64,000 nt of DNA from an uncultured Chloroflexia bacterium (GTDB taxonomy: Bacteria; Chloroflexota; Limnocylindria; Limnocylindrales; CSP1-4): positions 1,432 to 65,431 of the forward strand of contig CAVRKB010000005.1 in the NCBI GenBank assembly GCA_963721545.1, given 5' to 3'. The notes under the pieces were generated by a model. That model was given only the letters and a program-made list of their open reading frames with translations, was not told the DNA's origin and made no database searches. The translations under genes were made by a program, and so were the position numbers. This document shows positions 1 through 64,000 of this stretch, in pieces. The first letter of the stretch is position 1. The number at the start of each line of letters is the position of its first letter.

Positions 1-642
1 TCGGGGCGAGGACAGACGGTCGATGTCGCGCTGACGGAGAGCGTGTTCAGTCTCCTGGAAGGCGTCCTCCCGGAGTACAGCTATTTCGGGATGGTCCGAG
101 AACGGACCGGCAACATCGCCCACAATTCTGCCCCGACGAATGTGTACCGCTGTCAGGATTCCGATCATGTCGTGATCGGCGCGAATTCGTCGACGCTTTT
201 CGAGACGCTGATGCGAACGATCGGGCGTCCCGAGCTTGCGATTGATCCCGATCTTCAAAGCAACCGGGGCCGCGTGAAGCGTGCGGCCGAACTCGACGAG
301 GCGATCGAGGCGTGGACGTCGGGCAGGTCGTCCGACGAAGTGCTTTCCGTCCTGCGGGAGGCGAAGATTCCGGCCGGGCGCATCAACAGCATCGCGGACA
401 TCGTGAACGATGTTCAATTCCGCTCACGGGACATGCTGGTGGAAGTCAGTGATAGCCGCCTCGAGCGACCCGTCCTGACTCCGGGCGTCGTGCCGAAGCT
501 TTCGCGCACCCCCGGTCGTGTGTCGTCGCTCGCTCCACCCGTCGGGGGTGACTCAGAGGCCATCCTTGGCGAAACGCAACAGCCGGCGGCTAGCGTTTCC
601 CGAGCAGCGAGTGTGTCCCAACCAACCGGGAGGCAACGATGA
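1..642 (+). CDS. Family III CoA-transferase (CaiB/BaiF-type), C-terminal part; 5' end outside window
   Basis: The frame is open from nt 1. The translation (..NSAPTNVYRCQDSDHVVIGANS..EAKIPAGRINSIADIVNDVQFRSRDMLVEV..) resembles the C-terminal half of class III CoA-transferases. Its stop overlaps the next start (ATGA at 639-642). Confidence 0.7.
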   Translation, partial: SGRGQTVDVALTESVFSLLEGVLPEYSYFGMVRERTGNIAHNSAPTNVYRCQDSDHVVIGANSSTLFETLMRTIGRPELAIDPDLQSNRGRVKRAAELDEAIEAWTSGRSSDEVLSVLREAKIPAGRINSIADIVNDVQFRSRDMLVEVSDSRLERPVLTPGVVPKLSRTPGRVSSLAPPVGGDSEAILGETQQPAASVSRAASVSQPTGRQR

Positions 643-2372
643 CCCTGACCGTGGCCGACCACATCGCCTCCTTCCTTCGGGACCGGCAGGTCGAACTCGC
701 GTTCGGACTGTGCGGGCACACCAACATCAGCCTGCTGGCCGCACTCGAACGAGGCAGTGGACCCCGATTCGTCACCACCCGCCACGAGCAGGTGGCCGCA
801 CACGCAGCGGACGGATATTCGCGCGCTTCCGGCAAGCCAGGCGTCGTGATCCTGCACGTCGGACCTGGCCTGACAAACGCGACCACAGGCGTCGCGACGG
901 CCGCCCTGGACTCGATCCCCCTGGTCGTGATCGCTGGGGATGTCCCGACATACTTCGAGAATCGCGGCCCACACCAGGAGCTCAACCTCTTGCGTGATGC
1001 CGATCAGACCAGCGTGTTCGCCCCATTCGTCAAACGCACCTGGCGGCTCGGGCGCGCCGACCAGGTACCTCGCGTCCTCGCCCGCGCGTGGGACGTTGCG
1101 CAGGCCGGAAGGCCGGGGCCCGTCTTGGTGTCAGTGCCAATGGACATCCTGACGAAGCCGCTCGACGCGCCGATCATCCCCGCTTCGGCGCTCCAGAGGA
1201 CCGCCCTCGACCCTTCCTTGGCGGAGGAGATCGCGCGGCAACTCGAACAGGCTGACCGACCGTTCATCCTGGCCGGTGGCGGGACACGGAAGGCCACGGC
1301 GGAATTGATCCGTCTGGCCGAGGCCGCGCAGGTCCCCGTCGGTCACACCCTGATGGGGGCGGGAGCCCTGCCTCCCGACCATCCTCAATTGGTGGGCATG
1401 GTCGGCTTCTGGGGTAGTCCGGCAGCCAATCGGCTGGCGTCCACCGCAGATCTCATCCTTGCTGTAGGGACCAGGTTTCCAGAGACCGACTCGAGCAGCT
1501 GGGAGCACGGAACGACATTTGCGATCCCACCAACGCGCCTCATCCAAATCGACATCGATCCGAACGAGCCGGGGCGCAACTACCCAACCAGCTTGGCTGT
1601 CGTCGCGGATGCGGGAGCGGCGCTGTCGGCGATCGCGGACAAGGCCCGGCCGCCATCAGCCGGGAAGCCGCGATTCGACTGGCAGGAATTGCATGCGGAA
1701 CGACGGCGGTTCCTTGATCTCAGCGCAGATAATGCCCGCTCCGGAGACTTCCCGATGAAGCCGGAGCGGATCCTCGCGGACCTTCGCGAAGCCGCTCCGG
1801 ATGCGATCCTCGTCACGGATGTCGGCTGGAACAAGAACGGAATGGCTCAGCAATACCCCATAGACGAGCCGAGCTCATTCATCACGCCCGGAGGATTCTC
1901 GACGATGGGCTTCGGTCCGGCCGCGGTCCTGGGAGTCGCGGCCGCCCGGACCGGACGACCGGCGATCGCCCTGGTCGGTGATGGTGGCTTCGGTGCGCAA
2001 CCGAACGTCGTCGCTACGGCAGTCGAGATGGGAGTCGCCCCGATATGGGTGGTCATGAACAACGCGTCGTTCGGGACGATCGCCGGTCTTGAGCGCAAGC
2101 ACTACGGAACGAGCTACGGCTGCGACTTCTTGGTAGATGGACAGCCATACACGCCCGATTTCGCGCAGATGGCCCGTGCGTGTGGGGCGGAAGGCTGGAA
2201 GATCAGCACGACGGACGAATTACTGCCCACCTTGCGACGTGCAGTCGCGCTCGGCCGCCCGGTGCTCGTCGACGTCCCAATGGAAAACACGCCCGTTCCG
2301 ACACCGGGATCGTGGGATATCGAGCGCATCTATCAGGCTGCCGGGGACCGTGTCCCTGCCGCAACAGGCTGA
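639..2372 (+). CDS. Thiamine-diphosphate-dependent enzyme, acetolactate-synthase-like family (exact reaction unknown)
   Basis: Intact 577-aa ORF. The N-terminal Pyr domain reads RHEQVAAHAADGYSRASGKPGV. The C-terminal ThDP-binding motif is GDG-X24-NN (VGDGGFG...VVMNNASFG). It is translationally coupled to the CoA-transferase. Confidence 0.85.
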   Translation: MTLTVADHIASFLRDRQVELAFGLCGHTNISLLAALERGSGPRFVTTRHEQVAAHAADGYSRASGKPGVVILHVGPGLTNATTGVATAALDSIPLVVIAGDVPTYFENRGPHQELNLLRDADQTSVFAPFVKRTWRLGRADQVPRVLARAWDVAQAGRPGPVLVSVPMDILTKPLDAPIIPASALQRTALDPSLAEEIARQLEQADRPFILAGGGTRKATAELIRLAEAAQVPVGHTLMGAGALPPDHPQLVGMVGFWGSPAANRLASTADLILAVGTRFPETDSSSWEHGTTFAIPPTRLIQIDIDPNEPGRNYPTSLAVVADAGAALSAIADKARPPSAGKPRFDWQELHAERRRFLDLSADNARSGDFPMKPERILADLREAAPDAILVTDVGWNKNGMAQQYPIDEPSSFITPGGFSTMGFGPAAVLGVAAARTGRPAIALVGDGGFGAQPNVVATAVEMGVAPIWVVMNNASFGTIAGLERKHYGTSYGCDFLVDGQPYTPDFAQMARACGAEGWKISTTDELLPTLRRAVALGRPVLVDVPMENTPVPTPGSWDIERIYQAAGDRVPAATG

Positions 2373-2405
2373 CCGACGATCACAGATCCGGCGTGAGCAG
2401 CCCTG

Positions 2406-2789
2406 CTAGCCGCCGTCGGGCTTCAGCGTGGCGCGCGCTTCGGCAAGCCGCGTCATCGCCTCTTCGATCCGTTGAATGGTCGCCGTGTAGTCGGCCGCCG
2501 TCAGGACGCGATCACCGAACTCATCCAGTCGCGCCCGCAGGAGCGCGACGTCCGCCGTGATGTGGTTCAAGACATTGGTGACGTCCGTCTCGTGAAGATA
2601 CCTGGCACCTTGCCGCTCGATGCTCGCATAGGGAGCTTCCTTGAGCCAGCGCGCAAAGTACTCGACCGCAGTCTCACCCGGACGGGCTGGAAACGGGTAG
2701 TCCTCATCACCCGGCTCCCACTCGATCCCCGGGCTCGAGCCAATCCCCAGACCATTGGATGAGTCGGTAAACGGCGCTCGATCGGACAT
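2406..2789 (-). CDS. Hypothetical protein (127 aa)
   Basis: Clean ORF filling the gap between flanking genes, with GC-rich third codon positions. I recognise no motif. Confidence 0.45.
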   Translation of the reverse strand: MSDRAPFTDSSNGLGIGSSPGIEWEPGDEDYPFPARPGETAVEYFARWLKEAPYASIERQGARYLHETDVTNVLNHITADVALLRARLDEFGDRVLTAADYTATIQRIEEAMTRLAEARATLKPDGG

Positions 2790-2887
2790 GTGTTGAGTCT
2801 ACCAATCCCGAGCGGCATCTAGGCACTGCTCGAGATAGCGGCCGGACAGGCCGGCGGCCGGGTGCCTCCCCGACGATGATTCTTGGC

Positions 2888-2916
2888 TTGACAACTTTTC
2901 TTGTCGGTGACACGAT
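2888..2916 (+). promoter_or_regulatory. Putative promoter TTGACA-17nt-CACGAT with embedded GACAA-N6-TTGTC inverted repeat, upstream of the ArsR gene
   Basis: TTGACA lies at 2888-2893 and CACGAT at 2911-2916. The ATG at 2924 sits about 7-8 nt after the -10, which would give a leaderless mRNA. The inverted repeat GACAA/TTGTC lies within the spacer. Confidence 0.3.
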
Positions 2917-3535
2917 GCCGGCCATGCTGGACATCGCGGTCATCGAGGACCCCGCCACGGCCGAGTCGCTGCTCGACCCGGTGCGGACGCGACTCCTGGA
3001 GGCCCTGGCCGAGCCGGCGTCCGCGACGATGCTGGCGAGCCGGGTCGGCCTGCCGAGGCAGCTCGTCAACTACCACCTCCGGACGCTCGAGCGGCACGGG
3101 CTGGTCGAGCTCGAGGCGGAGCGGCGCAAGGGCAACGTCACGGAGCGGGTCATGCGCGCGAGCGCGGGCTCGTACGTGATCTCGCCGGCCGCGCTGACCG
3201 CCCTCCAGCCGGATCCGGGCCGCTCGACCGATCAGCGCTCGGCCGTCTGGCTGCTGGCGCTGGCGGCCCGGGTCGTCCGCGACGTCGGCGCCCTGCTGAC
3301 GGGGGCCACCCGCGAGCGACGGACCCTGTCCACGTTCGCCCTGGACGCCGAGGTCCGGTTCGCGAGCGCCGCGGACCGGGCCGCCTTCGCGAACGAGCTC
3401 GGGGCCGCGGTGACATCGCTCATCAGCCGGTACCACGACGATGCCGCGCCCCGCGGCCGGACGCACCGGATCCTCGTGGCGATCCACCCCAGCGTGCCGA
3501 CCCACGCCCCGTCCCCTGCCCCAAAGGAGGCCTGA
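2915..3535 (+). CDS. ArsR/SmtB-family winged-helix transcriptional regulator
   Basis: The translation ..DPVRTRLLEALAEPASATMLASRVGLPRQLVNYHLRTLERHGLVE.. is a typical ArsR HTH. The start is at 2915 or 2924. An SRPBCC gene follows 1 nt after the stop. Confidence 0.8.
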   Translation: MPAMLDIAVIEDPATAESLLDPVRTRLLEALAEPASATMLASRVGLPRQLVNYHLRTLERHGLVELEAERRKGNVTERVMRASAGSYVISPAALTALQPDPGRSTDQRSAVWLLALAARVVRDVGALLTGATRERRTLSTFALDAEVRFASAADRAAFANELGAAVTSLISRYHDDAAPRGRTHRILVAIHPSVPTHAPSPAPKEA

Positions 3536-3536
3536 C

Positions 3537-4307
3537 ATGACGCACCCGTTCCGGATCGAAACCTCCGTCGAGATCGAGGCCACGCCCGAGGAGGTCTGGG
3601 AGGCCATCACCATCGGCCAACAGCTCGACGGCTGGTGGATCGGCGCCCCCAACGAGATCGAGCCCAGGCTTGGCGGCAAGGTCCGCCAGAACTTCGGCGG
3701 CCAGGTCTCCGAGTCGACCATCACCGCCTGGGACCCGCCGCATCACTTCGTCGACGAGGGCACGCCCGGGCCGGACGGCGTGGTGCACGCGATGGAATTC
3801 ACCCTCGAGGGCCGATCGGGGACGACGACCGTGCGCTTCGTGCACAGCGGATTCCTCGGCGACGACTGGGAATCCGAATACGACGCACTCGCCGAGGGCG
3901 ACCCGATGTACATCCACCAGCTGGCGGAGTACGTCCGATTCTTCCGCGGCCGGCCGGTGTCCATCGTGGAGCACTTCCAGCCGAACATCGCGGACCGGCA
4001 GGCGGCGATGGAGATCCTCCGCGGCGCCATGGGCCTCAGCGACGCTGTCGCGGTGGGCGACGCGGTCCGGCTCGAGCCGGCCGGGCTCGAGCCCGTCGAG
4101 GGTTCCGTGGACTACGTGTCGTCGACCATCATCGGCCTGCGCACCGACGACGCGCTGTACCGGTTCGCGTTCATCCCGATGGGTGGCGGCATCTACATGG
4201 GCCACCACATCTACCGGGACGATGTCGACGTGGCGGCCGTCACCTCGGCCTGGGCGGCGTGGCTGGACCGGGCCGTCGGGGCCGGCCAGGCGGCGTCCGC
4301 CCGCTAG
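3537..4307 (+). CDS. SRPBCC-superfamily protein (AHSA1 / Activator-of-Hsp90-ATPase-homolog-like domain)
   Basis: The ATG at 3537 is preceded by AAAGGAGG. The N-terminus FRIETSVEIEATPEEVWEAITIGQQLDGWW is characteristic of AHSA1/SRPBCC proteins, which are commonly paired with ArsR regulators. Confidence 0.8.
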   Translation: MTHPFRIETSVEIEATPEEVWEAITIGQQLDGWWIGAPNEIEPRLGGKVRQNFGGQVSESTITAWDPPHHFVDEGTPGPDGVVHAMEFTLEGRSGTTTVRFVHSGFLGDDWESEYDALAEGDPMYIHQLAEYVRFFRGRPVSIVEHFQPNIADRQAAMEILRGAMGLSDAVAVGDAVRLEPAGLEPVEGSVDYVSSTIIGLRTDDALYRFAFIPMGGGIYMGHHIYRDDVDVAAVTSAWAAWLDRAVGAGQAASAR

Positions 4308-4399
4308 CGCGGCCGGCCTCGAATCAACGACGCGCCTCCGGCCAAGGGGTCGGGGGCGCGTCGAGCACGGCTTACGGCGGGTCGACCGCCGATACAGGC

Positions 4400-5156
4400 T
4401 TAGCCGGCAGCCACCTTCTTCGTGGAGTCGATGTACCGCCGCAGCGCCGACCACTCCTGGCCGGCGGCCAGCTTGGCCTGTCGCGGCCAGGTGGCGGCGG
4501 TGTGACCGGCGATCAACGGCTCGTTTGCCTTGGTCAACGTCTCTTCGATGGCTTCGGGCGTCATCTCACTGAGCTGGGCGAACGTGGTCACGCCGGACGC
4601 CTTGAGCGCGGTTGGCATACGTCGGGCCGACGCCGTCGAGGATCGACAGATCGTCTCCCGCCGCCAGCTCGGCCGCCTCGACGGCCGGGACGGCCGTCTC
4701 GACCTCGGCGACGGCCTCTTCGGTCACCTCGTGAACCTCGGCGGTCCCACCAAGCTCGGTGAGCTTGGCGGAAACGTCGATCGCGATGGCCGGATTCACG
4801 AGCACGCCCACCGCGGCCTGACCGCCGGAGAGCTGGGCCGCGATCCGCTCGCGGTCCGCGGCCTTGAGGCCGAGTCCCTTGTGATGGAATGCGCCCAGCA
4901 GTCCGCCGCCGATGACGCCGGCGAGCAGCGTCGGCGGGGCGATCACCGCCAGCACGAGGCCGATCCCTGCGCCCTTGCCGACGCTGCGCTTGCCAAGCTT
5001 GTGGGTCTTGATCTTGCCCTTGTCGTCGAGGGCGAGGACGCCGATCGCATCGAGCTTGACCTCGCGGTCGGCCTTGTCCCAGGACTTCAGCGACTCGACC
5101 GCATCGTCTGCGGCCGCCTCGTCCTTGAAGAACGCGAGGACGACTGTCTTGCCCAT
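4400..5156 (-). pseudogene. DUF1269-like glycine-zipper membrane protein fused to a C-terminal helix-hairpin-helix module; one frame change near 4610
   Basis: MGKTVVLAFFKDEAAADDAVESL...GAGIGLVLAVIAPPTLLAGVIGGGLLGAF is in one frame. ..DGVGPTYA then continues as LKASGVTTFAQLSEMTPEAIEETL in the frame of ORF 4400..4618. An SD (GGAGGG) lies upstream of the ATG at 5156. Confidence 0.6.
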
Positions 5157-5428
5157 GTTCACCCTCCATTGATCCCGGCTCGTGCCCCCACGCAAGGGAT
5201 CAAACGCAGATCACAACGTCCCCCGTGGAACCGAGCGATGTCCCGCCGGTCTCAACCTGCGCGTGGCCGCTCGGCCGCGGGTTGCGTCATACCGGCCGTG
5301 ACTCGAGCCATTCAGGGATCGAGCTGACGGGACCGAGGAGCCATTTGGCTGCGCCAGTCGGCCCCGAGCCGGTCTGCGCCACCACGAGAAGGCATCGTAC
5401 ACCCGAGCAGGCAACCGGTCGGGTCCGT

Positions 5429-6239
5429 TCAGCGGTTGTCGTACTCGTCGTGGCGGCGGATCCACAGCTGGAACCCATCGTCCTCGTCGCGGCCATGCGG
5501 CGCCCGGTCGAGGATCGGGTAGTAGCCCATCAGGAACTCGAGGCCACGCCAGCCGGTCTGGTAGGTCTGGTAGACCACCCCGTCCTCGAGGACGAAGGCG
5601 CTGAAGCCGGGGCTCTCGGTCAGGTACCCGACGACGTCGGTGCCGCTCGCGCTGGCATTGCGCTCGACGATCGGCGGCAGGGATTCCGAGGCTCTCTGTG
5701 ACCCATGCGCGGGTCGATTCCTCGCTGCTCGAGTACCCGAGGTCGAGGTTGAACTCGCTGTTGGCCGACGACGCCCACGGGAAGTCCCAGCCCATGCGCC
5801 GCTTGTACGCCTGGAGCTTCCCCAGCGGAGCCTGCGACACGAAGAGCATGGTCACGTCGTGCGAGGTGAGGTGCGGGAGCACGCCGTTGACGCTGTCCGC
5901 GATCGATGAGTTGATCGGGCAGCCGGCCTCGTAGCTCGGGCCGAACATGAAGTGGTAGATCAGCAGCTGGCTGCGGCCATCGAACAGCTCCGCAAGTGCC
6001 CGCGGGCCGTCGTCGGTGTCGAGGCGGTAGTCCTTCTCGACGCGGACCCACGGCAGCGCGCGTCGCTGGCGTGCCAGCTCGTCGCCCAGCCTCGTGTGCT
6101 CCTTCTCGCGGGCCAGCAGCTCCTCGCGGGCGGCAGCCCACTCCTCTCGTGTTCCGATCCTGTGGTCGGTCGCGGAACGTCCCGGTTCCGGTAGCCATTC
6201 CGGAGGGCGGGTCCATTCGCTCTGCACGTCGGTCGTCAT
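5429..6239 (-). pseudogene. DUF899 thioredoxin-like family protein; one frame change near 5690
   Basis: The N-terminal 180 aa (..ELARQRRALPWVRVEKDYRLDTDDGPRALAELFDGRSQLLIYHFMFGP..) are typical of DUF899. The C-terminus (..LPPIVERNASASGTDVVGYLTESPGFSAFVLEDGVVYQTYQ..WIRRHDEYDNR*) continues in another frame and ends at 5429. Its start overlaps the ArsR stop (ATGA at 6236-6239). Confidence 0.7.
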
Positions 6240-6619
6240 GACGGTTCCTTTCCCTTGTTCATTCGCGTCTGCTCGGCCGCCGCGGCGGCGTCGAGGTGGT
6301 CGGTCAGCGCATCGAGCTGGCGGTCCCAGTCGCGGGCCAATGCGGCCAGGAATTGCTGCGCCACCTGCATCGGGGCGGAGCGAAGCCGGTACCGCACCCG
6401 GCGCCGCTCCCCCGGTTCGGCAGCGACCAGTCCGGCTTCGGCAAGCAGCGCCAGGTGCTTGGCGATGGCCTGACGGGTGATCGGCAGGCGAGCGGCCAGG
6501 TCCGTGGCCGTGGCAGGCCCGCCGGCCGCGAGTGCGGCCAGGATCGCCCGCCGGGTCGGGTCGGCCAGGGCGGTGAAGACCTCCTCGGCGACGGCCTCGA
6601 TGTCAGGCCGCGTTGGCAT
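6236..6619 (-). CDS. ArsR/SmtB-family transcriptional regulator
   Basis: The HTH reads ..FTALADPTRRAILAALAAGGPATATDLAARLPITRQAIAKHLALLAEAGLV... The probable start MPTRPDIEAV at 6619 overlaps the end of the upstream SRPBCC gene. Confidence 0.8.
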   Translation of the reverse strand: MPTRPDIEAVAEEVFTALADPTRRAILAALAAGGPATATDLAARLPITRQAIAKHLALLAEAGLVAAEPGERRRVRYRLRSAPMQVAQQFLAALARDWDRQLDALTDHLDAAAAAEQTRMNKGKEPS

Positions 6620-7040
6620 CGAGGTACTCGACCAGCTCGCCCAGCTCGCTGGCCCAGCCCTCGGTATTGGCCTCGAAGGCCGTGCGGTAGGCGTCATCGG
6701 GCAACTGCGCGAAGCCCGATTCGATGACGGTCAACCGCGTGCCCGTGCCAGTCGGCACGAGCGTGAACTCGACGTAGGTGTGGCGCGGATCGTCGTCGGC
6801 CAGGCCGTAGATGCCCCAGGTGAACCCGAAGACCGTCGGCTCTTCGACGCGTTCGATGCGCATGGTCGCCTTGTCGCCGCTCGTCCATGTCATCTGGGCC
6901 GCACCGCCGGGCCGCAGGTCGATCGTGGCCGCGTTGCCGAACCAGGTGCCGAGGCCCTCGGCCGTGGTCAGCGCCGCCCACACCTTCGCCGGCGGATGCG
7001 CGATCTCGACGGTCCGCTCGATTCGATCGGGAAATCCCAT
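6603..7040 (-). CDS. SRPBCC-superfamily protein (AHSA1-like)
   Basis: Intact 145 aa. It reads MGFPDRIERTVEIAHPPAKVWAALTTAEGLGTWFG.. and is the first gene of a three-gene operon (SRPBCC-ArsR-DUF899). Confidence 0.85.
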   Translation of the reverse strand: MGFPDRIERTVEIAHPPAKVWAALTTAEGLGTWFGNAATIDLRPGGAAQMTWTSGDKATMRIERVEEPTVFGFTWGIYGLADDDPRHTYVEFTLVPTGTGTRLTVIESGFAQLPDDAYRTAFEANTEGWASELGELVEYLDANAA

Positions 7041-7060
7041 GACAACCTCCTAAGGGTTAT

Positions 7061-7108
7061 TAGCAACCATTCGGTTGCTACTTACCATATAGCAACCGAT
7101 CGAGTTGC
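7061..7108. promoter_or_regulatory. Candidate ArsR operator: perfect 20-bp palindrome TAGCAACCATTCGGTTGCTA plus a degenerate second copy
   Basis: The palindrome at 7061-7080 lies 21 nt upstream of the SRPBCC start. A related element, TAGCAACCGATCGAGTTGC, lies at 7090-7108. Confidence 0.5.
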
Positions 7109-7156
7109 GTCAATCCCACTTGGGGGTCATACGATCTCGAAGCGAGGCCGCGCTGA

Positions 7157-8089
7157 CTAGGCGCGATTGACGACCGGTCGCTCGTGGATCACGGCCTTGG
7201 GGTCCTTGCCGTGGTCGATGCCCTTGTAGGCGGCCTGGCGGACCTTGCCGTCGCCGGTCCATCCGGCGAACTCGGCGCGGATGACCAGCCGTGGCTCGAC
7301 CCAGTTGACGGCAGGGACGCGAACCGGCGGGCCACTGAACGGTGACGCGTCGGCGGCCAGCGGGGCGAGCGCGGCGAGGAGCTCGCCCCGGATCGCGGTG
7401 GTGAAACCGGCACCGACCTTGCCCGCGTACCGCAGCTCGCCGCCCTCGTGGACGCCGACCAGCAGGGCCGCGAAGTCGGCCGCGTAGCCGGTCCCGCGCG
7501 TCCAGCCACCGACCACCAGCTCCTGCTCGGGCCGGATCTTGACCTTGAGCCAGCGGTCCGACCGCCGTCCGGGCAGGTACGGCGAGCGGCGGTCCTTGGC
7601 GACGATCCCCTCGACACCGCGCTCGCGGGCGGCCTCGAACGCGGCGATCCCCGACCCGACGACGTGGTCGCTGTAGCGCACCCGCGGGTGCTTGCGGATG
7701 CGCCTTCTTCAGCAGCGCCTTGCGCTCGTCGAGCGGCCGGTCCAGCAACGAGGCGCCATCGAGCTCGAGCAGGTCGAACGCCTGGTAGACGACGATGCCG
7801 CCACCGCACCTCGCCCCGAGCGGCCGATCTGCTGCTGCAGCAGCCCGAAGTCGGGCTCGCCCTGGGCATCGAAGGCGACGACCTCGCCGTCGACGACCGC
7901 GCTGTCGGCGTCGATCCAGGTCGGCGGCTCGAGGAACCGCCCGAAGTAGCGGCTGGCGTCCTGGTGGCCGCGGGTCCACAGCTCGACCGTGCCGTCGGAC
8001 ACGACCGCCTCCACGCGGAAGCCGTCCCACTTGGTCTCGAACAGCCAGTCGGGGTCGTCGAACGCATCGCGCGTCAGCGTCGCGCGCAT
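7157..8089 (-). pseudogene. ATP-dependent DNA ligase (LigD ligase-domain / LigC-like); at least 2 frame changes; start uncertain
   Basis: The adenylation motif FETKWDGFR (KxDG) lies in the frame of ORF 7709..8302. ..VVYQAFDLLELDGASLLDRPLDERKALLKK.. lies in a second frame. ..HPRVRYSDHVV..GVEGIVAKD..RSDRWLKVK.. lies in ORF 7157..7681. Confidence 0.75.
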
Positions 8090-8187
8090 GGGCTCGATGT
8101 ACGCGGGCTTGCGCTTCGGCGCCGTTTCCGGTCTGCCATGGGGCGATCGTGCCGCACCCGGCCGCCGACGGCAATCCTCCCTACCCG

Positions 8188-10981
8188 TCAGCGGTAGGCG
8201 CAGACGGTGTCGAGCGAGAACTCCTGGCCGCCGACGAGCACGACCTCGATCGGTCCCTCCAGCGTCCCGACGGCGGTCCGGTCGCCCTCGGGGTCGGCCC
8301 ACGACCAGCGGACGTCGCCGATCTGCTGCGGCGCCTCGATCAGCTCGTTGGGATAGATCTCGCTGCCGTTCACGGCGAGGTTCTCGTTGCCGCCCTGGTC
8401 CCGGAAGGCGAACTGGACCGCCGACGGCCGGAACGGCAGGCCACGCCAGTCGAAGGCGAGGTTGACGTTGTTGAAGGACAGGTAGGGTCCCTTGCCGAAG
8501 GTCGGGTTGGGCTCGGCCACCGTCGCGGTACCGAACGTCCCGTAGGCCGGATCGACGATGTACACCGGTGAGCCCTGGTCATGCGCCCGCGCGAGCGGGG
8601 CCTTGAGCACGATCCTGGTCCCGTTGTCGTCGCGAACGTAGTCGCTGACGATCGCGGTCTCGGCCCGCCGGCCGACATCGATGGTGAACGTGGTCCCGGG
8701 GGTCAGCCCGGACGCGTCGGGGACGGTGATCGATCTCCGAGCCGCGCTCCTCCGCGAACAACAGGGTGGCCAGGATCTGCGGCGACCACTGGAAGAACTC
8801 CGCGGTCACGCGCACGCCCTCCGGCGTTCGCAGGATCTCGTCGCCGGGCTGCTGCTTGCCGTCGTGGCCGTACGGCGTCCCGACCTGGAGATCGTCGAAC
8901 GTGACGCACGCCTCCGAGACCGGCGGCGGGGTGGGCGTCGGACAGCCCGTCGGGACGAGGTCGATGACGAGCGGTGCCTGGATCGTCGAACCCGACGACG
9001 CGGTCCCGGTCAGCCGCAGGGGCTCGCAGACGACGCCCTCGATCCGGAACTCGGCGGGATTCTCGACGCTCTCACCCACGCCATCGATGGCGATCCGGTA
9101 GTCGCCGACGCCGCCCGACACGTTGACCACGACCGTGCTGAACCAGGCGGGGCCGTCGAACGAGAACTCGCCATGCGTCGTCGCGATCGTCAGTGCCGGA
9201 GCCACCGTCACCCCGGCCGTCGGAGCCGGGGTCTCGATCGCGGCCGAGCTCGGTGCCGCGGTCTCGGCGGGGCCGAACAGGTCGGCGACGTAGCCTGCGG
9301 CCGGGGGTCCGAGGAGCGCCAGCAGCACGAGTCCGACCACGAGGGCGCCACCCCCGAGCAGCCAGCCAGGGGCCGAGCCTCCCCCATTCGTGTGGCCACC
9401 CCCGCCGCCGTTCCCGCCGGTTCCCTCGCCGGTGCCCGTCGCCGCCAGCCCGAACCAGCCCAGGTTGTGCAGCGTGTAGGCGGCACCCTCCGTGTCGCCG
9501 AGCGAGCGCCGCAAATCGAGGGCCTCGAGCAGGAACGGCTTGCCTTCGCCCGTGTCGCCGAGCGTCAGGGCCCGGGTGCCGAGCTCGTGGGCGGCCCATG
9601 CCCGGTCGGCGGGACGCTTCGCGACGTCGGCCGCTCGGTAGACGTCACGAGCGACGGTGCGCCACGCATCCCACAGGCCGTCAGCACCAGCCGTGGCGCG
9701 ATCGACCGGCCGAGGTCGACCGCGTCGTCGAACCGCCCGCGGCGCACCGCGTAATCGACGGCGCCCAGGAGCTCGCCGAGCTCGTCCTCGATGAATGCCG
9801 GATCGAGGACTCGCTCGTGCGCGGCGCTGGTCATGACGTCGAGATGCCGGTCGCCGATATCGGCCGCGAGGCCGGACGCGTCGTCCCGGACCAGCGCGCG
9901 GATGCCATCGGGCAGCCGCAACCGCGGACTGTTCAGGGTCAGCAGGTCGAACGAGGCAAGGGTCGCCGCGGCGGCGTCGAACCACGGTGGGTTGTCGAGG
10001 ATCCGCCGCAGCAGCCCCGGATCGTGCGTCCGACCGGGCATCGCGGCTGCCGCCGCCAGCAGGCGACGGGCATACGGATCGAGGGCCGGGCGAGCCAGGC
10101 CCCAGGCCCGTTCGAGAGCGACCGGCGGGCTCGTCGGCAGACCCGTGGCGATCGCGCCGAGGTCGGCCGCGGCCATGGCAGGGGTGAGCGAGCGCGCGGC
10201 CATCGCTCGCCCGCGATGACAAGCGCCTCGGGCCAGTCGGCGAGCAGCGAGCAGATCGTCGTCGACGTCCGACGTCTTGGGCGCGTCGCTTCCCGTGGCC
10301 AGCCCGGCCCGCGCCGACAGCAACAGGATCGAGTCGGCCCGGTCGAGCGCTCCCAGCGGCACGTCCTGCAGGTCGCCGCCGGCCGGAGCATCCCGGGTGG
10401 CAATGACGACCGCGCCCGCGGGCAGCAGGTCGGCCAGCCGCTCGAGGTCGTCGCCCGGCAAGGGAGACGTCGTCGACGATCGCGAGCGCCGCGACCTGGC
10501 CGAGCTCGCTTCGCGCCGACTCGGGCGTGACCTTGACCAGCGGCACCGTCTCCCACGCGGCGTCGTGGAGGCGCTGGGCGAGGTCGCCGAGGGACAGGGC
10601 GACGCCCGCGTCGTCGACGCCGTCGAGGCGGAGGACGCCGCCGGCGAGACCCGCCGCGGCGTCGTTCGCCGCCGCCCGCATGAGCGCCGTCCGGCCGGCC
10701 CCGCTCCCTCCGGACAGCGTAACCGGCTGTCGCGCGGCGATCGCCGCGGTCAGCCGCGCGAGCTCGGACCGGCGACCGACGAACGGGTCAGGCGGGCGCG
10801 GCGGGCCGGCGACCGGCCGTCGGGTGCGCTTCGGTTGGACGCGCTCGACGACGATCGTCCCGTGGTTGTCGTTGACGACGACGTTGTGGTCGCCCTGGAC
10901 GACCGAGCCGTCGACGTCCCCGTGCACCTGGATCTGCCGTTCGGCGGCCGTGGCCGCGATCGGCGGCGCCGCCGTCGCCAT
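8188..10981 (-). pseudogene. NLR-like STAND ATPase: N-terminal amyloid-like motif, P-loop/NB-ARC-like domain, short TPR, Gly-rich linker, TM helix, ~300-aa extracytoplasmic beta-rich domain; at least 4 frame changes as assembled
   Basis: One frame (ORF 8579..10981) carries the N-terminal motif IQVHGDVDGSVVQGDHNVVVNDNHGTIVV. That frame also holds Walker A VTLSGGSGAGRTAL and Walker B LAIVDDV. After an out-of-frame middle it holds the TPR-like segment (AAYTLHNLGWF), GGNGGGGGHTNGGG, the TM helix WLLGGGALVVGLVLLALLG and an exported domain. The NB-ARC-like middle (..LDRADSILLLSARAG..) is in ORF 9565..10461. The last 140 aa are in ORF 8188..8610. Confidence 0.7.
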
Positions 10982-10993
10982 GGATCGACGGCC

Positions 10994-11413
10994 TCAGGTC
11001 TCGTCGTCGTCGCGGATGCGGACCGTCCCGCTCGTGTCGCCGACGACCGTGTTGCCGCTTCCCTGGACGACGGAGCCGCCGACGCTCCCACCGATGCTGA
11101 TCGTGCTGACGTCGCCGGACGCCTCGCGATAGGTGCTCACCATCTGCTCCAGCTGGGCGGCGAACGCCGCGTCGGCTGCGACCAGGTCGGCGATGGCGGC
11201 TTCGAAGGCCGGCTGCTGCGTCGCCGGGTCCTGCTCGTAGCGCTCGACCGTGCGTTCCTCCTTCGGATCGGCCTTGAGCCGGTCGAGGACGGCCTGGGCG
11301 AGGGTCTGGGCGGCGTTGGATGCCGCCTCCCCGACCTGTTTGGCGACCGCGGTCGCCCCCTTCGTGAGGAAGCCGGTGACGATCGCAGCGACGGTAGCCG
11401 AGAGCGGCTCCAT
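10994..11413 (-). CDS. Small helix-rich protein with C-terminal G/V/Q/N-rich amyloid-like motif (Bell-domain-like effector candidate)
   Basis: Intact 139 aa starting at the ATG at 11413, preceded by GGAGGTG. The N-terminus MEPLSATVAAIVTGFLTKGATAVAK is hydrophobic, followed by an Ala/Gln/Glu-rich body. The C-terminus is ISIGGSVGGSVVQGSGNTVVGDTSGTVRI. Its stop lies 12 nt before the STAND ATPase start. Confidence 0.65.
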   Translation of the reverse strand: MEPLSATVAAIVTGFLTKGATAVAKQVGEAASNAAQTLAQAVLDRLKADPKEERTVERYEQDPATQQPAFEAAIADLVAADAAFAAQLEQMVSTYREASGDVSTISIGGSVGGSVVQGSGNTVVGDTSGTVRIRDDDET

Positions 11414-11539
11414 GTCCCACCTCCGTGGCACGCGCCCGACCATCGTAGCGCCCTGCGCAATGGCCACCGAGGCGCGCGTACCTGGCCGTCTTGCGGCCGG
11501 GTGGCCGGCCCTACACTGCGGCTCAGGAGGGGTGAGGCG

Positions 11540-12868
11540 ATGACGACGGACACACCACGCGACGAGGCGATCAGCCGGGTCGTGGAATCGGCGACGCGGA
11601 TGGGGGTCGAGCTCGACGCGCACGAGGCCGCCGAGTGGGTGGCCGCGATGGAGACCGAGGCCAGCGGCGGCGAGCTGGTCGTCGACGTCGACACCGGGGT
11701 CTACGGCCACCGGGTGACGATGCTCGACTTCCTGCCCGAGGACCTCGCCCGCTTCCGCGAGATGGCCACGATCGTCGGCTTCGAGGACCGGCCGCCGCAG
11801 GTGCTGACGGCGCTGTCGATCTCGGGCTCGGCGGCGCAGAGCAAGATCAACGCCTACCCGGCCGATTGCGACTTCTTCGAGCGCGTCCACATCCGCGCCG
11901 ACACGCGCCAGGAGGCGTGCGCGATCCTCGCCGACCTGATGCGCGAGAAGGCGCTGGCGACGATGGTCGGACCGACGCATCGGCTGTGGGAGGTCAAGTT
12001 CGGGTCGCATCCGGTGGCCGCCACGAAGGGTGGCAGCCCGGTCGGGGCCGGGTCGCCGATGTCGTGGACGGCCGAGGAGGTCAAGGCCGGCCAGATGGAG
12101 GTCACCCTGCCCGACGGCGCGCTGCGGGTCTACACCTGGGAGGACGCCTCGCACGAGCCCGGCTGGTGCAAGCTCGACTGGGTGATCGCCGACCGGACGC
12201 GCGGGCAGCTGGCCAACGCCAGCAACGTCCTCGACCCGACCTGGGAGGCGCCAGACGGCACGATCGTGCCGCTCGACGGCTTCCTCGACCCGTACTACCA
12301 GGAGGTCTATCTCGAGTCGGAGTCGATCCCGCTGTTCTCGAAGCTGGTCAAGGAGCTGTCGGCCGACTCGGTCGACGATTACGTCGACACGCTCGAGCAC
12401 GAGGTCTGGAAGTACACCGTCCAGGACCCCAACTACGGCAAGGCCGCGCGCCGGATGTACAACGTCTTCCGGATGAACGGGCACTACCGCGAGGCGGCCT
12501 ACATCCGCGAGCTGTTCGACGAGCCGGTCACCGCGCTGTACCAGGTCTCCGCGCTGGTCCGGACGCTCGACGATGCCGCGTCGTCGGGCGACGTGTTCGA
12601 GACCGACACGATGGTCTCGCAGGTCGACGGCCTGATCATGTCGGCGATCCAGGCGCTCGACGGGCCGGAGGAGGCCGAGATGGTCGGCCACCTGCTGCGG
12701 CTGCGCAACTCGCTCCAGGCACGCGAGGCCCGGGCCGAACGGACCGACGAGATGAGCGGCATCCAGGACGCCGCGCTCAAGGCCGTGAACACCTATTTCG
12801 AGCGGGCATTGCGCTCCGTGCCGGAGATCGAGGCCTACCTCGAGGACATCGCCAGGCGCGCGCCGTAG
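11540..12868 (+). CDS. Uncharacterised protein with Pol-beta-superfamily nucleotidyltransferase signature
   Basis: Intact 442 aa with an AGGAGG SD 6-7 nt before the ATG at 11540. The signature hG[GS]-X11-DxD reads LSISGSAAQSKINAYPADCDFFERV (G96 S97 ... D109 x D111). A later strand with an acidic residue (WCKLDWVIAD) is a candidate third carboxylate. The C-terminal half is helix-rich. Confidence 0.6.
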   Translation: MTTDTPRDEAISRVVESATRMGVELDAHEAAEWVAAMETEASGGELVVDVDTGVYGHRVTMLDFLPEDLARFREMATIVGFEDRPPQVLTALSISGSAAQSKINAYPADCDFFERVHIRADTRQEACAILADLMREKALATMVGPTHRLWEVKFGSHPVAATKGGSPVGAGSPMSWTAEEVKAGQMEVTLPDGALRVYTWEDASHEPGWCKLDWVIADRTRGQLANASNVLDPTWEAPDGTIVPLDGFLDPYYQEVYLESESIPLFSKLVKELSADSVDDYVDTLEHEVWKYTVQDPNYGKAARRMYNVFRMNGHYREAAYIRELFDEPVTALYQVSALVRTLDDAASSGDVFETDTMVSQVDGLIMSAIQALDGPEEAEMVGHLLRLRNSLQAREARAERTDEMSGIQDAALKAVNTYFERALRSVPEIEAYLEDIARRAP

Positions 12869-13094
12869 CACCCGCGAGATCTGCGGTGCCGTATCGCACC
12901 GCACCCAACGGCAGCGAACCGCAGCGGACCGGCACGCTTCGACCGCACGCGCCCCGTGGTCGCCCCCGGAGCCCGACCAAAGTACCGCTGGTTGCGGCGG
13001 CGGCCACGCATCGACACTCGCCCGGCGGGAAAGCCCGCGACCGGCGTATGCCGGCCCAGCACTCATCTTCCCGGGGGCGAGGGAGAGGACATCG

Positions 13095-13866
13095 ATGCTC
13101 ACGCGATTGCGCTCGACCTGGCTGGCCGGCGGCGGGGCGCTGCTGCTGGCCCTGTCAGTGACCGGGTTCGTGGCCGGGGCCACGCTGGTCGCCGACACCG
13201 ACCCGCTTGTCGGACCGGCTGAGCCGGTCCTGGAGACGCCCGATACCACGCTGACGTTCGAGGACGTCGATGGCGACGGTGTCGACGACGACTGCGACGA
13301 CGCCGTGGTGGCCGATCAGGTCGCCGCGGATGCCGCGAACGCCGCCGTTGACGCGAACGCCGATGGCGTCGTGTCCGTGCCGGAAGCGGCGCACAGCGAC
13401 CGCGTCGGCGGCCCGAACTGCAACCACGGCGGGTACGTGAGCCTCATCGCACAGACGTCCGGCGACGAATGCGACGACGGCGGACGCCGCCGAGGACGCG
13501 GACGAGACCGACCCCGAGGCCGGCGCGGATGAGCTGGACGAGGCCGAGACCCCGGCCGACGAGTCAGCCGACGCGTGCGCCGACGAGACCGAGGAAGCCG
13601 CGGACGAGACCGCGCCCGAGCCGGCCGTCTGCGAGACCCCGGTCGAAGAGCCGGCACCGGAAGAGGAAGCTCCGATCGACACCGCGCCGAACGCGCACGG
13701 CAAGGCCGTCTCCGAGGTCGCCAAGTCCGACGCCGTCGGTGGCAAGAACTGCAACCACGGCGGGGCGGTCAGCGAGGCCGCCAAGAAGGACCACGGCGCC
13801 AAGCAGGCCCACCTCCACGGCAAGTCTGCCGGGAAGGGCCACGGCAAGGGCCACAACAAGCCCTAG
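13095..13866 (+). pseudogene. Secreted acidic protein with duplicated VGG-x-NCNHGG-x-VS motif and His/Lys/Gly-rich tail; one frame change near 13480
   Basis: The signal/anchor is MLTRLRSTWLAGGGALLLALSVTGFVAGA, followed by TDPLVGPAEP and a D/E-rich region. The motifs are AAHSDRVGGPNCNHGGYVS and, after the frame change, VAKSDAVGGKNCNHGGAVSEAAK. The protein ends ..HLHGKSAGKGHGKGHNKP* at 13866. Confidence 0.55.
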
Positions 13867-13906
13867 CGGAACGGACCGCGGCGCCGCGCTCTGCGGCGCC
13901 GCGGGA

Positions 13907-16900
13907 TCAGAGGCGCCAGGTGATCGGTGCGCGCGGGTCCGGCGTGTAGGAACAGAACGTGCCAGTTCGTATGGTGGCATCGAGGTGCGCGCTCAACCCG
14001 TCACTGTGCTCGCCGATCCGCGTCAGCGACGAGCGGATCGCCCGGGTGACGCTGATCCGGGCACGCTCGGCCGCTGACGACGCGACGCGGTCACGACCCC
14101 CGAGTCCGAGTGCGGCGGCCAGTTCGTGGGTCAATGCGTCGGATTCCTCCTGGAGGCGCGCCGCGCGCTCGGGATCGTTCCACGCCTCGGCCTGAGCGAG
14201 CTCCTGCTGCAGTTCACGAAGCCGCTCCCGGTAGGCGGCCTTCGCCTCGGCGTCGAGGAGCGGACCGGCGTCGTCCGATCCACGCATGTCGGTCATGGAT
14301 GGATCCACGACGCCGCGTTGCTCGCTGACCGGCGCCTCGAACCTCGCGAGCTCAAGGGCGTGGACGTCGCGGCCCGGGGACTCGAGCAGTCGTGACAGGT
14401 GGCGCATCCCCTTCGCGTCGCGGACGCGGAACGTGTCGGCGCCAAACTCCAGCGTCCAGTACTCGCCCTCGCGACGGAACGTCGCCGACTCGATCGAGCC
14501 GAGGGTGACCGGGCTCGGCGCCGTGGTCGGGACCATCGTCTGGTCCGCGACCGCGGTGATCCGCTCGGCGAGCGCCATCCCGAGCGCCACCGCCGTGTCC
14601 CGGGCGGCGCGATCCAGCGCCTCGGCCCGGGCAGGATCCCCCGGAGCCCCTCGCCGCCGCAGCAGCTCGGCAAGGTCGTGCTGGGCATGGGCCGTCCATG
14701 GCCGAGCGCCCAACGCCTCGTTCAGCTCGACCGCGGCGGCCAGGTGTCGCTCCGCGTCATCGAGTCGGCCGAGGGTCGCCGCCAGCAGACCGAGATAGCG
14801 ATCGACGGCCCCCACGCTCCCCTCTGCATGTCCGATCGCGTGCCGCCCGGCGAACGGTTCGAGCTGGCCATACAGCGTCGCAGCCGCTTCGACGTCGCCC
14901 AGCAGCGCGCATGACTCGGCGGCGATGCTGATCCCGAACAGCCACTCGCTGTCGCGGTAGAACATCCGGAACTCGTCTCTCGACATCTCGTCGAAGACTT
15001 CGCGTGCCTCCACGTCACGCCCGATGTCGGCCAGGAGACAGGCCAATGCCGCCCGGTGGAGCGGGTACCACGGAAAGTCGTCGACCGACGCTCGCACGGT
15101 TGCCAGCTCCTCGCCGACCCGACCCTGCTCGCGACGGAGCAGGAAGCGCTGCATCCGGCCGGCCAATTCGTCGTCGCGCGCCGACGGCATCCGGCGCCTG
15201 GAGAGCATCCTCGGGATGAGCTCCTCCGCGAGCGCGAAATCGCCGTCGATCAACGCCAGCAGTGAGCGGGGCGCGACGCCGAGCCAAAGTTGCGCCGGTT
15301 GGCGCAACTCCTCGGCCATTCGAGTCACCGCGTCGACGGCGAGCCGGGCCTCGGTCATCCGGCTGGCCTCGCTGTAGTCCATGAACAGCATCAGGTGCGC
15401 GTCGACCAGCCGTTCGCCGTCGCCCAACGCCTCGACGATGGCGACCATCTCGGCCGCGATGGGATTGCGCTCGGCGGGGTTCTCCGGCCACCAGATGGCC
15501 CAGTATCGAGCGGCAAGGGCGTAGCTCAGCGTCGCCAGGTCGTCCAACTCCCGGGCGATCTGCACCGCCTGGAGGCTGAGGGCCGCGCTGTCATCGCGTC
15601 GGTCCGGGGAGCTCCGCCACGCGCAGGCGAGTCGGGCCAGAAGGAAGACCCGCAGGCGCCGGTCGCCACCGCCCAGCATCACCAGCGCGTCCTGCAGCAG
15701 CGGGATCAGCCGCGTGTCCCGTCCAGGTCTGGCCCACGGCAGGCGGCCGCCGTACCCGAGAGCGGCTTGCGCCAGGTGCTCGCCGGCCCCGGTCCGGCGC
15801 GCGGCGTCGGCGGCCAGGAGGTAGGTGACCCGGGCACCCTCGAAATCGCCGGCGCGCGCCTGGACCTCCCCGAGCGCCAGCAGGATCTCCGTGCGCGATC
15901 GCTCATCGGTCGCGCCGGTCAGATCCATCCCGGCGAGCGCCATGCGGTAGAGACGGTCGGCCTCTTCGTAGGCGAGCGAGCGGGCCGCCTGATCGCCGGC
16001 GCGCCGCGCATAGTCGATGGCCCTCGGTCCGACAGGCTCGCCGGCATCGGTGGCGGCACCGTCACCTTCGACCGCCTTGACGTAATGGAACGCCAGCTCG
16101 GCCAGGTGCGCGTCGATGGATGTCGGGTAGAGCGCTTCGATGACCTCGGCGACGCGTTGGTGGAGACGTGCCCGGCGCTTGGGTGACAGCTCGCCGTAGA
16201 GCGTCTCACGCACGAGGTCATGCGAGAACCGGTAGCGACCGTGCGCGCCGGCGACCGGCAGGAGCAGTCCAGCCAGGACGGCTTCATCGACGAGGTCCAT
16301 CGCGGGGTCGACGTCAAGGTCGCCGATCCGGCGCAGGACCTCCAGGCTGAATTCGGGACCGAGGGCGGCACCAAGTCCGAGGACCCGGCCGCAGCCCTTG
16401 CTGAGGTTCTCGATCCGCCGCGCGATGACGGCCCGGACCCCGGCCGGGACCACGAGCGTCAGGGACGGCAGGTCGGCGACGTCGTTGAGTCGCCCCTCGG
16501 CGGCCAGCAGGCGGACGGCTTCGCTGACGAACAGCGGGTTGCCGTTCGTCTCCCGCCAGACCGCGGCGACCAGGTGATCGCTCGGCACGGAATCCGTGGT
16601 CGAGCGAATGAACGCCTCGACTGCATCGGGCTGCAGCCCGGACAGCACCAACGACCGGGTGATCGGCTCGCGGGCGACTTCGGCCAGGGCGGCGGTCAGC
16701 GGATGATCGGGCGTCAGCACGACATCGCGGTAGGTCCCGACCAGGAGCAGCGGCATGTCCGCCATCTGGCTCGCCACGAAGCGGAGCAGCAGGATCGAGG
16801 GCGTGTCGGCCGCATGGAGGTCGTCGAGGATGACGAGCAGCGGGTGGGCGGCGGCCGCATTGCGCAGGAAGGTGGCGGTCGAGTCGAACAGCTGGAAGCG

Positions 16901-17317
16901 CGCCGACTCCGATTCCGCATCGGCCGGAGCCGGGAGGTCCGGGAAGCTATGGCGCAGCTCCGGGAGCATCTGGGCGATATCCCGCGCACCTGACCCCAGC
17001 TGTCGTCGGAGCTCGTCGCGGTCGGCGGCGCGCAGGTGGGCTCGCAGCACCTGCACCCACGGCCAGTAGGCGGGTGCCCCGGCGCCATCCCAACCGCGGC
17101 CCCACAGCACCTGGTGCCCGCTCCCTCGGGCCCGTGTCGCCAGTTCGTCCGCGAGGCGACTCTTCCCGATGCCGGGCTCCCCACCGAGCAGGATGACCCG
17201 ACCTCGTCCGGATCCGGACGCATCGAGCGCTTCGAGCATCTCCGCGAGCTCGCGGTCGCGGCCGACGAACAAGGCCCCTTCGTGCATCTGCTTCCGATCC
17301 ATGGTGCTGCCCGGCAT
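13907..17317 (-). CDS. Large STAND-type ATPase (AAA_16-like P-loop + TPR-like helical repeats + conserved C-terminal module)
   Basis: Intact ~1137 aa from MPGSTMDRKQMHEGALFVGRDRELAEM (start at 17317 or 17302). Walker A is LLGGEPGIGKSRLA and Walker B is LLVILDDLHAAD. A long helical-repeat region follows. The C-terminus is FRREGEYWTLEFGADTFRVRDAKGMRHLSRLLESPGRDVHALEL plus a coiled-coil-like tail. I recognise no N-terminal effector or DNA-binding domain. Confidence 0.8.
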   Translation of the reverse strand: MPGSTMDRKQMHEGALFVGRDRELAEMLEALDASGSGRGRVILLGGEPGIGKSRLADELATRARGSGHQVLWGRGWDGAGAPAYWPWVQVLRAHLRAADRDELRRQLGSGARDIAQMLPELRHSFPDLPAPADAESESARFQLFDSTATFLRNAAAAHPLLVILDDLHAADTPSILLLRFVASQMADMPLLLVGTYRDVVLTPDHPLTAALAEVAREPITRSLVLSGLQPDAVEAFIRSTTDSVPSDHLVAAVWRETNGNPLFVSEAVRLLAAEGRLNDVADLPSLTLVVPAGVRAVIARRIENLSKGCGRVLGLGAALGPEFSLEVLRRIGDLDVDPAMDLVDEAVLAGLLLPVAGAHGRYRFSHDLVRETLYGELSPKRRARLHQRVAEVIEALYPTSIDAHLAELAFHYVKAVEGDGAATDAGEPVGPRAIDYARRAGDQAARSLAYEEADRLYRMALAGMDLTGATDERSRTEILLALGEVQARAGDFEGARVTYLLAADAARRTGAGEHLAQAALGYGGRLPWARPGRDTRLIPLLQDALVMLGGGDRRLRVFLLARLACAWRSSPDRRDDSAALSLQAVQIARELDDLATLSYALAARYWAIWWPENPAERNPIAAEMVAIVEALGDGERLVDAHLMLFMDYSEASRMTEARLAVDAVTRMAEELRQPAQLWLGVAPRSLLALIDGDFALAEELIPRMLSRRRMPSARDDELAGRMQRFLLRREQGRVGEELATVRASVDDFPWYPLHRAALACLLADIGRDVEAREVFDEMSRDEFRMFYRDSEWLFGISIAAESCALLGDVEAAATLYGQLEPFAGRHAIGHAEGSVGAVDRYLGLLAATLGRLDDAERHLAAAVELNEALGARPWTAHAQHDLAELLRRRGAPGDPARAEALDRAARDTAVALGMALAERITAVADQTMVPTTAPSPVTLGSIESATFRREGEYWTLEFGADTFRVRDAKGMRHLSRLLESPGRDVHALELARFEAPVSEQRGVVDPSMTDMRGSDDAGPLLDAEAKAAYRERLRELQQELAQAEAWNDPERAARLQEESDALTHELAAALGLGGRDRVASSAAERARISVTRAIRSSLTRIGEHSDGLSAHLDATIRTGTFCSYTPDPRAPITWRL

Positions 17318-17480
17318 CGAAGCATACCGGCGCGATTCGGCGCGCGGATCGATGTTCGGTGTCGTGACATCGGGCTGAACAGTCGTTCCGTCCGTTCTCA
17401 CGCCTGAGGGGCAGAGGCACCCGCCGCAAGGTCCGACTCCCGGACCGCAACCATCGGCGGGGCGGAACGGGAGGATCGTG

Positions 17481-17927
17481 ATGGATCTGGCACACAGCAA
17501 CAGCAGCGCACTGGAGATCGGCGATGCAGGCGCGACCGGTGCCGGCCGAGCGAGGTTCGTGGCGGGCATCATGATCGTCGTCGCTGTCACGGCGCTCGTC
17601 GCGACCGCAGTGATCGCCGAGTCCCGTGGCAGCATCGGCCCGGCCACCCAGACCGATCCGCTCGTCGGACCGGCAGCCATCGAGTTCCGGGCCGGCGAGC
17701 ACGGCCTGACCAGCACCCAGACCGATCCGCTCGTCGGACCGGCAGCCATCGAGTTCCGGGCCGGCGAGCACGGCCTGACCGGGACCCAGGCCGATCCGCT
17801 CGTCGGACCGGCAGCCATCGAGTTCCGGGCCGGCGAGCACGGCCTGACCGGGACCCAGGCCGATCCGCTCGTCGGACCGGCAGCCATCGAGTTCCGGGCC
17901 GGCGAGCACGAGGGCGCCGCCCGGTAG
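17481..17927 (+). CDS. Small single-pass membrane protein with four tandem 23-aa repeats (TQxDPLVGPAAIEFRAGEHGLTx)
   Basis: GGGAGGA at 17469-17475 lies 5 nt before the ATG at 17481. The TM segment is FVAGIMIVVAVTALVATAVIA. About 3.8 near-identical 23-aa units then follow. The gene is divergent from the large ATPase. Confidence 0.55.
   Translation: MDLAHSNSSALEIGDAGATGAGRARFVAGIMIVVAVTALVATAVIAESRGSIGPATQTDPLVGPAAIEFRAGEHGLTSTQTDPLVGPAAIEFRAGEHGLTGTQADPLVGPAAIEFRAGEHGLTGTQADPLVGPAAIEFRAGEHEGAAR
17646..17909. repeat. 69-bp tandem repeat, about 3.8 copies (coding repeat of the small membrane protein)
   Basis: Units start at 17646, 17715, 17784 and 17853 (ACCCAGACCGATCCGCTCGTCGGACCGGCAGCCATCGAGTTCCGGGCCGGCGAGCACGGCCTGACC...). 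Only a few substitutions separate the units. Confidence 0.9.
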
Positions 17928-18015
17928 GACGAGCATCGAATCCCCACTCCCCGTCAACGCCCGAGGATGCGAATCCTCGGGCGTTGTCACGCCCTCCGCG
18001 CGACCTACCCTGGGA

Positions 18016-19646
18016 TCAGGCCTGCGGTCGACCGCCGTGGCGGGCGAGACGCTCACCGGGCATCACGGTGCCTGCGTTCGACGGGCGTGGCTGGCCGTAG
18101 CCGCCGCCGCGACCGTCGGATCGCGTAGGCCCGTCGCCTCCGGTCCGCGGACCGGAGCGCTGACCACCCGAGGCCGGACGCGGGCCGGCGCCATTGCCGA
18201 TGCCCTGGCCGGGTCGCCGCGGGCCGGCGAAGCCGGCACCACGATGGCCGGGTCGCGAGCCGCCCGGGCGTGACCCGCTGCCGGGCCGCGGTCCCGCTCC
18301 GTGCCGTGGAGCGCCGGCCCCCGCCGGAACTCCAGCTGGGCGCGGGGCTCCGACCGGACGCGGCGCGCCCACGGTCGAGGACCGCCGCCGGCACGGGGCG
18401 CTCCGCCGTGGCGGGGCGCACCCGCGTGTCGTGGGGCACCCGCTCCGGACCGGCCCTGCGGGCGCGCTCCGCCGAGACCGCCGCGCAGGATCGGCTCCGG
18501 CCGGATCCGCGGATCGGGCTCGAAGCCCGGGATCGTCTCGCGCGGGATGCCGCGACCGAGGACCTGCTCGATCTCGGACAGCAGTCGCAGCTCGTCGACG
18601 CAGACCAGCGAGACGGCGTCGCCGTCGACCCCGGCCCGGCCGGTCCGGCCGATCCGGTGGACGTAGTCCTCGGGGACCATCGGCAGCTCGAAGTTGACGA
18701 CGTGCGGCAGCGCCTCGATGTCGAGGCCGCGGGCAGCGACCTCGGTCGCGACCAGGACCGTGAACCGGCCGGCCTTGAAGTCGGCCAGCGCGCGGACGCG
18801 CTGCGGCTGGCTCTTGTTGCCGTGGATCGCGGTCGCCGTGATGCCGTCGCCCTCGAGCTGCTTGGCGAGCCGGTTGGCGCCGTGCTTGGTGCGGGTGAAG
18901 ACGAGCGCCTGCTCGATCCGGCCGGTGGCGATCAGGTGGCTGAGCAGCTCGCGCTTGCGCTCGCGGTCGACCATGTGGACGACCTGGGTGACCAGCTCGG
19001 TCGGCGTGTTGCGCGGCGTGACCTGGACGGCCGCCGGGTCGTCGAGCAGCCCGTCGGCGAGGCGCCGGATCTCGGCCGAGAAGGTCGCCGAGAACAGCAG
19101 GTTCTGCCGACGCGCCGGGAGGACCGCGAGGATCTTGCGGATGTCGCGGATGAAGCCCATGTCGAGCATCCGGTCGGCCTCGTCGAGGACGAGGATCTCG
19201 ACCCGCGACAGGTCGATCGTGCGCTGGCCGAGGTGGTCGAGCAGGCGGCCGGGCGTCGCGACGACGATCTCCGGACCGGCGCGCAGGGCGCGGACCTGGG
19301 GATCGAAGCCGACGCCGCCGTAGATCGTCGTCGACCGGATCGGGTTGCCGACGCCGTACGTACGGACGCTTTCCTCGACCTGGAGTGCGAGCTCGCGGGT
19401 CGGGGTCAGGATCAGCGCGCGGACGGCCCGCGGGCCACCGGCGGGGCGCGACGCGTGGAGCAGCTGGAGCATCGGCAGCACGAAGGCCGCCGTCTTGCCG
19501 GTGCCGGTCTGGGCGCCGGCGAGCACGTCGCGACCGGCGAGGACGAGCGGGATCGCCTTGGTCTGGACGGGGGTTGGATCCGTGTAGCCCTGCTGGGCCA
19601 CGGCACGGAGGAGCTCGGGCGACAGCCCGAGACGATCGAAGGACAT
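18016..19646 (-). CDS. rhlE: DEAD-box ATP-dependent RNA helicase with Arg/Gly-rich C-terminal tail
   Basis: The motifs present are the Q motif, [25 protein letters not shown] and [10 protein letters not shown]. The tail reads plausibly in two frames (stop at 18063 as given, or at 18016 after a probable frame change near 18370-18400). The second frame gives an [12 protein letters not shown]-type tail. Confidence 0.88.
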
Positions 19647-19827
19647 TGGAGGAGACGCTCCTGACGAGGGCCCTCCCGCGTGAGCGGGGCCCGGTCAGGG
19701 CGTAGGTGTTGGATCGGGGTCGAACGGTGATGAACCGGGGCGCTGACCGGAGCGCCCATCGAGCACGAAGGCGCGAAGCATAGCCGATGTCGGCCTTCTC
19801 CGCCTCCTGGCCAGTGGCGCCCGGGCC

Positions 19828-20217
19828 CTAGTCCTTGCGTTCGAGGATCGGGCGGGCCGTCTCCGGGTCGTCGACGACGAACGCGAACGTCGCCCGATCG
19901 CCCCAGCGGCCGAGGAACAGGTGGCCGTAGATGTTCACGTCGGCATCGGCCAGCGCGCGCGCAAGGCGGGCCATCCCGCCCGGCCGGTCGTCGACCTCGG
20001 CGAGGATCGATTCGCCCTCGATGTAGGTGTAGCCGCGCTCGTCGAGGACGGCCTTGGTCGTGTCGTCGTCGGCGGTCGTCATGATCACGTGGCCGCTGTC
20101 GCCGATGCTCCCGCCGCCGATCGCCCGGAGGTCCACGCCGCGCGCGGCGAGCGCCTCGGCCAGCGTCGCCATCGCCCCGGGCTCGTTCTTCAGCTGGACG
20201 ACGAACTGCTTGGCCAT
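19828..20217 (-). CDS. ACT-domain protein
   Basis: MAKQFVVQLKNEPGAMATLAEALAARGVDLRAIGG.. and a second ..EVDDRPGGMARLARALADADVNIYG.. repeat indicate a tandem ACT-like fold. The start is at 20217. Confidence 0.7.
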   Translation of the reverse strand: MAKQFVVQLKNEPGAMATLAEALAARGVDLRAIGGGSIGDSGHVIMTTADDDTTKAVLDERGYTYIEGESILAEVDDRPGGMARLARALADADVNIYGHLFLGRWGDRATFAFVVDDPETARPILERKD

Positions 20218-20333
20218 CTCGTCTCCGCGCTCGGGCGCGCCCGGTCCCACGGGCCTCGGTCCATCGTAGCGGCCGGGGTCCCGCGACGCACCCGTGGGCG
20301 ACGCACTCCGGGCGCCTGCGCTACCGTCGGGCG

Positions 20334-21223
20334 ATGACCTTCGCGCCAGAACCGCCGTCGCCGGCATCCGGAACGGCCGCGGTCGTCGCCGCGCTCGACG
20401 ACCCGAAGCCCGATCCTGGGCGCCGGACGACGACCGAGGCGGCCGGCATCCCGTTCTCTGCCCTCGAGTGGGGCGATCCGGCGGATCGGCCGCTCGTCCT
20501 GATCCACGGTGTCACCGCGTCCGCCCGGATCTGGTGGCGGATCGGACCGGCCCTCGCCGCCGGCGGGCGTCGGGTCGTGGCGGTCGACCTGCCCGGCCAC
20601 GGCCTGACCGGGCACTGGCAGGGCCACCACCGGTTCCGCGACAACGCGGCCGACGTCGCCGCCTGGATCCGGGCGAGCCGGGCTGGACGTCCCCACGGTC
20701 CAGGTCGTCGGGCACAGCTGGGGCGGGATGACCGCCGCCGCGCTGCCATGGGCCGGTGTCCGGCCCGCAACGCTCGTCCTGCTCGACCCACCGGCGATCC
20801 CGCTCGCGGCGATCGCGACGATGGCCAACGATCCGTCCGAGCAGGCCTACGCGGACCTCGACGCGGCCATCGCGGGCGTGGCCGCGGCCAACCCCGCCTG
20901 GCCCCCGGGTGACGTCCGGGCCAAGGCCGAGGCCCTCGTCGAGCTCGACGTCGCCGCCGCTCGGGCGGTCGTGCTCGACAACGGCGACTGGGACGGTGGC
21001 CTGGCGGACCTCGCCGACCCGGCCGCCGCCGGCATCGACACCTGGCTCGTCCGCGGGGACCCGGCGGCCGGCGGGCTCGTCCCGGACGCGGCCGTGCCGT
21101 GTGTTCGTCGCCCGGCTCGGGCGCGACCACGTCCTCACGATCGCGGGGGCGCCACACGCCCCGCAGCGGACGCACCCGGCGCAGACGACGGCGGCGCTCC
21201 TGGCCGCGCTCGGCCAGCCCTAG
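20334..21223 (+). pseudogene. Alpha/beta-fold hydrolase; about 2 frame changes
   Basis: ..DRPLVLIHGVTASARIWWRIGPALAAGGRRVVAVDLPGHG.. is in one frame. The nucleophile elbow VVGHSWGG is in ORF 20728.. frame. The C-terminus ..LTIAGAPHAPQRTHPAQTTAALLAALGQP* is in ORF 20756..21223. Confidence 0.7.
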
Positions 21224-22716
21224 CCGGCGCGCAGGGCGATCGCCCGCCGGTACGCCTCGACGTAGCGCGGCGCGGAGCCCGTGACCCAGTCGAAGTCGAC
21301 CGCCATCCCGCGATCGAGCAGCCCCTCCCACGGCGGGCCCGCCCGCCGCGCGCAGGCGGATCGCGCGCATCGCACGCGCCGAGCAGGCCGTCGACGCGTC
21401 GGCGCCGTGAACGCGAAGCCGGTGCCCGCGCCCGGGTGCGTCGTCTCGTCGACGACCGTGTCGGCCAGGCCGCCGACGCGGTGGACGATCGGCGGCGTTC
21501 CGTAGCGCAGCGCGATCATCTGGCCCTGACCGCACGGCTCGAAGCGCGACGGCATCGCGAAGAAGTCGGCGCCGGCGTAGATCCGGCGCGCCATGACCCG
21601 GTCGAAGCGCTCGATGAACGCGACCCGGTCCGGGCGTGCCCGCGGCGATCGCCCGGAACGGATCGGCCAGCGCATGGGTGGCCGCTGCCCTGGACGACGA
21701 GCCGGACGCCGCGCTTGAGCAGGGCCGGCGCCGCCGCCGGCGAGCAGGTCGAAGCCCTTCTGCGGGTCGAGCCGGCCGATCATCCCGATGACCGGTCCCG
21801 GGTCGGCCGGCGTCGAACCCGATGCGGCGTCAGCAGGTCGGCCCGGCAGGCCGCCTTGCCGGTCCGGTCGCTCGCGCGAGTACGGCGCGGCCGAGTCCGC
21901 GTCGGTCGCCGGGTCCCAGACCGTCGGTGTCGAGGCCGTTGAGGATCCCGAAGAACCGGTCGCCCTTGGCGCGCAAGGCGCCGTCGAGGCCCATCCCGAA
22001 GTCGGGCGTCAGCGCCTCGGCCGCGAACCCGGGCGAGACCGTGTTGACCAGCTCGGCGCGCTCGATGCCCGGCCAGCAGCAGGTCGACCCGTCGGCGTCG
22101 CGCGGGACCACGCCGTCGCCCGGCGCCAGCCCGAGCTGGCCGACGGCTCGGCGCGGGGCGTCCAGCCGTGGTAGGCGAGGTTGTGGAGGGTCAGCAGCAT
22201 CGCGGCGCCCGCCGACGATCGGGTCGTCCGCGTAGCGGGCGTCGCGCTAGATGGCCGCCGGGCCGGTGTGCCAGTCGTGGAGGTGGAGGACGTCGAGCGG
22301 GCGGCCGTCCGCGCGGAGCGCCTCCAGCGCCGCCCGGCAGAACAGCCCGAAGCGCCACGCGTTGTCCGGGTAGTCGCCCGTCGCGTCGCCGTAGAAGCCC
22401 GTCGCGATCGAAGGCCGCCGGGTGGTCGACCAGGCGCAGCCGATAGCCGTCGCGCCGGCGACGTCGAGGACGGTCACCGTCGCTCGTTGCCCGACGCGCG
22501 CGCGCGGATCCGGGACACGCAGGATGGTCGTGCGCTCGACGCGTCGCCGGCTCGGGCACGCCGCGGTAGCGCGGCAGGAAGACGTCGACCGGCGCCGTCG
22601 ATCGCGCCGCCCAGCTCGCCGAGCGCGCGCGCCAGCGCGTCGACGACATCGGCCAGGCCGCCGGTCTTGGCCCACGGCTCGCACTCGGAGGCGAGCATCG
22701 CGACGCGCATCGGCAT
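21220..22716 (-). pseudogene. glgA: Glycogen synthase (GT5); at least 5 frame changes
   Basis: The N-terminus MRVAMLASECEPWAKTGGLADVV carries the KTGGL motif. Fragments include ..LHLHDWHTGPA.., ..MLLTLHNLAYHGW.. and the C-terminal ..FFAMPSRFEPCGQGQMIALRYGTPPIVHRVGGLADTV... These lie in different frames. Confidence 0.8.
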
Positions 22717-22828
22717 GCTGCGGCATCGTACGCGCCGCCGGCGGCGCGCGTCGGCGGCACGTGGCGCACGCCACGCGTCGCTAAACCGGTTCACATGCGC
22801 GCTGTCGACCGGGTATGATGCCGCGCGC

Positions 22829-25016
22829 ATGGACCCCGTCCGCGTCCCCTCCATCCCGGCCGCGAGCTTCCCGCTCCCACCCCGGCTCGAAGGCCTGCGG
22901 CGCCTGGCCTACAACCTCCACTGGGCGTGGCATCCCCGGACGCGCGGCCTGTTCAGCCTCATCGACCGGACGGCGTGGACGCGCTACCGGAACCCGATCC
23001 CGGTCATCAGCGGCCCGACCGACTGGTCGCGCCTGCTCGACGACGCCGAGTTCCTGGCCGAGTACCACGACGTCCTGGCCGAGTTCGACGGCTACATGGC
23101 CAACGGCGCGGGCCACTGGTTCCAGCGCCGCTACGGCGACGCAGCTCGAGCGGCCCGATCGCCTACTTCTGCGCCGAATACGGCCTCCACGAGTCGCTCG
23201 GGATCTACTCGGGCGGCCTCGGCGTCCTCGCCGGCGACCACATGAAGACGGCCAGCGACATGGCCCTGCCGGCGATCGGCGTCGGGCTGCTGTACCGCAA
23301 GGGCTACTTCCGCCAGGCGATCGATGCCGACGGCCACCAGGAGCACGACTACCCCGACTACGACCTGAGCCGCCTGCCGCTCGGCCGCGTCCAGGACGCG
23401 TCGGGGCTGCCGCTGACGGTGACCGTCGAGCTGCCCGGGCGCGACCTGTCGGTCGCCGTGTGGCTCGCCCAGGTCGGGCGCGTGCCGGTCCTGCTGCTCG
23501 ACACGGACCTGCCCGAGAACGCCGACTCGGACCGGCCGATCACCAACATCCTGTACGTCCGCGGCCGCGAGATGCGCCTCCACCAGGAGCTCGTCCTCGG
23601 GCATCGGCGGCGTCCGCGCGATCCGGGCGCTCGGGCCTCGCCCCGGCGGTCTGGCACCTCAACGAGGGCCACTCGGCGTTCCTGCTCGCCGAGCGTGCCC
23701 GCGAGCACGTGGCGGCCGGGCATCGACGCTCGACGACGCCTGGGCGACGGTCCGGCGCGACAGCGTGTTCACCATCCACACGCCGGTCTCGGCCGGCAAC
23801 GAGCGGTTCGATGCCGACCTCGTCCGCCGCGTCGCCGGGCCCGCTGCTCGACGCGCGGCGGCGTGCCCGGTCGACGACGTCCTCGAGCTCGGGCTCGGCG
23901 TCGACGAGCGACCCCGACCAGTTCGACATGACCGCGTTCTCGCTGCGCCTGACCCGCGGCGCGAACGCGGTCAGCCAGCTCCACGCCGAGACCGCCAACG
24001 CGACCTGGAGCGGCATCATCGACCACCCGATCCTGGGCATCACCAACGGGATCCACGGCCCGACCTGGATCGGCGAGCCGATCGCCGAGCTGCTCGAGGA
24101 CCTCGGCGCCGACCTCGACGACCTCGACGCGACGCACCGAGGCCGGCCGGTTCTGGGAACGCCTCGAGCGCATCCCGGCGCGCGACCTGTGGGACGCCCA
24201 CCTCCGCCAGAAGCGCGAGCTCGCCCACTTCGCCCGGCGGCCGGCTGCGCAGCCAGTTCGCCCGGCACGGCGAGGCGCCCGTCGGTCCTGGCCGAGCTCG
24301 AGACGCGCGCTCGACCCGGACGTCCTGACGATCGGCTTCGCCCGCCGCTTCGCGACCTACAAGCGGGCCGGCCTGCTGTTCAGCGACATCGATCGGCTGG
24401 CCCGCGATGCTGTGCCGACGCCGAGCGCCCGGTCCAGATCGTCTTCGCCGGCAAGGCCCACCCGGCCGACCGCCCCGGCCAGCGGGTCATCCAGGAGATC
24501 TTCCAGCGCTCGCGCTCGCCGCAGCTCCGCGGCCGCGTGTTCATCCTCGAGGACTACGACATGCGCGTCGGCGCGCTTCCTCGTGCAGGGCGTCGACGTC
24601 TGGCTCAACAACCCGCGCCGGCCGCTCGAGGCGTCGGGCACGTCGGGCATGAAGGCCGCCCAGAACGGCGTCCCCAACGTCAGCGTGCTCGACGGCTGGT
24701 GGGACGAGGGCTACGAGGGCGACAACGGCTGGGCGATCGGCGGCCGCGAGTCCGACCCCGACGAGGCCGCCCAGGACTGGCGCGACGCGCAGGACCTGTA
24801 CCGGATCCTCGAGGAGGAGATCGTGCCCGCGCTACTACGAGCGCGACGCGGACGGGCCTGCCGCACGCGCTGGCTCGAGCGTCATGCGCCGGGCGATGGC
24901 GACGCGCGCTGTGGCAGTTCTCGACGACGCGGATGCTCCACGAGTACACGGAGCAGCTCTACCTGCCGGCCGCCGGCGTGCCGGTCGTCGAGCGCCGACG
25001 ACCGCTCCGCTCGTGA
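22829..25016 (+). pseudogene. glgP: Alpha-glucan (glycogen/maltodextrin) phosphorylase, GT35; at least 10 frame changes
   Basis: The gene starts MDPVRVPSIP..LAYNLHWAWHP... It continues YFCAEYGLHESLGIYSGGLGVLAGDH.., WHLNEGHSAFL.. and VFTIHTPVSAGNE... It ends with the PLP site EASGTSGMKAAQNG and ..TRMLHEYTEQLYLPA. The pieces alternate between all three frames. Confidence 0.85.
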
Positions 25017-25039
25017 CCGAAGCCGGCTAGCGCGCCGCG

Positions 25040-27181
25040 ATGGCGCCGCGCATCTCGCTCGCGCTCGCGATCCACAACCACCAGCCGGTCGGCAACTTCG
25101 GCTGGGTCTTCGCCGAGGTCTACGACCACGCCTACGAGCCGATGGTCGAGGCGCTCGAGCGGCATCCCGACGTCCGCCTGTCGCTCCACTACACCGGGCC
25201 GCTGCTCGAGTGGCTGCGCGCCGAGCGGCCCGAGTTCATCGCCCGCCTCGCGCGCGCTCGTCGACGCGCGACCAGGTCGAGATCCTGGGCGGCGGCTACT
25301 ACGAGCCGGTCCTCGCCTCGCTGCCGGAGCGCGACCGGATCGGCCAGCTGCGCCGGATGGGCGACGAGCTCGAGGCGCTGTTCGGGCGGCGCCCGAGCGG
25401 CGCCTGGCTGGCCGAGCGCGTCTGGGAGCCGGACCTGCCGACGTCGCTGGTCGCCGCCGGCTACGACTGGACGATCCTCGACGACGCCCACTTCCGCGCC
25501 GCGGCGATCCCCGAGGAGGACCTGTGGGGCCCGTACACGACCGAGGACCAGGGCCAGCTCCTGCGCGTCTTCGGGACCGAGCAGGGCCTCCGCTACCGGA
25601 TCCCGTTCCGCGACGTCGACGAGGTCATCGACTACCTGCGCGAGCACGCCACCGAGGACGGCGAGCGGGTCGGGATGATGGGCGACGACGGCGAGAAGTT
25701 CGGGGCGTGGCCGACGACCTGGGAGCACTGCTGGGGCGAGCGCCGCTGGGTCGACCGGTTCTTCGAGGCGCTCGAGGCGAACGCCGACTGGCTGACCACG
25801 ACGACCCCGTCGGCCTGGCTCGCCGACCACGCGCCCGATCGGGCGCGTCTACGTCCCGACCGGCTCGTACGCCGAGATGGGCGAATGGGCGCTGCCGCCC
25901 GAGGAGAGCCTGCGCCTTCGCGACGGCCCTCCACGCGCGCCGTGGCCGAGCACGCGCCCGAGGCGCGCTGGCTGCGCGGCGCGTTCTGGCGCAACTTCCA
26001 GGTCCGCTACCGCGAGATCAACGACCTCCACAAGCAGATGCTGCGGACGTCGGCCAAGGTCGACGCGATGCCCGACGGCGACGACGCGGACGCGCGCCCT
26101 CGACCACCTCTACCGGGGCCAGTCGAACGACTGCTACTGGCACGGCCTGTTCGGCGGGATCTACATCGGCCACATGCGGCTGGCGACGCTCGAGCACCTG
26201 ATCGCCGCCGAGGACCTCGCCGACGCCGGGCGCCGGCACGGCTGCACGCAGCCGAGCGGCGCGACCTCGACCTCGACGGCCACGACGAGGTCCGCCTGGC
26301 GGGCCCCGGCCAGGTCGTGACGATCGACCTGGACGAGGGCGCCGGCATCGGCGGCTGGGATATCCGGGCCGTCCGCCACGCGCTCGGCGCGGTGATGCGC
26401 CGCCGGCCCGAGGCCTACCACGAGACGCTGCGCGAGCACGACGCGGCCGGCCGCGAACCCGGCGCCGCGCCGGCGACGGCGGACGCCCCGACCTCGATCC
26501 ACGAGATCGTCCTGGTCAAGGAGCCGGGCCTCGCCGAGCGGCTCCACTACGACCCGTACGAGCGCCGTTCCGGGCTGGTCCGCTTCCTGCCGCCCGGCGA
26601 CGACCGCGGAGGCCTGGGCGACCGCCGCGGCCGTCGAGCTCGGCGACGCCGTCGAGGGCGCGTTCGAGATCGTGACGCTCGACGCCGGACCGGCTCGTCG
26701 TCGACGCGCGACGGCGACGGTGTCATCGAGCCGCGACGGCGCCGGCGGCGATCCGGGTGATCAAGGACGCTCACGCTCGGCGGCGACCGGCGGTCGCCGA
26801 CCCTGGAGCTGGCGGTCACGGTCGACGAACCGCTCGGAGCGAGCCGCTCGACGCGCATCCTCGGCATCGAGTGGACGCTCACGATGCTCGGCGGCGGCGG
26901 CAACCCGGCGGCCTGGTGGAGGTCGATGGCGCGCGCGACCAGCCACGACGCGGCGCGGCACGGCGACGGGCATGACCGACGTTCGCCCAGGGCAACGACT
27001 AGGTCGGGATCGCGGTCGACGACCACCGTCTCCGAGCCGGCCGACGTGTGGTGGGCGCCGGTCGAGACGGTCTCGAACTCGGAGGCCGGCTTCGAGCGCG
27101 TCTACCAGGGCGCCGGGCTGCTCCTGTCCTGGCCGCTGCGACTCGCCGGCCGGCGCCTCGACGCTGACCGTCGGCACGTGA
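25040..27181 (+). pseudogene. GH57-family alpha-amylase/4-alpha-glucanotransferase-like protein (with DUF1925/1926-type C-terminal region); several frame changes; 3' end uncertain
   Basis: The gene starts MAPRISLALAIHNHQPVGNFGWVFAEVY... It continues ..EILGGGYYEPVLASLPERD.. and ..WLAERVWEPDLPTSLVAAGYDWTILDD... It also includes ..GDDGEKFGAWPTTWEHCW.. and later ..HGLFGGIYIGHMRLA... The pieces are spread over frames. Confidence 0.75.
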
Positions 27182-27286
27182 CCCAGGCCGTGACGACAGA
27201 CCGCGCGACCGGTGCGGCGACGGAGGCCGCGCACGGCCGGCGACGCCCGACCGGCCGCGTGCGGCCGTGCCGGAGTGCCGGCCACC

Positions 27287-28777
27287 GTGAGCCGCGGCCG
27301 GCTCGTCGTCCACGGCCACTTCTACCAGCCGTCGCGCATGGATCCGTTCAGCGGGTCGCGTGCCGCCCGATCCGTCGGCGGCGCCGGCCCACGACTGGAC
27401 CGCCCGCGTCAGCGCCGAGTGCTACCGGCCCAACGCCGAGCTCGGCAACCTCGCCCACATGTCGTGGGACCTCGGCCCGACCCTGGCCGGCCTGGCTGGA
27501 AGGCGGCGACCCGGTCGCCTACCGCGGGTTCGTCGCCGGCGACGCGCGGCGTCAACGGCCTCGCCCAGCCGTTCCACCACACGATCCTGCCGCTCGCCTC
27601 GGCTGCCGACCGGCGGGTCGAGATCCGCTGGGGGCTGCGCGACTTCGAGCTGCGCTTCGGCCGGCCCGCCAGCCGGGATGTGGCTGCCCGAGACGGCGGT
27701 CGACCTGCCCACGCTCCGGATGCTCGCCGAGGCCGGCGTCCGAGCACACGATCCTGGCGCCGTGGCAGGCGATCGATCCGCACGTCGACACGCGCCGGCC
27801 GTACCGCGTCGACCTCGGCGCCGGGCGGAGCATCGTCGTCGCGCTGTACGACGCCGAGCTGTCGGCGGCGGTCTCGTTCGACCCGCGCGCGACGGCCGAC
27901 GCCGACGCGTTCAGCCACGAGCGGCTCGAGCCCCGGCTGGCGTCCGAGCACGCTCCCCGACGACGAGCCGCCGCTGGTCGTGATCGCCACCGACGGCGAG
28001 CTGTACGGCCACCACCAGCCGTTCCGCGAGCTCTTCCTCGAGCGGCTCCTCCAGCCACGCTGCCGACGGCGTGGCGCGCGGCTTCGACATCGTCCCCCTG
28101 GCCGAGGCGCTGACCGAACCGCGCCGGCCGCCCATTCCGGACGATCGACCTCGCCGAACGCACGTCGTGGAGCTGCCACCACGGCGTGCTGCGCTGGAGC
28201 GCCGACTGTGGGTGCGCGCCCGACGGCCGCTGGAAGGCGCCGCTGCGGGCCGCCCTGGAACGGCTGGCCGCCGGCATCGACGTGCTGACCGAGCAGCTGG
28301 CCGATCGCCTGCCCGGGCTCGCCCGACCCGTGGGCGGCGCGCGACGCCTACGTCGACGTCGTGGTCGGCGTCGAGGCACCCGGCGAGTTCGCGCGGCGCT
28401 GGCTGCCGGACGAGCCGGTCGCGCCCCGGCGGCGACACGGCCGCGAGCGGGCACTAGCCACGCGGCCACGCTCCTCGCGCTCATGGAGGCGCAGCGCTGG
28501 CGGCTGGCGATGTTCGCCAGCGACGGCTGGTACTGGGACGACCCGGTTCGCCCGGAGACGGCCAGCGTGCTGCGGGCCGCGGCCCGGGCCGCCCGCCTGA
28601 TCGATGGACTCAGCGCGAGCTGGCCTGGAACGCCGCGCTCGTGGCCGATCTCGCGCTGATGGCCTCGCCCGGCCACCGGGTCGACGGGGCCGAGATCTAC
28701 CGCCGGGCGCTGGCCTCGGTCGGCCAGCCGGACCGGGCGGCGAGCCGCCGATCGCTCGGCGGGGTCGGATCAGCTGA
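27287..28777 (+). pseudogene. Second GH57-family protein (DUF3536-type); several frame changes; both ends uncertain
   Basis: The gene starts ..LVVHGHFYQPSR... It continues ..VSAECYRPNAELGN.., ..AQPFHHTILPLAS.., ..MWLPETAVDLPTLRMLAEAG.. and ..VIATDGELYGHHQPF... It ends ..CHHGVLRWSADCGC.. and ..MFASDGWYWDDP.., in alternating frames. Confidence 0.65.
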
Positions 28778-29023
28778 TGCCGACCGGGTAGGCCGAGCGA
28801 CGCGGATCGTATCGAGTCGGGCCGGCTGTCGACCCCGAAACCCGCGGCGAGGCCGGCGAACGCGGCGAGGGCCGTGCTGACGATGAGCGTGACGAGGACC
28901 AAGTCCATCGGGACCACCTTGCTTTCGTTGTCGAGGCCAAGTGCTCGCTACCTTGGACGTAGGCTAGCGCGATCGACGATCGCGAGCCCGGTAGCGGGAA
29001 GGCGACGACCGGCGGCGCGCTCG

Positions 29024-29991
29024 ATGTCGAGCGCGATTCCGACGTTCCCATCTCGACCCAGATCTACTGGCAGCTGGCCTACCAGATCGATTCCGGTCGG
29101 CTGCTGCCGGGCTCGCGTCTGCCGCCCGTGCGCGAGCTTGGTGCGGCCCTCCGAGTGAACCCGAACACCATCCGGGCGGTCTATCGTCGTTTGTCCGACG
29201 CCGGCTACGTCATCAGTCGACACGGCGCCGGCACCCACGTCGCGCAGCGACCGCCGCAGAAGCGCGGCACCGAGGCCCTCGCCGGGATCGTCGCCGAGAT
29301 GCTCCGCCGGGCCGCCCACGCCGGCTTCACCGCCGACGAGCTCGCCGCCGCCACGTTCGCCGCCGCCACCGAACGCAAGCGACCCGGGCCGCTCGTCCGG
29401 GTGCTCTTCGCCGAATGCACCAACGCCGACGCCGGCTACGACGCCGAGCGGCTGGTCGACGAGTTCCCGGGCCTGATCGAGGCCGAGGGCGCGCTCCTCG
29501 ACGACCTGCCCGATCGGCTCGAGCGCTTCCACTACGACCTCGTGGCGACCACGACGTTCCATGCCGACGAGGCGCAGGTCCTGGCCGCCGGCCGCGTGCC
29601 GGTCGTGGCCATGCTGGTCGGGCCGGCCTACGTCGAGCTCGTCCACGAGATCGCCGGGCTGCCGGCCGGCTCGCGCGTCGGGCTGGTCTGCGGCTCCGAC
29701 CGCGGCGTCGGACAACATCCGCGAGACGCTCGCGCTGTCGGGCACGACCGGCGTCGAGATCGTCTCCGCCCTGATCGGCCGACGCCGAGGACCTCGAGCT
29801 CGTCGACCGGACCGCCGACGTCATCCTGATGTCGCGCGAGGCGCTCGCGGCGGGGCTCGACCAGACGTTCTCGAAGCCGGAGCGGATCCGGCCGTGGACC
29901 TACGACTTCGACCCGTCCGGCCTCGAGCTCCTGCGCCGGGCGATCGACCACGTCACCGCCAGCCGGCCCGTGGAGGCCGTCGCCGGCCTGA
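29024..29991 (+). pseudogene. GntR-family transcriptional regulator with C-terminal ligand-binding-like domain; start and stop unresolved (frame changes)
   Basis: The HTH reads ..PISTQIYWQLAYQIDSGRLLPGSRLPPVRELGAALRVNPNTIRAVYRRLSDAGYVISRHGAGTHV... There is no canonical start in that frame after the stop at 28960-28962. The C-terminal part (..DNIRETLALSGTTGVEIVSAL..ILMSREALAAG..) is in a second frame. Confidence 0.55.
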
Positions 29992-30046
29992 CCGCCTGCC
30001 CGCGCGGGCCGTCGTCGCGGCACGGCCCGCGTGCCATGCTTCGGCG

Positions 30047-33000
30047 ATGCGGGCCTTCCACATCCGGCGCGACGCGCGCGAACGGTACGCGCGTCGATCG
30101 CGCGCTGCTCGGGGTCCGCGGCGACCTCGTCGTCGCCGACCTGGCCGGCATCCGCCGGCTGGCCGACGCGGATGAACCGCCTGCGCGACCCGGCCGGCGC
30201 CCTCGATCCAGGCCGGCGACATCGGTGCGCTCGGGCTGCTCCACGAGATCGGCCACCTGCTCGATCGCCCGCTACGAGGCGGACCACCGGCCCGGCGCGA
30301 TCGCCGAGCGCCCTCGACGAGCTCGAGGCAGCCTCGGTCCCGACGCGACGCGCCTGCTCGACCGCTTCGGGGAGGAGTTCCCGGGCCCGGCGCCGGCGCC
30401 CGAGCCGCCGGCGCATCCGGCTCGAGGAGCTGCTGCTGACCCGCATCGCCAACGAGAACCCCGCGGTCGGGCCGCTGCGCGAGCTGATCGACGATCGCGA
30501 CGCTGGCGAACGGCACGCGCTACCGCGAGGCGATCGCCGGGCTCGAGACGACGTTCGCCGGCGGGCCAGCCGATCGACGGCGACGGCCTGTCGCTGTCGA
30601 GCTGATGCGGCTGCCGGCCCGCCGCGCACCGACGTCGCTGGCCGGCCAGCTCCGCTTCATCCGGTCGAACTGGGGCGACATCCTCGGCGATCGGCTCCTC
30701 GAGACTCGTCCGCCGGCTCGACCTGGCGATCGGGATCCTGGCCGAGGAGGAACGCGCGCTCCACCTGCGGTTCGGCGGCGGCGGGCCGGCGGCTGGGTCG
30801 GCCGCGGGCCGGCGGCGGCGGGGGCGTCCGGTCGAGACGCCGAGCTTCGTCGGCGCGGCCGACGAGGCCGAGGCGTTCTCGTCCGACTCGGCCTGGATGC
30901 CGCGCGTCGTGCTGATGGCCAAGAGCACCTACGTCTGGCTCGACCAGCTGTCGCGCGACACACGGCCGCGACATCCGCACGCTCGACGCGATCCCGGACG
31001 AGGAGCTCGACACGCTGGCGCGCTGGGGCGTCACCGGGCTGTGGCTGATCGGCCTGTGGGAGCGCTCGAAGGCGTCGGAGCGGATCAAGCGCATGCGCGG
31101 CAACGCCGATGCGGTCGCGTCGGCCTATTCGCTCGACGACTACCGGATCGCGGACGACCTCGGCGGCGACGAGGCGTACGCCAACCTGCGCGACCGGGCC
31201 TGGGCGCGCGGCATCCGGCTGGCGAGCGACATGGTCCCGAACCACATGGGCATCGATTCGCGCTGGGTCATCGAGCACCCGGAGTGGTTCCTGTCGCTCC
31301 CGAGCCGCCCTATCCGGTCTACTCGTTCACGGGGCCGGACCTGTCGACCGACGAGCGGGTCGGGATCGTGCTCGAGGACCACTACTGGGACGACAGCGAC
31401 GCGGCGGTCGTCTTCAAGCGCATCGACCGCGAGACCGGCGACGAGCGCTACGTCTATCACGGCAACGACGGGACGAGCTTCCCGTGGAACGACACCGCCC
31501 AGCTCGACTTCCTCGACGCCGGCCGTCCGCGAGCAGGTCATCCGGACGATCCTCGACGTCGCCCGGCAGTTCCCGATCATCCGCTTCGACGCCGCGATGG
31601 TCCTCGCCAAGAAGCACATCCAGCGGCTGTGGTGGCCCGAGCCGGGCTCCCCGGGCGGCGTCCCGTCGCGCGCCGAGCACGCGATCCCGAAGGAGGAGTT
31701 CGACCGCCGGATGCCGGTCGAGTTCTGGCGCGAGGTGGTCGACCGCGTGGCCGCCGAGGTGCCCGACACGCTCCTCCTGGCCGAGGCGTTCTGGCTGCTC
31801 GAGGGCTACTTCGTCCGGACGCTCGGGATGCATCGCGTCTACAACAGCGCGTTCATGCACATGCTCCGCGACGAGGACGGGGCGGGCTATCGGAAGGTCA
31901 TCAAGGACACGATCGAGTTCGATCCGGCGATCCTCCAGCGCTACGTCAACTTCATGAGCAACCCCGACGAGAAGACCGCGATCGAGCAGTTCGGCAAGGG
32001 CGACAAGTACTTCGGCGTGGCGACGGTCCTCGCGACGCTGCCCGGGCTGCCGATGCTCGGCCACGGGCAGGTCCAGGGCTTCGGCGAGAAGTACGGCATG
32101 GAGTTCCGCCGGGCGATGCTCGACGAGCGGCCCGACCCGGGCCTGGTCGAGCGCCACGAGCGCGAGATCTTCCCGCTGTTCCATCGGCGGGCGTGGTTCG
32201 CCGAATCGGACAACTTCCTGCTGTACGACCTGCGTGACCGGCGACGGCGCCGTGGACGAGAACGTCCTGGCCTATTCGAACGGGCGCGGCCGCGAGCGCT
32301 CGCTGGTGCTCTTCCACACCCGGTTCGCGTCCACGACGGGGCCGGATCCGCGAATCGTCGGCCTACGCGCGCAAGGCGCCGAACGGCTCGCGGCGGCTCA
32401 TCCGCCGGACGATCGCCGACGGCCTGGAGCTGCCGCACGACGCGGGGGCGTTCGTCGCCTTCCGCGAGGCGCGTTCGGGGCTCGAGTACCTGCGCTCGTG
32501 CCGCGAGCTCTGGGAGCACGGGTTCGACGTGTCGCTCGGCGCCTACGGCTGCGCACGTGTACTGGGAGTTCCGCGAGGTCTGGGACGGAGCGGCCGGGCA
32601 ATGGGCCCGGCTGGCGGCCCGGCTCGGGGGCACCGGGGTGCCGTCGCTCGACGACGCCCTGCGCGAGCTGCAGCTGGAGCCCGTCCACGGGCCATTGCGC
32701 GCCCTGTTCGCCGGGGGGCTCGTCATCCGGCGTCATCGACGGAACCGTCACCGAATCGGAGCTCGACGAGCTCGAGCGCCGGTTCGCGGCGTTCCTGACG
32801 GTCGTCGGCGAAGCGACGGGAGCCGACGGTGATCCGACGGCCCTGGCGGCCCACGTGCGGGCCTGGACCGAGCGCGGATTCGCGGCGCTTCGCGTGCCGG
32901 CCGCGACGCCGGTCGCGCCGGCCACGCGACGGATCTGGCCACGCCGCTCGATCGGCGCGATCGGGCGACGCTGCTCGTCTGGCTCGCCCTGTCGCAGGCC

Positions 33001-33589
33001 GGCGCGCTCGCTCCCGGATCCGACGTGGCGGCAACGAGCCTCGCCTGGTACGACGACCTGCGGATGCCCGGCGCGCTCGTGGCCGGGCTTGCACGAGACC
33101 GGGTTCGACGAGGGCACCGCGTGGGCGATCACCGACCAGGTCCGGGTGCTCCTCGCCCTGCCCCGGCCGTCGCAGCTGCGCGGCAGCGCGCGCACCGTCG
33201 GGGCGCGGCTGCTCGATGCGTGGCTGGCGAGCGACACGATCCGGGTCGCCATCGGGCTCAACACCTGGGAGGGCGTCGAGTACGTCGATCGCGACAGGCT
33301 CGCGGCCACGTTGCGCTGGGCCGTCCGGCTCGACACGATCGAGCGTGACGAGGCGGCGCCGGGGGCAGCGGCCAGCTCGCTGGTCGAGGCGGTGACCGCG
33401 GCCGCGGCGGCGGCCGGCTACGCCGTCGAGGCGCTCAGGGCGGAGCTCGCTGCCACGCCGCCGGCCCGGTCATCGGCCAGCACGGCGGCACCCGCGAGAC
33501 CGGCGCGTCCGAAGCCGCGATCGACGCGACCGCCCGCAACGCCCGGGAAGCCGAAGCCGCGGCGGACCAAGCGCGACAAGACCGACTAG
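30047..33589 (+). pseudogene. Very large alpha-amylase-family (GH13-like) protein with long N- and C-terminal extensions; about 10 frame changes
   Basis: The gene starts MRAFHIRRDARERY... The core begins ..LDAIPDEELDTLARWGVTGLWLIGLWERS.. and ..GIRLASDMVPNHMGIDSRWV... The core continues ..FPIIRFDAAMVLAKKH.., ..LLLAEAFWLLEGYF.. and ..FMSNPDEKTAIEQFG... The protein ends ..RTKRDKTD* at 33589. Confidence 0.75.
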
Positions 33590-35342
33590 TCGAGCAGGAT
33601 CCGCCGGAGGAGCGACGTCGGCGGCGTGCCGTGGGCCAGCACCGACTCGAGGTGCGGCCGATAGCGGAAGCCCGGCGTCTCGCCGAAGCCGCCGACGACG
33701 CGCGGCTCGGGCACGGCGTCGGCCCCGCGCGGATCGCCCGAGGCGACCGCGGCGCGGCGGCGGACCTCGCGCTCGATGTCCCACATCTCCATCGACCCCG
33801 CGAAGTAGGTCGACAGCTGGGTCGAGGTCAGCCGCGCGCGGTCGAACTTGGCGCGCGCCTCGGCCTCCTCCTGGAACCCGCCGTCGACCATCAGGCCGAC
33901 GGCCTCGTCCTCGGTCATCCCGGCGGTGTGGATCCGGGCATCGATGATCGCGTTCGTGGTCGAGCGCAGGTAGAACTTCCAGTGGACGAGCAGGAGCGCC
34001 GGATCGTCCGCGCCGTAGCCCGACGTCCATCATCACCTGGGTGACGTAGACGGCCCAGCCCTCGGCAAACAGCCCGCTGCCGAAGATCGCCCGGACGAGC
34101 GAGGGGCAGCGGTTGGCGTAGACGCCCTGGAGGTAGTGGCCGGGGACCGCCTCGTGGATGGTCAGCAGCCGCAGCATCCGGTCGTTGTCCTCGCGCAGGT
34201 TCGACTCGCGCTGCTCCTCGGTCCAGTCGTCGGGCATCGGCGTGATCGCGAAGAACGCCTTCTGGCCGCGATCGAGCGGCCCCGGCGACGACAGCATCGC
34301 GCCACCGAACGCCCGGAGGAAGACCGGCGTCCACTGGATCTCGAGCGGCTCCTCGGCCAGGCCGATCAGGTCGCGTTCGCGACAGAACGCCTCGATCCGG
34401 GCGTTCTCGGCGCGGCAGAAGTCGAGCAGGTCATCCGCCTCCGGGTGCTCCGCGGCGACGGCGTCGAGCACGCCGCGGACGAGCGTGCCCTCGTCTTCGG
34501 GGAGTGGCCGGTCGGGGCACCACGCCGGCCACAGGTCGCGGGCCAGGCGGACCATCTCGGCCCGGACGGCCCCGAACTCGCGCTCCGCCTCGGCCAGGAT
34601 CCGCTCCGGCGTCAGCGTCTCCGACCGCATCGTGTGGCGCATCTTGGCCGCGAACAGCTCGGGCCCGATCCGGCCCTCGCCCTCGCTCGCCGGCAGGACG
34701 ACCTCGCGCAGGTGGGCCTCGAACGCGGCCAGCGCCAGCCGTGCGCCGTCGGCGGCCTCGGTCAGCCGGGGCACGACCGCGGCCACGCGGGCATCGGTCG
34801 GCGCGGCGCCATCGGCAGCGGCCAGCGCCTCGGCGATGAGCTCCTCGATGCCGGGCAGCTGGGTCAGCGCCTTCTCGGTCTGGAACCGGCCGACCGGGAA
34901 GCCCTCCACGCCGACGAGCCTCGCCCGCGCCGCGTCGAGGACCGCGGGGAGCGTCTCGAGACGGCCGGCGGTCGACGCCAGGCGATCGGCGAGTGGCGCG
35001 AACTCGCGGGCGTTGAGGTTGAACAGGCCGTCGCCGATGATGTACACCCAATCGAGCGGGTTCCAGGCGTCCTCGCGCAGCACCTCGTCGGCGAACCGGT
35101 CGGCCTCGAGCTCGCCGATCAGCAGGTCGCGGTCGATCGCCTCATCGCCGGCGAGATCGGCCATCTCGCCGAACTCCGCCAGCCAGCGTTCCGTGAAGGC
35201 CGCCCGCTCGGCCCGGCCGGCCGCCGACAGGTCGGGCCAGCGGGCGTCGTGGGCGTGTTCGCCGACCGCCGTGGCGTACGTCGGGTGGAGACGGAAGAAC
35301 TCGGTCGAGGAAGGCCTCGACGCGGGCGGCAAAGTCGGACAT
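33586..35342 (-). pseudogene. DUF885-family (metallopeptidase-like) protein; about 2 frame changes
   Basis: The start MSDFAARVEAFLD shifts into ..FFRLHPTYATAVGEH... The HExxPGH motif is TIHEAVPGHYLQ. The C-terminus ..HWKFYLRSTTNAIIDARIHTAGMTEDEAV... lies in the frame of ORF 33586..33918. Confidence 0.75.
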
Positions 35343-35430
35343 GGCGGCAAGTCTACGGGCGGGGCACGGGGTCGCGCCGACGCCGGGCCACCGCCCGGCC
35401 CGGCCGGCGTGCGACCGCTACCATCGCGGG

Positions 35431-36087
35431 ATGCCGTCGCAGACCTGGGTCGAACCGGTCGTCCTCGAAGGCACGCGCGTCCGCCTCGAGCCGCTTCGCG
35501 CCGACCACCTCGCCGACCTGTCGCTGGTCGCCTTCGATCCGCCGCTGTGGCGCTGGACGATCATGGGCCCGCAGGACGAGGCCGGCCTGCGGCGCTGGCT
35601 CGAGACGGCGCTGGCCAATGCCGAGGCCGGCACGGAACGGCCGTTCGCCACGATCGACATCGCCTCGGGGCGGGCCGTCGGCAGCAGCCGCTACCTGTCG
35701 ATCGTGCCCGAGCACCGCCGCCTCGAGATCGGCTGGACCTGGGTCGGCACGGCGTTCCAGCGCAGCGGCGCCAACCGCGAGGCCAAGCTGCTCCAGCTGA
35801 CCCACGCGTTCGAGACGCTCGGCGCCAACCGGGTCGAGTTCAAGACCCATTCGCGCAACGAGCGGTCGAGGACGGCGCTGGCCGGGATCGGCGCCACCTT
35901 CGAGGGCGTCTTCCGCAACCACATGATCATGCCCGACGGGTCGATCCGGCACTCCGCCTACTTCAGCATCACCGCCGAGGACTGGCCGGCCGTCAAGGCG
36001 GCGCTCGCGGACGCGCCTGGCCCGTGCTTGACCGCGATATCCTCGCGGGAGGACCCTCGTCGATCATCGGCACGACCGTCGCCCTGA
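35431..36087 (+). CDS. GNAT-family N-acetyltransferase (RimJ/RimL-like)
   Basis: The translation reads MPSQTWVEPVVLEGTRVRLEPLRADHLADL...RRLEIGWTWVGTAFQRSGANREAKLLQLTHAFETLGANRVEFKTHSRNERSRTAL... The last ~20 codons may be out of frame (alternative TGA at 36029-36031). Confidence 0.78.
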   Translation: MPSQTWVEPVVLEGTRVRLEPLRADHLADLSLVAFDPPLWRWTIMGPQDEAGLRRWLETALANAEAGTERPFATIDIASGRAVGSSRYLSIVPEHRRLEIGWTWVGTAFQRSGANREAKLLQLTHAFETLGANRVEFKTHSRNERSRTALAGIGATFEGVFRNHMIMPDGSIRHSAYFSITAEDWPAVKAALADAPGPCLTAISSREDPRRSSARPSP

Positions 36088-36130
36088 CGGTCGTTGCGGG
36101 CCGGATCGTCCACCGCTCGGAGGCACTGAC

Positions 36131-36535
36131 TTGAGAGGCTTCGTCGTCGGGACAATCGTCACCGCGATCGCGTTCTACGTCCTGACCAAGGTGTTGCCCG
36201 ATCTCACCGGGATCGACCTCGTCACGTACGACGGCGAGCTCATCGGGATCGTCGTCCTGGCGCTCATCTTCGGCGTGGTCAACGCGCTCATCGGGCGCAT
36301 CGTGCGCTTGCTCACCCTGCCGATCTCGTTCATGACCATGGGGCTGGTTGGGTTCGTCATCAATGCGGGCCTGCTGCTGGTGACGGCGGCGATCGCGAGC
36401 GCGGCCAAGTTCGACCTGCAGGTCGGCGACTTCCCGCCGGACCTGCTCACCTCGGACACCATCGTCGCGGCGTTCTTCGGCGCGATCGTGCTGAGCCTGA
36501 CCAGCACCGTCGTGCGGCTTGTCATCCCCGACTGA
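36131..36535 (+). CDS. Four-TM small membrane protein (phage-holin-family-4 / DUF-type)
   Basis: 134 aa with a TTG start and four hydrophobic segments. ..LTLPISFMTMGLVGFVINAGLLLVTAAI.. resembles the mycobacterial 4-TMS holin-like family. Confidence 0.6.
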   Translation: MRGFVVGTIVTAIAFYVLTKVLPDLTGIDLVTYDGELIGIVVLALIFGVVNALIGRIVRLLTLPISFMTMGLVGFVINAGLLLVTAAIASAAKFDLQVGDFPPDLLTSDTIVAAFFGAIVLSLTSTVVRLVIPD

Positions 36536-37833
36536 GGCTGGCCCCGGCGGCCGGGCAGGCGCGCCGGACATCGCCGACGCGCTGCGCGACGTCGCGACAC
36601 GGGCCGGCACGCCCTCCTACGTCACCGACCTGGCGACGCTCGACCGGGCCGCAGGCGCGATCCGCGACGCCTTCCCCGACCCGTGGGTCCGCCAGTACTC
36701 GATCAAGGCCAACGACGTCCCCGAGATCGTCGCCGAGGTCGCCTCGCGCGGCTTCGGCGCGAACGTCGTGTCGCGCGGCGAGTGGGCGATCGCGCGGCGG
36801 GCCGGCGTCCCGAACGATCGGATCACGCTCGAGGGCGTCGGCAAGACCGATGCGGACCTGCGCGACGCCGTCCGCGCCGCCGCGACCGGCCGGCCGCTCG
36901 CCTGGGTCGCCGTCGAATCGGCCGACGAGGCCGAGGTCCTGGTCGGACTGGCCCGCCGCGCGAGCCTCGGCCGGGGGGCGCGACCCGCGCTCGACGTCCT
37001 CGTCCGGCTCAACCCGGACGTCACGCCCGAGACGCTGCCGGTGCTGGCGGTCGGGGCCGGGGTGTCCAAGTTCGGGATGACCGAGACCGAGGCGACGGGG
37101 TGGTCGAGTGGCTCAGGTCGAACGCGGGCGACGTCGGTTCGGCCGCGCGGCGTCCACCTCCACGTCGGGTCGCAGCTCGGCGCGGTCGACGCGTGGCGCG
37201 ACGCCGTGCACCGCGGCCTGGCGGTCGTCGGCCTGCTCCGCGGGAACCTGCCGGCGTTCGACACGCTCGACGTCGGTGGCGGGTTTCCGGTCCTGCCGCT
37301 CGACGAGCCCGCGCCCGACGCCGAACGGTTCGCGCGCGAGTTCCCGAGCCTGCTCGCCGGCGTCCCGGAGGACCGGCGCCCGACGCGCTTGGCGATCGAG
37401 CCGGGTCGGGCGCTCGTGGCACGGGCAGGCTGGATCGTGGCCAGCGTCCTCCACGTCCGCGAGCGTGGCGGCCGGCAGGTCGTCATCGACGCCGGGCTGA
37501 CCGAGCTCATCCGGCCCGCGCTGTACGGCGCCCGCCACCCGATCGTCGCGCTGACCACGCTCGGGCGGCCGATCCCGGCCGATGCGCCAGGCACCGGGCG
37601 GCGACGGCCTCGGGCTCGAGCCGACGCGGGTCGAGGGCCCGATCTGCGAATCGACCGACGCCCTCGGCGTCCACGACCTGCCACCGCTCCGCCGCGGCGA
37701 CCTCGTGGCGATCGCCGACACCGGCGCCTATGCCGCGTCGCTGGCCTCGACCTACAACGGCCGTCCCCGCGCGCCGCAGGTGTTCATCGAACCCGATGGC
37801 ACCGTCCGCCTGGCGCGCAGGGCACGCCGCTGA
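36519..37833 (+). pseudogene. lysA: Diaminopimelate decarboxylase; about 3 frame changes
   Basis: The gene reads ..GTPSYVTDLATLDRAAGAIRDAF..YSIKANDV.. and then ..HLHVGSQLG... It continues ..GGGFPV.., ..AIEPGRALVA.. and ..EGPICESTDAL... It ends ..DTGAYAASLASTYNGRPRAPQV..*. Confidence 0.8.
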
Positions 37834-37862
37834 CTCGGCGCCGGCCGTCTATCCTGCCCGGG

Positions 37863-40107
37863 ATGCGTCGCCTGTCCCGCCTCCTCCCCGGCCTGCTCCT
37901 GGCGCTGTCGCTGGCGGCCGTCGCGAGCGCGGCGTCCCCGTCGCCGGCAGCGACGACGCCACCGCCCGGACCGCCCTATCCCGGAGCCGGTCGTGGGCCG
38001 GGCCGTGTACGACTTCGCCGGGGTCCTGCGTCCGGAGACGGTCGCCCAGGCCGAGGCGATCGTCGACGCCATCGAGGCGCAGACGCAGGGCCGAGGTCGT
38101 GGTCTACACCCAGGCCCTCGGGCGCGACGACATCACGACCGAGGAAGCCGAGGCCCACGCCGCCGCGCTGATGGACGAATGGGGCATCGGGCGGGCCGGG
38201 ATCAACGACGGCCTGGTCATCCTGCTCGACCTCGACACGAGCCTGGAGCACGGCCAGGTCCAGCTCTACGCCGGATCCGGCTTCGCCGAGCGATACATGA
38301 CCGTGGACCAGCTCCAGGACGTCTACCAGAACGGCGATGCTGCCGTACCTGGCCACGGCGACCTCGACACCGCGGTGCTCGTCGCCCTCGGCGAGGTCGT
38401 CGGGGGCACGCTCAAGGCCCCGGAGCCGCCGGGCAGCGTCGAACGTCGGCCCACCGCCCGGCCCGCCGTTCCCGGAACCCGAGGTCGACCGGGCGGTCTA
38501 CGACTACGCCGGGATCCTGTCCGGCGACGCGATCGTCAAGGCCGAGGCGACGATCGACGCGATCGAGGCGCGGACCGGCGCCGAGGTCGTGGTCTACACC
38601 CAGGACAGCGGCGAGTATCCGACGACCGAGGAGACCGAGGCCAAGGCGCGCGCGCTGATGGACCAATGGGGCATCGGCCGGGCCGGGTTCAACGACGGGC
38701 TGGTGATCTTCTTCGACATGGACCCGAGCCTCGAGCACGGCCAGGTCCAGCTGTACGCGGGTCCCGGGTTCGAGGCGACGTACCTCTCGAACCAGGAGCG
38801 CCAGTCGATCTACGAGAACGACATGCTCCCCCACCTCCTCTCGGGGGACTTCGATGCGGCCCTCGCCGCCGCGCTCGACAAGGTGGATCGGGCCGCGAGC
38901 GCCGATCATGCCGCGGACCTCCAGCGCGCCCGCCAGCTCAACGCGGTGGTCGGGCTCGTCGGCGCACCGATCGTGTTCATGGGCCTCGTCGGGTGGGCCG
39001 TCTGGAACTGGCGCCGCTTCGGCAAGGACCCCGTCTACCTCGACGATCCGTCGGTCCTGATCCCGGCCCCACCACCCGACCTGACCGCGGCCTCAGGCGC
39101 GATGATCATGGACGGGGTGACGTCGCGACGGGCCCTGACGACGGCCATGCTCGACCTCGCCTCGCGCGGGTTGATCGCCTTCCGCGACGAGCCCGGCATC
39201 CTGTGGCAGGCGCACAAGGTCGGCATCGACGTCGCGCCCGCCGCCGGGCGACGCCGTGACCGAGGCGCAGCGCCAGCGCAACCAGCGACGGCCGACCGGC
39301 CCGGCCGAGGAGATCGCGCTCGATCGCCTGCGCCAGGTCGGCGATACGGGCTTCATCGAGCCGGACGAGCTGCCGAAGTTCGGTCCCCACGTCCCCGATT
39401 TCGACAAGGCGCTCGAGGGCCACGTCGTGGCCAAGGGCTGGTTCGGGGAGCGCCCGAGCAAGGTCGTCTCGCGCTGGGCCGGCCGGGGCGGGCTGGTGAT
39501 CGTCGGCGGCGTCGTGGCGGTGATCGCCGGGCTCAACATCCCGTTCTCGGGCCTGACCCTGATCGGCGGGGCCGCGATCGCGGCCGGAGTCGTCATCCTG
39601 TTCCTGGCCCGGGCGATGCCGGCGGTGACGATGGCCGGGGCGATGATCCGGGCGATGCTCGCGGCGTATCGGCGGACGCTCCAGAAGACGATGGCCCAGG
39701 CCCGCTCGATGGAGCAGGTCGTGGCGGAGGCCGGTCTCGACTGGCTCGACACGCCCGACCAGGCGGTCGTGTGGGGGACGGCGCTCGGCCTCCAGGGCGA
39801 CATCGAGGGCGTCCTGGGGCGCAGCCTCGAGGATGTCCAGGAAGGACGGACGGCGAGCGGCGCGTTGCCGTACTTCCCGGCCTGGTACCAGACGTCGAGC
39901 GGTACGCCGTTCGTGGGCGGCGCCGACGCAGGCGGCAGCGGCGGCAGCATCTTCTCCGACTCGGGCATCCCCGACGTGGGCGGGATGATGTCGGCGCTCG
40001 GGACGATCGGCAACTCGCCGTCGTCGTCGGGCGGCGGCGGAGGTGGCGGCGGGTTCGGCGGCGGGTCGTCGGGCGGTGGCGGCGGGGGCGCCGGCGGCGG
40101 GTTCTAG
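37863..40107 (+). pseudogene. Secreted/membrane protein with two tandem TPM (phosphatase-like) domains fused to a DUF2207-like multi-TM region and Gly-rich tail; 3-4 frame changes
   Basis: The signal is MRRLSRLLPGLLLALSLAAVASA. TPM copy 1 is VYDFAGVLRPE..VVVYTQALG..WGIGRAGINDGLVILLDLDTSLEHGQVQLYAGSGF. TPM copy 2 is VYDYAGILSGD..VVVYTQDSG..WGIGRAGFNDGLVIFFDMDPSLEHGQVQLYAGPGF. TM helices follow, then ..SSSGGGGGGGGFGGGSSGGGGGGAGGGF*. Confidence 0.7.
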
Positions 40108-40778
40108 GCGGGTTCCTCGGGCCCGACCCCGAACAGGTCGAGGCACGCGTCGAGGCCCTCGATCTCGAGTGGCGGCCGTGGCCGGGCACGCCAGCCCTCG
40201 ACCGTCATCCGGAAGCGCTGCGTCTCTCGTGCGACGCCCTGGGGGGCCAGGCTGCCGAACCCGTTCGGCTCGTAGCCGAGCGCGCGCGACACGCCATTCG
40301 AGGCCGCGTTGTCGAGGAACGCCGACGACTCGGCGAACAGCGCCCCGAGCCCATCGAAGGCGAGACCGAGGACTGCGGCGCGCATCTCCTTGCCGAACCC
40401 ACGACCCTGGAACTGGAGCCCGAGCCACGATCCGGTCGCCACGGTGCGGTGGATCGCGAAGGCCTCCGCATCGAGCGACTGTGAGCCGATCGGCTGGCCC
40501 TCCCATTCGACCATCATGTTGAGGAACCAGTGATCGGGCGACCAGGCACCGCGGGCGCGCCAGTAGTGCTGGAGGAATCCACGCTCGAAGGCGGGGCTCG
40601 GGAGCGTCGACCAGGCGACGCCGAAGGGCATCTCGTCGGGCGGGTGGATGCCGGCCTTGCCCAGGTCCAGGAGCGGCGGCAGCTCGGCTTCGGTCGGCGT
40701 TCGCAGCTCGAGCCGCTCCGTGCGCAGGCGGAGCCCGAAGAGCGGCCAGGCGTCGGTCAGCGTCGTGTGGGCGGCCAT
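40104..40778 (-). CDS. GNAT-family N-acetyltransferase
   Basis: The translation reads MAAHTTLTDAWPLFGLRLRTERLELRTPTEAEL...LGLQFQGRGFGKEMRAAVLGLAFDGLGA... The longer 338-aa ORF upstream of this Met is not protein-like. Confidence 0.75.
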   Translation of the reverse strand: MAAHTTLTDAWPLFGLRLRTERLELRTPTEAELPPLLDLGKAGIHPPDEMPFGVAWSTLPSPAFERGFLQHYWRARGAWSPDHWFLNMMVEWEGQPIGSQSLDAEAFAIHRTVATGSWLGLQFQGRGFGKEMRAAVLGLAFDGLGALFAESSAFLDNAASNGVSRALGYEPNGFGSLAPQGVARETQRFRMTVEGWRARPRPPLEIEGLDACLDLFGVGPEEPA

Positions 40779-40803
40779 GGGCGCCCGACGGTACACTCCG
40801 CCC

Positions 40804-41133
40804 ATGGGTGCTGTCGAGACGATGGAAGACTTCTTCGAGAAGCTGAACACCGGTGATCGCGAGGCCGCGGTCGCGCTGATGGACGACCGGACGGAGATGC
40901 GCGTGCACGTCGGCGACAGCGTCCAGACGCTGCGCGGCGTCGAGCGCGTCGGGGGCTGGTTCCTGCGCGGCGAGAAGGGCCTGAAGATGATCCCGGGCGA
41001 GATCCGCGACACCGGCAACACCTGGGAGGCGGACCTGCTCGTCGTCCGGCCGGGCGCCCAGAGCCAGCACATCGACGCCACGTTCCGGGTCGAAGCGGGC
41101 AAGATCACCGCGATCAACATCGCGCCGCGCTAG
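40804..41133 (+). CDS. SnoaL/NTF2-like small protein
   Basis: MGAVETMEDFFEKLNTGDREAAVALMDDRTEMRV... is typical of a ketosteroid-isomerase-like fold (109 aa). Confidence 0.55.
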   Translation: MGAVETMEDFFEKLNTGDREAAVALMDDRTEMRVHVGDSVQTLRGVERVGGWFLRGEKGLKMIPGEIRDTGNTWEADLLVVRPGAQSQHIDATFRVEAGKITAINIAPR

Positions 41134-41172
41134 CGCGTCGGGCGGCCGTCCCGGGCGTTGCGGGCTGCGGCC

Positions 41173-42382
41173 CTAGCTCGGTGACGGCTCGGTCGTGTCG
41201 GGGCTGGCTTCCTCGAGCGTCGGCGGGAGCGGGATGATGATCTCGTCACCGATCGCGATCTTGTTCGGGTCCTTGATCGTCTCCGTGTTGGCCGCCAGCA
41301 GCACGTCGAGCGTCAATCCGAAGCGCTTGGCGATCTTCGACAGCGTGTCGCCCTGCTTGATGACGTAGACCTGCGGCGTCGGTGCGGGCGGCGCCGTCGG
41401 CGAAGGGACGGCCGTCGCCACCGGTCGGCTCGGGCTGGGGCTCGCCGAGCCACCACCGCCCCCGATGCCCAGCAGCGCCGGGAGCATGAACAGCGCCAGC
41501 GCGGCGATGCCGACGGCACCGGCCAGCACGGCGACGCGCGGCAGGCCGGGCATCCCGGGCCGGGCCTTGATCGTCGGGTAGGCCTCGTAGCGGCGCATCC
41601 GCTCCCACGACGGACCGGCGATCTCGGGCCCCGACGGCCGGGTCGAGCTGACGGCCGGGCGGCCGCCCGTGGCACTCGATGGCGGGTACGCACCGGCGGA
41701 CGACGGTGGCGATGCGGCGGGCGGCCGCGCCTGGACGAGATCCGCGAGGTCGCCGTCGGCGGCGGTCGAGGCCGCGCCCGCGGCCGATGCGGTCCAGGCC
41801 GCGCTCGGCGTGGCGGGTGGCGGACCGCCGGCCAGCTGGTCGGCGGCGCTCCCTGCCAGACCGCGGCCCTCGACCGACTTGCTCGCCAGCAGCTCCGACC
41901 CGTCGGGGCTCGATCCGGCCGCCCGGCTCGTGCTCGCCGCACCGGTCGCCCACGGCGGCGGCGCCGCCCAGTCGCGCGGCGGGTTGCGCCGGACCGGCGG
42001 GTCCTCGGGCGGAGCGGCCGGTGGCGGACCCGGGCGGGCGTCGTCGATCAGCTCGTCATTCCAGGCGGATCCGGCTCCGACCGCCGCGGCCCCGGCGATC
42101 GCTCCTGCCCCGGCCGCCGCGTCCTCGCCGGAGCGAGCGGCGTCGGCCTCTCGCCTGGGCCGCCTCGCGCCGCGCCCAATCCTGGAACGTCGGGCAGACG
42201 GGAAACGCGCTCGACAGGCAGTACGCCTCCTGGTGAGCGAGCGCGCGCGGTGCCGGCGGCGATTCGGCGAAGCAGCGATGGCGGTGGTCGGGACTCGGCG
42301 AGCGCGAATCGCGGTCGTCACCGAACGCGACGAACGGACAGGCCGGGGCACCGTCCATGCTGGGCAGCCCTCGCTCAGTCAT
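41173..42382 (-). pseudogene. LysM-domain protein with N-terminal Cys/His-rich module, Pro/Ala-rich linker and TM segment; one frame change near 42150
   Basis: The N-terminus MTERGLPSMDGAPACPFVAFGDDRDSRSPSPDHRHRCFAE..HQEAYCLSSAFPVCPTFQDW is in ORF 42056..42499. The TM segment is VAVLAGAVGIAALALFMLPALLG. The C-terminal LysM is YVIKQGDTLSKIAKRFGLTLDVLLAANTE..IAIGDEIIIP. Confidence 0.65.
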
Positions 42383-42471
42383 CGCCCGCGATGATACCCG
42401 GCCATCCGGGCCGTGAACGACGACGCTCGAAATTCTGCGTCGTCGCGCCTCGCGGCCGCCTCGCAGCACGT

Positions 42472-42507
42472 TTGACACGCCCCATTGCGGCTCCGACACT
42501 TCAATGG
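42472..42507 (+). promoter_or_regulatory. Putative sodN promoter (TTGACA-17nt-GACACT) overlapped by inverted repeat CCATTG-N14-CAATGG
   Basis: TTGACA lies at 42472-42477 and GACACT at 42495-42500. The inverted-repeat arms lie at 42482-42487 and 42502-42507, about 50 nt upstream of the sodN ATG. Confidence 0.3.
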
Positions 42508-42558
42508 ACCCTCCGAGGCGGTAGCCTCACCTCCCCAGGCCCAGTGCGAAGGAGTCCC

Positions 42559-42990
42559 ATGAACCGTTTGACGCGTCGGCTCGCCCCGACCACCACCGTC
42601 CGCGCGCACTGCGACCTGCCCTGTGGCGTGTACGACCCGGAGCAGGCCCGGATCGAGGCCGAATCGTTCCTCCGGATCATGGAGAAGTACCAGGCCAACA
42701 GTGACGAGACCTTCCGCGCCCGCGCGATCGGGATCAAGGAGGAGCGGGCGGAGCTGGTCAAGCACCACCTCGACGTCCTGTGGCACGACTACTTCAAGCC
42801 CGAGCACGTCGAGAAGGTGCCGAACCTCCACGACCTGTTCTGGAAGGCGACCAAGGCCGCATCCAAGGTCAAGGCGTCGGTCGACCCGGCCGACGGCCAG
42901 GCGCTGCTCGACCTGATCGACGAAGTGGACGCCGCGTGGAAGGCCACGGGCGGCGCGGAGAAGACGCGGGTCGCCGGCCGGCCGGCCTGA
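42559..42990 (+). CDS. sodN: Nickel-containing superoxide dismutase precursor
   Basis: GAAGGAG lies 6 nt before the ATG. The leader MNRLTRRLAPTTTVRA is followed by the Ni-hook HCDLPCGVYDP. The rest matches the NiSOD four-helix-bundle pattern (..VKHHLDVLWHDYFKPEH..). Confidence 0.92.
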   Translation: MNRLTRRLAPTTTVRAHCDLPCGVYDPEQARIEAESFLRIMEKYQANSDETFRARAIGIKEERAELVKHHLDVLWHDYFKPEHVEKVPNLHDLFWKATKAASKVKASVDPADGQALLDLIDEVDAAWKATGGAEKTRVAGRPA

Positions 42991-43009
42991 CATCGAAGCG
43001 CGCGGCCCC

Positions 43010-43463
43010 GTGAAGCCCCGTCGGACGGCGGGGCTTCGACGCGTCCTGGGCCCGTGGCGCGTGGCCGTCGTCGAGGCCAGCATGGCGCCCGCGATCGAGC
43101 CCGGTGACTGGCTGCTCGTCGACCCGACCACGATCCGCTGGCCACGCCGCGGGTCGGTCGTTGTCGTCCGCGAGCCCGACGGCGGCGCCCTCGCGATCAA
43201 GCGCGTCGCGGCCGGCCCGGGTGATCGGGTCGCATTCGCCGAGGGGTACCTCGAGCTCGCCGACGACGAGGCGTGGCTGCTGGCCGACGCAACGACGAGA
43301 GACCGCCGAGGCTCGCGGGTTCGGCGAGCCGATCGACTCGCGCCGCTACGGCCCGGTGCCGGTTGAGCTCCTGATCGGGCGGGCCTGGTTCCGCTACGCG
43401 CCGCTCAACCGGCTCGGCCGGATCGCGCGGCCGAGTCGACGGGTCGCGACCCAGCTTCACTGA
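43010..43463 (+). pseudogene. sodX: NiSOD maturation protease (S26 signal-peptidase-like); one frame change near 43300
   Basis: It lies immediately downstream of sodN. The S26 catalytic context is VEASMAPAIEPGDWLLVDP..LAIKRVAAGPGDRV... The C-terminus ..GFGEPIDSRRYGPVPVELLIGRAWFRYAPLNR.. is in ORF 43104..43463. Confidence 0.7.
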
Positions 43464-44366
43464 CGGGCGCCTGGCCAAGGGTCTCGCCCAGCTCGATGCC
43501 GGCGGCGCGGCAGTCCTCCGCGAACGCCGCCTGCGCTTCGAGTGTCGGCGACCAGCGGGTCGGGAAGCAGACGATCCGGTCGAGCCCGACCTCGGCGAAC
43601 CCGGCGAGGGCATCGATCCGGGCCTGCCCCGCGTCGCGCATCTCCTCGTCCCGGGCGTACAGCGAGAAGCGGAGCGTCGACGGGTCGCGTCCCTCGGCCT
43701 CGCACCGCGCGCGGACGGCGGGGATCCGGAGGGCGATCTCGGCGGGCGTCAGGAACACGTAGTTGAGCTCGTCCGCGTGGCGGATCGCGTAGCCGGCGGT
43801 CACCCGCTCGCCGTTGCCGCCGACGATGATCGGGATGTGCGGTCTGGAGGCCCTTCGGGACGTTGATCGCACCGCGGACGTGCGCGACCTTGCCCTCGAA
43901 CGTCGCCCGGCCCGGGCCGAGCATCGCCCGGATGACCTCGAGATGGTCACCGAACGCCGCCATCCGCTCGCCGAGCGTCGGGAAGCCGTAGCCGTACGCC
44001 CGCCACTCCTCTTCCTTCCAGCCGGCGCCGATCCCGAGCTCGAAGCGACCGCCGCTGATGACGTCGATGGTCGAGGCCATCTTGGCCGTCAGCGCCGGGT
44101 TGCGGAACCCGGTGCACACGACCATGTGGCCGAGGCGGACCCGGTCGGTGGCCATCGCCAGCGCGGACAGCATCGAGAACGACTCGAAGGTGATCTCGTC
44201 GGATCGGCTGCGGGACGGTGTGGAAGTGGTCGAACACCCAGAGCGACTCGAAGCCGAGCCCTTCGGCCTGCGTCGCGAGCTCGATCGTCCGCGCCCAGGC
44301 CTCGCCCGGCTGCCAGCCGTCGAACTCGCCCTTCCAGCCCTGCGCCGCCATCAATCCGACCTGCAT
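43405..44366 (-). pseudogene. Luciferase-like monooxygenase (LLM) family oxidoreductase, probably F420-dependent class; about 3 frame changes
   Basis: The start is MQVGLMAAQGWKGEFDGW..AEGLGFESLWVFDHF... ..MLSALAMATDRVRLGHMVVCTGFRNPALTAKMASTIDVISGGRFELGIGAGW.. follows. ..IIVGGNGERVTAGYAIRHADELN.. lies in a different frame. Confidence 0.75.
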
Positions 44367-44532
44367 CCATGCCCTCCACGCTGTGCCGCGCCTCGTCCGG
44401 TCGCGAGGACGCCTCCAATGGTGAAGCCTCGCGCGGCAGTGGCGTCGGTGCGGCGCTGTCGCGTCGCGCGGGCCGGGCGCCCGGCGGCCGGCCGGCGGGC
44501 TATCCTCGGCGCCTGCCGCTGGAGCCGCCCCA

Positions 44533-45748
44533 ATGTCCGCCGAGACCGCCAAGTCCGCTGAGCCTGCCTTCGACCCTGCCGCGCCACTCCCCGGCCCGCC
44601 CGATCCGTGGGCCTCGACCGGGACGCCGAGCACCCGCTCGGGGCCGCCGTATCACATGACCGACATGATCGCCGCCGAGCCGGCCCTCGCGCTGCGACTG
44701 CTCGAGCGGCTGTCGGGCCCGGGCCCGGCCGCCGACCTGGCGGAGGTCATCCGGGCGACGCTCAACGCGGGTGAGCCCGTCGTCATGACCGGCTGCGGCA
44801 CGTCCGAGCACGCGGCACAGGCCGCGGCCGGGATCCTCCGCGAGGCGGCCGTCGCGGCGGGCTTCGCGACGGCGAACATCACCAGCGAGCAGGCCTTCGA
44901 GCTGTCGCTCCGGCCGATGGCCGAAGGGGTCGTGATCGGCGTCACGCACGAGGGCGGGACGGCCGCCACGAACGCGGCGCTGGCGGCGGCCCGGGGCGCC
45001 GGCCGGCATACGGCGGTGCTGACGGTCAGCCGTCGCGCGCCCGCCGGCGCGCTTGGCCGACATCGCGGTCGAGACCGACGAGCTCGACCAGGGCTGGTGC
45101 CACATCGTCGGCTACCTCAGCCCGATCCTGGCCACCGCGGCCGTCGCGGCACACCTGACCGGGCGGCCGGTCGATGCCGCCGCGGTGGCCGATCTCCTCG
45201 CCGCCGGCGCGCGGGACGAGACGGGCGCCGAGCGGATCGCGGCCGGGCTCGCCGACGCGCGCCAGCTCATCGTCGTGGCATCGGGAGCCGATCGGCCGGC
45301 CGGCCGCGAGCTCGTGCTCAAGGTCGAAGAGGCGTCCTGGCTCCCGTCCGCCTACCGCGACCTCGAGACGTTCCTGCACGGACACCTCCCGGCGACTGAC
45401 GCATCCACGGGGCTCGTGCTGATCCTCGCCGACCGCGACCACCGGTCCGAACGACTGGCGCGCGCACGGCAGGTGCTGGCGGCAGCCCAGGTGCTCGGTT
45501 TGCGGAGCGCCGCGATCCTGGCCTCGGACGTGGACGGCGCGCTCGATCCGGGCCTGACCCCGCTCGGCAGGCTGGTCGTCGCCGAGGCACCGGCGTTGCC
45601 GTCGGGCCTGGCCGCGCTGGCCGGCACGGCCACGCCGCTCCAGCTGCTCACCGAGCGGCTGGCCCGTGCTCGAGGCACCAACCCCGACCCGATCCGCCGC
45701 GACGACCCCGTCTACCGGGCCGCGTCCGACGCCGCCGAGGCGGCGTAG
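44533..45748 (+). pseudogene. SIS-domain (sugar isomerase / GlmS-C-like) protein; one frame change near 45050
   Basis: The first part reads ..EPVVMTGCGTSEHAAQAAAGILRE..VIGVTHEGGTAATNAAL... It continues in ORF 45053..45748 (..HIVGYLSPILATAAV..IVVASGADRPAGRELVLKVEEASWLP..). Confidence 0.7.
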
Positions 45749-45764
45749 GGACGCGGACCTCTCG

Positions 45765-46900
45765 CTACGCCCGGAGCTCCGCGTAGAACGCACGGATGTC
45801 ACCGACGAGCAGGTCGGGCACCTTGTGCGCCGCGAAATGGCCGCCGTGGCTGAGCGTCGTCCAGCGAACGATGTTCTTGTGGTCGCGCTCGGCGAAGCGG
45901 CGGATACCGCTGAAGTCGCCACCGAACGCGGCGAGACCGAGCGGCACGGTCGTCGGCTCGGTCGGGCGGTCGGTCGCGTGGGCGTTCTCGTAGTAGAGCC
46001 GCGCCGAGGACGCCGCCGTGCCGGTCAGCCAGTACAGCATCACGTTCGACAGCGCGAAGTCCGGGTCGAGGTCCTCGCCGAGGAGCTGGGCGTTCCAGGC
46101 CAGCAGGCCGACCGGCGAGTCGTTGATCGCGTAGGCCAGCGTCTGGGGCTGCTGCGCCATGAGGGTGTTGAACGAGAACTTGTTCTCGACGAACCACTGG
46201 AGCGTCGCGAGCTCGCTCGTCTCCTGCTCGGTCATGCCCGCGAACTCGGACGGGTCGCCGGACGGGAACGAGAAGATCTGCGTGACGTGGACGCCGACGA
46301 CGTGCTCGGGATCGAGCCGTCCGACCTCCGGGGAGATCATCGAGCCCGCGTCGTTGCCGGCCGCGCCGTAGCGGTCGTAGCCGAGCCGGCGCATCAGCTC
46401 CACCCAGGCCGCGGCGATCCGGTAGTTGGTCCAGCCGGGCTCGCGGGTCGGGCCCGAGAAGCCATAGCCGGGCAGCGACGGGATGACCAGGTGGAACGCG
46501 GTGGCCGGGTCGCCGCCATGGGCGCGGGGATCGGTCAGCGGGTCGATGACGTCGAGGAACTCCACGATCGAGCCCGGCCAGCCGTGGGTCAGGATCAGCG
46601 GCAGCGCGTCGGGCTCGGGCGATCGAACGTGGAGGAAGTGGACGGTCTGGCCGTCGATCTCGGTCGTGAACTGCGGGTAGTGGTTGATCCGGGCCTCGAC
46701 CGCGCGCCAGTCGTAGCCGCTCCGCCAGTGATCGGCGAGCGTGCGGACGTACGACTGGCGGCACGCCGTACTCGCCACCGCCCGGGAGCTCGTCGGGCCA
46801 GCGCGTCCGGTCGAGCCGCGCCCGGAGGTCGTCGAGGTCGGCTTGCGGGATGTCGATCGTGAACGGGCGGATCGTCGCGTCGGGCGTCGTCGTCGGCCAT
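45765..46900 (-). pseudogene. Epoxide hydrolase (alpha/beta fold with EHN N-terminal domain); frame change a few codons after the start and one near 46770
   Basis: The ATG at 46900 has AGGAGG 7 nt upstream, but the reading MADDDA.. shifts into ..[29 protein letters not shown]... The body carries ..[14 protein letters not shown].., ..GNDAGSMIS.. and ..[14 protein letters not shown]... Confidence 0.8.
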
Positions 46901-46979
46901 CGGGGCACCTCCTGGCTCCAACTGGAACGGAACGAAGTGTTCCGTTCCATTATCGCTCCAAAACCTGTATCCTGTCCAG

Positions 46980-47629
46980 ATGGAACACGCCGCTGAACGC
47001 CCGTTGAGTGGTCGCCGCAGCCAGGCGATCCGCAACGATGCGCGCATCCTCGAGGCGGCCCGCGACGATCTTCGTCGCGGACCCGGACGCGCCCGTGTCG
47101 GCCGTCGCGGCGCGGGCCGGCGTCGGGATCAGCGCGCTCTACCGGCGGTACCCGAGCAAGGAAGACCTCCTGCGCCAGCTGGCGCGCGACGGGCTGCGCA
47201 GGTACATCATCGAGGCCGAGGCCGCCGTCGCGGACGAGGGCGACCGTGGGAGGCGTTCGTCGACTTCATGCAGCCGGATCCTGGACGCCGAGGTCCATGC
47301 GATCACGATCAGCCTCGCTGGGACGTTCGCTCCCGACCGACTGACCTGATGGCCGACGCCGCCCGATCAGCGGAGCTGAACGCCCAGCTCGTCGAGCGAA
47401 CGAAAGCAGCCGGCGGACTTCGCGCCGGACATCGAGGTCGACGACCTGTCGCTGATCCTCGAGCAGCTGGCCTCGATCCACCTCGGCGACGAGCGGCGGA
47501 CGCGCGAGCTTCGGCACCGCTACCTGATGCTGTTCCTCGCTGGGCTCCGCGTCGACCGGCCGGATCTGCCCGGACCGCCGCCGGCGCCGCAGGAGCTCGC
47601 GCGAGCGCTGGATCCCGCGTCCTCGCTAG
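46980..47629 (+). pseudogene. TetR-family transcriptional regulator; about 3 frame changes; 3' end uncertain
   Basis: The HTH ..[32 protein letters not shown].. is in ORF 47008..47349 frame. The N-terminal ..[17 protein letters not shown].. and the C-terminal ..LILEQLASIHLGDERRTRELRHRYLMLFLAGL.. lie in other frames. Confidence 0.65.
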
Positions 47630-48620
47630 AACCCGTCGACCAGGACCTCGCCGATGACGTCGATCATGTCGAGGTCCCACGGCAGGAAGTCCTGGAGCAT
47701 GATCCGCTCGACCCCGGCCGCCTCGAACCGGCGGACCATGGCGCGCGCCTCGTCCGGCGTGCCGGTGATCCAGCGGCCGAGTCGCTGGTCGAGCCAGGCG
47801 CCGATCGTCGTCGCCCGACCCGAACGCGCGGACCGCCGCCGACAGCCGGTCGGCCACCTCCGCCTCGGTCCGCCCGATGAGCACGCCGGCCATCGTCGAG
47901 TGGGTCAGCGTCGCGGGGGCGCGACCGATCGCGTCGCATGCCGCGTCGACCGCGGCGAAGGCTTCCCGCGCCTTGTCCGGACCCGACGAGCTGAGGTTGA
48001 ACTCGTCCGCCCAGCGTGCCGCCAACCGGTAGGAGCGCGGCGTCCCCTGGCCGCCGACCAGCAGCCTCGGGCGCGCGCCACCGATCGGCGTCCGCGGCCG
48101 GCCCGGGACGTCGACCGGCTTGGGGTGGAACTGGGCGTCGCGGATCGTCACCTGGTGGCCGTCGAACGACCAGCCGTCCGGCTCGCCCCACAGGCCGTGG
48201 AGGATCGCCAGCTCGTCCTCCATCAGGTCGGCCGCGCTCCTTGATCGGCGGGAAGGCGAGCCCCAGCTGACGGTGCTCCAGGTCATTCCAGCCGGCGCCG
48301 ACGCCGACCTCGATCCGGCCGCCGCTCATCTCGTCGACCGTGGTCACGACCTTGGCGAAGGTGCCCGGGTGGCGGAAGGTGACCGGCGCGACGAGGACGC
48401 CGAGCCCGATCCGGTCGGTCTCGCGGGCCAGGCCGGCCATGACCGTCCAGGCGTCGGTCGTCGGCTGGCCGGCCGGCCCCGGAAAGCTCTGGTAGTGGTC
48501 GGACCGGAAGAGGGTCTCGATGCCGTTCGCCTCGGCTCGCTTGGCGATCGCGACATGGTCGCCGTAGCTGAGGCCCTGCTGGGACTCGAGCATGAGGGCG
48601 AAGCGCATCGGGTCCTCCAT
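47626..48620 (-). pseudogene. Luciferase-like monooxygenase (LLM) family oxidoreductase, probably F420-dependent class; about 3 frame changes
   Basis: The start is MEDPMRFALMLESQQGLSYGDHVAIAKRAEANGIETLFRSDHY..GRIEVGVGAGWNDLEH... ..ILHGLWGEPDGWSFDGHQVTIRDA.. follows. The C-terminus ..GVERIMLQDFLPWDLDMIDVIGEVLVDGF* ends at 47626. Confidence 0.75.
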
Positions 48621-48640
48621 CGAGCTGGCGTGGCCGCCGT

Positions 48641-48668
48641 TTGACGCGATCGTTCGTGGGAGTATGAT
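48641..48668 (+). promoter_or_regulatory. Putative promoter TTGACG-16nt-TATGAT for the MarR-MFS operon; 8-bp palindrome TCACGTGA just downstream
   Basis: TTGACG lies at 48641-48646 and TATGAT at 48663-48668. The GTG at 48676 sits about 7-8 nt after the -10 (leaderless candidate). TCACGTGA lies at about 48672-48679. Confidence 0.45.
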
Positions 48669-48675
48669 AGTTCAC

Positions 48676-49237
48676 GTGACACGTAGCATGATCCGTAGCG
48701 CTCCCCCAGCGGGAGTCGCCAGCCCCACCGTCCCGGCAGTCGACAGCGGTCCCACCACGGTCACGACCGAGGCGATCATCGCCGACCTCCGGACCGCCAT
48801 GGGCGAGCTCAAGTGCCTCGGCAGCGAGCGCCTGGTTCGGGTCGGCATCAGCATGATGCAGATGCACGTGATGCACCTGCTCGATCGGCACGGCGAGCTG
48901 CCGATGAGCCGGCTGGCGGACATGCTCGACGTGTCGGTCTCGGCCGCAACCGGGCTCATCGACCGGATCGAGGAGCGCGGGTTCGTCGAACGCATCCGCG
49001 TCCCGAGCGATCGCCGGGTCGTGCTCGTCCGGATCACGCCGGTCGGCCACCAGCTGCTCGACGACGTCGAGGTCCTCCGCTCCGAGATCATCGAGCAGGT
49101 CCTCGATCGCCTCGATCCGGCCCAGCTCGCCGGTGTCGCCAGCGCGCTGGTGGACCTTCGCGGCGCGCTCGCGGCCACCCTGATCGACGACCGATCCGGG
49201 CTCACATCACAGCCACCAAGCCCAGGGGAGGGACTGA
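48676..49237 (+). CDS. MarR-family transcriptional regulator (start and stop uncertain)
   Basis: The wHTH reads ..GISMMQMHVMHLLDRHGELPMSRLADMLDVSVSAATGLIDRIEERGFVERIRVPSDRRVVLVRITPVGHQLL... The frame as given runs on into the MFS gene. The TGA at 49235-49237 is in another frame, so a frame change near the 3' end is likely. Confidence 0.68.
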
Positions 49238-49243
49238 CCACTC

Positions 49244-50996
49244 ATGGAAGCATTCCCGGCAGCGTCCGAGGACTACATCCCGTCGCTCGAAGAGGACCCA
49301 GCGCTCGGGTTGAGCCACCGCGAGAAGATGGAGATCCTCTTCGCGGTCATGCTCGGCCTGTTCCTCGGCGCGCTCGACCAGACGATCGTCGGCCCGGCGC
49401 TGCCGACCATCGTCACCGACCTGTCCGGCAACGACTACTACGTCTGGGCCATCACCATCTACCTGCTGACGAGCACGATCAGCGTCCCGTTCTGGGGCAA
49501 GCTGTCCGACCTCTACGGCCGGAAGCCGATCTTCATGATCGGCATCGTCATCTTCCTGATCGGCTCAGCCCTGTCGGGCCTGAGCCAGAACATGGGCATG
49601 CTCATCCTGTTCCGAGGCATCCAGGGCATCGGCGCCGGATCCCTCTTCCCGGTCGCTCTCGCGATCATCGGCGACATGTTCACGCCGCAGGAGCGCGGCA
49701 AGTACCAGGGCCTGTTCGGCGCCGTGTTCGGCGTCGCGTTCGTCCTCGGTCCGCTCATCGGTGGGTTCCTGACCGAGCAGGTCAGCTGGCACTGGATCTT
49801 CTACGTCAACATCCCGATCGGGATCGTCTCGCTGGTCGTCATCCAGCGGCTGCTGCCGACGGTCAAGACGGCGCGGGCGACCCGGAACTTCGACGTCCTC
49901 GGCGGGGTGATCTTCACGATCTCGATCGCCTTGCTCCTCATCGGGCTCACGAACAAGGGCCTGGTCGACGAAGCCACCAAGCAGCTCCATCAGTGGGCCG
50001 ATCCGTCGGTCGGCGGCCTGATCCTGGCCGGGGTCGTCGGCGTCCTGCTGTTCATCTGGGCGGAATCGCGGGCGAAGGAGCCGATCATCCCGCTCGGCCT
50101 CTTCCGCAACCGGACCTACTCCAGCTCGATGGTCTCGAGCTTCTTCGCGGCCTTCGCGTTCTTCGGCGCGATCGTCTTCCTGCCCCGCTGGTTCCAGGTC
50201 GTCCACGACTTCTCGCCGACGTACTCGGGCCTGGCGGCCCTGCCGCTGATGATCGGCCTGATCTTCAGCTCGATCGTGTCCGGGCTCATCGTGTCGCGGA
50301 CCGGCCGCTACAAGTGGTTGCTCGTCGGCGCGATCGTCCTGATCGGCGTCGCGACGCTGTTCATGACCCAGCTGACCGCCGACACCCCGCTTGGCGTCGT
50401 CTGGTTGTGGATGTTCCTGGCCGGCCTCGGCGTCGGGCCGACGTTCTCGGTCTTCACGATCGTCGTCCAGAACGCCGTGCCGTTCAGCGTGCTCGGTGTG
50501 GCCACCTCGAACCTGACGTTCTTCCGCCAGATCGGCGGTACGGTCGCGCTGGCCTTCGTCGGCACGATCTTCGCGACGTCCTTCCAGGATCAGCTCGCTC
50601 CGCAGATGGCCGCCGCGGGCGTGCCGCCCAGCGTGATGGGCGACTTCTTCGCCGCGATTCAGACCGGCAAGATCGACTTCAACGTCCTGACGGGCGTCGG
50701 CGGTCTGGGCCAGGTGCTTGCGGCGGTGCTGCCATCGGCGGAACCCGTGATCGACGCCATGGTCCAGGCGCGAAACGCGGCCTTCAGCCTCGCCGTCTCC
50801 CAGACCTTCTGGCTCGGTGTCTTCGGCTCGGCGGTCGCGGCCGTCGCGGCGGCGTTGATGAAGGAGCATGCGCTTCGGACGAGCAACGCCGACCCCGCGC
50901 CGGCGTCCCTGTCGGGCCGACCCGGCTACGGATCGACCGGCGGTGCCCGAGGGCACGGCCTCAGCGGTCTCGAGGACGGATCGACCGATCGCCTGA
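49244..50996 (+). CDS. MFS transporter, DHA2 (EmrB/QacA-like, 14-TMS) family; 3' end uncertain
   Basis: The N-terminal part reads ..ILFAVMLGLFLGALDQTIVGPALPTIVTDL..WGKLSDLYGRKP... Multiple TM segments run through about 50870. The ORF as given runs to 51259, past a strong hairpin, so the true stop is probably before 51017 in another frame. Confidence 0.8.
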
Positions 50997-51016
50997 CCTC
51001 CGCTCCTCCTCTCGTT

Positions 51017-51049
51017 CGACGGCCCCGATGGATCCCATCGGGGCCGTCG
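51017..51049 (+). terminator. Intrinsic-terminator-like hairpin (15-bp perfect stem, 3-nt loop) followed by TTCGTT
   Basis: The sequence is CGACGGCCCCGATGG-ATC-CCATCGGGGCCGTCG at 51017-51049. It lies downstream of the MFS gene and upstream of the Rieske gene. Confidence 0.5.
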
Positions 51050-51083
51050 TTCGTTCCGCGCTACCCTGTCGGAGCTGACATGG

Positions 51084-51563
51084 ATGACCGACCTGCACCG
51101 TTCCCCCCAGCACTCCGGGCGCACGGCACCGCGCGACGCCGCGTTCGAGGCGGTCCTCGACGTCGCCGACCTGCCACCGGGGTCGCTGCGTCGGGTGACC
51201 CGCGGCGAGCTCGACATCCTGCTCGCGCACACGCCCGAGGGCATCGTCGCGACCGATGACCGCTGCCCGCACATGAGCGCGCCGCTGTCGATCGGCGAGC
51301 TCGACGGGTGCGTCGTCGCCTGCCCGCTCCACGAGGGTCGCTTCGACCTGTGCACCGGCGAGACCGTCCAGATGCCGACGACCGGCGGCCTCGACGCCGA
51401 CGGGGCCTACTGGCCGACCTGGTCGCCGGCCGGCCGCGACCCGAAGGTCGACCCGCCGGGCAAGAAGGCCGAGGCGCGCCGGCTGACGCGCGTCCGGCGG
51501 CTCCGCTTCTACCCGGTCCGGATCAGCGACGGCCGGATCGAGGTCGCGCTGCCGCGCGATTGA
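51084..51563 (+). CDS. Rieske [2Fe-2S] domain protein
   Basis: The Rieske ligand motifs CPHMSAPL and CPLHEGRF lie 17 residues apart. Intact 159-aa ORF. Confidence 0.8.
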   Translation: MTDLHRSPQHSGRTAPRDAAFEAVLDVADLPPGSLRRVTRGELDILLAHTPEGIVATDDRCPHMSAPLSIGELDGCVVACPLHEGRFDLCTGETVQMPTTGGLDADGAYWPTWSPAGRDPKVDPPGKKAEARRLTRVRRLRFYPVRISDGRIEVALPRD

Positions 51564-51573
51564 CCCGGCCGGG

Positions 51574-52483
51574 TCAGCTCTCGGCGCGCTCCGGCGCCGC
51601 CCCGGCCGGGTGCTCGACCTCGGCCTGGTCGACGACCTGCGTGTCGGTCGCGGTCGACGCACCGCGCCCATCGCGATCGCGGACGTAGGCGTCGATGATG
51701 TCGCACGCCTCGGCCGGGTCGTCGCTGACGCGCAGCAGGTCCACGTCGGACTGGTTGATCGCCGACTCGGCGACGAGCGGTCCGCGGATCCAGTCGATCA
51801 GCCCGGCCCAGTAGTCGCTGCCCATCAGGATGACCGGGAAGTCCTGGATCTTGCGCGGTCTGGATCAGGGTCAGCGCCTCGAACAGCTCGTCGAGCGTCC
51901 CGAACCCGCCGGGGTAGATCACGAACGCGTCGGCGTACTTCACGAACATGACCTTGCGGGCGAAGAAGTAGCGGAACTCGACGCCGAGGTCCACGTACGG
52001 GTTGAGCCCCTGCTCCAGGGGCAGCTCGATGTTGCAGCCGACCGACAGGCCGCCGCCCTCCTGGCAGCCACGGTTGGCGGCGGCCATGATCCCCGGCCCG
52101 CCGCCGGTGATGACCGCATAGCCACGCTCCGCAAGGAGGGCGCCGAGCCGTCGGGCGCCCGCGTAGTACGGCGAGTCTTCGGGCGTCCGGGCCGATCCGA
52201 AGACGGTCACCGCTGGACCGACCGACGCGAGCGCGTCGAACCCGTCGACGAACTCGCCGACGATCCGCAGCACGCGCCACGGGTCGGTGTCGAGAAAGGC
52301 CGGGCGGGTCGGTCGTTCGAGGAGCCGCTCGTCCTCCGTGCGCTTCCCGCGCCGGGTGGCGACGTGGTCCTTCTCGGGACGGATGACCAGGCGACCGCTG
52401 CGCCGCCGGCCGGTCTCCTCGTCGCGCGCGCCCTCGGGGTCGGCGGCGCGATCTGGGGCGGGGTCGTCGGGCGTATGGTCCAT
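51574..52483 (-). pseudogene. LOG-family (TIGR00730) nucleotide phosphoribohydrolase with N-terminal extension; one frame change near 51850
   Basis: The motifs are ..VTVFGSAR.., ..VITGGGPGIMAAANRG.. and ..VIYPGGFGTLDELFEAL... The C-terminus ..ILMGSDYWAGLIDWIRG.. lies in ORF 51574..51825. Confidence 0.8.
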
Positions 52484-52514
52484 CGTGGCTAGGATGCATC
52501 ACGGAGGAGGCGCC

Positions 52515-52700
52515 ATGCGCGGACGGTTGATCCTCGCGGCCGTGCTCGGCATCGTCGGGCTCGTGTGGATCGCCCAGGGACTCGACCTGCTGCAGGGCAG
52601 CGGGTTCATGGACGGCGACGTGCGCTGGGCGGCCGCGGGTGCGGTCCTCGTGCTCATCGGTCTCGGGCTGGCGGCTTCACCGCGGCGCGGCGCCGGCGGC
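52515..52700 (+). CDS. Possible small two-TM membrane protein (3' end unresolved)
   Basis: GGAGGAGG lies 4 nt before the ATG at 52515. The translation is MRGRLILAAVLGIVGLVWIAQGLDLLQGSGFMDGDVRWAAAGAVLVLIGLGLAA... There is no in-frame stop before it runs antisense into the ArsC-family gene. Confidence 0.3.
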
Positions 52701-53052
52701 CGGAGGCCTGAGCCAGGCGGTCCACGCCGCCTCGGCGCGACCGGCGGTCACCTCGTCGCCAAAGCCGGACCAACGGCAGGCGGAGCAGCCGCTGGTCGGC
52801 GAGCAGTCGTTCGGCGACCTCGCGATCGTCCATCCGCAGGTGCGCGAGCCCGCCGTCGCGGTACGGCCTCGACGTCTCGTCGAGCAATGCTCGCGCCCCG
52901 AGCCGGTCGACGAAGCGGCGGAGCTCCGCCGGCGCCATCGGCCGCTTGCCGATGTCGACGAAGCTGACCACGATCCGTCGTTCGCGGAAGAAGCGAATGG
53001 CGCCGCGGGTCGGCTGCGACGTATCCGTCCCGAAGACCTGGATGCTCGGCAT
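52677..53052 (-). pseudogene. ArsC/Spx-family (glutaredoxin-fold, YffB-like) protein; one frame change near 52765
   Basis: The translation reads MPSIQVFGTDTSQPTRGAIRFFRERRIVVSFVDIGKRPMAPAELRRFV..LLDETSRPYRD..LLRLPLVR. It then continues FGDEVTAGRAEAAWTAWL..* in another frame. Confidence 0.65.
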
Positions 53053-53224
53053 CTTGCGTGTCGGGGTCTTGCCCAGCGGAGCCGGCATGGTCAGGCCCGC
53101 GGGACGCTGATCGGCGCGACCACGACCCGGCCGCGACGGCGCTGGAGCTCGACCACGGGCGAAGCGTAGCGTGGCCGACCCGCGACCGACGACCGGGTAC
53201 CATCGAGCGCACAGGAGGTGGCGC

Positions 53225-53512
53225 GTGACGGTCTGGTTCACGGTCAAGCTCGACGATCGGCCGGGATCGCTGGCGCGTGTCGCCGCGGCCCTCGGCGAGC
53301 GTGGCGTCAACATCACCGGCATCGTCGGCGTCGCCGAGGACACCGATGGCGCGCTGATGCTCACCACGTCCGACGCGGCCGCCACCCGGGAAGCCTTCGC
53401 CGCGCTCGGCCTGGCCTTCGAGGAGCACGATCCGACCGGGGGCATGGAGCCCGACGCGATGTCGGTCAGCGACCTCCGGCCGGGCGCGGCCGGCAGGGGC
53501 TCGCTCGGCTGA
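53225..53512 (+). CDS. ACT-domain protein (small)
   Basis: AGGAGG lies 6 nt before the GTG at 53225. The translation is VTVWFTVKLDDRPGSLARVAAALGERGVNITGIVGVAEDTDGALMLTTSD... Its stop overlaps the next start (TGATG at 53510-53514). Confidence 0.7.
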   Translation: MTVWFTVKLDDRPGSLARVAAALGERGVNITGIVGVAEDTDGALMLTTSDAAATREAFAALGLAFEEHDPTGGMEPDAMSVSDLRPGAAGRGSLG

Positions 53513-54198
53513 TGCCTCGTCGCCCGACCGCCGGCCGGACGAACACCGCCGCGATCCGCCTCGACATCGTCGACGGACCGACGGCGCTGTCGACGGTCGC
53601 CGGGATCGTTGCCTCGCTCGGCGGGCGGATCCGGGCGGTGGCAACCGTCCGCCGGATCGACGGCGACCCGCCGACGGCCGAGATCGAGCTCGAGGTCGAG
53701 GACGTCACCGAGGAGGCCCTCGTCGCGGCGCTCGAGTCGGTCGACGAGATCCGGACCGTCCAGCTGACGCGGGCGCTCGATCGCGTCTTCGGCAAGCGGA
53801 TCATCGTCGTCGGCGGCGGCGCGCAGGTCGCCCAGGTCGCCCTCGGTGCGGTCAGCGAGGCGGACCGCCACAACCTTCGCGGCGAGCGGATCAGCGTCGA
53901 CACCATCCCGCTCGTCGGCGAGGAGAACATCGCCGCGGCCGTCCGCGCGGTCGCCGACCTGCCGCGCGCTCGCCTCCTCGTCCTGGCCGGCTCGATCATG
54001 GGCGGCGACATCAGCGTGGCCGCCGAGGAGCTTCGCGCGGTCGGGATCCCGATCATCGCGCTCAACATGGTCGGCTCGATCACCGACCACGTCGACCTCG
54101 TCGTGTCGGACCCGGTCCAGGCCGGGACGATGGCGGTCATGGCCGTGGCCGACACGGCGACGTTCGACCTCGACCGCCAGCGCGGTCGCCGGTACTAG
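53512..54198 (+). CDS. ACT-like N-terminal domain fused to an uncharacterised Rossmann-like domain
   Basis: The N-terminal part ..IRLDIVDGPTALSTVAGIVASLGGRIRAVATV..IELEVEDVTEEAL.. is followed by ..GKRIIVVGGGAQVAQVALGAVSEADRHN..LLVLAGSIMGGDIS..IPIIALNMVGS... Intact ORF, translationally coupled to the preceding ACT gene. Confidence 0.6.
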   Translation: MPRRPTAGRTNTAAIRLDIVDGPTALSTVAGIVASLGGRIRAVATVRRIDGDPPTAEIELEVEDVTEEALVAALESVDEIRTVQLTRALDRVFGKRIIVVGGGAQVAQVALGAVSEADRHNLRGERISVDTIPLVGEENIAAAVRAVADLPRARLLVLAGSIMGGDISVAAEELRAVGIPIIALNMVGSITDHVDLVVSDPVQAGTMAVMAVADTATFDLDRQRGRRY

Positions 54199-54207
54199 GG
54201 CGTCCCC

Positions 54208-55122
54208 ATGCGCGTCGCGACCTGGAACGTCAACTCGCTCAAGGCCCGTCAGGAGGCGGTCGAGGGGTGGCTCGAACGCGCGGCGCCGGACATCCTGCTG
54301 CTGCAGGAGACGAAGCTGACCGACGTCGACGCGCCGGTCATGCCGTTCCAGATGGCCGGCTACCAGCTCGTCCACCACGGTGAGGGGCGCTGGAACGGCG
54401 TCGCGATCGCCGCACGCGATGGGCTCGCCATCGACGACGTCGTGACCAACTTCGGCGACGGGCCGGTCCGGGATTCCGGTCCGGGTGGCGCCGGCGCCGA
54501 ACAGGTCTCCGAGGAGGACTTCGACCCGTTCGACGAAGCACGCATGCTCGCGGCGACGGTCGACGGGATCCGACTCGTCAGCCTGTATGCGCCGAACGGC
54601 CGGACCGTCGGCTCGCCGTTCTATGCCGGGAAGCTGGCCTGGTTCGAGCGCCTCGCGCGCTGGGTCCGCGAGACGACCAAGCCGGGCGATCCCCTGCTGC
54701 TGGGCGGCGACCTCAACGTCGCCCCGACCGACGACGACGTGTGGGATCCGAAGGCCGTCCACGGCGGCACCCACGTGTCGGAGCCCGAGCGCGCCGCCTT
54801 CCGCGCGCTGCTCGATCTCGGGCTGACCGATGGCTATCGCGCCATCCACGACGAGAAGGGCCGCTTCTCGTGGTGGGACTACCGGGCGGGCATGTTCCAC
54901 AAGAACTTCGGGATGCGGATCGACCACCTGCTGGCGTCGGCGCCGGTGGCCTCGCGGATCGTCGACGCGGAGATCGACCGCGACGCGCGAAAGGGCCCGC
55001 CCGTCCCGTCCGACCACGCCCCGCTCTCGATCGACCTCGACGAGCCGGGCCGCCCCATCGACCCCGACTGGGCCGGCGCCCTCGCCCGCATCGCCGCCCG
55101 CACCCGCCCACCCCGCCGCTAG
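54208..55122 (+). CDS. xthA: Exodeoxyribonuclease III (AP endonuclease, EEP fold)
   Basis: The motifs present are MRVATWNVNSLKAR..PDILLLQETK.., ..LGGDLNVAPTDDDVWDP.., ..WWDYRAGMFHKNFGMRIDH.. and ..PSDHAPL... Intact 304-aa ORF. Confidence 0.9.
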   Translation: MRVATWNVNSLKARQEAVEGWLERAAPDILLLQETKLTDVDAPVMPFQMAGYQLVHHGEGRWNGVAIAARDGLAIDDVVTNFGDGPVRDSGPGGAGAEQVSEEDFDPFDEARMLAATVDGIRLVSLYAPNGRTVGSPFYAGKLAWFERLARWVRETTKPGDPLLLGGDLNVAPTDDDVWDPKAVHGGTHVSEPERAAFRALLDLGLTDGYRAIHDEKGRFSWWDYRAGMFHKNFGMRIDHLLASAPVASRIVDAEIDRDARKGPPVPSDHAPLSIDLDEPGRPIDPDWAGALARIAARTRPPRR

Positions 55123-55158
55123 TCGGCCCGCGCCGTCCCGCGCCGGCCCAGTTGACCG

Positions 55159-56560
55159 CTACGTACTGACGATGGTGTGGCGGAGAATCCAGCCCGTGAT
55201 GTTATCCGGCGTGCGGACCTGCAGGAACCCCTCGTGCGATTCGAGGATCTCGACCTCGTCACCACGATCGAGCCGGCCGAGCTCGGTGCGACCGGATGGC
55301 ATCCGGCTCGGAGCTGATGCGGACCTGGCGATAGCCGACCTTCGCCCGCTCCACGCCCTTCTTCGGTGGCCCGTCGAAGGCGCGAGCCACGGTCGCCGCG
55401 GCCGCAGCCGCTCCGGCCGACAGCTTGTTCGACGCCCGACGTGATCGCCGCAGCGGCGCATCCTCGTCGACCGGTTCGAGGTCCTCCTCGATCGCCGGGT
55501 CGCGCGAGCGGGGCCGGACGGCTTCGACCGACGCCGTGACTGCGGCAGGATCAGGCTCGACCGGGGCGCCCCTGCGCCGGCGACGGGCAACCGGCAGGCG
55601 CGGCCGCGGCTGCTGCGACCACCGTCGGGACGGCGGCGGGCGGAGTCGGCCCGAGGCGTCGTCACGACTGGCCTGGGCGGCGGCTCGTCGTTACCGCGGC
55701 GTCTCCGCCGCCCACCCACGAGCAGGAACATCCCGCCGGCTGCGGCAACCAGCGCGAGGAGCAGCGGCGCGAGGCCACCCGGGCCGTTCGACGGCCGCCA
55801 CCCGGGCCGCCGTTGGTTCCGGCGAGGGCGCCGAGGGGCGGCAGGGCGGTCGGCGAGCCGCTCGCCGATGGTGTCGGCAGCACGATCGTCGGCGAGGCAC
55901 TCGCGCCGCGCGCCGGCGTTCCGCCGGTCGAGCCCTTGGCCGGTTTCGGCGTCGGCTTCGGGGTCGCCTTCCGGGGCTTCGGCGTCGGCTTTGGCGTGGG
56001 CTTCGGCGTAGCGACGACCCTTGGCCTCGGCGTCGGTCTTGGCGTGGGCTTCGGGGTCGGCTTCGGCGTGGGCTTCGGGGTGGGCTTCGGGGTCGGGGTC
56101 GGCGTGGCAACGGGCGTCGGCGTCGGCGGTGGGTTCACCTGGATGGTGCCGCCGGACACTTCGCAGGTCTGCGGCGTGCCGGGTTGGGTCGACGGCTCGA
56201 CGCGGAACGTGACGTTCCACGTCCCGGCCGCCACGGTGAACGAACGGGAATAGATGGCGCCCGTCGGCAGGCTTCCGGACTGGAGGTTCAGGCCCCGCGA
56301 GAACGTTCCCGGGGGTCAGGTACACCCGGATCGAGGTCGGTGTCTCGCCGAGGTTGTCCTGGTACTTGACGGAGAACGTGAAGGTCGTGCCGGTGGTGCC
56401 CGATCCGGGCGAGACCGATGGCTCGGTCAGGCTGCCGTTGTCCGGGCAGGTGACGGCGAGGGCCGACGCCGGGAACACGGCGAGCGCAACCAGCAGCGAC
56501 AGTGTGACGGTCGCTGCTCCGGCCAGCCTGCGGCCCTGCCGCTTCTCGGAGCGTCGTGGA
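55159..56560 (-). pseudogene. Membrane protein: signal peptide, Ig-like exported domain, Pro/Thr/Lys-rich linker, TM helix, cytoplasmic linker, C-terminal SH3-like domain; several frame changes, start unresolved
   Basis: The signal is ..RRSEKRQGRRLAGAATVTLSLLVALAVFPASALA. The exported domain is VTCPDNGSLTEPSVSPGSGTTGTTFTFSVKYQDN.. and ..[21 protein letters not shown]... The linker is (PTPK)n and the TM helix is [21 protein letters not shown]. The C-terminus is ..VGYRQVRISSEPD..LGRLDRGDEVEILESHEGFLQVRTPDNITGWILRHTIVST*. Confidence 0.6.
55921..56125. repeat. Low-complexity coding repeat (GGCTTCGGSGTSGG-type, encodes PTPKPTPKP... on the minus strand)
   Basis: Reiterated 12-nt-like units are visible at 55975-56110. 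A shorter equivalent lies in the paralog at about 57380-57490. Confidence 0.6.
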
Positions 56561-56709
56561 ATGATCGGTCTCCCAGTGGGTGACTCGAACGTAGAGCAGC
56601 GATGCGCGCTCGTCAGTCCGCCGGTTGGCCAGCCACGATCGGTACTTTGGTCGTGCCCGCGAGCAGGACGCGAAGCCCGCCGAATCGAGAATCCGGCCGC
56701 CGGGAACCG

Positions 56710-57930
56710 CTACGAGCTGACGATGGTGTGGCGAAGAATCCATCCCGTGATGCCGTCCGGCGTCCGGATCTCGAGGAACCCTTCGTACGAATCGAGGATC
56801 TCGACTTCGTCGCCACGATCGAGCCGGCCGCGCTCGACCGAGCGGACCGCGTCGGGCTTCGAGCTGATGCGGACCTGGTGATAGCCGATCCTGGCCCGTT
56901 CCACGTCCCTGGCAGGTGGCTTCGGGAACGTCCGGGGCGCGATCGGTGCCGCCGAGCGAGGCCCGGCCCTCATCCACGGCCGTGGCCGGCATGGGCGACG
57001 CGAGGCCGGCGATCCCGACGTCGGCCGTCGCCACGGCCGCGCCCTCGTGGATCGCCTCGTCGTCGCGCGAGCGGCGGACGAGCGCCAGGAACAGCAGCAG
57101 GCCGCCGGACGTGGTCACGAGCCACACCGTCAGCGGGTTCGTCGCACCGGCCAGCAGCCCTCCGTCATCGAATGCGGTGGCCGAGCCACCGGCGGCGCCG
57201 CCACTCGATCGGACCGGCGACCACGCCGGGCGTCGACGGCGAGGCCGTGGGGCTCGGCGTGCTGTCGGGTGACGGGAAAGGCTGGCGGTCGCCGATCCGG
57301 GCGTCGATCCGGACGTCGCCGTCGCCGCCCGGTGCCTGGCTCTCCGAGGGTCTGGCAGTGGGTCGGGCGGTCGCCTTGCCGGGCTTCGGCGTCGACTTCG
57401 GGCCCGGCCCTGGTGTTGCGCGCGTCGGCTTCGGGGTTGCCTTCGGCGGCTTCGGCGTGGCCTTCGGCGTCGGGCTGGGCGTCGGCGGCACGGTGACGAC
57501 GACCGGCGACGGCCCCACCTGGGTGTCCTCACAAACAGTGCCGCCGGTCCGTGCCTGGAAGACGTAGGTCCACGACCCGACCGGCAGGGTTCGGTTCAGG
57601 TGGTAGACGACGCCGGCCCGGAAGGTCGTCCCCGACGGGGTCATGTCGGACCACGCGCCGTTGAACCCGAGCCGAACCCAGGTCGGCGTCGCACCCGCCC
57701 GGTCGGACACCGTGACCGAGAACTGAAAGATGGTCGCCGTCGTGCCGGTCGCCGGGGTGACGGTGCCCGCCTCGATCGTGACCCGGCCACAGCTTTGCGC
57801 CTCGACCGCGCGCGGGCAACCCGAACAGCCCGATGCCGAGCCAGCTGACAGCCGCAAGGACGGCGACGACCAGCGGAGCGTGGTCGTGCTCGGGGGAGGC
57901 GTCGCGCTGTCGGATTCCGGGCCATGGCAA
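56710..57930 (-). pseudogene. Paralog of the preceding membrane/SH3-like protein; several frame changes
   Basis: The N-terminal anchor ..APLVVAVLAAVSWLGIGLFGLPA has a candidate TTG start at 57930. The exported domain is ..CGRVTIEAGTVTPATGTTATIFQFSVTVSD..GSWTYVFQARTGGTVCEDTQ.., followed by a PT/K-rich linker. The TM helix is VWLVTTSGGLLLFLALV. The C-terminus is ..IGYHQVRISSKPD..RGRLDRGDEVEILDSYEGFLEIRTPDGITGWILRHTIVSS*. Confidence 0.6.
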
Positions 57931-59685
57931 ATGACGATAGATACCGCCCCGCGCGCGGTCCGTGGACCCAACGTCGAGCCGACCCGGTACTTTCGTCACG
58001 GTCACAGCCAGCCGTTCGTGCCGTACACCAGTCTGGTCACTTGTCCCCTACCAGGCTGGCCCTTGTCCGATCCGATTGACCGCGACGCGAGCCCACTTGC
58101 CGTTCCCGACCCGGAGTCGATCCGGCGCCGGGTCCTGGTCGTGCTGGGCGTTGCCTTCGCGCTCCTGATGGGGGTCGCGGCCGTCGAGGGCTTCTGGCCG
58201 GGTGCCGGACCGGGACAGGCCGGCGCCATCGCCTTCCTGCTGGCCGCCATGGTCATCGTCCCGCTCGTCCTCGCCTGGCTGGCTCGGCCACTCCTGCGCG
58301 AGATCGCGCAGCTGGCGGCGGAGAACGCGCGACTGCGTCAGCTGTACGGGCAGGCGCGCGAGGATTCGCTGCTCGACGGCTTGACCGGCCTCGGAAACCA
58401 TCGATCGTTCCAGGAGGAGCTCGCCCGACAGCTCGACGTGGCCGTCCGGGGCGGCTCGCCGCTGTCGCTCCTGCTGATCGACGTCGACGACCTCAAGCGC
58501 GTCAACGACGAGCGAGGCCACACCAGCGGCGACGAGCTGCTGAAGTCGGTCGGCCGGACCGTGACCGCGTCGCTCCGGCGCAACGACCGCGCGTTCCGGG
58601 TCGGTGGCGACGAGTTCGCGATCATCCTGCCCGGCGCCGACGTCGACACCGGCCTGACCGTCGCCCGCCGCATCCTGGCCGGCGGCCTGAGCGGCGGCGA
58701 TCCGACGCGGCCGACCGAGCCGTTCTCGCTGTCGATCGGCGTCTCCGCCTTCCCGTCGCCGAGCGTCAAGGGCAGCCTGCTGTACCGCCACGCCGACGCG
58801 GCCCTGTACTGGTGCAAGCGCCACGGCCGGACCAACGCCGCCGCCTACGACCCGGGCCGCCACGGCCTGTCGCCCGACGACCGCTCGGTCGAGGACCTGA
58901 GCACGGCGATCGGCACGATCCTCGCCGGACGGCTGCTGCGCCCGGTCTACCAGCCGATCTTCTCGCTGGCGACCGGCCGGCCGATCGGCTACGAGAGCCT
59001 GATCCGGCTGGCCGAGGGCGCGCCGTTCTCGGACGCCAGCACGCTGTTCGCCGCCGCGGAGCGCGCCGACCGAACGGTGGAGCTCGACATGGCCTGCCTG
59101 CAGGTCGTCGCCGATGGCGCCGGCGCGCTCGACGCGGACACGTACCTGAGCGTCAACCTGTCGCCGCGCACGCTCGAGTCCGAGCTGTTCCTGCCGAGCG
59201 AGCTGACGAGCATCTTCGAGCGCCGGGGCATCACCCCGGAGCAGCTCGTCGTCGAGCTGACCGAGCGCGAGGAAGTCCAGGACCTCGAGGGCCTGCGGCG
59301 CAACGCCGCCGCCTGCCGTCGGGTCGGGATCCGGCTGGCGGCCGACGACGTCGGTGCCGGCAACGCCGGCCTGCGGCTCCTCAGCGAGATCCAGTTCGAC
59401 ATCGTCAAGATCGACCTGTCGCTGGTCCAGGGCGGCGTGCTCCACGACCCCGAGTTCGCGATCCTGCGCGCGCTCCAGGAGCTGGCCGCACGGTGGCACG
59501 CGTCGGTCGTCGCCGAGGGCGTCGAGACGTCCGACCAGCTGGCCGCGATCCGGAGCATCGGCATCACCGCCGGGCAGGGCTACCTCCTCGGCCGCCCCAC
59601 CCGCGACCGCCGCGTCGACCCGATCGACATCGCCGGCCTCCTGCCCGAGACCTGGGACCTCGACGCCGCCGACCCCGCCGCCTGA
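57931..59685 (+). CDS. Membrane-anchored GGDEF-EAL protein (diguanylate cyclase / c-di-GMP phosphodiesterase)
   Basis: Two TM helices are followed by LDGLTGLGNHRSF.., the I-site RRND five residues before RVGGDEFAI, and an EAL domain. The EAL motifs are YQPIF..GYESLIRL, VVELTERE, AADDVGAG, KIDLSL, AEGVET and GQGYLLGRP. The start is uncertain (57931 to about 58065) because 57931 abuts the divergent gene. Confidence 0.85.
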   Translation: MTIDTAPRAVRGPNVEPTRYFRHGHSQPFVPYTSLVTCPLPGWPLSDPIDRDASPLAVPDPESIRRRVLVVLGVAFALLMGVAAVEGFWPGAGPGQAGAIAFLLAAMVIVPLVLAWLARPLLREIAQLAAENARLRQLYGQAREDSLLDGLTGLGNHRSFQEELARQLDVAVRGGSPLSLLLIDVDDLKRVNDERGHTSGDELLKSVGRTVTASLRRNDRAFRVGGDEFAIILPGADVDTGLTVARRILAGGLSGGDPTRPTEPFSLSIGVSAFPSPSVKGSLLYRHADAALYWCKRHGRTNAAAYDPGRHGLSPDDRSVEDLSTAIGTILAGRLLRPVYQPIFSLATGRPIGYESLIRLAEGAPFSDASTLFAAAERADRTVELDMACLQVVADGAGALDADTYLSVNLSPRTLESELFLPSELTSIFERRGITPEQLVVELTEREEVQDLEGLRRNAAACRRVGIRLAADDVGAGNAGLRLLSEIQFDIVKIDLSLVQGGVLHDPEFAILRALQELAARWHASVVAEGVETSDQLAAIRSIGITAGQGYLLGRPTRDRRVDPIDIAGLLPETWDLDAADPAA

Positions 59686-59776
59686 CGCCCGCGCCGGGCG
59701 CCGCGCCATTCCTCGAGTTGCGTTGACCGGGACGCTCACCAGCGGGTTACGACAACCTCGGCTAGCCTTCCGCACG

Positions 59777-60889
59777 ATGGCCTCCCAGCCGGCCCCGACG
59801 TCCCCCGAGATCCAGCTGCTCGACCTGGAGAAGCGCTTCCGTGAAGTCCGGGCGGTGGACGGCGTCTCGCTCGAGATCAAGGCCGGCGAGTTCTTCTCGC
59901 TCCTCGGGCCTTCGGGCTGCGGCAAGACCACGACGCTGCGCATGATCGGCGGCTTCGAGCTGCCGACCGGCGGGCGGGTGCTCCTGCGGGGTCGCGACGT
60001 GACCGACGACCCACCGGACAAGCGCCCGGTCAACATGGTGTTCCAGAACTACGCCCTGTTCCCCCACCTCGACGTCGGGTCGAACGTGGCGTTCGGGCTC
60101 AAACGCCGTCGCGTGGCCGCCCCAGAGATCACGCAGCGCGTCGGCGAGGCGCTCGAGCTCGTCCACCTGGCGGGCTACGAGCGGCGCAAGCCGAACCAGC
60201 TGTCGGGCGGCCAGCAGCAGCGCGTCGCGCTCGCCAGGGCGCTGGTCAACCGCCCGAACGTGCTGCTCCTCGACGAGCCCCTCGGTGCGCTCGACCTCAA
60301 GCTGCGGCGCCAGCTCCAGCTCGAGCTCAAGCGGATCCAGGCCGAGGTCGGGATCACCTTCGTGTACGTGACCCACGATCAGGAGGAGGCGCTCACGATG
60401 AGCGACCGGATCGCGGTGATGAACTCGGGCAAGGTCGAGCAGCTCGGCACGCCGGAGGAGCTCTACGATCGCCCGACCAGCCGCTTCGTGGCGGACTTCA
60501 TCGGCTCGACGAACCTCCTCAACGGCCAGGTTGAGGGCGACGGCCGCGTTCGCCTGTCGACCGGCGAGCTGGTCCCGGTCGCCCACGATGGGCTGCCGAG
60601 CGGGACCGACATCGAGATCAGCCTTCGACCCGAGGCCATCGCCATCGTGCCGGCGAGCGCGGACGGTGCCCTCCCGGCGGTCGTCGAACAGACCGCCTAC
60701 CTCGGATCCACCATCTCGTATCGACTTCGCACGGCTGGCGGACTCGGCCTGACCGTCCTAACACCAAAGGCCGGGCTTCGTTTCCCGGTTGGCAGCGATG
60801 TGGCCGTCGCCTGGTCGCCGTCCGAGGCACTCGTCCTCGGTCGCGGGCCAGTCGGCGAGGCCACGACATCGGAGGAGGCGACCCCATGA
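59777..60889 (+). CDS. potA: Spermidine/putrescine-type ABC transporter ATP-binding protein
   Basis: Walker A is GPSGCGKTT, the signature is LSGGQQQRVALARAL and Walker B is VLLLDEP. A C-terminal TOBE-like region follows. The stop overlaps the next start (ATGA at 60886-60889). Confidence 0.9.
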   Translation: MASQPAPTSPEIQLLDLEKRFREVRAVDGVSLEIKAGEFFSLLGPSGCGKTTTLRMIGGFELPTGGRVLLRGRDVTDDPPDKRPVNMVFQNYALFPHLDVGSNVAFGLKRRRVAAPEITQRVGEALELVHLAGYERRKPNQLSGGQQQRVALARALVNRPNVLLLDEPLGALDLKLRRQLQLELKRIQAEVGITFVYVTHDQEEALTMSDRIAVMNSGKVEQLGTPEELYDRPTSRFVADFIGSTNLLNGQVEGDGRVRLSTGELVPVAHDGLPSGTDIEISLRPEAIAIVPASADGALPAVVEQTAYLGSTISYRLRTAGGLGLTVLTPKAGLRFPVGSDVAVAWSPSEALVLGRGPVGEATTSEEATP

Positions 60890-62145
60890 CGGCGCGCTAC
60901 GACGGATCGTCCATCGACCTCGAGAAGCAGCTCGTCCGCTACATGGTCGAGCACAACCTGACCCGACGCGACCTGCTCGAGCTCATCGCCAAGGTGGGCG
61001 CGGCGGCGGCGCTCGCCCCGGTCATCGCCGCCTGCTCGTCGGCGGCCGGATCCGCGTCACCGACGACGGCCGCGAGCCGGTCGGCGGCGCCCGTCCCGAC
61101 AGCCGCCGCGTCGGCCTCCGCGGGTGCGGTGGTCGAGACCCCGGCCCCAACCCCGCCGCCCAAGCCGGAAGACACGCTCAACATCTACAACTGGACCGAG
61201 TACCTGAGCGACGACGCCATCCCGTCGTTCCAGGAGACGATCAAGGCGACGTACGGGACGGACATCAAGGTCAACATCGACTACTTCGGCAACATGGACG
61301 AGGCGTACGCCAAGCTCGGCACTGACGGCGGCGGCTTCGACCTGTCGTTCCCGATCTCGGTCGACATCCCCGCACTGCTCGCCAAGAAAGCGATCGTCGA
61401 GCTCGACAAGTCGCTGCTCCCCAACATCGGCAATCTCGGTACCGAGTGGTCCGACCCGGGGTACGACCCGGGCAACGCCCACTCCATCCCGTACATGTGG
61501 TGGACGACCGGCATCGCCTACGACAGGGAAAAGATCGACGAGAAGCTGACCAGCAGCAAGGTGCTCTGGGATCAGCGCTTCGCCAAGCACATCGGCATGC
61601 TCGACGACTGGCAGGAAGTCTTCGGGATGACCCTGATCCAGCTCGGGCTCAGCGCCAACACGACGAATCCGGCCGAGATGGACCTCGCCTACAACCGCCT
61701 GGTGGAGCAGCGGCCGCTGGTCCGGGTGTGGGACACGAACACCCGCCGGATGATGAGCAGCGGCGATGTCTGGGTCGGACAGATCTGGGGCGCCGACCTG
61801 TATCGCGTCCAGAAGGTCGTCAAGAAGGCCCGCTACTTCATCCCCGAGGAAGGCGGTGTCAAGGGTTCGGACACGATGGCCATCTTCTCCGGGGCGGAGC
61901 ACCCGGTGGCCGCCCACCTGTTCATCAACCACATGCTCGACGCCAAGGTGAGCGCGGAGAACACGAACTTCATCTATTACATGGGGCCCAACGCGGCGGC
62001 CAAGGAGTTCATCCTGCCCGAGATCCTGAACGACCCGACGGTCAACCCGGACCAGGCGATCGTCGCCAAGCTGCAGGAGCTGCTCGACCTCGGACCGGCC
62101 GTCCGCGACGAGTACCTGAAGCGCTGGCACCTGCTCGGCCGCTAG
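60886..62145 (+). CDS. potD: Polyamine-type ABC transporter substrate-binding lipoprotein (Tat signal + lipobox)
   Basis: The twin-arginine TRRDLLELI and the lipobox VIAAC are followed by ..LNIYNWTEYLSDDAIPSFQE.., which is typical of PotD/PotF-family binding proteins. Confidence 0.85.
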   Translation: MTARYDGSSIDLEKQLVRYMVEHNLTRRDLLELIAKVGAAAALAPVIAACSSAAGSASPTTAASRSAAPVPTAAASASAGAVVETPAPTPPPKPEDTLNIYNWTEYLSDDAIPSFQETIKATYGTDIKVNIDYFGNMDEAYAKLGTDGGGFDLSFPISVDIPALLAKKAIVELDKSLLPNIGNLGTEWSDPGYDPGNAHSIPYMWWTTGIAYDREKIDEKLTSSKVLWDQRFAKHIGMLDDWQEVFGMTLIQLGLSANTTNPAEMDLAYNRLVEQRPLVRVWDTNTRRMMSSGDVWVGQIWGADLYRVQKVVKKARYFIPEEGGVKGSDTMAIFSGAEHPVAAHLFINHMLDAKVSAENTNFIYYMGPNAAAKEFILPEILNDPTVNPDQAIVAKLQELLDLGPAVRDEYLKRWHLLGR

Positions 62146-62185
62146 GGGTCGCCAGGATCACGTCGTTCCCGCCGCGCATGCACCA

Positions 62186-63081
62186 GTGACAGCGGAGCCC
62201 TCGACGTCCGGTTCGACGCCGCCCCGCTCGCTCGTGCGGCGGGCGGCGGGGGGCATCGCGTTGGTGCCGGGCGTTGCCTGGCTGGCGCTGTTCTTCATCG
62301 TTCCGCTGGCGATGATGTTCGTGGTGAGCCTCGGGTCGCGCGGCGAAGCGCGACTCGCTGATCCTCGACCGGCCGTCCCTCGACAACTACGCCCGGGCGC
62401 TCGATCCGGCGTTCCTGCCGACCTTCTGGAACTCGATCCGGTATGCGGTGGCGACGACGCTGCTGTGCCTGGTGATCGGCTATCCGATCGCGTACTGGAT
62501 CAGCCGCTATGGCGGGCGCTACAAGACGCTCCTGCTGATCATCGTCATGCTCCCGTTCTGGACGAGCTACCTCATCCGGACCTATGCCTGGATGACGATC
62601 CTGAGCGACAACGGGGTGGTCAACTCCATCCTCCAGGCGACGGGCGTGACGAGCGAGCCGCTCGATCCTGCTCAACACCGACTTCTCGGTGATCCTCGGC
62701 ATGACCTACGGCTTCCTGCCGTTCGCCATCCTGCCGCTGTACGTGTCCATCGACCGGCTCGACCCGGCCCTCGTCCCGGCCGCGCGCGACCTGTACGCGA
62801 GCGGTCGCGCGGCATTCCGCCACGTGACCCTGCCGCTGACGATGCCCGGGATCATCGCCGCCTCGATCCTGACCTTCATCCCGGCGCTCGGCGACTTCGT
62901 CACCCCGGACCTGCTCGGCGGCTCGGAGTCGACGACGATCGCCAAGATCATCCAGGAGCTGTTCCTCCAGGGCCGCGACTGGCCGTACGGCGCCGCCCTC
63001 GGGTTCCTGGTCATGGTCGTCACCCTCGGCGGCACCCTGCTCGCGCTCGGGCCGCTTCGCCGCGAGGTGGCGGGCTCGTGA
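62186..63081 (+). pseudogene. potB: ABC transporter permease (PotB-like); about 2 frame changes
   Basis: ..VPGVAWLALFFIVPLAMMFVVSLGSR.. is in one frame. ..LCLVIGYPIAYWISRYGGRYKTLLLIIVMLPFWTSYLIRTYAWMTIL.. is in ORF 62448.. frame. ..ILGMTYGFLPFAILPLYVSIDRLDPALVPAARDLYASG.. is in ORF 62689..63081. Confidence 0.8.
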
Positions 63082-63100
63082 ACGCCGCGCGCCGGGCAGG

Positions 63101-63925
63101 TTGCCGGTGACCGGGCGGAGCCGCTGGCTGTCGGCGTACGCGGTGGTCGTCTACGTCTTCCTGTTCATCCCGATCGTCGTCCTGGTGATCTTCTCGTTCA
63201 ACACGTCGGAGTTCAACTTCGCGTGGGAGGGGTTCACGCTCGACTGGTATCCGGTCCTGTTCGCCAACGATCGGCTGGTCGACGCGGTCTCGGTGACGCT
63301 CCGCCTGGCCGCGGTGACCGTGATCGGATCGACGGTCATCGGGACGCTCTTTGGCCTCGCGCTCGCTCGCCTCACGTTCCGTGGTCGCGCGGCCACGGAG
63401 ACGCTCCTGCTGCTGCCGATGGTCACGCCGGAGATCGTCATGGGCCTCAGCCTGCTGATCTTCTTCTTCGCCCTGTTCGATGCCCGTGGCTCGTTCTCGC
63501 AGCTGGCCCTGGCACACATCACGTTCTGCATCAGCTACGTGGCGATCATCGTCCGCGCGCGGGCGGTGAACATGGATCCGAACCTCGAGGAGGCGGCCCG
63601 CGACCTCGGGGCGTCGGCGGTCGATGCGTTCCGCTTCGTGACCCTGCCGATCATCGCCCCGGCGATCTGGTCGGGCGCGCTGCTCGCCTTCGCCCTGTCG
63701 TTCGACGACTACGTGGTGACCACCTTCAATGCCGGGGTCGGGTCATCCACCCTGCCGATGTTCATCTACGGCCGGATCCGGTTCGGGATCACGCCGGAGA
63801 TCAACGCGATCTCGACGATCATCGTCGCGGTCACGGCGGTCGCCGTGCTCGTGGCATGGCGGGTGAGCTCGTCGCGCGACGACCAGCGGCCGCGACCAGA
63901 GGAGCCGGAGCCGCTCGGATCCTGA
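63101..63925 (+). CDS. potC: ABC transporter permease (PotC-like)
   Basis: Intact 274 aa. The EAA-type loop is ..NMDPNLEEAARDLGASAVDAFRFVTLPIIAPAI.. and six hydrophobic segments are present. Confidence 0.85.
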   Translation: MPVTGRSRWLSAYAVVVYVFLFIPIVVLVIFSFNTSEFNFAWEGFTLDWYPVLFANDRLVDAVSVTLRLAAVTVIGSTVIGTLFGLALARLTFRGRAATETLLLLPMVTPEIVMGLSLLIFFFALFDARGSFSQLALAHITFCISYVAIIVRARAVNMDPNLEEAARDLGASAVDAFRFVTLPIIAPAIWSGALLAFALSFDDYVVTTFNAGVGSSTLPMFIYGRIRFGITPEINAISTIIVAVTAVAVLVAWRVSSSRDDQRPRPEEPEPLGS

Positions 63926-64000
63926 CCGTCGGCGCCGGAACGAGCCGCGAGGGTCGTCAGCCCGCCGTCCGGCACCGGTCTCGCTGCCCGTACCCGTCGC

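Follow-up and report, generated by a model that had tools for sequence, protein, structure and literature searches.

A probable Bell-type effector and STAND-like receptor pair of the amyloid-signalling type, with a predicted membrane-spanning partner, in an uncultured Chloroflexia bacterium

Amyloid signalling between an effector and a receptor has been established for fungi and animals and, more recently, for bacteria. In the fungal HET-S/NWD2 and HELLP/PNT1 systems, the N-terminal amyloid motif of a STAND receptor acts as a template for the motif at the C-terminus of an effector encoded nearby, which is helical and targets the membrane. In the Bell/BASS-NLR pairs of filamentous bacteria, the small protein has 120–140 aa and a helical Bell domain of about 100 aa with five predicted helices; its N-terminal helix is hydrophobic, and residue 2 or 3 is acidic (Dyrka et al. 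2020, bioRxiv 10.1101/2020.01.06.895854). The receptors of these pairs are NLR-like STAND proteins in which an NB-ARC or NACHT domain is combined with TPR or WD repeats. According to the same study, BASS motifs are rich in G, N, Q, V and I and poor in K, P and L, and BASS pairs that cross-seed have a reported identity of 43–56%. For E. coli Bab/Agp (BASS11), an antiphage abortive infection system, both amyloid templating and killing were shown experimentally (Ibarlosa et al. 2024, bioRxiv 10.1101/2024.11.07.622273). In the published amyloid-signalling systems that we compared, the descriptions place the receptor inside the cell, and the words ‘transmembrane’ and ‘extracellular’ are absent from the main text of the Dyrka et al. 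preprint.

The window analysed here is a 64,000-nucleotide stretch of DNA from an uncultured Chloroflexia bacterium (GCA_963721545.1 CAVRKB010000005.1:1432-65431), and positions are counted from its first letter. Its DEAD-box helicase is a weak taxonomic pointer, with a best match of 72% to a Chloroflexia MAG and further matches at about 60% spread over several phyla. All features of the gene pair described below lie on the minus strand. A preliminary description had proposed that two adjacent genes of this window form a Bell/BASS-type effector-receptor pair. Our analysis supports this proposal at the sequence level, and we infer amyloid formation and killing. The arrangement is like that of the Bell/BASS-NLR pairs (Dyrka et al. 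2020), especially the Chloroflexi BASS6 pairs: a small helical protein, hydrophobic in its N-terminal helix and acidic at position 2, ends in a Gly/Asn/Val-rich motif of about 25–30 residues, which recurs at the N-terminus of an adjacent collinear P-loop/TPR protein; the intergenic spacer is tiny and the pair identity is about 50%. The fungal logic of templating would apply here as well, but the HET-S/NWD2 effector has two pseudo-repeats, whereas the effector here has one motif copy, and the fungal NLRs are cytosolic, whereas the partner here is predicted to span the membrane. The locus is also like Bab/Agp in that a small Bell-related helical protein carries a C-terminal motif matched at the N-terminus of an adjacent large sensor. 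However, Agp has the architecture TPR-GreA/B-C-PIN and is no P-loop protein, the motif family differs, and Bab/Agp resides in a prophage defence island, whereas the locus here is in no obvious defence island and has ordinary chromosomal genes as neighbours.

The small effector gene (10994..11413) encodes a 139-aa protein, and its translation is exactly as first quoted. The ORF is preceded by a Shine-Dalgarno sequence (GGAGG, 6 nt upstream of the ATG), sits in the high-GC3 frame and has 37 homologues with identities of 48–99%. It comprises a Bell-type helical domain (residues 1–100; 11114..11413) followed by the C-terminal motif. The protein opens with the hydrophobic N-terminal helix MEPLSATVAAIVTGFL, which has Glu at position 2; among 30 effector homologues E2, P3 and L4 are nearly invariant. 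For residues 1–100, where a helical bundle with a membrane-inserting N-terminal helix had been suggested, AF2 predicts six helices (4–18, 20–27, 29–48, 53–61, 67–80 and 82–99; pLDDT 68–83, mostly about 75–83, pTM 0.50).

We used profile searches to relate this domain to known families. Starting from the effector alignment (A1), 574 representatives were found at E<=1e-3, mostly 130–160 aa long and starting with MDP or MEP, many of them with BASS6-type tails. The profile of the helical part, once broadened (A1 plus the 574 relatives), matched 14 of the 18 published Bell C-terminal fragments (taken from the PMC8086366 supplement) at 11.8–26.2 bits, above all shuffles in the control (the best of 360 scored 10.0 bits). 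The fragment alignments are colinear with profile positions 40–100. With the narrow A1-only profile, just 4 of the 18 fragments scored above shuffles; the Bell test is a transitive one. On this transitive profile match we assign the N-terminal domain to the Bell-domain superfamily, and the published Bell description is matched by the length of 139 aa, by Glu at position 2 and by the hydrophobic first helix. Searches for an unrelated, well-characterised family led nowhere: Pfam, which has no Bell model, gave no match for the 139-aa protein, and NCBIfam, PADLOC and PDB sequence profiles gave only chance-level rows, far below threshold. A Foldseek search of PDB with the effector model returned nothing at E<5, and no solved Bell-like structure. 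A cluster look-up of the remote Bell-like matches found no accession shared with the published Bell sets. One remote match (P0106) has no motif-bearing neighbour gene in its context, which counts neither for nor against the assignment.

The effector-side motif ISIGGSVGGSVVQGSGNTVVGDTSGTVRI (residues 105–133; 11015..11101) and the partner-side motif IQVHGDVDGSVVQGDHNVVVNDNHGTIVV (residues 17–45; 10847..10933) were delineated by alignment to each other and by BLASTP. Over 29 ungapped positions they share 15 identities, including GSVVQG, the same count as in the preliminary description. Since both segments are compositionally biased, a chance likeness of two low-complexity Gly/Val-rich stretches has to be weighed. 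It is effectively refuted: when the two termini are compared by composition-adjusted BLASTP, 15/27 positions are identical at E=2e-7 (a single comparison), a loose regular expression of the motif matches only these two places when all six frames of the 64 kb are translated, and the motifs occupy the same terminal positions, and co-vary, in the 15 loci considered below. Among aligned partners, G21, V23, G25, V36 and G41 are invariant in nine out of nine, and G30 and N33 in eight, L013 alone being different; the invariant Gly and Asn of the motif are regularly spaced. Motif composition (G 17–19%, V 18–30%, I 8–13%, N 10–15%, P 0, K and L about 1%) agrees with the bias described for BASS.

The position of this motif among the known BASS families was assessed with HMMs built from the published motif sets. 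Crude one-fold HMMs for BASS1–9 gave weak and inconsistent assignments, and calibration put their scores below family level; a larger BASS6 model (59 sequences) and pairwise alignments were needed for the BASS6 relationship to become visible. With that model the window copies score 10.1 and 11.3 bits, below both the median (34) and the 10th percentile (15.9 bits) of held-out BASS6 members. Orthologues reach up to 18.8 bits, and most effector-side copies score 10–19 bits versus a 99th percentile of 6.6 for shuffles. The BASS2 HMM gives 8.5 and 5.9 bits; for held-out BASS2 members the median is 28 and the 10th percentile 9.8. The best local alignments are with Chloroflexi-type BASS6 tails, 5–7 SD above shuffles, where the first ~20 motif residues align with tails such as SVSIGGHVSGSVIVTGDQNQI. 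Relative to BASS6 pairs, however, the motif here has a one-residue deletion, an extra conserved C-terminal strand xxxxGT[VI]R[IV] and a lower HMM score. By these comparisons the motif is related to BASS6 and closest to its Chloroflexi-type subset, but it is no typical member and has no clean assignment within BASS1–10. An origin from a bactofilin or a hexapeptide-repeat beta-helix was dropped because Pfam showed no such match at E<=1.

Effector and partner genes are collinear, and their co-transcription is probable. As first described, the partner begins 12 nt downstream: the effector TGA is followed by a GAGG-containing spacer (10982..10993) and by the partner ATG at 10981. A promoter/terminator scan of 7900–11700 found nothing, as would be expected at 72% G+C. 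The pair is kept in all 15 non-redundant metagenomic loci examined, with the partner opening with the same 29-residue motif in each; orthologous spacers measure 3–28 nt, with the exception of one locus that has two inserted ORFs. Co-variation of the motifs in orthologous operons, an expectation of the original proposal, is present and modest. Cognate 29-mers share on average 13.6/29 identities (47%) versus 11.3/29 (39%) for non-cognate ones (permutation p=4.5e-5, 15 pairs; p=5e-4 in a smaller test of 13 pairs), the cognate partner ranks first in only seven of the 15 rows, and in L016 the pair has 8/29 identities. Lineage-specific cores recur on both sides: QVIGxNDGIAV in L013, GSVVVG in L011 and L018, GS[VI]QxGDH in L017 and VQxGDHN[VI]QV...V[TS]F in L102. 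Cognate identity of 28–55% overlaps that of the published cross-seeding BASS pairs.

Conservation and co-variation on both sides would come from any direct physical interaction. The motifs might instead be complementary beta-strands that dock stably, forming a 1:1 complex or a small heteromer and tethering the small protein to the membrane receptor as a constitutive subunit or adaptor, much as homotypic effector-associated adaptor domains do, with neither templating nor a prion-like switch. The extra C-terminal strand, absent from BASS6, would suit such docking, and in conflict systems effectors are known to be coupled to NTPases by adaptor modules that both have in common (Kaur et al. 2021, PMC8195603). 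We nevertheless hold it to be unlikely. The composition and the Gly/Asn periodicity fit amyloid signalling motifs, 29 residues are too short for an autonomous globular domain, and for Bell domains, the homologues of the effector domain, formation of prions and fibrils has been seen with the BASS tails tested (Dyrka et al., bioRxiv 10.1101/2020.01.06.895854). Moreover, AF2 folds neither tail. The partner motif has no fold, and the effector tail is disordered, with its motif at pLDDT <50 and unfolded as a monomer, which is what a monomeric amyloid motif would be expected to show.

The partner gene (8188..10981) was reconstructed from a tblastn frame map, a DNA alignment to the contig L010 and a corrected translation. 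It had been described as a downstream STAND ATPase. The stretch from the motif to the P-loop is indeed in frame, but the 800-aa ORF 8579-10981 does not represent the real protein: in the window the gene is interrupted by about five single-base indels, with shifts of the coding frame near 10461, 9682 and 8734 and a compensated pair at 10261/10213. The corrected translation (930 aa) is colinear with the intact orthologue P0039, at 59% over 934 aa. Such indels could mark a decayed relic, that is, a module of amyloid-signalling descent whose receptor is a pseudogene here, so that the system is inactive and the small ORF survives alone. We regard this as distinctly unlikely, given that GC3 bias is strong and stop codons are absent between the indels, that the DUF899 (5211-6239) and ligase (7157-8302) genes of the window also break frame, that L010, 95% identical, has different indels of its own in the same gene, and that the orthologues in L011, L012, L013, L101 and L103, all from other assemblies, are intact. 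Indels here, different ones in L010 and intact orthologues elsewhere make up the pattern given by indel-prone long-read assembly, and the indels in the window are most likely assembly errors.

The P-loop NTPase core of the partner (10466..10786; Pfam AAA_16 and hhalign) has the lead-in PFVGRRSELARL and contains the Walker A motif GGSGAGRT (10688-10711), with Arg in place of Lys, and the Walker B motif LAIVDDV (10466-10486). The window ORF matches AAA_16 at E=4e-5 and orthologues at 3.6e-6 (28 bits, under the cut-off of 32.6); orthologues also score 19.6 bits against nSTAND1 (cut-off 27.1) and 16.6 against nSTAND_NTPase5 (cut-off 34). The partner thus stays under the curated Pfam cut-off for every STAND family, and no NB-ARC or NACHT match was present at E<=1. 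A conserved TPR-like element GDTEGAAYTLHNLGWFG (9449..9499) ends the helical/TPR region; here too the Pfam matches (TPR_12/TPR_10) are sub-threshold, and the element is also based on Foldseek. Alignment by hhalign to a bona fide AAA_16-TPR STAND of the window covers 259 columns (E=7e-5, prob 63%). With the partner model, the NTPase part of which has pLDDT <50, Foldseek finds the STAND-TPR structure 6mfv (E=9e-3, prob 0.96) as well as the TPR of LGN. The partner resembles AAA_16-type STAND-TPR proteins (AfsR/MalT-like; 1348-aa ORF 13907-17953) in its FVGRxxEL lead-in, P-loop and hhhhDD Walker B and in a putative helical arm and TPR. It differs from them in its sub-cut-off Pfam scores, in the Walker A Lys, which is Arg in eight of nine orthologues and may alter nucleotide-driven switching, in having no DNA-binding output domain, and in its predicted membrane-spanning segment and outer domain. 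On these profile and motif matches it is probably a divergent P-loop protein, STAND-like and of the AAA_16 type, and no canonical NB-ARC/NACHT NLR. Its earlier designation as an NLR-like STAND holds as far as the sub-threshold AAA_16, nSTAND and TPR matches go, but not with respect to NB-ARC/NACHT or to the predicted topology. Unlike the receptors of Bell/BASS-NLR pairs, the partner here has neither WD repeats nor a long TPR array.

The same comparison with Bell/BASS-NLR pairs sets the partner apart by a predicted transmembrane helix and extracytoplasmic beta-sandwich. A single transmembrane helix WLLGGGALVVGLVLLALLGPPAAGYV (9287..9364) is predicted from Kyte-Doolittle hydropathy and AF2. In the six orthologues scanned, hydropathy over 19 residues reaches 2.0–2.6 at the corresponding position, in most cases after Arg residues, and AF2 places a helix there at residues 538–555 of P0038. 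After a Pro/Thr/Ser linker follows a predicted extracytoplasmic, beta-rich C-terminal region (8191..9196; AF2, Foldseek and conserved Cys), with pLDDT 80–90 over residues 599–853 of P0038, two invariant Cys and two more positions that are mostly conserved. Its beta-sandwich resembles carbohydrate-binding modules (Foldseek: 2c26 CBM, E=5.6e-4). The models thus predict that the partner spans the membrane once, with the C-terminal beta-sandwich outside the cell; the hydrophobic segment, the Pro/Thr linker and the Cys-containing beta-sandwich are departures from a soluble cytosolic STAND receptor.

An outer domain resembling carbohydrate-binding beta-sandwiches might also belong to an envelope-sensing regulator, which would sense a cell-wall or glycan cue and recruit the small protein to a task that does not kill, for instance in signalling or membrane remodelling; homology to Bell would then reflect a shared helical scaffold only. 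The absence of defence-island context and of a PADLOC match would fit such a role, and so would the Walker A Arg, which suggests an atypical NTPase. Against it, the conserved hydrophobic N-terminal helix together with an acidic position 2 is the common signature of Bell, HeLo and MLKL-type membrane-attacking domains, and the Bell-related Bab of E. coli kills via such a domain (Ibarlosa et al. 2024, bioRxiv 10.1101/2024.11.07.622273). We consider this role very improbable.

Taken as a whole, the two genes probably form an effector/receptor module for amyloid signalling as known from bacteria, in which a Bell domain with a BASS motif is paired with a STAND-type receptor. The receptor would be a single-pass membrane protein with the motif, the P-loop NTPase and the TPR-like region in the cytoplasm and the C-terminal beta-sandwich outside. 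Upon activation by a signal whose nature and location we likewise infer, it would oligomerise through the NTPase module and gather its N-terminal 29-residue motifs, which may then adopt a cross-beta (beta-arch/solenoid) fold. This fold would serve as a template for the corresponding motif at the C-terminus of the 139-aa protein. As the tail refolds, the Bell-type bundle would release its hydrophobic N-terminal helix, which would insert into the membrane and kill or arrest the cell. A more specific version is tentative, possible but short of likely: the partner may be a cell-surface counterpart of NLRs, with a Walker A Lys -> Arg NTPase, whose CBM-like outer domain detects an envelope or extracellular cue that is relayed across the membrane through the amyloid templating of a pore-forming effector of the Bell type. 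Candidate cues include phage adsorption, a foreign cell-wall glycan and contact with non-kin filaments.

All members seen come from uncultured soil bacteria, and 185,579 species-representative genomes contain none at the sensitivity used. Two peptide patterns found no relative of the small protein among GTDB representative genomes, and for the partner these genomes gave only one distant, partial relative, without P-loop and without motif. Pipelines keyed on NB-ARC/NACHT Pfam matches would miss such pairs. If the proposed reading is true, the motif repertoire gains a BASS6-derived variant with an extra strand, and the known organism range widens to uncultured soil bacteria. An NLR-like amyloid trigger could then be coupled to an extracellular sensor domain. 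Amyloid signalling would, if this outside-in reading is right, run from outside the cell inwards, and cell-surface triggering of regulated cell death in multicellular-type bacteria would become directly testable.

The 139-aa ORF on the minus strand (10994-11413) begins with an ATG at 11413, preceded six bases upstream by GGAGG, and ends with a TGA at 10994-10996. Its translation in the preliminary description is reproduced exactly from the window. The GC content at third codon positions (GC3, 0.87-0.97) tracks the frame of this ORF across 10994-11413, and the same frame carries on into the next gene, whose start at 10981 lies 12 bases past the stop, with GAGG in between. Residues 105-133 of the small protein form the motif ISIGGSVGGSVVQGSGNTVVGDTSGTVRI (11015-11101, minus strand), while residues 17-45 of the downstream partner form IQVHGDVDGSVVQGDHNVVVNDNHGTIVV (10847-10933, minus strand). 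The 15 identities previously claimed between these 29-residue segments were recounted as 15/29 in the ungapped alignment, and a BLASTP comparison of the two termini with composition adjustment gave 15/27 identities (E=2e-7, single comparison). Across all six reading frames of the 64-kb window, a permissive pattern found no further copies of the motif.

The downstream gene had been described as a STAND ATPase ORF. An open frame does exist at 8579-10981 (800 aa), yet its middle part is Arg/Pro-rich nonsense. GC3 indicates frame switches near 10500, 9650 and 8780, and tblastn with intact orthologues as queries splits the gene into four colinear pieces whose frame alternates and which extend as far as a stop at 8188. 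DNA alignment to a 95%-identical contig (L010) places single-base indels at 10461, 10261, 10213, 9682 and 8734. Fixing three indels yields a product of 930 aa, colinear with the orthologue P0039 (59% over 934 residues). So many frame breaks could mean that the partner gene has truly decayed into a relic. However, the L010 copy carries its own indels at other places, and other genes of the window are also out of frame (DUF899, 5211-6239; LigD-type ligase, 7157-8302), so that the window assembly appears indel-prone. For this reason we take the indels to be errors of a long-read assembly and consider genuine decay quite improbable.

To assess the conservation of the pair, the flanking DNA of homologues was gathered and translated. 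As the preliminary description would predict, wherever a locus extends downstream of the small gene, the following same-strand gene opens with the 29-residue motif. The partner starts 3-28 nt past the stop of the small gene, the exception being locus L012 (GCA_038914705.1), where two small ORFs of 82 and 190 aa (2337-3154) lie between the two genes; the Bell-like protein of this locus also has a Pro-rich C-terminal extension beyond the motif. The consensus is VxVxGNVxGSxVxGxxNxVVNxNxGTIVx on the partner side and IxxxGxVGGSVVQGxxNxVxxxxxGTxRI on the effector side. All nine aligned orthologues keep partner residues G21, V23, G25, V36 and G41; G30 and N33 do not vary across the eight-sequence alignment, L013 alone departing from them.

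In several lineages the motif core is altered alike on both sides. The effector and partner cores are, respectively, SQVIGQNDGIAV and GQVIGRNDGIAV in L013, GSVVVG and GSVVVG in L011/L018, GSVQSGDH and GSIQFGDH in L017, NVQ and NIQ in L101, and VQQGDHNVQV...VTF and VQRGDHNIQV...VSF in L102. Over 15 non-redundant pairs, mean motif identity is 13.6/29 for cognate versus 11.3/29 for non-cognate combinations. The observed mean was reached with a frequency of 4.5e-5 in 200,000 partner permutations, a value that is optimistic because the pairs are not independent. The cognate partner is the best-matching one in 7 of the 15 rows. As the two segments are paralogous, shared ancestry alone does not raise the cognate identity over the non-cognate one. 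The co-variation is real but moderate.

A search of 5.8 billion proteins identified 37 homologues of the small protein (48-99% identity), 128-169 aa long apart from two rows of 77 and 223 aa that are fragmentary or aberrant. Nearly all come from metagenomes, with a single NCBI assembly record, and two peptide patterns detected no relatives in 185,579 GTDB species (one genome each); nine additional loci were taken from JGI metagenomes. None of the 37 homologues has a Pfam domain. The names attached by JGI to P0008, P0009 and P0036 ('NAD(P)H-dependent FMN reductase', 'catalase (peroxidase I)') have no domain match behind them and look like annotation mis-transfers. In the alignment of homologues the N-terminus hardly varies (M-E-P-L-S-x-T-V-x-A-I-V-T-G-x-L), and a helical body (AVLDRL..DP.E.RT.ERYE..P) is conserved, followed by the C-terminal motif.

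The small protein itself has no match in Pfam, and only chance-level rows, far below threshold, in NCBIfam, PADLOC and the PDB sequence search. For residues 1-100, where a helical bundle had been suspected, AlphaFold2 with the homologue alignment as input modeled six helices within residues 4-99 at pLDDT values of about 68-83; for the tail, pLDDT stayed below 50. Foldseek detected no structural neighbor of this model in PDB. More informative was the profile of the homologues: run with HMMER against all 1.84 billion cluster representatives, it returned 574 proteins at E<=1e-3 (48 at <=1e-10), mostly 130-160 aa long and matching from residue 1 to about 120. Among 38 of these relatives inspected, all but four or five start with MDP/MEP, and all have a (Y/F)ExDPExxxxP core and Gly/Asn/Gln/Val-rich tails; many carry typical tails of the amyloid-signaling motif family BASS6, e.g. 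ASGERSVATGGDISGGTLVTGNNNEIG. As an independent anchor for the proposed kinship with Bell effector domains we used 18 C-terminal fragments of 100 residues each, published as 'Bell-side, class not assigned' (Dyrka et al. 2021, PMC8086366 supplement). The helical-part profile of the homologues alone scored 4/18 fragments above all 360 shuffles, and the profile that included the remote relatives recovered 14/18 (11.8-26.2 bits versus 10.0 for the best shuffle). The alignments are colinear, with profile positions about 40-100 corresponding to fragment positions about 2-60. Because of these matches, together with the fitting size, acidic residue 2 and hydrophobic first helix, we assign the N-domain to the Bell superfamily by a transitive sequence route.

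The motif was compared with the BASS families using HMMs built from published motif sets (PMC8086366 supplement). With HMMs from one cross-validation fold, the window motifs score best on BASS2, at 8.5 and 5.9 bits, where held-out members have a median of 28 and a 10th percentile of 9.8, and cross-matches of other BASS families reach 10 bits. String searches pointed to some BASS6 members as looking much closer to the window motifs. The BASS6 HMM (59 sequences) gives the window motifs 10.1 and 11.3 bits, and orthologues up to 18.8, relative to a shuffle 99th percentile of 6.6, a held-out median of 34 and a 10th percentile of 15.9. The top local alignments are to Chloroflexi-type BASS6 tails (A0A3M0Z1B3, A0A1V5WC99 and A0A0N0D697), with scores of 67-78 against shuffle means of 31-39 (SD 5-6). 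Both share the stretch (S/A)(I/V)S(I/V)GGxVxGS(V/I)(V/I)xGDxNx(V/I). However, the motif described here is one residue shorter (VVQGD as opposed to VIVTGD in BASS6), and its last nine residues, xxxxGT[VI]R[IV], conserved on both sides, have no BASS6 counterpart. Judging by these scores, the common stretch and the two differences, the motif is therefore a BASS6-related sequence variant rather than a typical member.

The partner architecture was derived from intact orthologues (L011, 854 aa; L012, 918 aa; L013, 864 aa; P0040-P0046). The N-terminal motif is followed by a basic/Pro linker, a PFVGRxxEL lead-in, Walker A, Walker B (hhhhDD) and a helical stretch of about 300 residues that closes with a TPR-like GDxxGAAYTLHNL. 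Next comes the only strongly hydrophobic segment, which reaches Kyte-Doolittle values of 2.0-2.6 (19-residue window) in the six orthologues scanned and usually has Arg residues ahead of it. A Pro/Thr/Ser linker then leads to a beta-structured region of about 250-330 residues, in which two Cys positions are invariant and two more are mostly conserved. Walker A (10688-10711, minus strand) reads GxxGAGRT in eight of nine orthologues, with Arg at the position of the canonical Lys, a change that may alter or abolish NTP hydrolysis; only L013, the most divergent, has GAGKS. Pfam matches of the orthologues stay below threshold (AAA_16, E=3.6e-6, 28 bits versus a cut-off of 32.6; nSTAND1, TPR_12/TPR_10), and PADLOC found nothing significant for the partner. 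AlphaFold2 with eight sequences modeled the NTPase part at pLDDT <50, and the TPR-like helices, helix 538-555 and beta region 599-853 confidently. The top Foldseek match is the carbohydrate-binding beta-sandwich 2c26 (E=5.6e-4), followed by LGN-type TPRs, STAND-TPR 6mfv (E=9e-3, prob 0.96) and a plant NRC4 resistosome chain. In hhalign, the partner family aligns with the bona fide AAA_16-TPR protein of the window (13907-17953; AAA_16, 89 bits) over 259 columns (E=7e-5, prob 63%), from FVGR through the P-loop to a winged-helix-like region. We conclude from these comparisons that the partner is probably a divergent STAND-like NTPase, not of the NB-ARC/NACHT type.

NTPase activity requires cytosolic nucleotide. 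Since there is a single hydrophobic span, the C-terminal domain should be extracytoplasmic, and the Pro/Thr linker, conserved Cys and CBM-like fold agree with this placement. Among GTDB representatives the partner has a single relative (L100, 2276-3922, 548 aa, from an Actinomycetota MAG); it lacks both P-loop and motif, which suggests that TPR, TM and outer domain travel together as a mobile module.

The neighboring genes are ordinary (ArsR/AHSA1, DUF899, ligase, DEAD-box helicase, MFS transporter, GGDEF-EAL and others) and vary among orthologous loci. The best genome match of the DEAD-box helicase is a Chloroflexia MAG (72%), which weakly fits the Chloroflexi-type motif. A divergently transcribed 441-aa ORF (11545-12868, plus strand) has no match in Pfam or PADLOC; it contains a GS-x11-DCD stretch, by eye reminiscent of pol-beta-type nucleotidyltransferases, and a gene at the equivalent place is present in the close relative L010 and absent from more distant loci. 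A 69-bp tandem repeat (17640-17910; 3.9 copies, 97% identity; in-frame reading repeated PARNSMAAGPTSGSAWVPVRPCS) lies upstream of the minus-strand AAA_16-TPR ORF or within its 5' part.

Overall, the best-supported reading, which we regard as fairly probable, is the amyloid-signaling pair of the preliminary description with a modified receptor. The co-varying motif and Bell homology speak for such a pair, but the receptor departs from a canonical NLR in not being NB-ARC/NACHT and in being predicted to span the membrane. The activated membrane receptor would cluster its N-terminal motifs into a cross-beta unit, which would template the effector tail; the Bell-type bundle would then expose its N-terminal helix for membrane attack. 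From the present analysis, this mechanism draws on motif identity and co-variation and on the transitive Bell homology. BASS1 and BASS3 form prions and fibrils, and their receptor-side motifs convert the effector-side ones (Dyrka et al., bioRxiv 10.1101/2020.01.06.895854); in the E. coli antiphage system Bab/Agp a Bell-related effector kills on amyloid signaling (Ibarlosa et al., bioRxiv 10.1101/2024.11.07.622273). By analogy, we infer that the window pair may behave alike. Given the Arg-for-Lys exchange in Walker A and the outer domain, switching may not proceed as in canonical NLRs.

With 346 such pairs known (Dyrka et al.), this kind of system is already established. A membrane-spanning, motif-bearing STAND partner was found neither in the main text of that preprint nor in a limited full-text search. 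What is new here is the motif variant, the partner outside NB-ARC/NACHT and the predicted outside-facing sensor. The surprising part, at this stage only a prediction, is that the partner would sense at the cell surface.

What the first reader, a model, noticed from the sequence alone, without database searches (positions are those of the whole stretch)
8188..10981. NLR-like STAND ATPase that crosses the membrane: TPR region followed by a TM helix and a ~300-aa extracytoplasmic domain, with Walker A Lys replaced by Arg
Seen in sequence, all in one continuous reading frame from about 9650 to 8740:
- a short TPR-like region (..EGAAYTLHNLGWF..);
- a Gly-rich linker (GGNGGGGGHTNGGG);
- a clear hydrophobic helix (WLLGGGALVVGLVLLALLG);
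- a Cys-containing, beta-rich domain (..VVCEPLRLTGT..TGCPTPTPPPVSEACVTFDD..) that continues after a frame change to ..LDTVCAYR* at 8188.

The same frame upstream carries the amyloid-like motif and the P-loop. The Walker A reads GGSGAGRT, where the CGG codon puts Arg at the canonical Lys position. Walker B (LAIVDDV) is canonical.

Established: NLR/STAND proteins normally sense ligands through cytosolic C-terminal repeats. Inference: here the presumed sensor end would sit outside the cell. This suggests a receptor-like STAND protein coupling an extracellular cue to a cytoplasmic amyloid or cell-death output. I am not aware of a described Bell/BASS NLR with this topology. The K-to-R change could mean altered or lost NTPase activity.
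Basis: partly seen in the sequence, partly recalled or inferred. Interest (0 to 1): 0.7.

Follow-up and report, generated by a model that had tools for sequence, protein, structure and literature searches.

The report
Membrane-spanning bacterial NLR with amyloid partner
This gene encodes a relative of the cell-death sensors called NLRs that, unlike the usual cytoplasmic ones, crosses the membrane once and places a variable binding domain outside the cell; it belongs to a large family I could not find described, and the frame breaks in this copy are assembly errors.

Summary
Window 10981..8188 (minus strand) encodes one protein of about 930 aa, broken by five one-base indels. Near-identical assemblies read straight through all five sites, so they are assembly errors.

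The domain order is: N-terminal amyloid-type motif, divergent NB-ARC-type STAND module (model of the 59%-identical ortholog matches Apaf-1, TM 0.59), short TPR, Gly-rich linker, one TM helix, Pro/Ala/Thr-rich linker, Ig-like domain, Cys-bracketed beta-sandwich. A 139-aa Bell-like gene ends 12 nt upstream. Its C-terminal motif matches the receptor's N-terminus and co-varies with it across loci.

Orthologs are single ORFs with the same order. An exhaustive search found several hundred related clusters. Of 123 representatives, 112 have exactly one TM helix after the TPR, followed by swapped secreted-type domains such as LysM, PG_binding_1, PD40 and CBM96. The topology is therefore N-in/C-out.

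Walker A Arg (CGG/CGC in five assemblies) is fixed in the actinobacterial subclade (12 of 123). The whole clade also lacks the MHD histidine.

The most likely function is a surface-receptor-like NLR that triggers amyloid activation of a Bell effector. This is a new variant of a known kind. The ligand and the output were not tested.

The parts
10994..11413 (-). Bell-like effector gene (139 aa). It has an N-terminal hydrophobic helix (MEPLSATVAAIVTGFL, acidic residue at position 2), a helical body, and a C-terminal amyloid-type motif ISIGGSVGGSVVQGSGNTVVGDTSGTVRI.
   Evidence: The gene is conserved directly upstream of the receptor in L001, L003, L004, L005 and L009, and nearby in L002. Its features fit the Bell description in Dyrka et al., bioRxiv 10.1101/2020.01.06.895854. 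It has no Pfam, PADLOC or PDB sequence hit.
8188..10981 (-). Receptor gene: one ORF of about 930 aa once five one-base assembly indels are repaired (delete 10461, delete 10261, insert after 10212, insert after 9681, delete 8734).
10838..10936 (-). N-terminal amyloid-type signalling motif (res 16-48, QIQVHGDVDGSVVQGDHNVVVNDNHGTIVVERV). It matches the C-terminus of the Bell-like protein.
   Evidence: Motif pairs co-vary between loci. The motif is present in most family members. AF2 gives short low-confidence strands here in the ortholog.
9889..10792 (-). Divergent NB-ARC-type NOD (NBD, helical domain, winged helix; res about 64-364).
   Evidence: The family profile hits PF00931-bearing HTH-NB-ARC-TPR proteins at E 1e-18 to 1e-10. 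The AF2 model of ortholog P0001 (pLDDT 86, pTM 0.79) matches Apaf-1 1z6t at TMq 0.59 and probability 1.0, and also STAND-TPR 6mfv, plant NLRs, CED-4, MalT and Avs3.
10688..10711 (-). Walker A GGSGAGRT, with Arg (CGG, 10693..10691) at the Lys position.
10466..10486 (-). Walker B LAIVDDV.
9452..9861 (-). Short TPR-like helical repeat region (res about 374-510, about 3.5 hairpins).
   Evidence: TPR_12 is below its cut-off. There are weak profile hits to the LGN TPR. AF2 helices span 374-508 in the ortholog.
9365..9451 (-). Gly-rich linker (res 511-539). It is variable among orthologs.
9287..9364 (-). Single transmembrane helix (res 540-565, WLLGGGALVVGLVLLALLGPP...).
   Evidence: Kyte-Doolittle 2.30. 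The segment is conserved in 112 of 123 family representatives. Lys+Arg is biased to the N-terminal side, 2.13 against 0.89. AF2 builds a helix at the equivalent position in the ortholog.
9188..9286 (-). Pro/Ala/Thr/Ser-rich extracytoplasmic linker (res 566-598).
8939..9187 (-). Ig-like beta domain with a conserved Cys pair (res 599-681, GGxGxY motif).
   Evidence: AF2 pLDDT is about 90. Two orthologs give weak SprB-repeat hits. The Cys residues are invariant.
8191..8914 (-). Beta-sandwich domain bracketed by conserved Cys residues (ACVTFDD ... DTVCAYR; res 690-930). A small domain of about 80 aa is inserted at 8539..8776, and is found only in the window type, P0001 and P0078.
   Evidence: AF2 model. 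The same domain stands alone behind lipoprotein signal peptides in P0080 and P0081, and follows Laminin_G_3 in P0079. It occurs in tandem copies in proteins carrying the type IX secretion sorting domain. Foldseek gives only generic beta-sandwich or CBM-like matches.

Best explanation
The locus is a two-gene amyloid-signalling cell-death module whose NLR-type component is a single-pass membrane receptor.

Shown:
- The receptor has an N-terminal amyloid-type motif, a divergent NB-ARC NOD and a short TPR on one side of a single TM helix. An Ig-like domain and a beta-sandwich domain lie on the other side.
- The family-wide pattern of outside domains and charge bias places the N-terminus in the cytoplasm and the C-terminus outside.
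- A Bell-like protein with a matching, co-varying motif is encoded 12 nt upstream.

Inferred:
- The outside module binds an envelope-associated or external ligand, such as a glycan, cell-wall fragment, phage or neighbour-cell component.
- Ligand-driven clustering of receptors brings the cytoplasmic NODs together.
- The clustered N-terminal motifs adopt an amyloid fold that templates the motif of the Bell-like protein.
- The hydrophobic N-terminal helix of that protein is then released into the membrane and kills or arrests the cell.

The Walker A Lys is replaced by Arg, the MHD histidine is lost throughout the clade, and sensor-1 and Walker B vary. Activation probably depends less on an ADP/ATP exchange and hydrolysis cycle than in canonical NLRs, and more on receptor clustering.
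For: Architecture and single ORF.

Frame breaks are errors. Purifying selection acts on both halves (dN/dS 0.20 cytoplasmic, 0.14 outside).

NOD identity.

Topology:
- One TM helix in 112 of 123 representatives.
- Lys+Arg 2.13 on the N side against 0.89 on the C side; 43% Pro/Thr/Ser in the linker; Cys 1.38% outside against 0.52% inside.
- Relatives carry PG_binding_1 (E 3e-20), PD40 (E 1e-16 to 1e-31), LysM, CBM96, DUF7507, SdrD_B, Calx-beta, HYR and PKD after the TM helix.
- The window's own C-terminal domain also occurs behind lipoprotein signal peptides and in proteins with a type IX secretion sorting domain.

Partner:
- Bell-like genes with matching motifs are found in seven loci. In L008 and L010 the motif is instead carried by a trypsin-like protease, as expected for an exchangeable effector.
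- In a few members the N-terminal motif is replaced by EAD7 or CHAT.
- Amyloid templating from an NLR or sensor to a Bell-type effector has experimental precedent (Dyrka et al., bioRxiv 10.1101/2020.01.06.895854; Ibarlosa et al., bioRxiv 10.1101/2024.11.07.622273).

The short TPR (about 3.5 hairpins) leaves little cytoplasmic sensor surface.
Against: - No ligand, no oligomerisation, no amyloid formation and no toxicity was tested.
- The fold of the outside module gives no specific functional match.
- Some relatives have only a low-complexity tail after the TM helix (P0019, P0020). LysM and PG_binding_1 are as typical of wall anchors as of sensors. The conserved element could therefore be membrane tethering rather than outside sensing.
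- How a single helix would transmit a signal is unknown.
- PADLOC has no model for either protein, and the neighbourhood is not an obvious defence island.
- The NOD model is of the ortholog P0001, which is 69% identical to the window protein in this region, and not of the window protein itself.
Confidence: 0.55

Rival explanations
1. Membrane tether, not outside sensor. The TM helix and outside domains only fix the NLR at the membrane or cell wall, for example at septa or next to the place where the Bell effector acts. The trigger is sensed in the cytoplasm by the NOD and short TPR.
For: - The TM helix is the conserved element, while the outside part is freely exchanged. In P0019 and P0020 it is reduced to low-complexity tails.
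- LysM and PG_binding_1 are classic wall-anchoring modules.
- The Bell effector acts on the membrane.
Against: - Large, structured, Cys-stabilised outside modules under purifying selection (dN/dS 0.14), in many different folds including beta-propellers and CBMs, are more than a tether needs.
- The cytoplasmic repeat region is unusually short for a sensor.
Confidence: 0.27
2. Envelope-integrity guard. The outside domain is normally bound to the cell's own wall or an envelope partner, and loss of that contact (lysis from without, phage endolysin or depolymerase, antibiotic damage) releases the NOD for assembly.
For: Peptidoglycan-binding and TolB-like PD40 modules recur in relatives. Guard-type logic is common in NLR biology (general knowledge).
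Against: The window's own outside domains have no detectable peptidoglycan-binding family. No data bear on it.
Confidence: 0.12
3. Decaying pseudogene, or two separate genes joined by misreading. The frame breaks would be real, and the TM/exodomain part would be a separate or dead gene.
For: There are five frame changes in the window copy. L001 is also broken, at other sites.
Against: - The breaks differ between 95-99% identical assemblies and affect all neighbouring genes alike.
- P0013 and P0075 read through every window break.
- dN/dS is 0.19.
- At least 100 relatives are intact single ORFs.
Confidence: 0.03

Closest known systems
Bell/BASS - NB-ARC-TPR amyloid signalling gene pairs of filamentous Actinobacteria and Cyanobacteria (Dyrka et al. 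2020, bioRxiv 10.1101/2020.01.06.895854)
   Same: - A small helical effector with a hydrophobic N-terminal helix.
- A C-terminal motif of about 25 aa repeated at the N-terminus of an adjacent, collinear NB-ARC/TPR protein.
- A tiny intergenic gap.
- Found in Actinobacteria and Chloroflexi.
   Different: - The described NLRs are soluble, and that paper never mentions a transmembrane segment.
- Here the NOD is too divergent to hit Pfam NB-ARC, so it would have escaped their screen, which required NB-ARC or NACHT hits.
- The TPR is short and is followed by a TM helix and outside domains.
- Which BASS class the motif belongs to was not determined.
Bab/Agp antiphage abortive-infection system of E. 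coli (Ibarlosa et al. 2024, bioRxiv 10.1101/2024.11.07.622273)
   Same: A two-gene module in which a sensor activates a Bell-related membrane-targeting effector through a shared amyloid motif. This is experimental proof of the principle in bacteria.
   Different: [quoted passage not shown] Bab is 109 aa. The motif family (BASS11) is different.
Bacterial NACHT proteins with 'TM regions' (Kibby et al. 2022, bioRxiv 10.1101/2022.07.19.500537, Supplementary Discussion)
   Same: [quoted passage not shown]
   Different: Those proteins have NACHT modules, typically with multiple TM regions that are sometimes inserted in the NACHT. No amyloid partner and no large globular outside domains are described. 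None was characterised.
Apaf-1 / CED-4 / plant CNL NB-ARC modules
   Same: The predicted fold of the NBD-HD1-WHD core (TMq 0.59 to ADP-bound Apaf-1), and the GLPL-like and Walker motifs in the same positions.
   Different: Walker A Lys is replaced by Arg, the MHD His by Pro, and sensor-1 Arg is not conserved. The protein is membrane-anchored and its output is an amyloid motif rather than a CARD or CC domain.
Eukaryotic cell-surface pattern-recognition receptors (LysM or LRR receptor kinases, Toll-like receptors): analogy only
   Same: A single-pass membrane protein with a variable ligand-binding ectodomain and a cytoplasmic module that signals by induced proximity.
   Different: There is no homology. 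The cytoplasmic module here is an NLR-type NOD, a combination not seen in plants or animals, where surface receptors and NLRs are separate proteins.
GAP1-N2-type GTPase conflict systems with C-terminal TM and cadherin domains (Kaur et al. 2020, PMC7159879)
   Same: [quoted passage not shown]
   Different: A different NTPase class (GTPase, not STAND) and no amyloid signalling.

Membership tests
STAND NTPase, NB-ARC (AP-ATPase) lineage | Tripartite NOD fold (P-loop NBD, helical domain, winged helix) | tested here: met
   The AF2 model of ortholog P0001 res 1-553 (pLDDT 86.4, pTM 0.79) matches Apaf-1 1z6t (TMq 0.59, rmsd 4.4 A, probability 1.0), STAND-TPR 6mfv, NRC2, CED-4, MalT and Avs3. The window protein is 69% identical to P0001 in this region.
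STAND NTPase, NB-ARC (AP-ATPase) lineage | Sequence-profile relationship to NB-ARC (PF00931) | tested here: inconclusive
   The window protein gives only sub-threshold AAA_16, nSTAND1 and TPR_12 hits and no PF00931 hit. However, the family profile retrieves PF00931-bearing HTH-NB-ARC-TPR proteins at E 1e-18 to 1e-10 with up to 98% coverage. Nine of 50 family members hit NB-ARC at E <= 1e-4.
STAND NTPase, NB-ARC (AP-ATPase) lineage | Walker A GxxxxGK[ST] with catalytic Lys | tested here: not met
   The motif is GGSGAGRT, with Arg in place of Lys (codon CGG; CGG or CGC in five assemblies). Arg is found in 12 of 123 family representatives, Lys in 101 and other residues in 10.
STAND NTPase, NB-ARC (AP-ATPase) lineage | Walker B hhhhD[DE] | tested here: met
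   The window has LAIVDDV. Across the family the second position is highly variable: D, G, E, H, N, R or S.
STAND NTPase, NB-ARC (AP-ATPase) lineage | MHD motif histidine in the winged helix (contacts ADP) | tested here: not met
   The column that reads R-M-H-D-L in NB-ARC relatives reads R-L-P-D-G here. It is His in only 12 of 123 family members.
STAND NTPase, NB-ARC (AP-ATPase) lineage | C-terminal superstructure-forming repeats (TPR, WD40 or LRR) | tested here: met
   A short TPR-like region: TPR_12 or TPR_10 at E about 1e-4 in 6 of 11 members, LGN TPR profile matches, and about 3.5 helical hairpins in the AF2 model. This is much shorter than in the soluble relatives.
Bell/BASS amyloid signalling pair (Dyrka et al. 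2020) | Effector and NLR genes adjacent and collinear, with a very short gap | tested here: met
   The Bell-like stop codon is at 10996..10994 and the receptor ATG at 10981, a gap of 12 nt on the same strand. The same arrangement is found in L001, L003, L004, L005 and L009.
Bell/BASS amyloid signalling pair (Dyrka et al. 2020) | A motif of about 25 aa shared by the effector C-terminus and the NLR N-terminus | tested here: met
   ISIGGSVGGSVVQGSGNTVVGDTSGTVRI against IQVHGDVDGSVVQGDHNVVVNDNHGTIVV. The pairs change together in L003, L004, L005, L008 and L009.
Bell/BASS amyloid signalling pair (Dyrka et al. 2020) | Effector is a Bell domain (120-140 aa, helical bundle, hydrophobic N-terminal helix with an acidic residue at position 2-3) | tested here: inconclusive
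   The descriptive features are met: 139 aa and MEPLSATVAAIVTGFL. No Bell profile is available in Pfam, NCBIfam or PADLOC, and there is no PDB sequence hit, so homology was not tested.
Bell/BASS amyloid signalling pair (Dyrka et al. 2020) | The motif forms amyloid and cross-seeds; it belongs to one of BASS1-11 | not testable with these tools
   This needs fibril and prion assays. The BASS logos are figures that the library does not hold.
Bacterial NACHT proteins of the 'TM regions' class (Kibby et al. 2022) | NACHT-type NOD with multiple TM regions | tested here: not met
   The best structural and profile relatives are NB-ARC and Apaf-1. There is exactly one TM helix, after the TPR.

The most novel reading that the evidence does not exclude
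Bacteria possess a large, unrecognised class of cell-surface pattern-recognition receptors built on an NLR chassis. A variable ectodomain (Ig/beta-sandwich here; LysM, PG-binding, beta-propeller, CBM and others elsewhere) binds an extracellular or envelope ligand. Clustering across a single TM helix assembles a largely nucleotide-independent NOD (Walker A Arg, no MHD His). An N-terminal amyloid motif then converts a Bell pore-former, so that an outside cue is coupled directly to regulated cell death in filamentous Actinobacteria and Chloroflexota.
Probability: 0.35. Interest if true: 0.85.

Novelty: new variant of a known kind. Interest (0 to 1): 0.66.

Why it matters
NLRs are textbook intracellular receptors. 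In plants and animals, sensing outside the cell is left to separate surface receptors. Here the two are fused in one protein: an NLR-type switch with its variable end outside the cell, wired to an amyloid-activated membrane-killing partner.

The family is not a curiosity. An exhaustive search returned 881 cluster representatives at E <= 1e-30 (this count includes fragments and proteins that share only the outside domain). Of 123 examined, 112 have the same single-pass layout, with many different ectodomains.

If the outside domain is the sensor, this gives a tractable system for three questions:
- Whether bacteria trigger regulated cell death from extracellular cues such as phage at the surface, wall damage or neighbours.
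- How an NLR can be activated by clustering rather than by nucleotide exchange.
- How amyloid signalling is nucleated at a membrane.

The finding also shows that Pfam-based NLR censuses miss this clade.

Tried and rejected
- **Direct family scans.** Pfam, NCBIfam and PADLOC scans of the repaired protein and the Bell-like protein gave only sub-threshold AAA_16, nSTAND1, TPR_12 and FxSxx_TPR hits, and nothing in PADLOC.
- **PDB sequence search with family profiles.** Only P-loop and TPR fragments for the receptor, and nothing meaningful for the Bell-like protein.
- **Foldseek of the three-domain outside model.** Against PDB and the viral library it gave only low-TM (<= 0.24) generic beta-sandwich, CBM or phage-tail matches. 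Local probability-1.0 hits to phage tailspike and K1 lyase pieces probably reflect the inserted small domain. No function can be read from this.
- **Base-call error for Arg.** Rejected.
- **Two genes or pseudogene.** Rejected.
- **'Rare family'.** This was my early impression from the word-indexed searches. The exhaustive search overturned it.
- **'Walker A Arg goes with Walker B DD, Lys with DH'.** This looked like covariation among the first 10 homologs, but it is not general, because 20 Lys-type members also have DD.
- **Literature.** Four full-text searches and seven papers were read. I found no description of a BASS/Bell NLR with a TM helix and ectodomain. This is absence in the searched library, not proof.
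Full report
**1. What is in the sequence**

The window is about 72% G+C. On the minus strand between 10981 and 8188, three reading frames together carry one protein-like sequence. The Walker A Arg codon is CGG at 10693..10691.

The frame changes five times, near 10461, 10261, 10212, 9681 and 8734.

**2. The frame breaks are assembly errors**

- A syntenic ENA metagenome contig (L001, 95% identical over 7 kb) differs from the window by about 60 scattered one-base indels, spread over every gene, including the neighbouring LigD-like gene.
- L001's copy is broken at other places (P0002).
- Proteins from a third assembly, P0013 (99% identical) and P0075 (97% identical), read straight through all five window breaks.
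- Five one-base edits guided by L001 give a 2,793-nt ORF of 930 codons with no internal stop.
- Codon-wise comparison with L001 gives dN/dS of 0.19 overall, 0.20 for the cytoplasmic part and 0.14 for the outside part.

The gene is therefore intact and under selection. It is neither two genes nor a pseudogene.

**3. Orthologs keep the architecture**

The first homology search found single-ORF relatives with the same order of parts: P0001 (918 aa, 59% identity, 99% coverage) and P0003-P0008 (837-864 aa). P0009 and P0015 have a different C-terminal end, and P0010 has a long DUF7507-repeat tail.

Each has exactly one strongly hydrophobic segment (Kyte-Doolittle 2.0-2.8 over 19 residues), located just after the TPR region.

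**4. The cytoplasmic part is a divergent NB-ARC-type STAND module**

Pfam alone does not show this. It gives only AAA_16, nSTAND1 and TPR_12 below their cut-offs, and a PDB sequence search finds only P-loop and TPR fragments.

- A profile of the module retrieves actinobacterial HTH-NB-ARC(PF00931)-TPR proteins at E 1e-18 to 1e-10, with up to 98% coverage.
- An AlphaFold2 model of residues 1-553 of ortholog P0001 has pLDDT 86.4 and pTM 0.79. P0001 is 69% identical to the window protein in this region.
- The model matches ADP-bound Apaf-1 (1z6t: TMq 0.59, rmsd 4.4 A, probability 1.0). It also matches a bacterial STAND-TPR protein (6mfv), plant NLRs, CED-4, MalT and Avs3.

Aligned with the NB-ARC relatives, the motifs line up but are altered:

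| Motif | NB-ARC relatives | This clade |
|---|---|---|
| Walker A | GxGKT | GAGRT |
| GLPL | GLPLAL | DWPEAL |
| MHD | R-M-H-D-L | R-L-P-D-G |
| Sensor-1 Arg | conserved | not conserved |

The repeat region that follows has only about 3.5 helical hairpins.

**5. The Arg is real but is a subclade trait**

The codon is CGG or CGC in five independent assemblies, two changes away from any Lys codon.

Among 123 family representatives, Walker A has Lys in 101, Arg in 12 and another residue in 10. The second Walker B position and the MHD position vary widely. The clade as a whole therefore shows relaxed constraint on residues that canonical NLRs use to bind and hydrolyse nucleotide.

A natural precedent for degenerate motifs in a bacterial STAND protein is KpAvs8 (PMC13581612). 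Walker A Lys-to-Arg substitutions usually cripple hydrolysis in P-loop NTPases; this is general knowledge and was not tested here.

**6. The partner gene**

A 139-aa ORF (11413..10994, minus strand) ends 12 nt before the receptor's start codon. It begins MEPLSATVAAIVTGFL, is predicted to be helical, and ends in ISIGGSVGGSVVQGSGNTVVGDTSGTVRI. That motif resembles the receptor's N-terminal IQVHGDVDGSVVQGDHNVVVNDNHGTIVV.

- The same pairing is found upstream of the orthologs in L001, L003 and L004, nearby in L002, and in the Chloroflexota loci L005 and L009. The two motifs change together from locus to locus.
- In L008 and L010 the matching motif sits at the C-terminus of a trypsin-like protease instead.
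- In a few family members the N-terminal motif is replaced by an EAD7 or CHAT domain.

This is the organisation described for Bell/BASS-NLR pairs: an effector of 120-140 aa, a hydrophobic N-terminal helix with an acidic residue at position 2-3, a shared motif of about 25 aa, and a tiny gap (Dyrka et al., bioRxiv 10.1101/2020.01.06.895854). It was shown experimentally to signal by amyloid templating in E. coli Bab/Agp (bioRxiv 10.1101/2024.11.07.622273).

No Bell profile was available, so homology of the effector was not tested.

**7. The part after the helix is extracytoplasmic**

(a) *The window's own domains.* AlphaFold2 (pLDDT 86.6) gives an Ig-like domain, then a beta-sandwich whose first and last strands carry conserved Cys residues, with an inserted small domain of about 80 aa.
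- The sandwich domain occurs alone behind lipoprotein signal peptides (P0080 '...LAAC', P0081 '...LSAC') and after a Laminin_G_3 domain (P0079).
- It also occurs in two to seven tandem copies in proteins that end in the type IX secretion sorting domain.

(b) *Relatives.* In GTDB genomes the family is found in Chloroflexota and Actinomycetes MAGs. After the helix these proteins carry PD40 beta-propellers (E 1e-16 to 1e-31), PG_binding_1 (E 3e-20) or unknown domains.

(c) *Census.* An exhaustive HMMER search of 1.84 billion cluster representatives gave 881 hits at E <= 1e-30. This count includes fragments and proteins that share only the outside domain.
- Of 123 NOD-containing representatives among the best 150, 112 have exactly one TM-like segment 13-54 residues after the TPR. 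The tails after it are 76-1039 aa long. The rest are mostly truncated.
- A sample of 50 carries DUF7507, SdrD_B, LysM (8 members), CarboxypepD_reg, PD40, CBM96, Calx-beta, HYR, PKD, GH99 and Ig-like domains after the helix.

(d) *Composition across 111 members*.

| Measure | N-terminal (inside) | C-terminal (outside) |
|---|---|---|
| Lys+Arg in the 15 residues flanking the helix | 2.13 | 0.89 |
| Cys content of the whole part | 0.52% | 1.38% |

The N side has more Lys+Arg in 75 members and less in 15. The first 60 residues after the helix are 43% Pro/Thr/Ser.

Neither the receptor nor the Bell-like protein has an N-terminal signal peptide, and the NOD must meet its cytoplasmic partner. Together this fixes an N-in/C-out orientation as far as sequence analysis can.

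**8. What the outside module binds is unknown**

Foldseek of the whole three-domain model gives only generic beta-sandwich, CBM, glycosidase-accessory or phage-tail matches with TM <= 0.24.

**9. Mechanism**

The best-supported reading is a receptor-like NLR. An outside ligand or envelope change clusters the receptors, the NODs assemble, the N-terminal motifs nucleate an amyloid fold, and this converts the Bell-like protein into a membrane-damaging form.

The architecture, topology and partner are shown. Ligand sensing, clustering, amyloid formation and death are inferred.

- The main rival is that the helix and ectodomain only tether the complex to the membrane or wall. In its favour are relatives with only low-complexity tails (P0019, P0020) and anchor-type LysM and PG-binding modules.
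- A guard-type variant, in which loss of wall contact activates the receptor, is also open.

**10. Comparison with the literature**

- The BASS paper does not mention transmembrane NLRs. Its screen required Pfam NB-ARC or NACHT hits, which this clade mostly lacks.
- Kibby et al. list bacterial NACHT proteins with 'TM regions', typically several, as likely sensors of intramembrane or periplasmic signals.
- Dore et al. predict periplasmic C-type-lectin targets in NACHT proteins diversified by diversity-generating retroelements.
- Kaur et al. describe GTPase conflict systems with a C-terminal TM helix and cadherin domains.

The idea of membrane-associated bacterial NLR-like sensors therefore exists. 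I found no description of this NB-ARC-type, single-pass, ectodomain-bearing, amyloid-signalling family. I class it as a new variant of a known kind.

**11. Caveats**

- The window sequence is error-rich, so single-residue statements rest on agreement with other assemblies.
- The NOD model is of an ortholog, not the window protein.
- The TM call uses hydropathy and charge bias, not a dedicated predictor.
- The census uses 50%-identity representatives from metagenomes with no annotation.
- The neighbourhood (TPP enzyme, DUF899, AHSA1, LigD-like, a second large AAA_16-TPR protein) is not an evident defence island.

Noticed in passing
window 6400-13400 (whole window likely): The assembly is rich in one-base indels. 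Against the 95%-identical contig L001 there are about 60 indels in 7 kb, not confined to homopolymers. Many ORFs in this window will look frame-broken for this reason, and gene calls here should not be trusted without correction.
   Followed up: partly
window 7110-8302 (-): The LigD-like ATP-dependent DNA ligase gene (DNA_ligase_A_M in the L001 ortholog) is split over three frames in the window, by the same kind of indels.
   Followed up: partly
window 13907-17947 (-); L001 3-4523: A second, much larger AAA_16 (E 6.6e-25) + TPR_12 protein (>= 1346 aa) lies about 3 kb upstream of the Bell-like gene on the same strand. It may be another STAND-type regulator. Its relation to the pair is unknown.
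   Followed up: no
window about 11560-12868 (+); L001 4666-5769 (-): A 367-aa ORF with no Pfam hit is divergently oriented next to the Bell-like gene. It is conserved in L001 but not seen next to the pair in L003 or L004.
   Followed up: no
L002 2337-3154: In the P0001 locus, two small ORFs (82 aa and 190 aa, both with hydrophobic segments and no Pfam hit) are inserted between the Bell-like gene and the receptor. The Bell-like protein there has an extra Pro-rich C-terminal tail.
   Followed up: no
L008 5037-5822; L010 63-848: In Chloroflexota relatives, the protein that carries the matching amyloid-type motif is a Trypsin_2-like protease (E 5e-5) rather than a Bell-like protein. The effector of this receptor family therefore seems to be exchangeable.
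   Followed up: partly
window 8539-8776 (-): A module of about 80 aa (SITVPDASGLTPGTTFTIDVGRRAETAIV...APLARAHDQGSPVYIV) is inserted into the C-terminal beta-sandwich, only in the window type, P0001 and P0078. It probably accounts for the local probability-1.0 Foldseek hits to phage tailspike and K1 capsule lyase pieces (7w1c, 6e0v).
   Followed up: no
P0157, P0178, P0180, P0183, P0187, P0195-P0198, P0203: The Cys-bracketed C-terminal sandwich domain has no Pfam family of its own. It nevertheless occurs in up to seven tandem copies in large proteins with type IX secretion sorting domains, so it is an unannotated extracellular repeat domain.
   Followed up: partly
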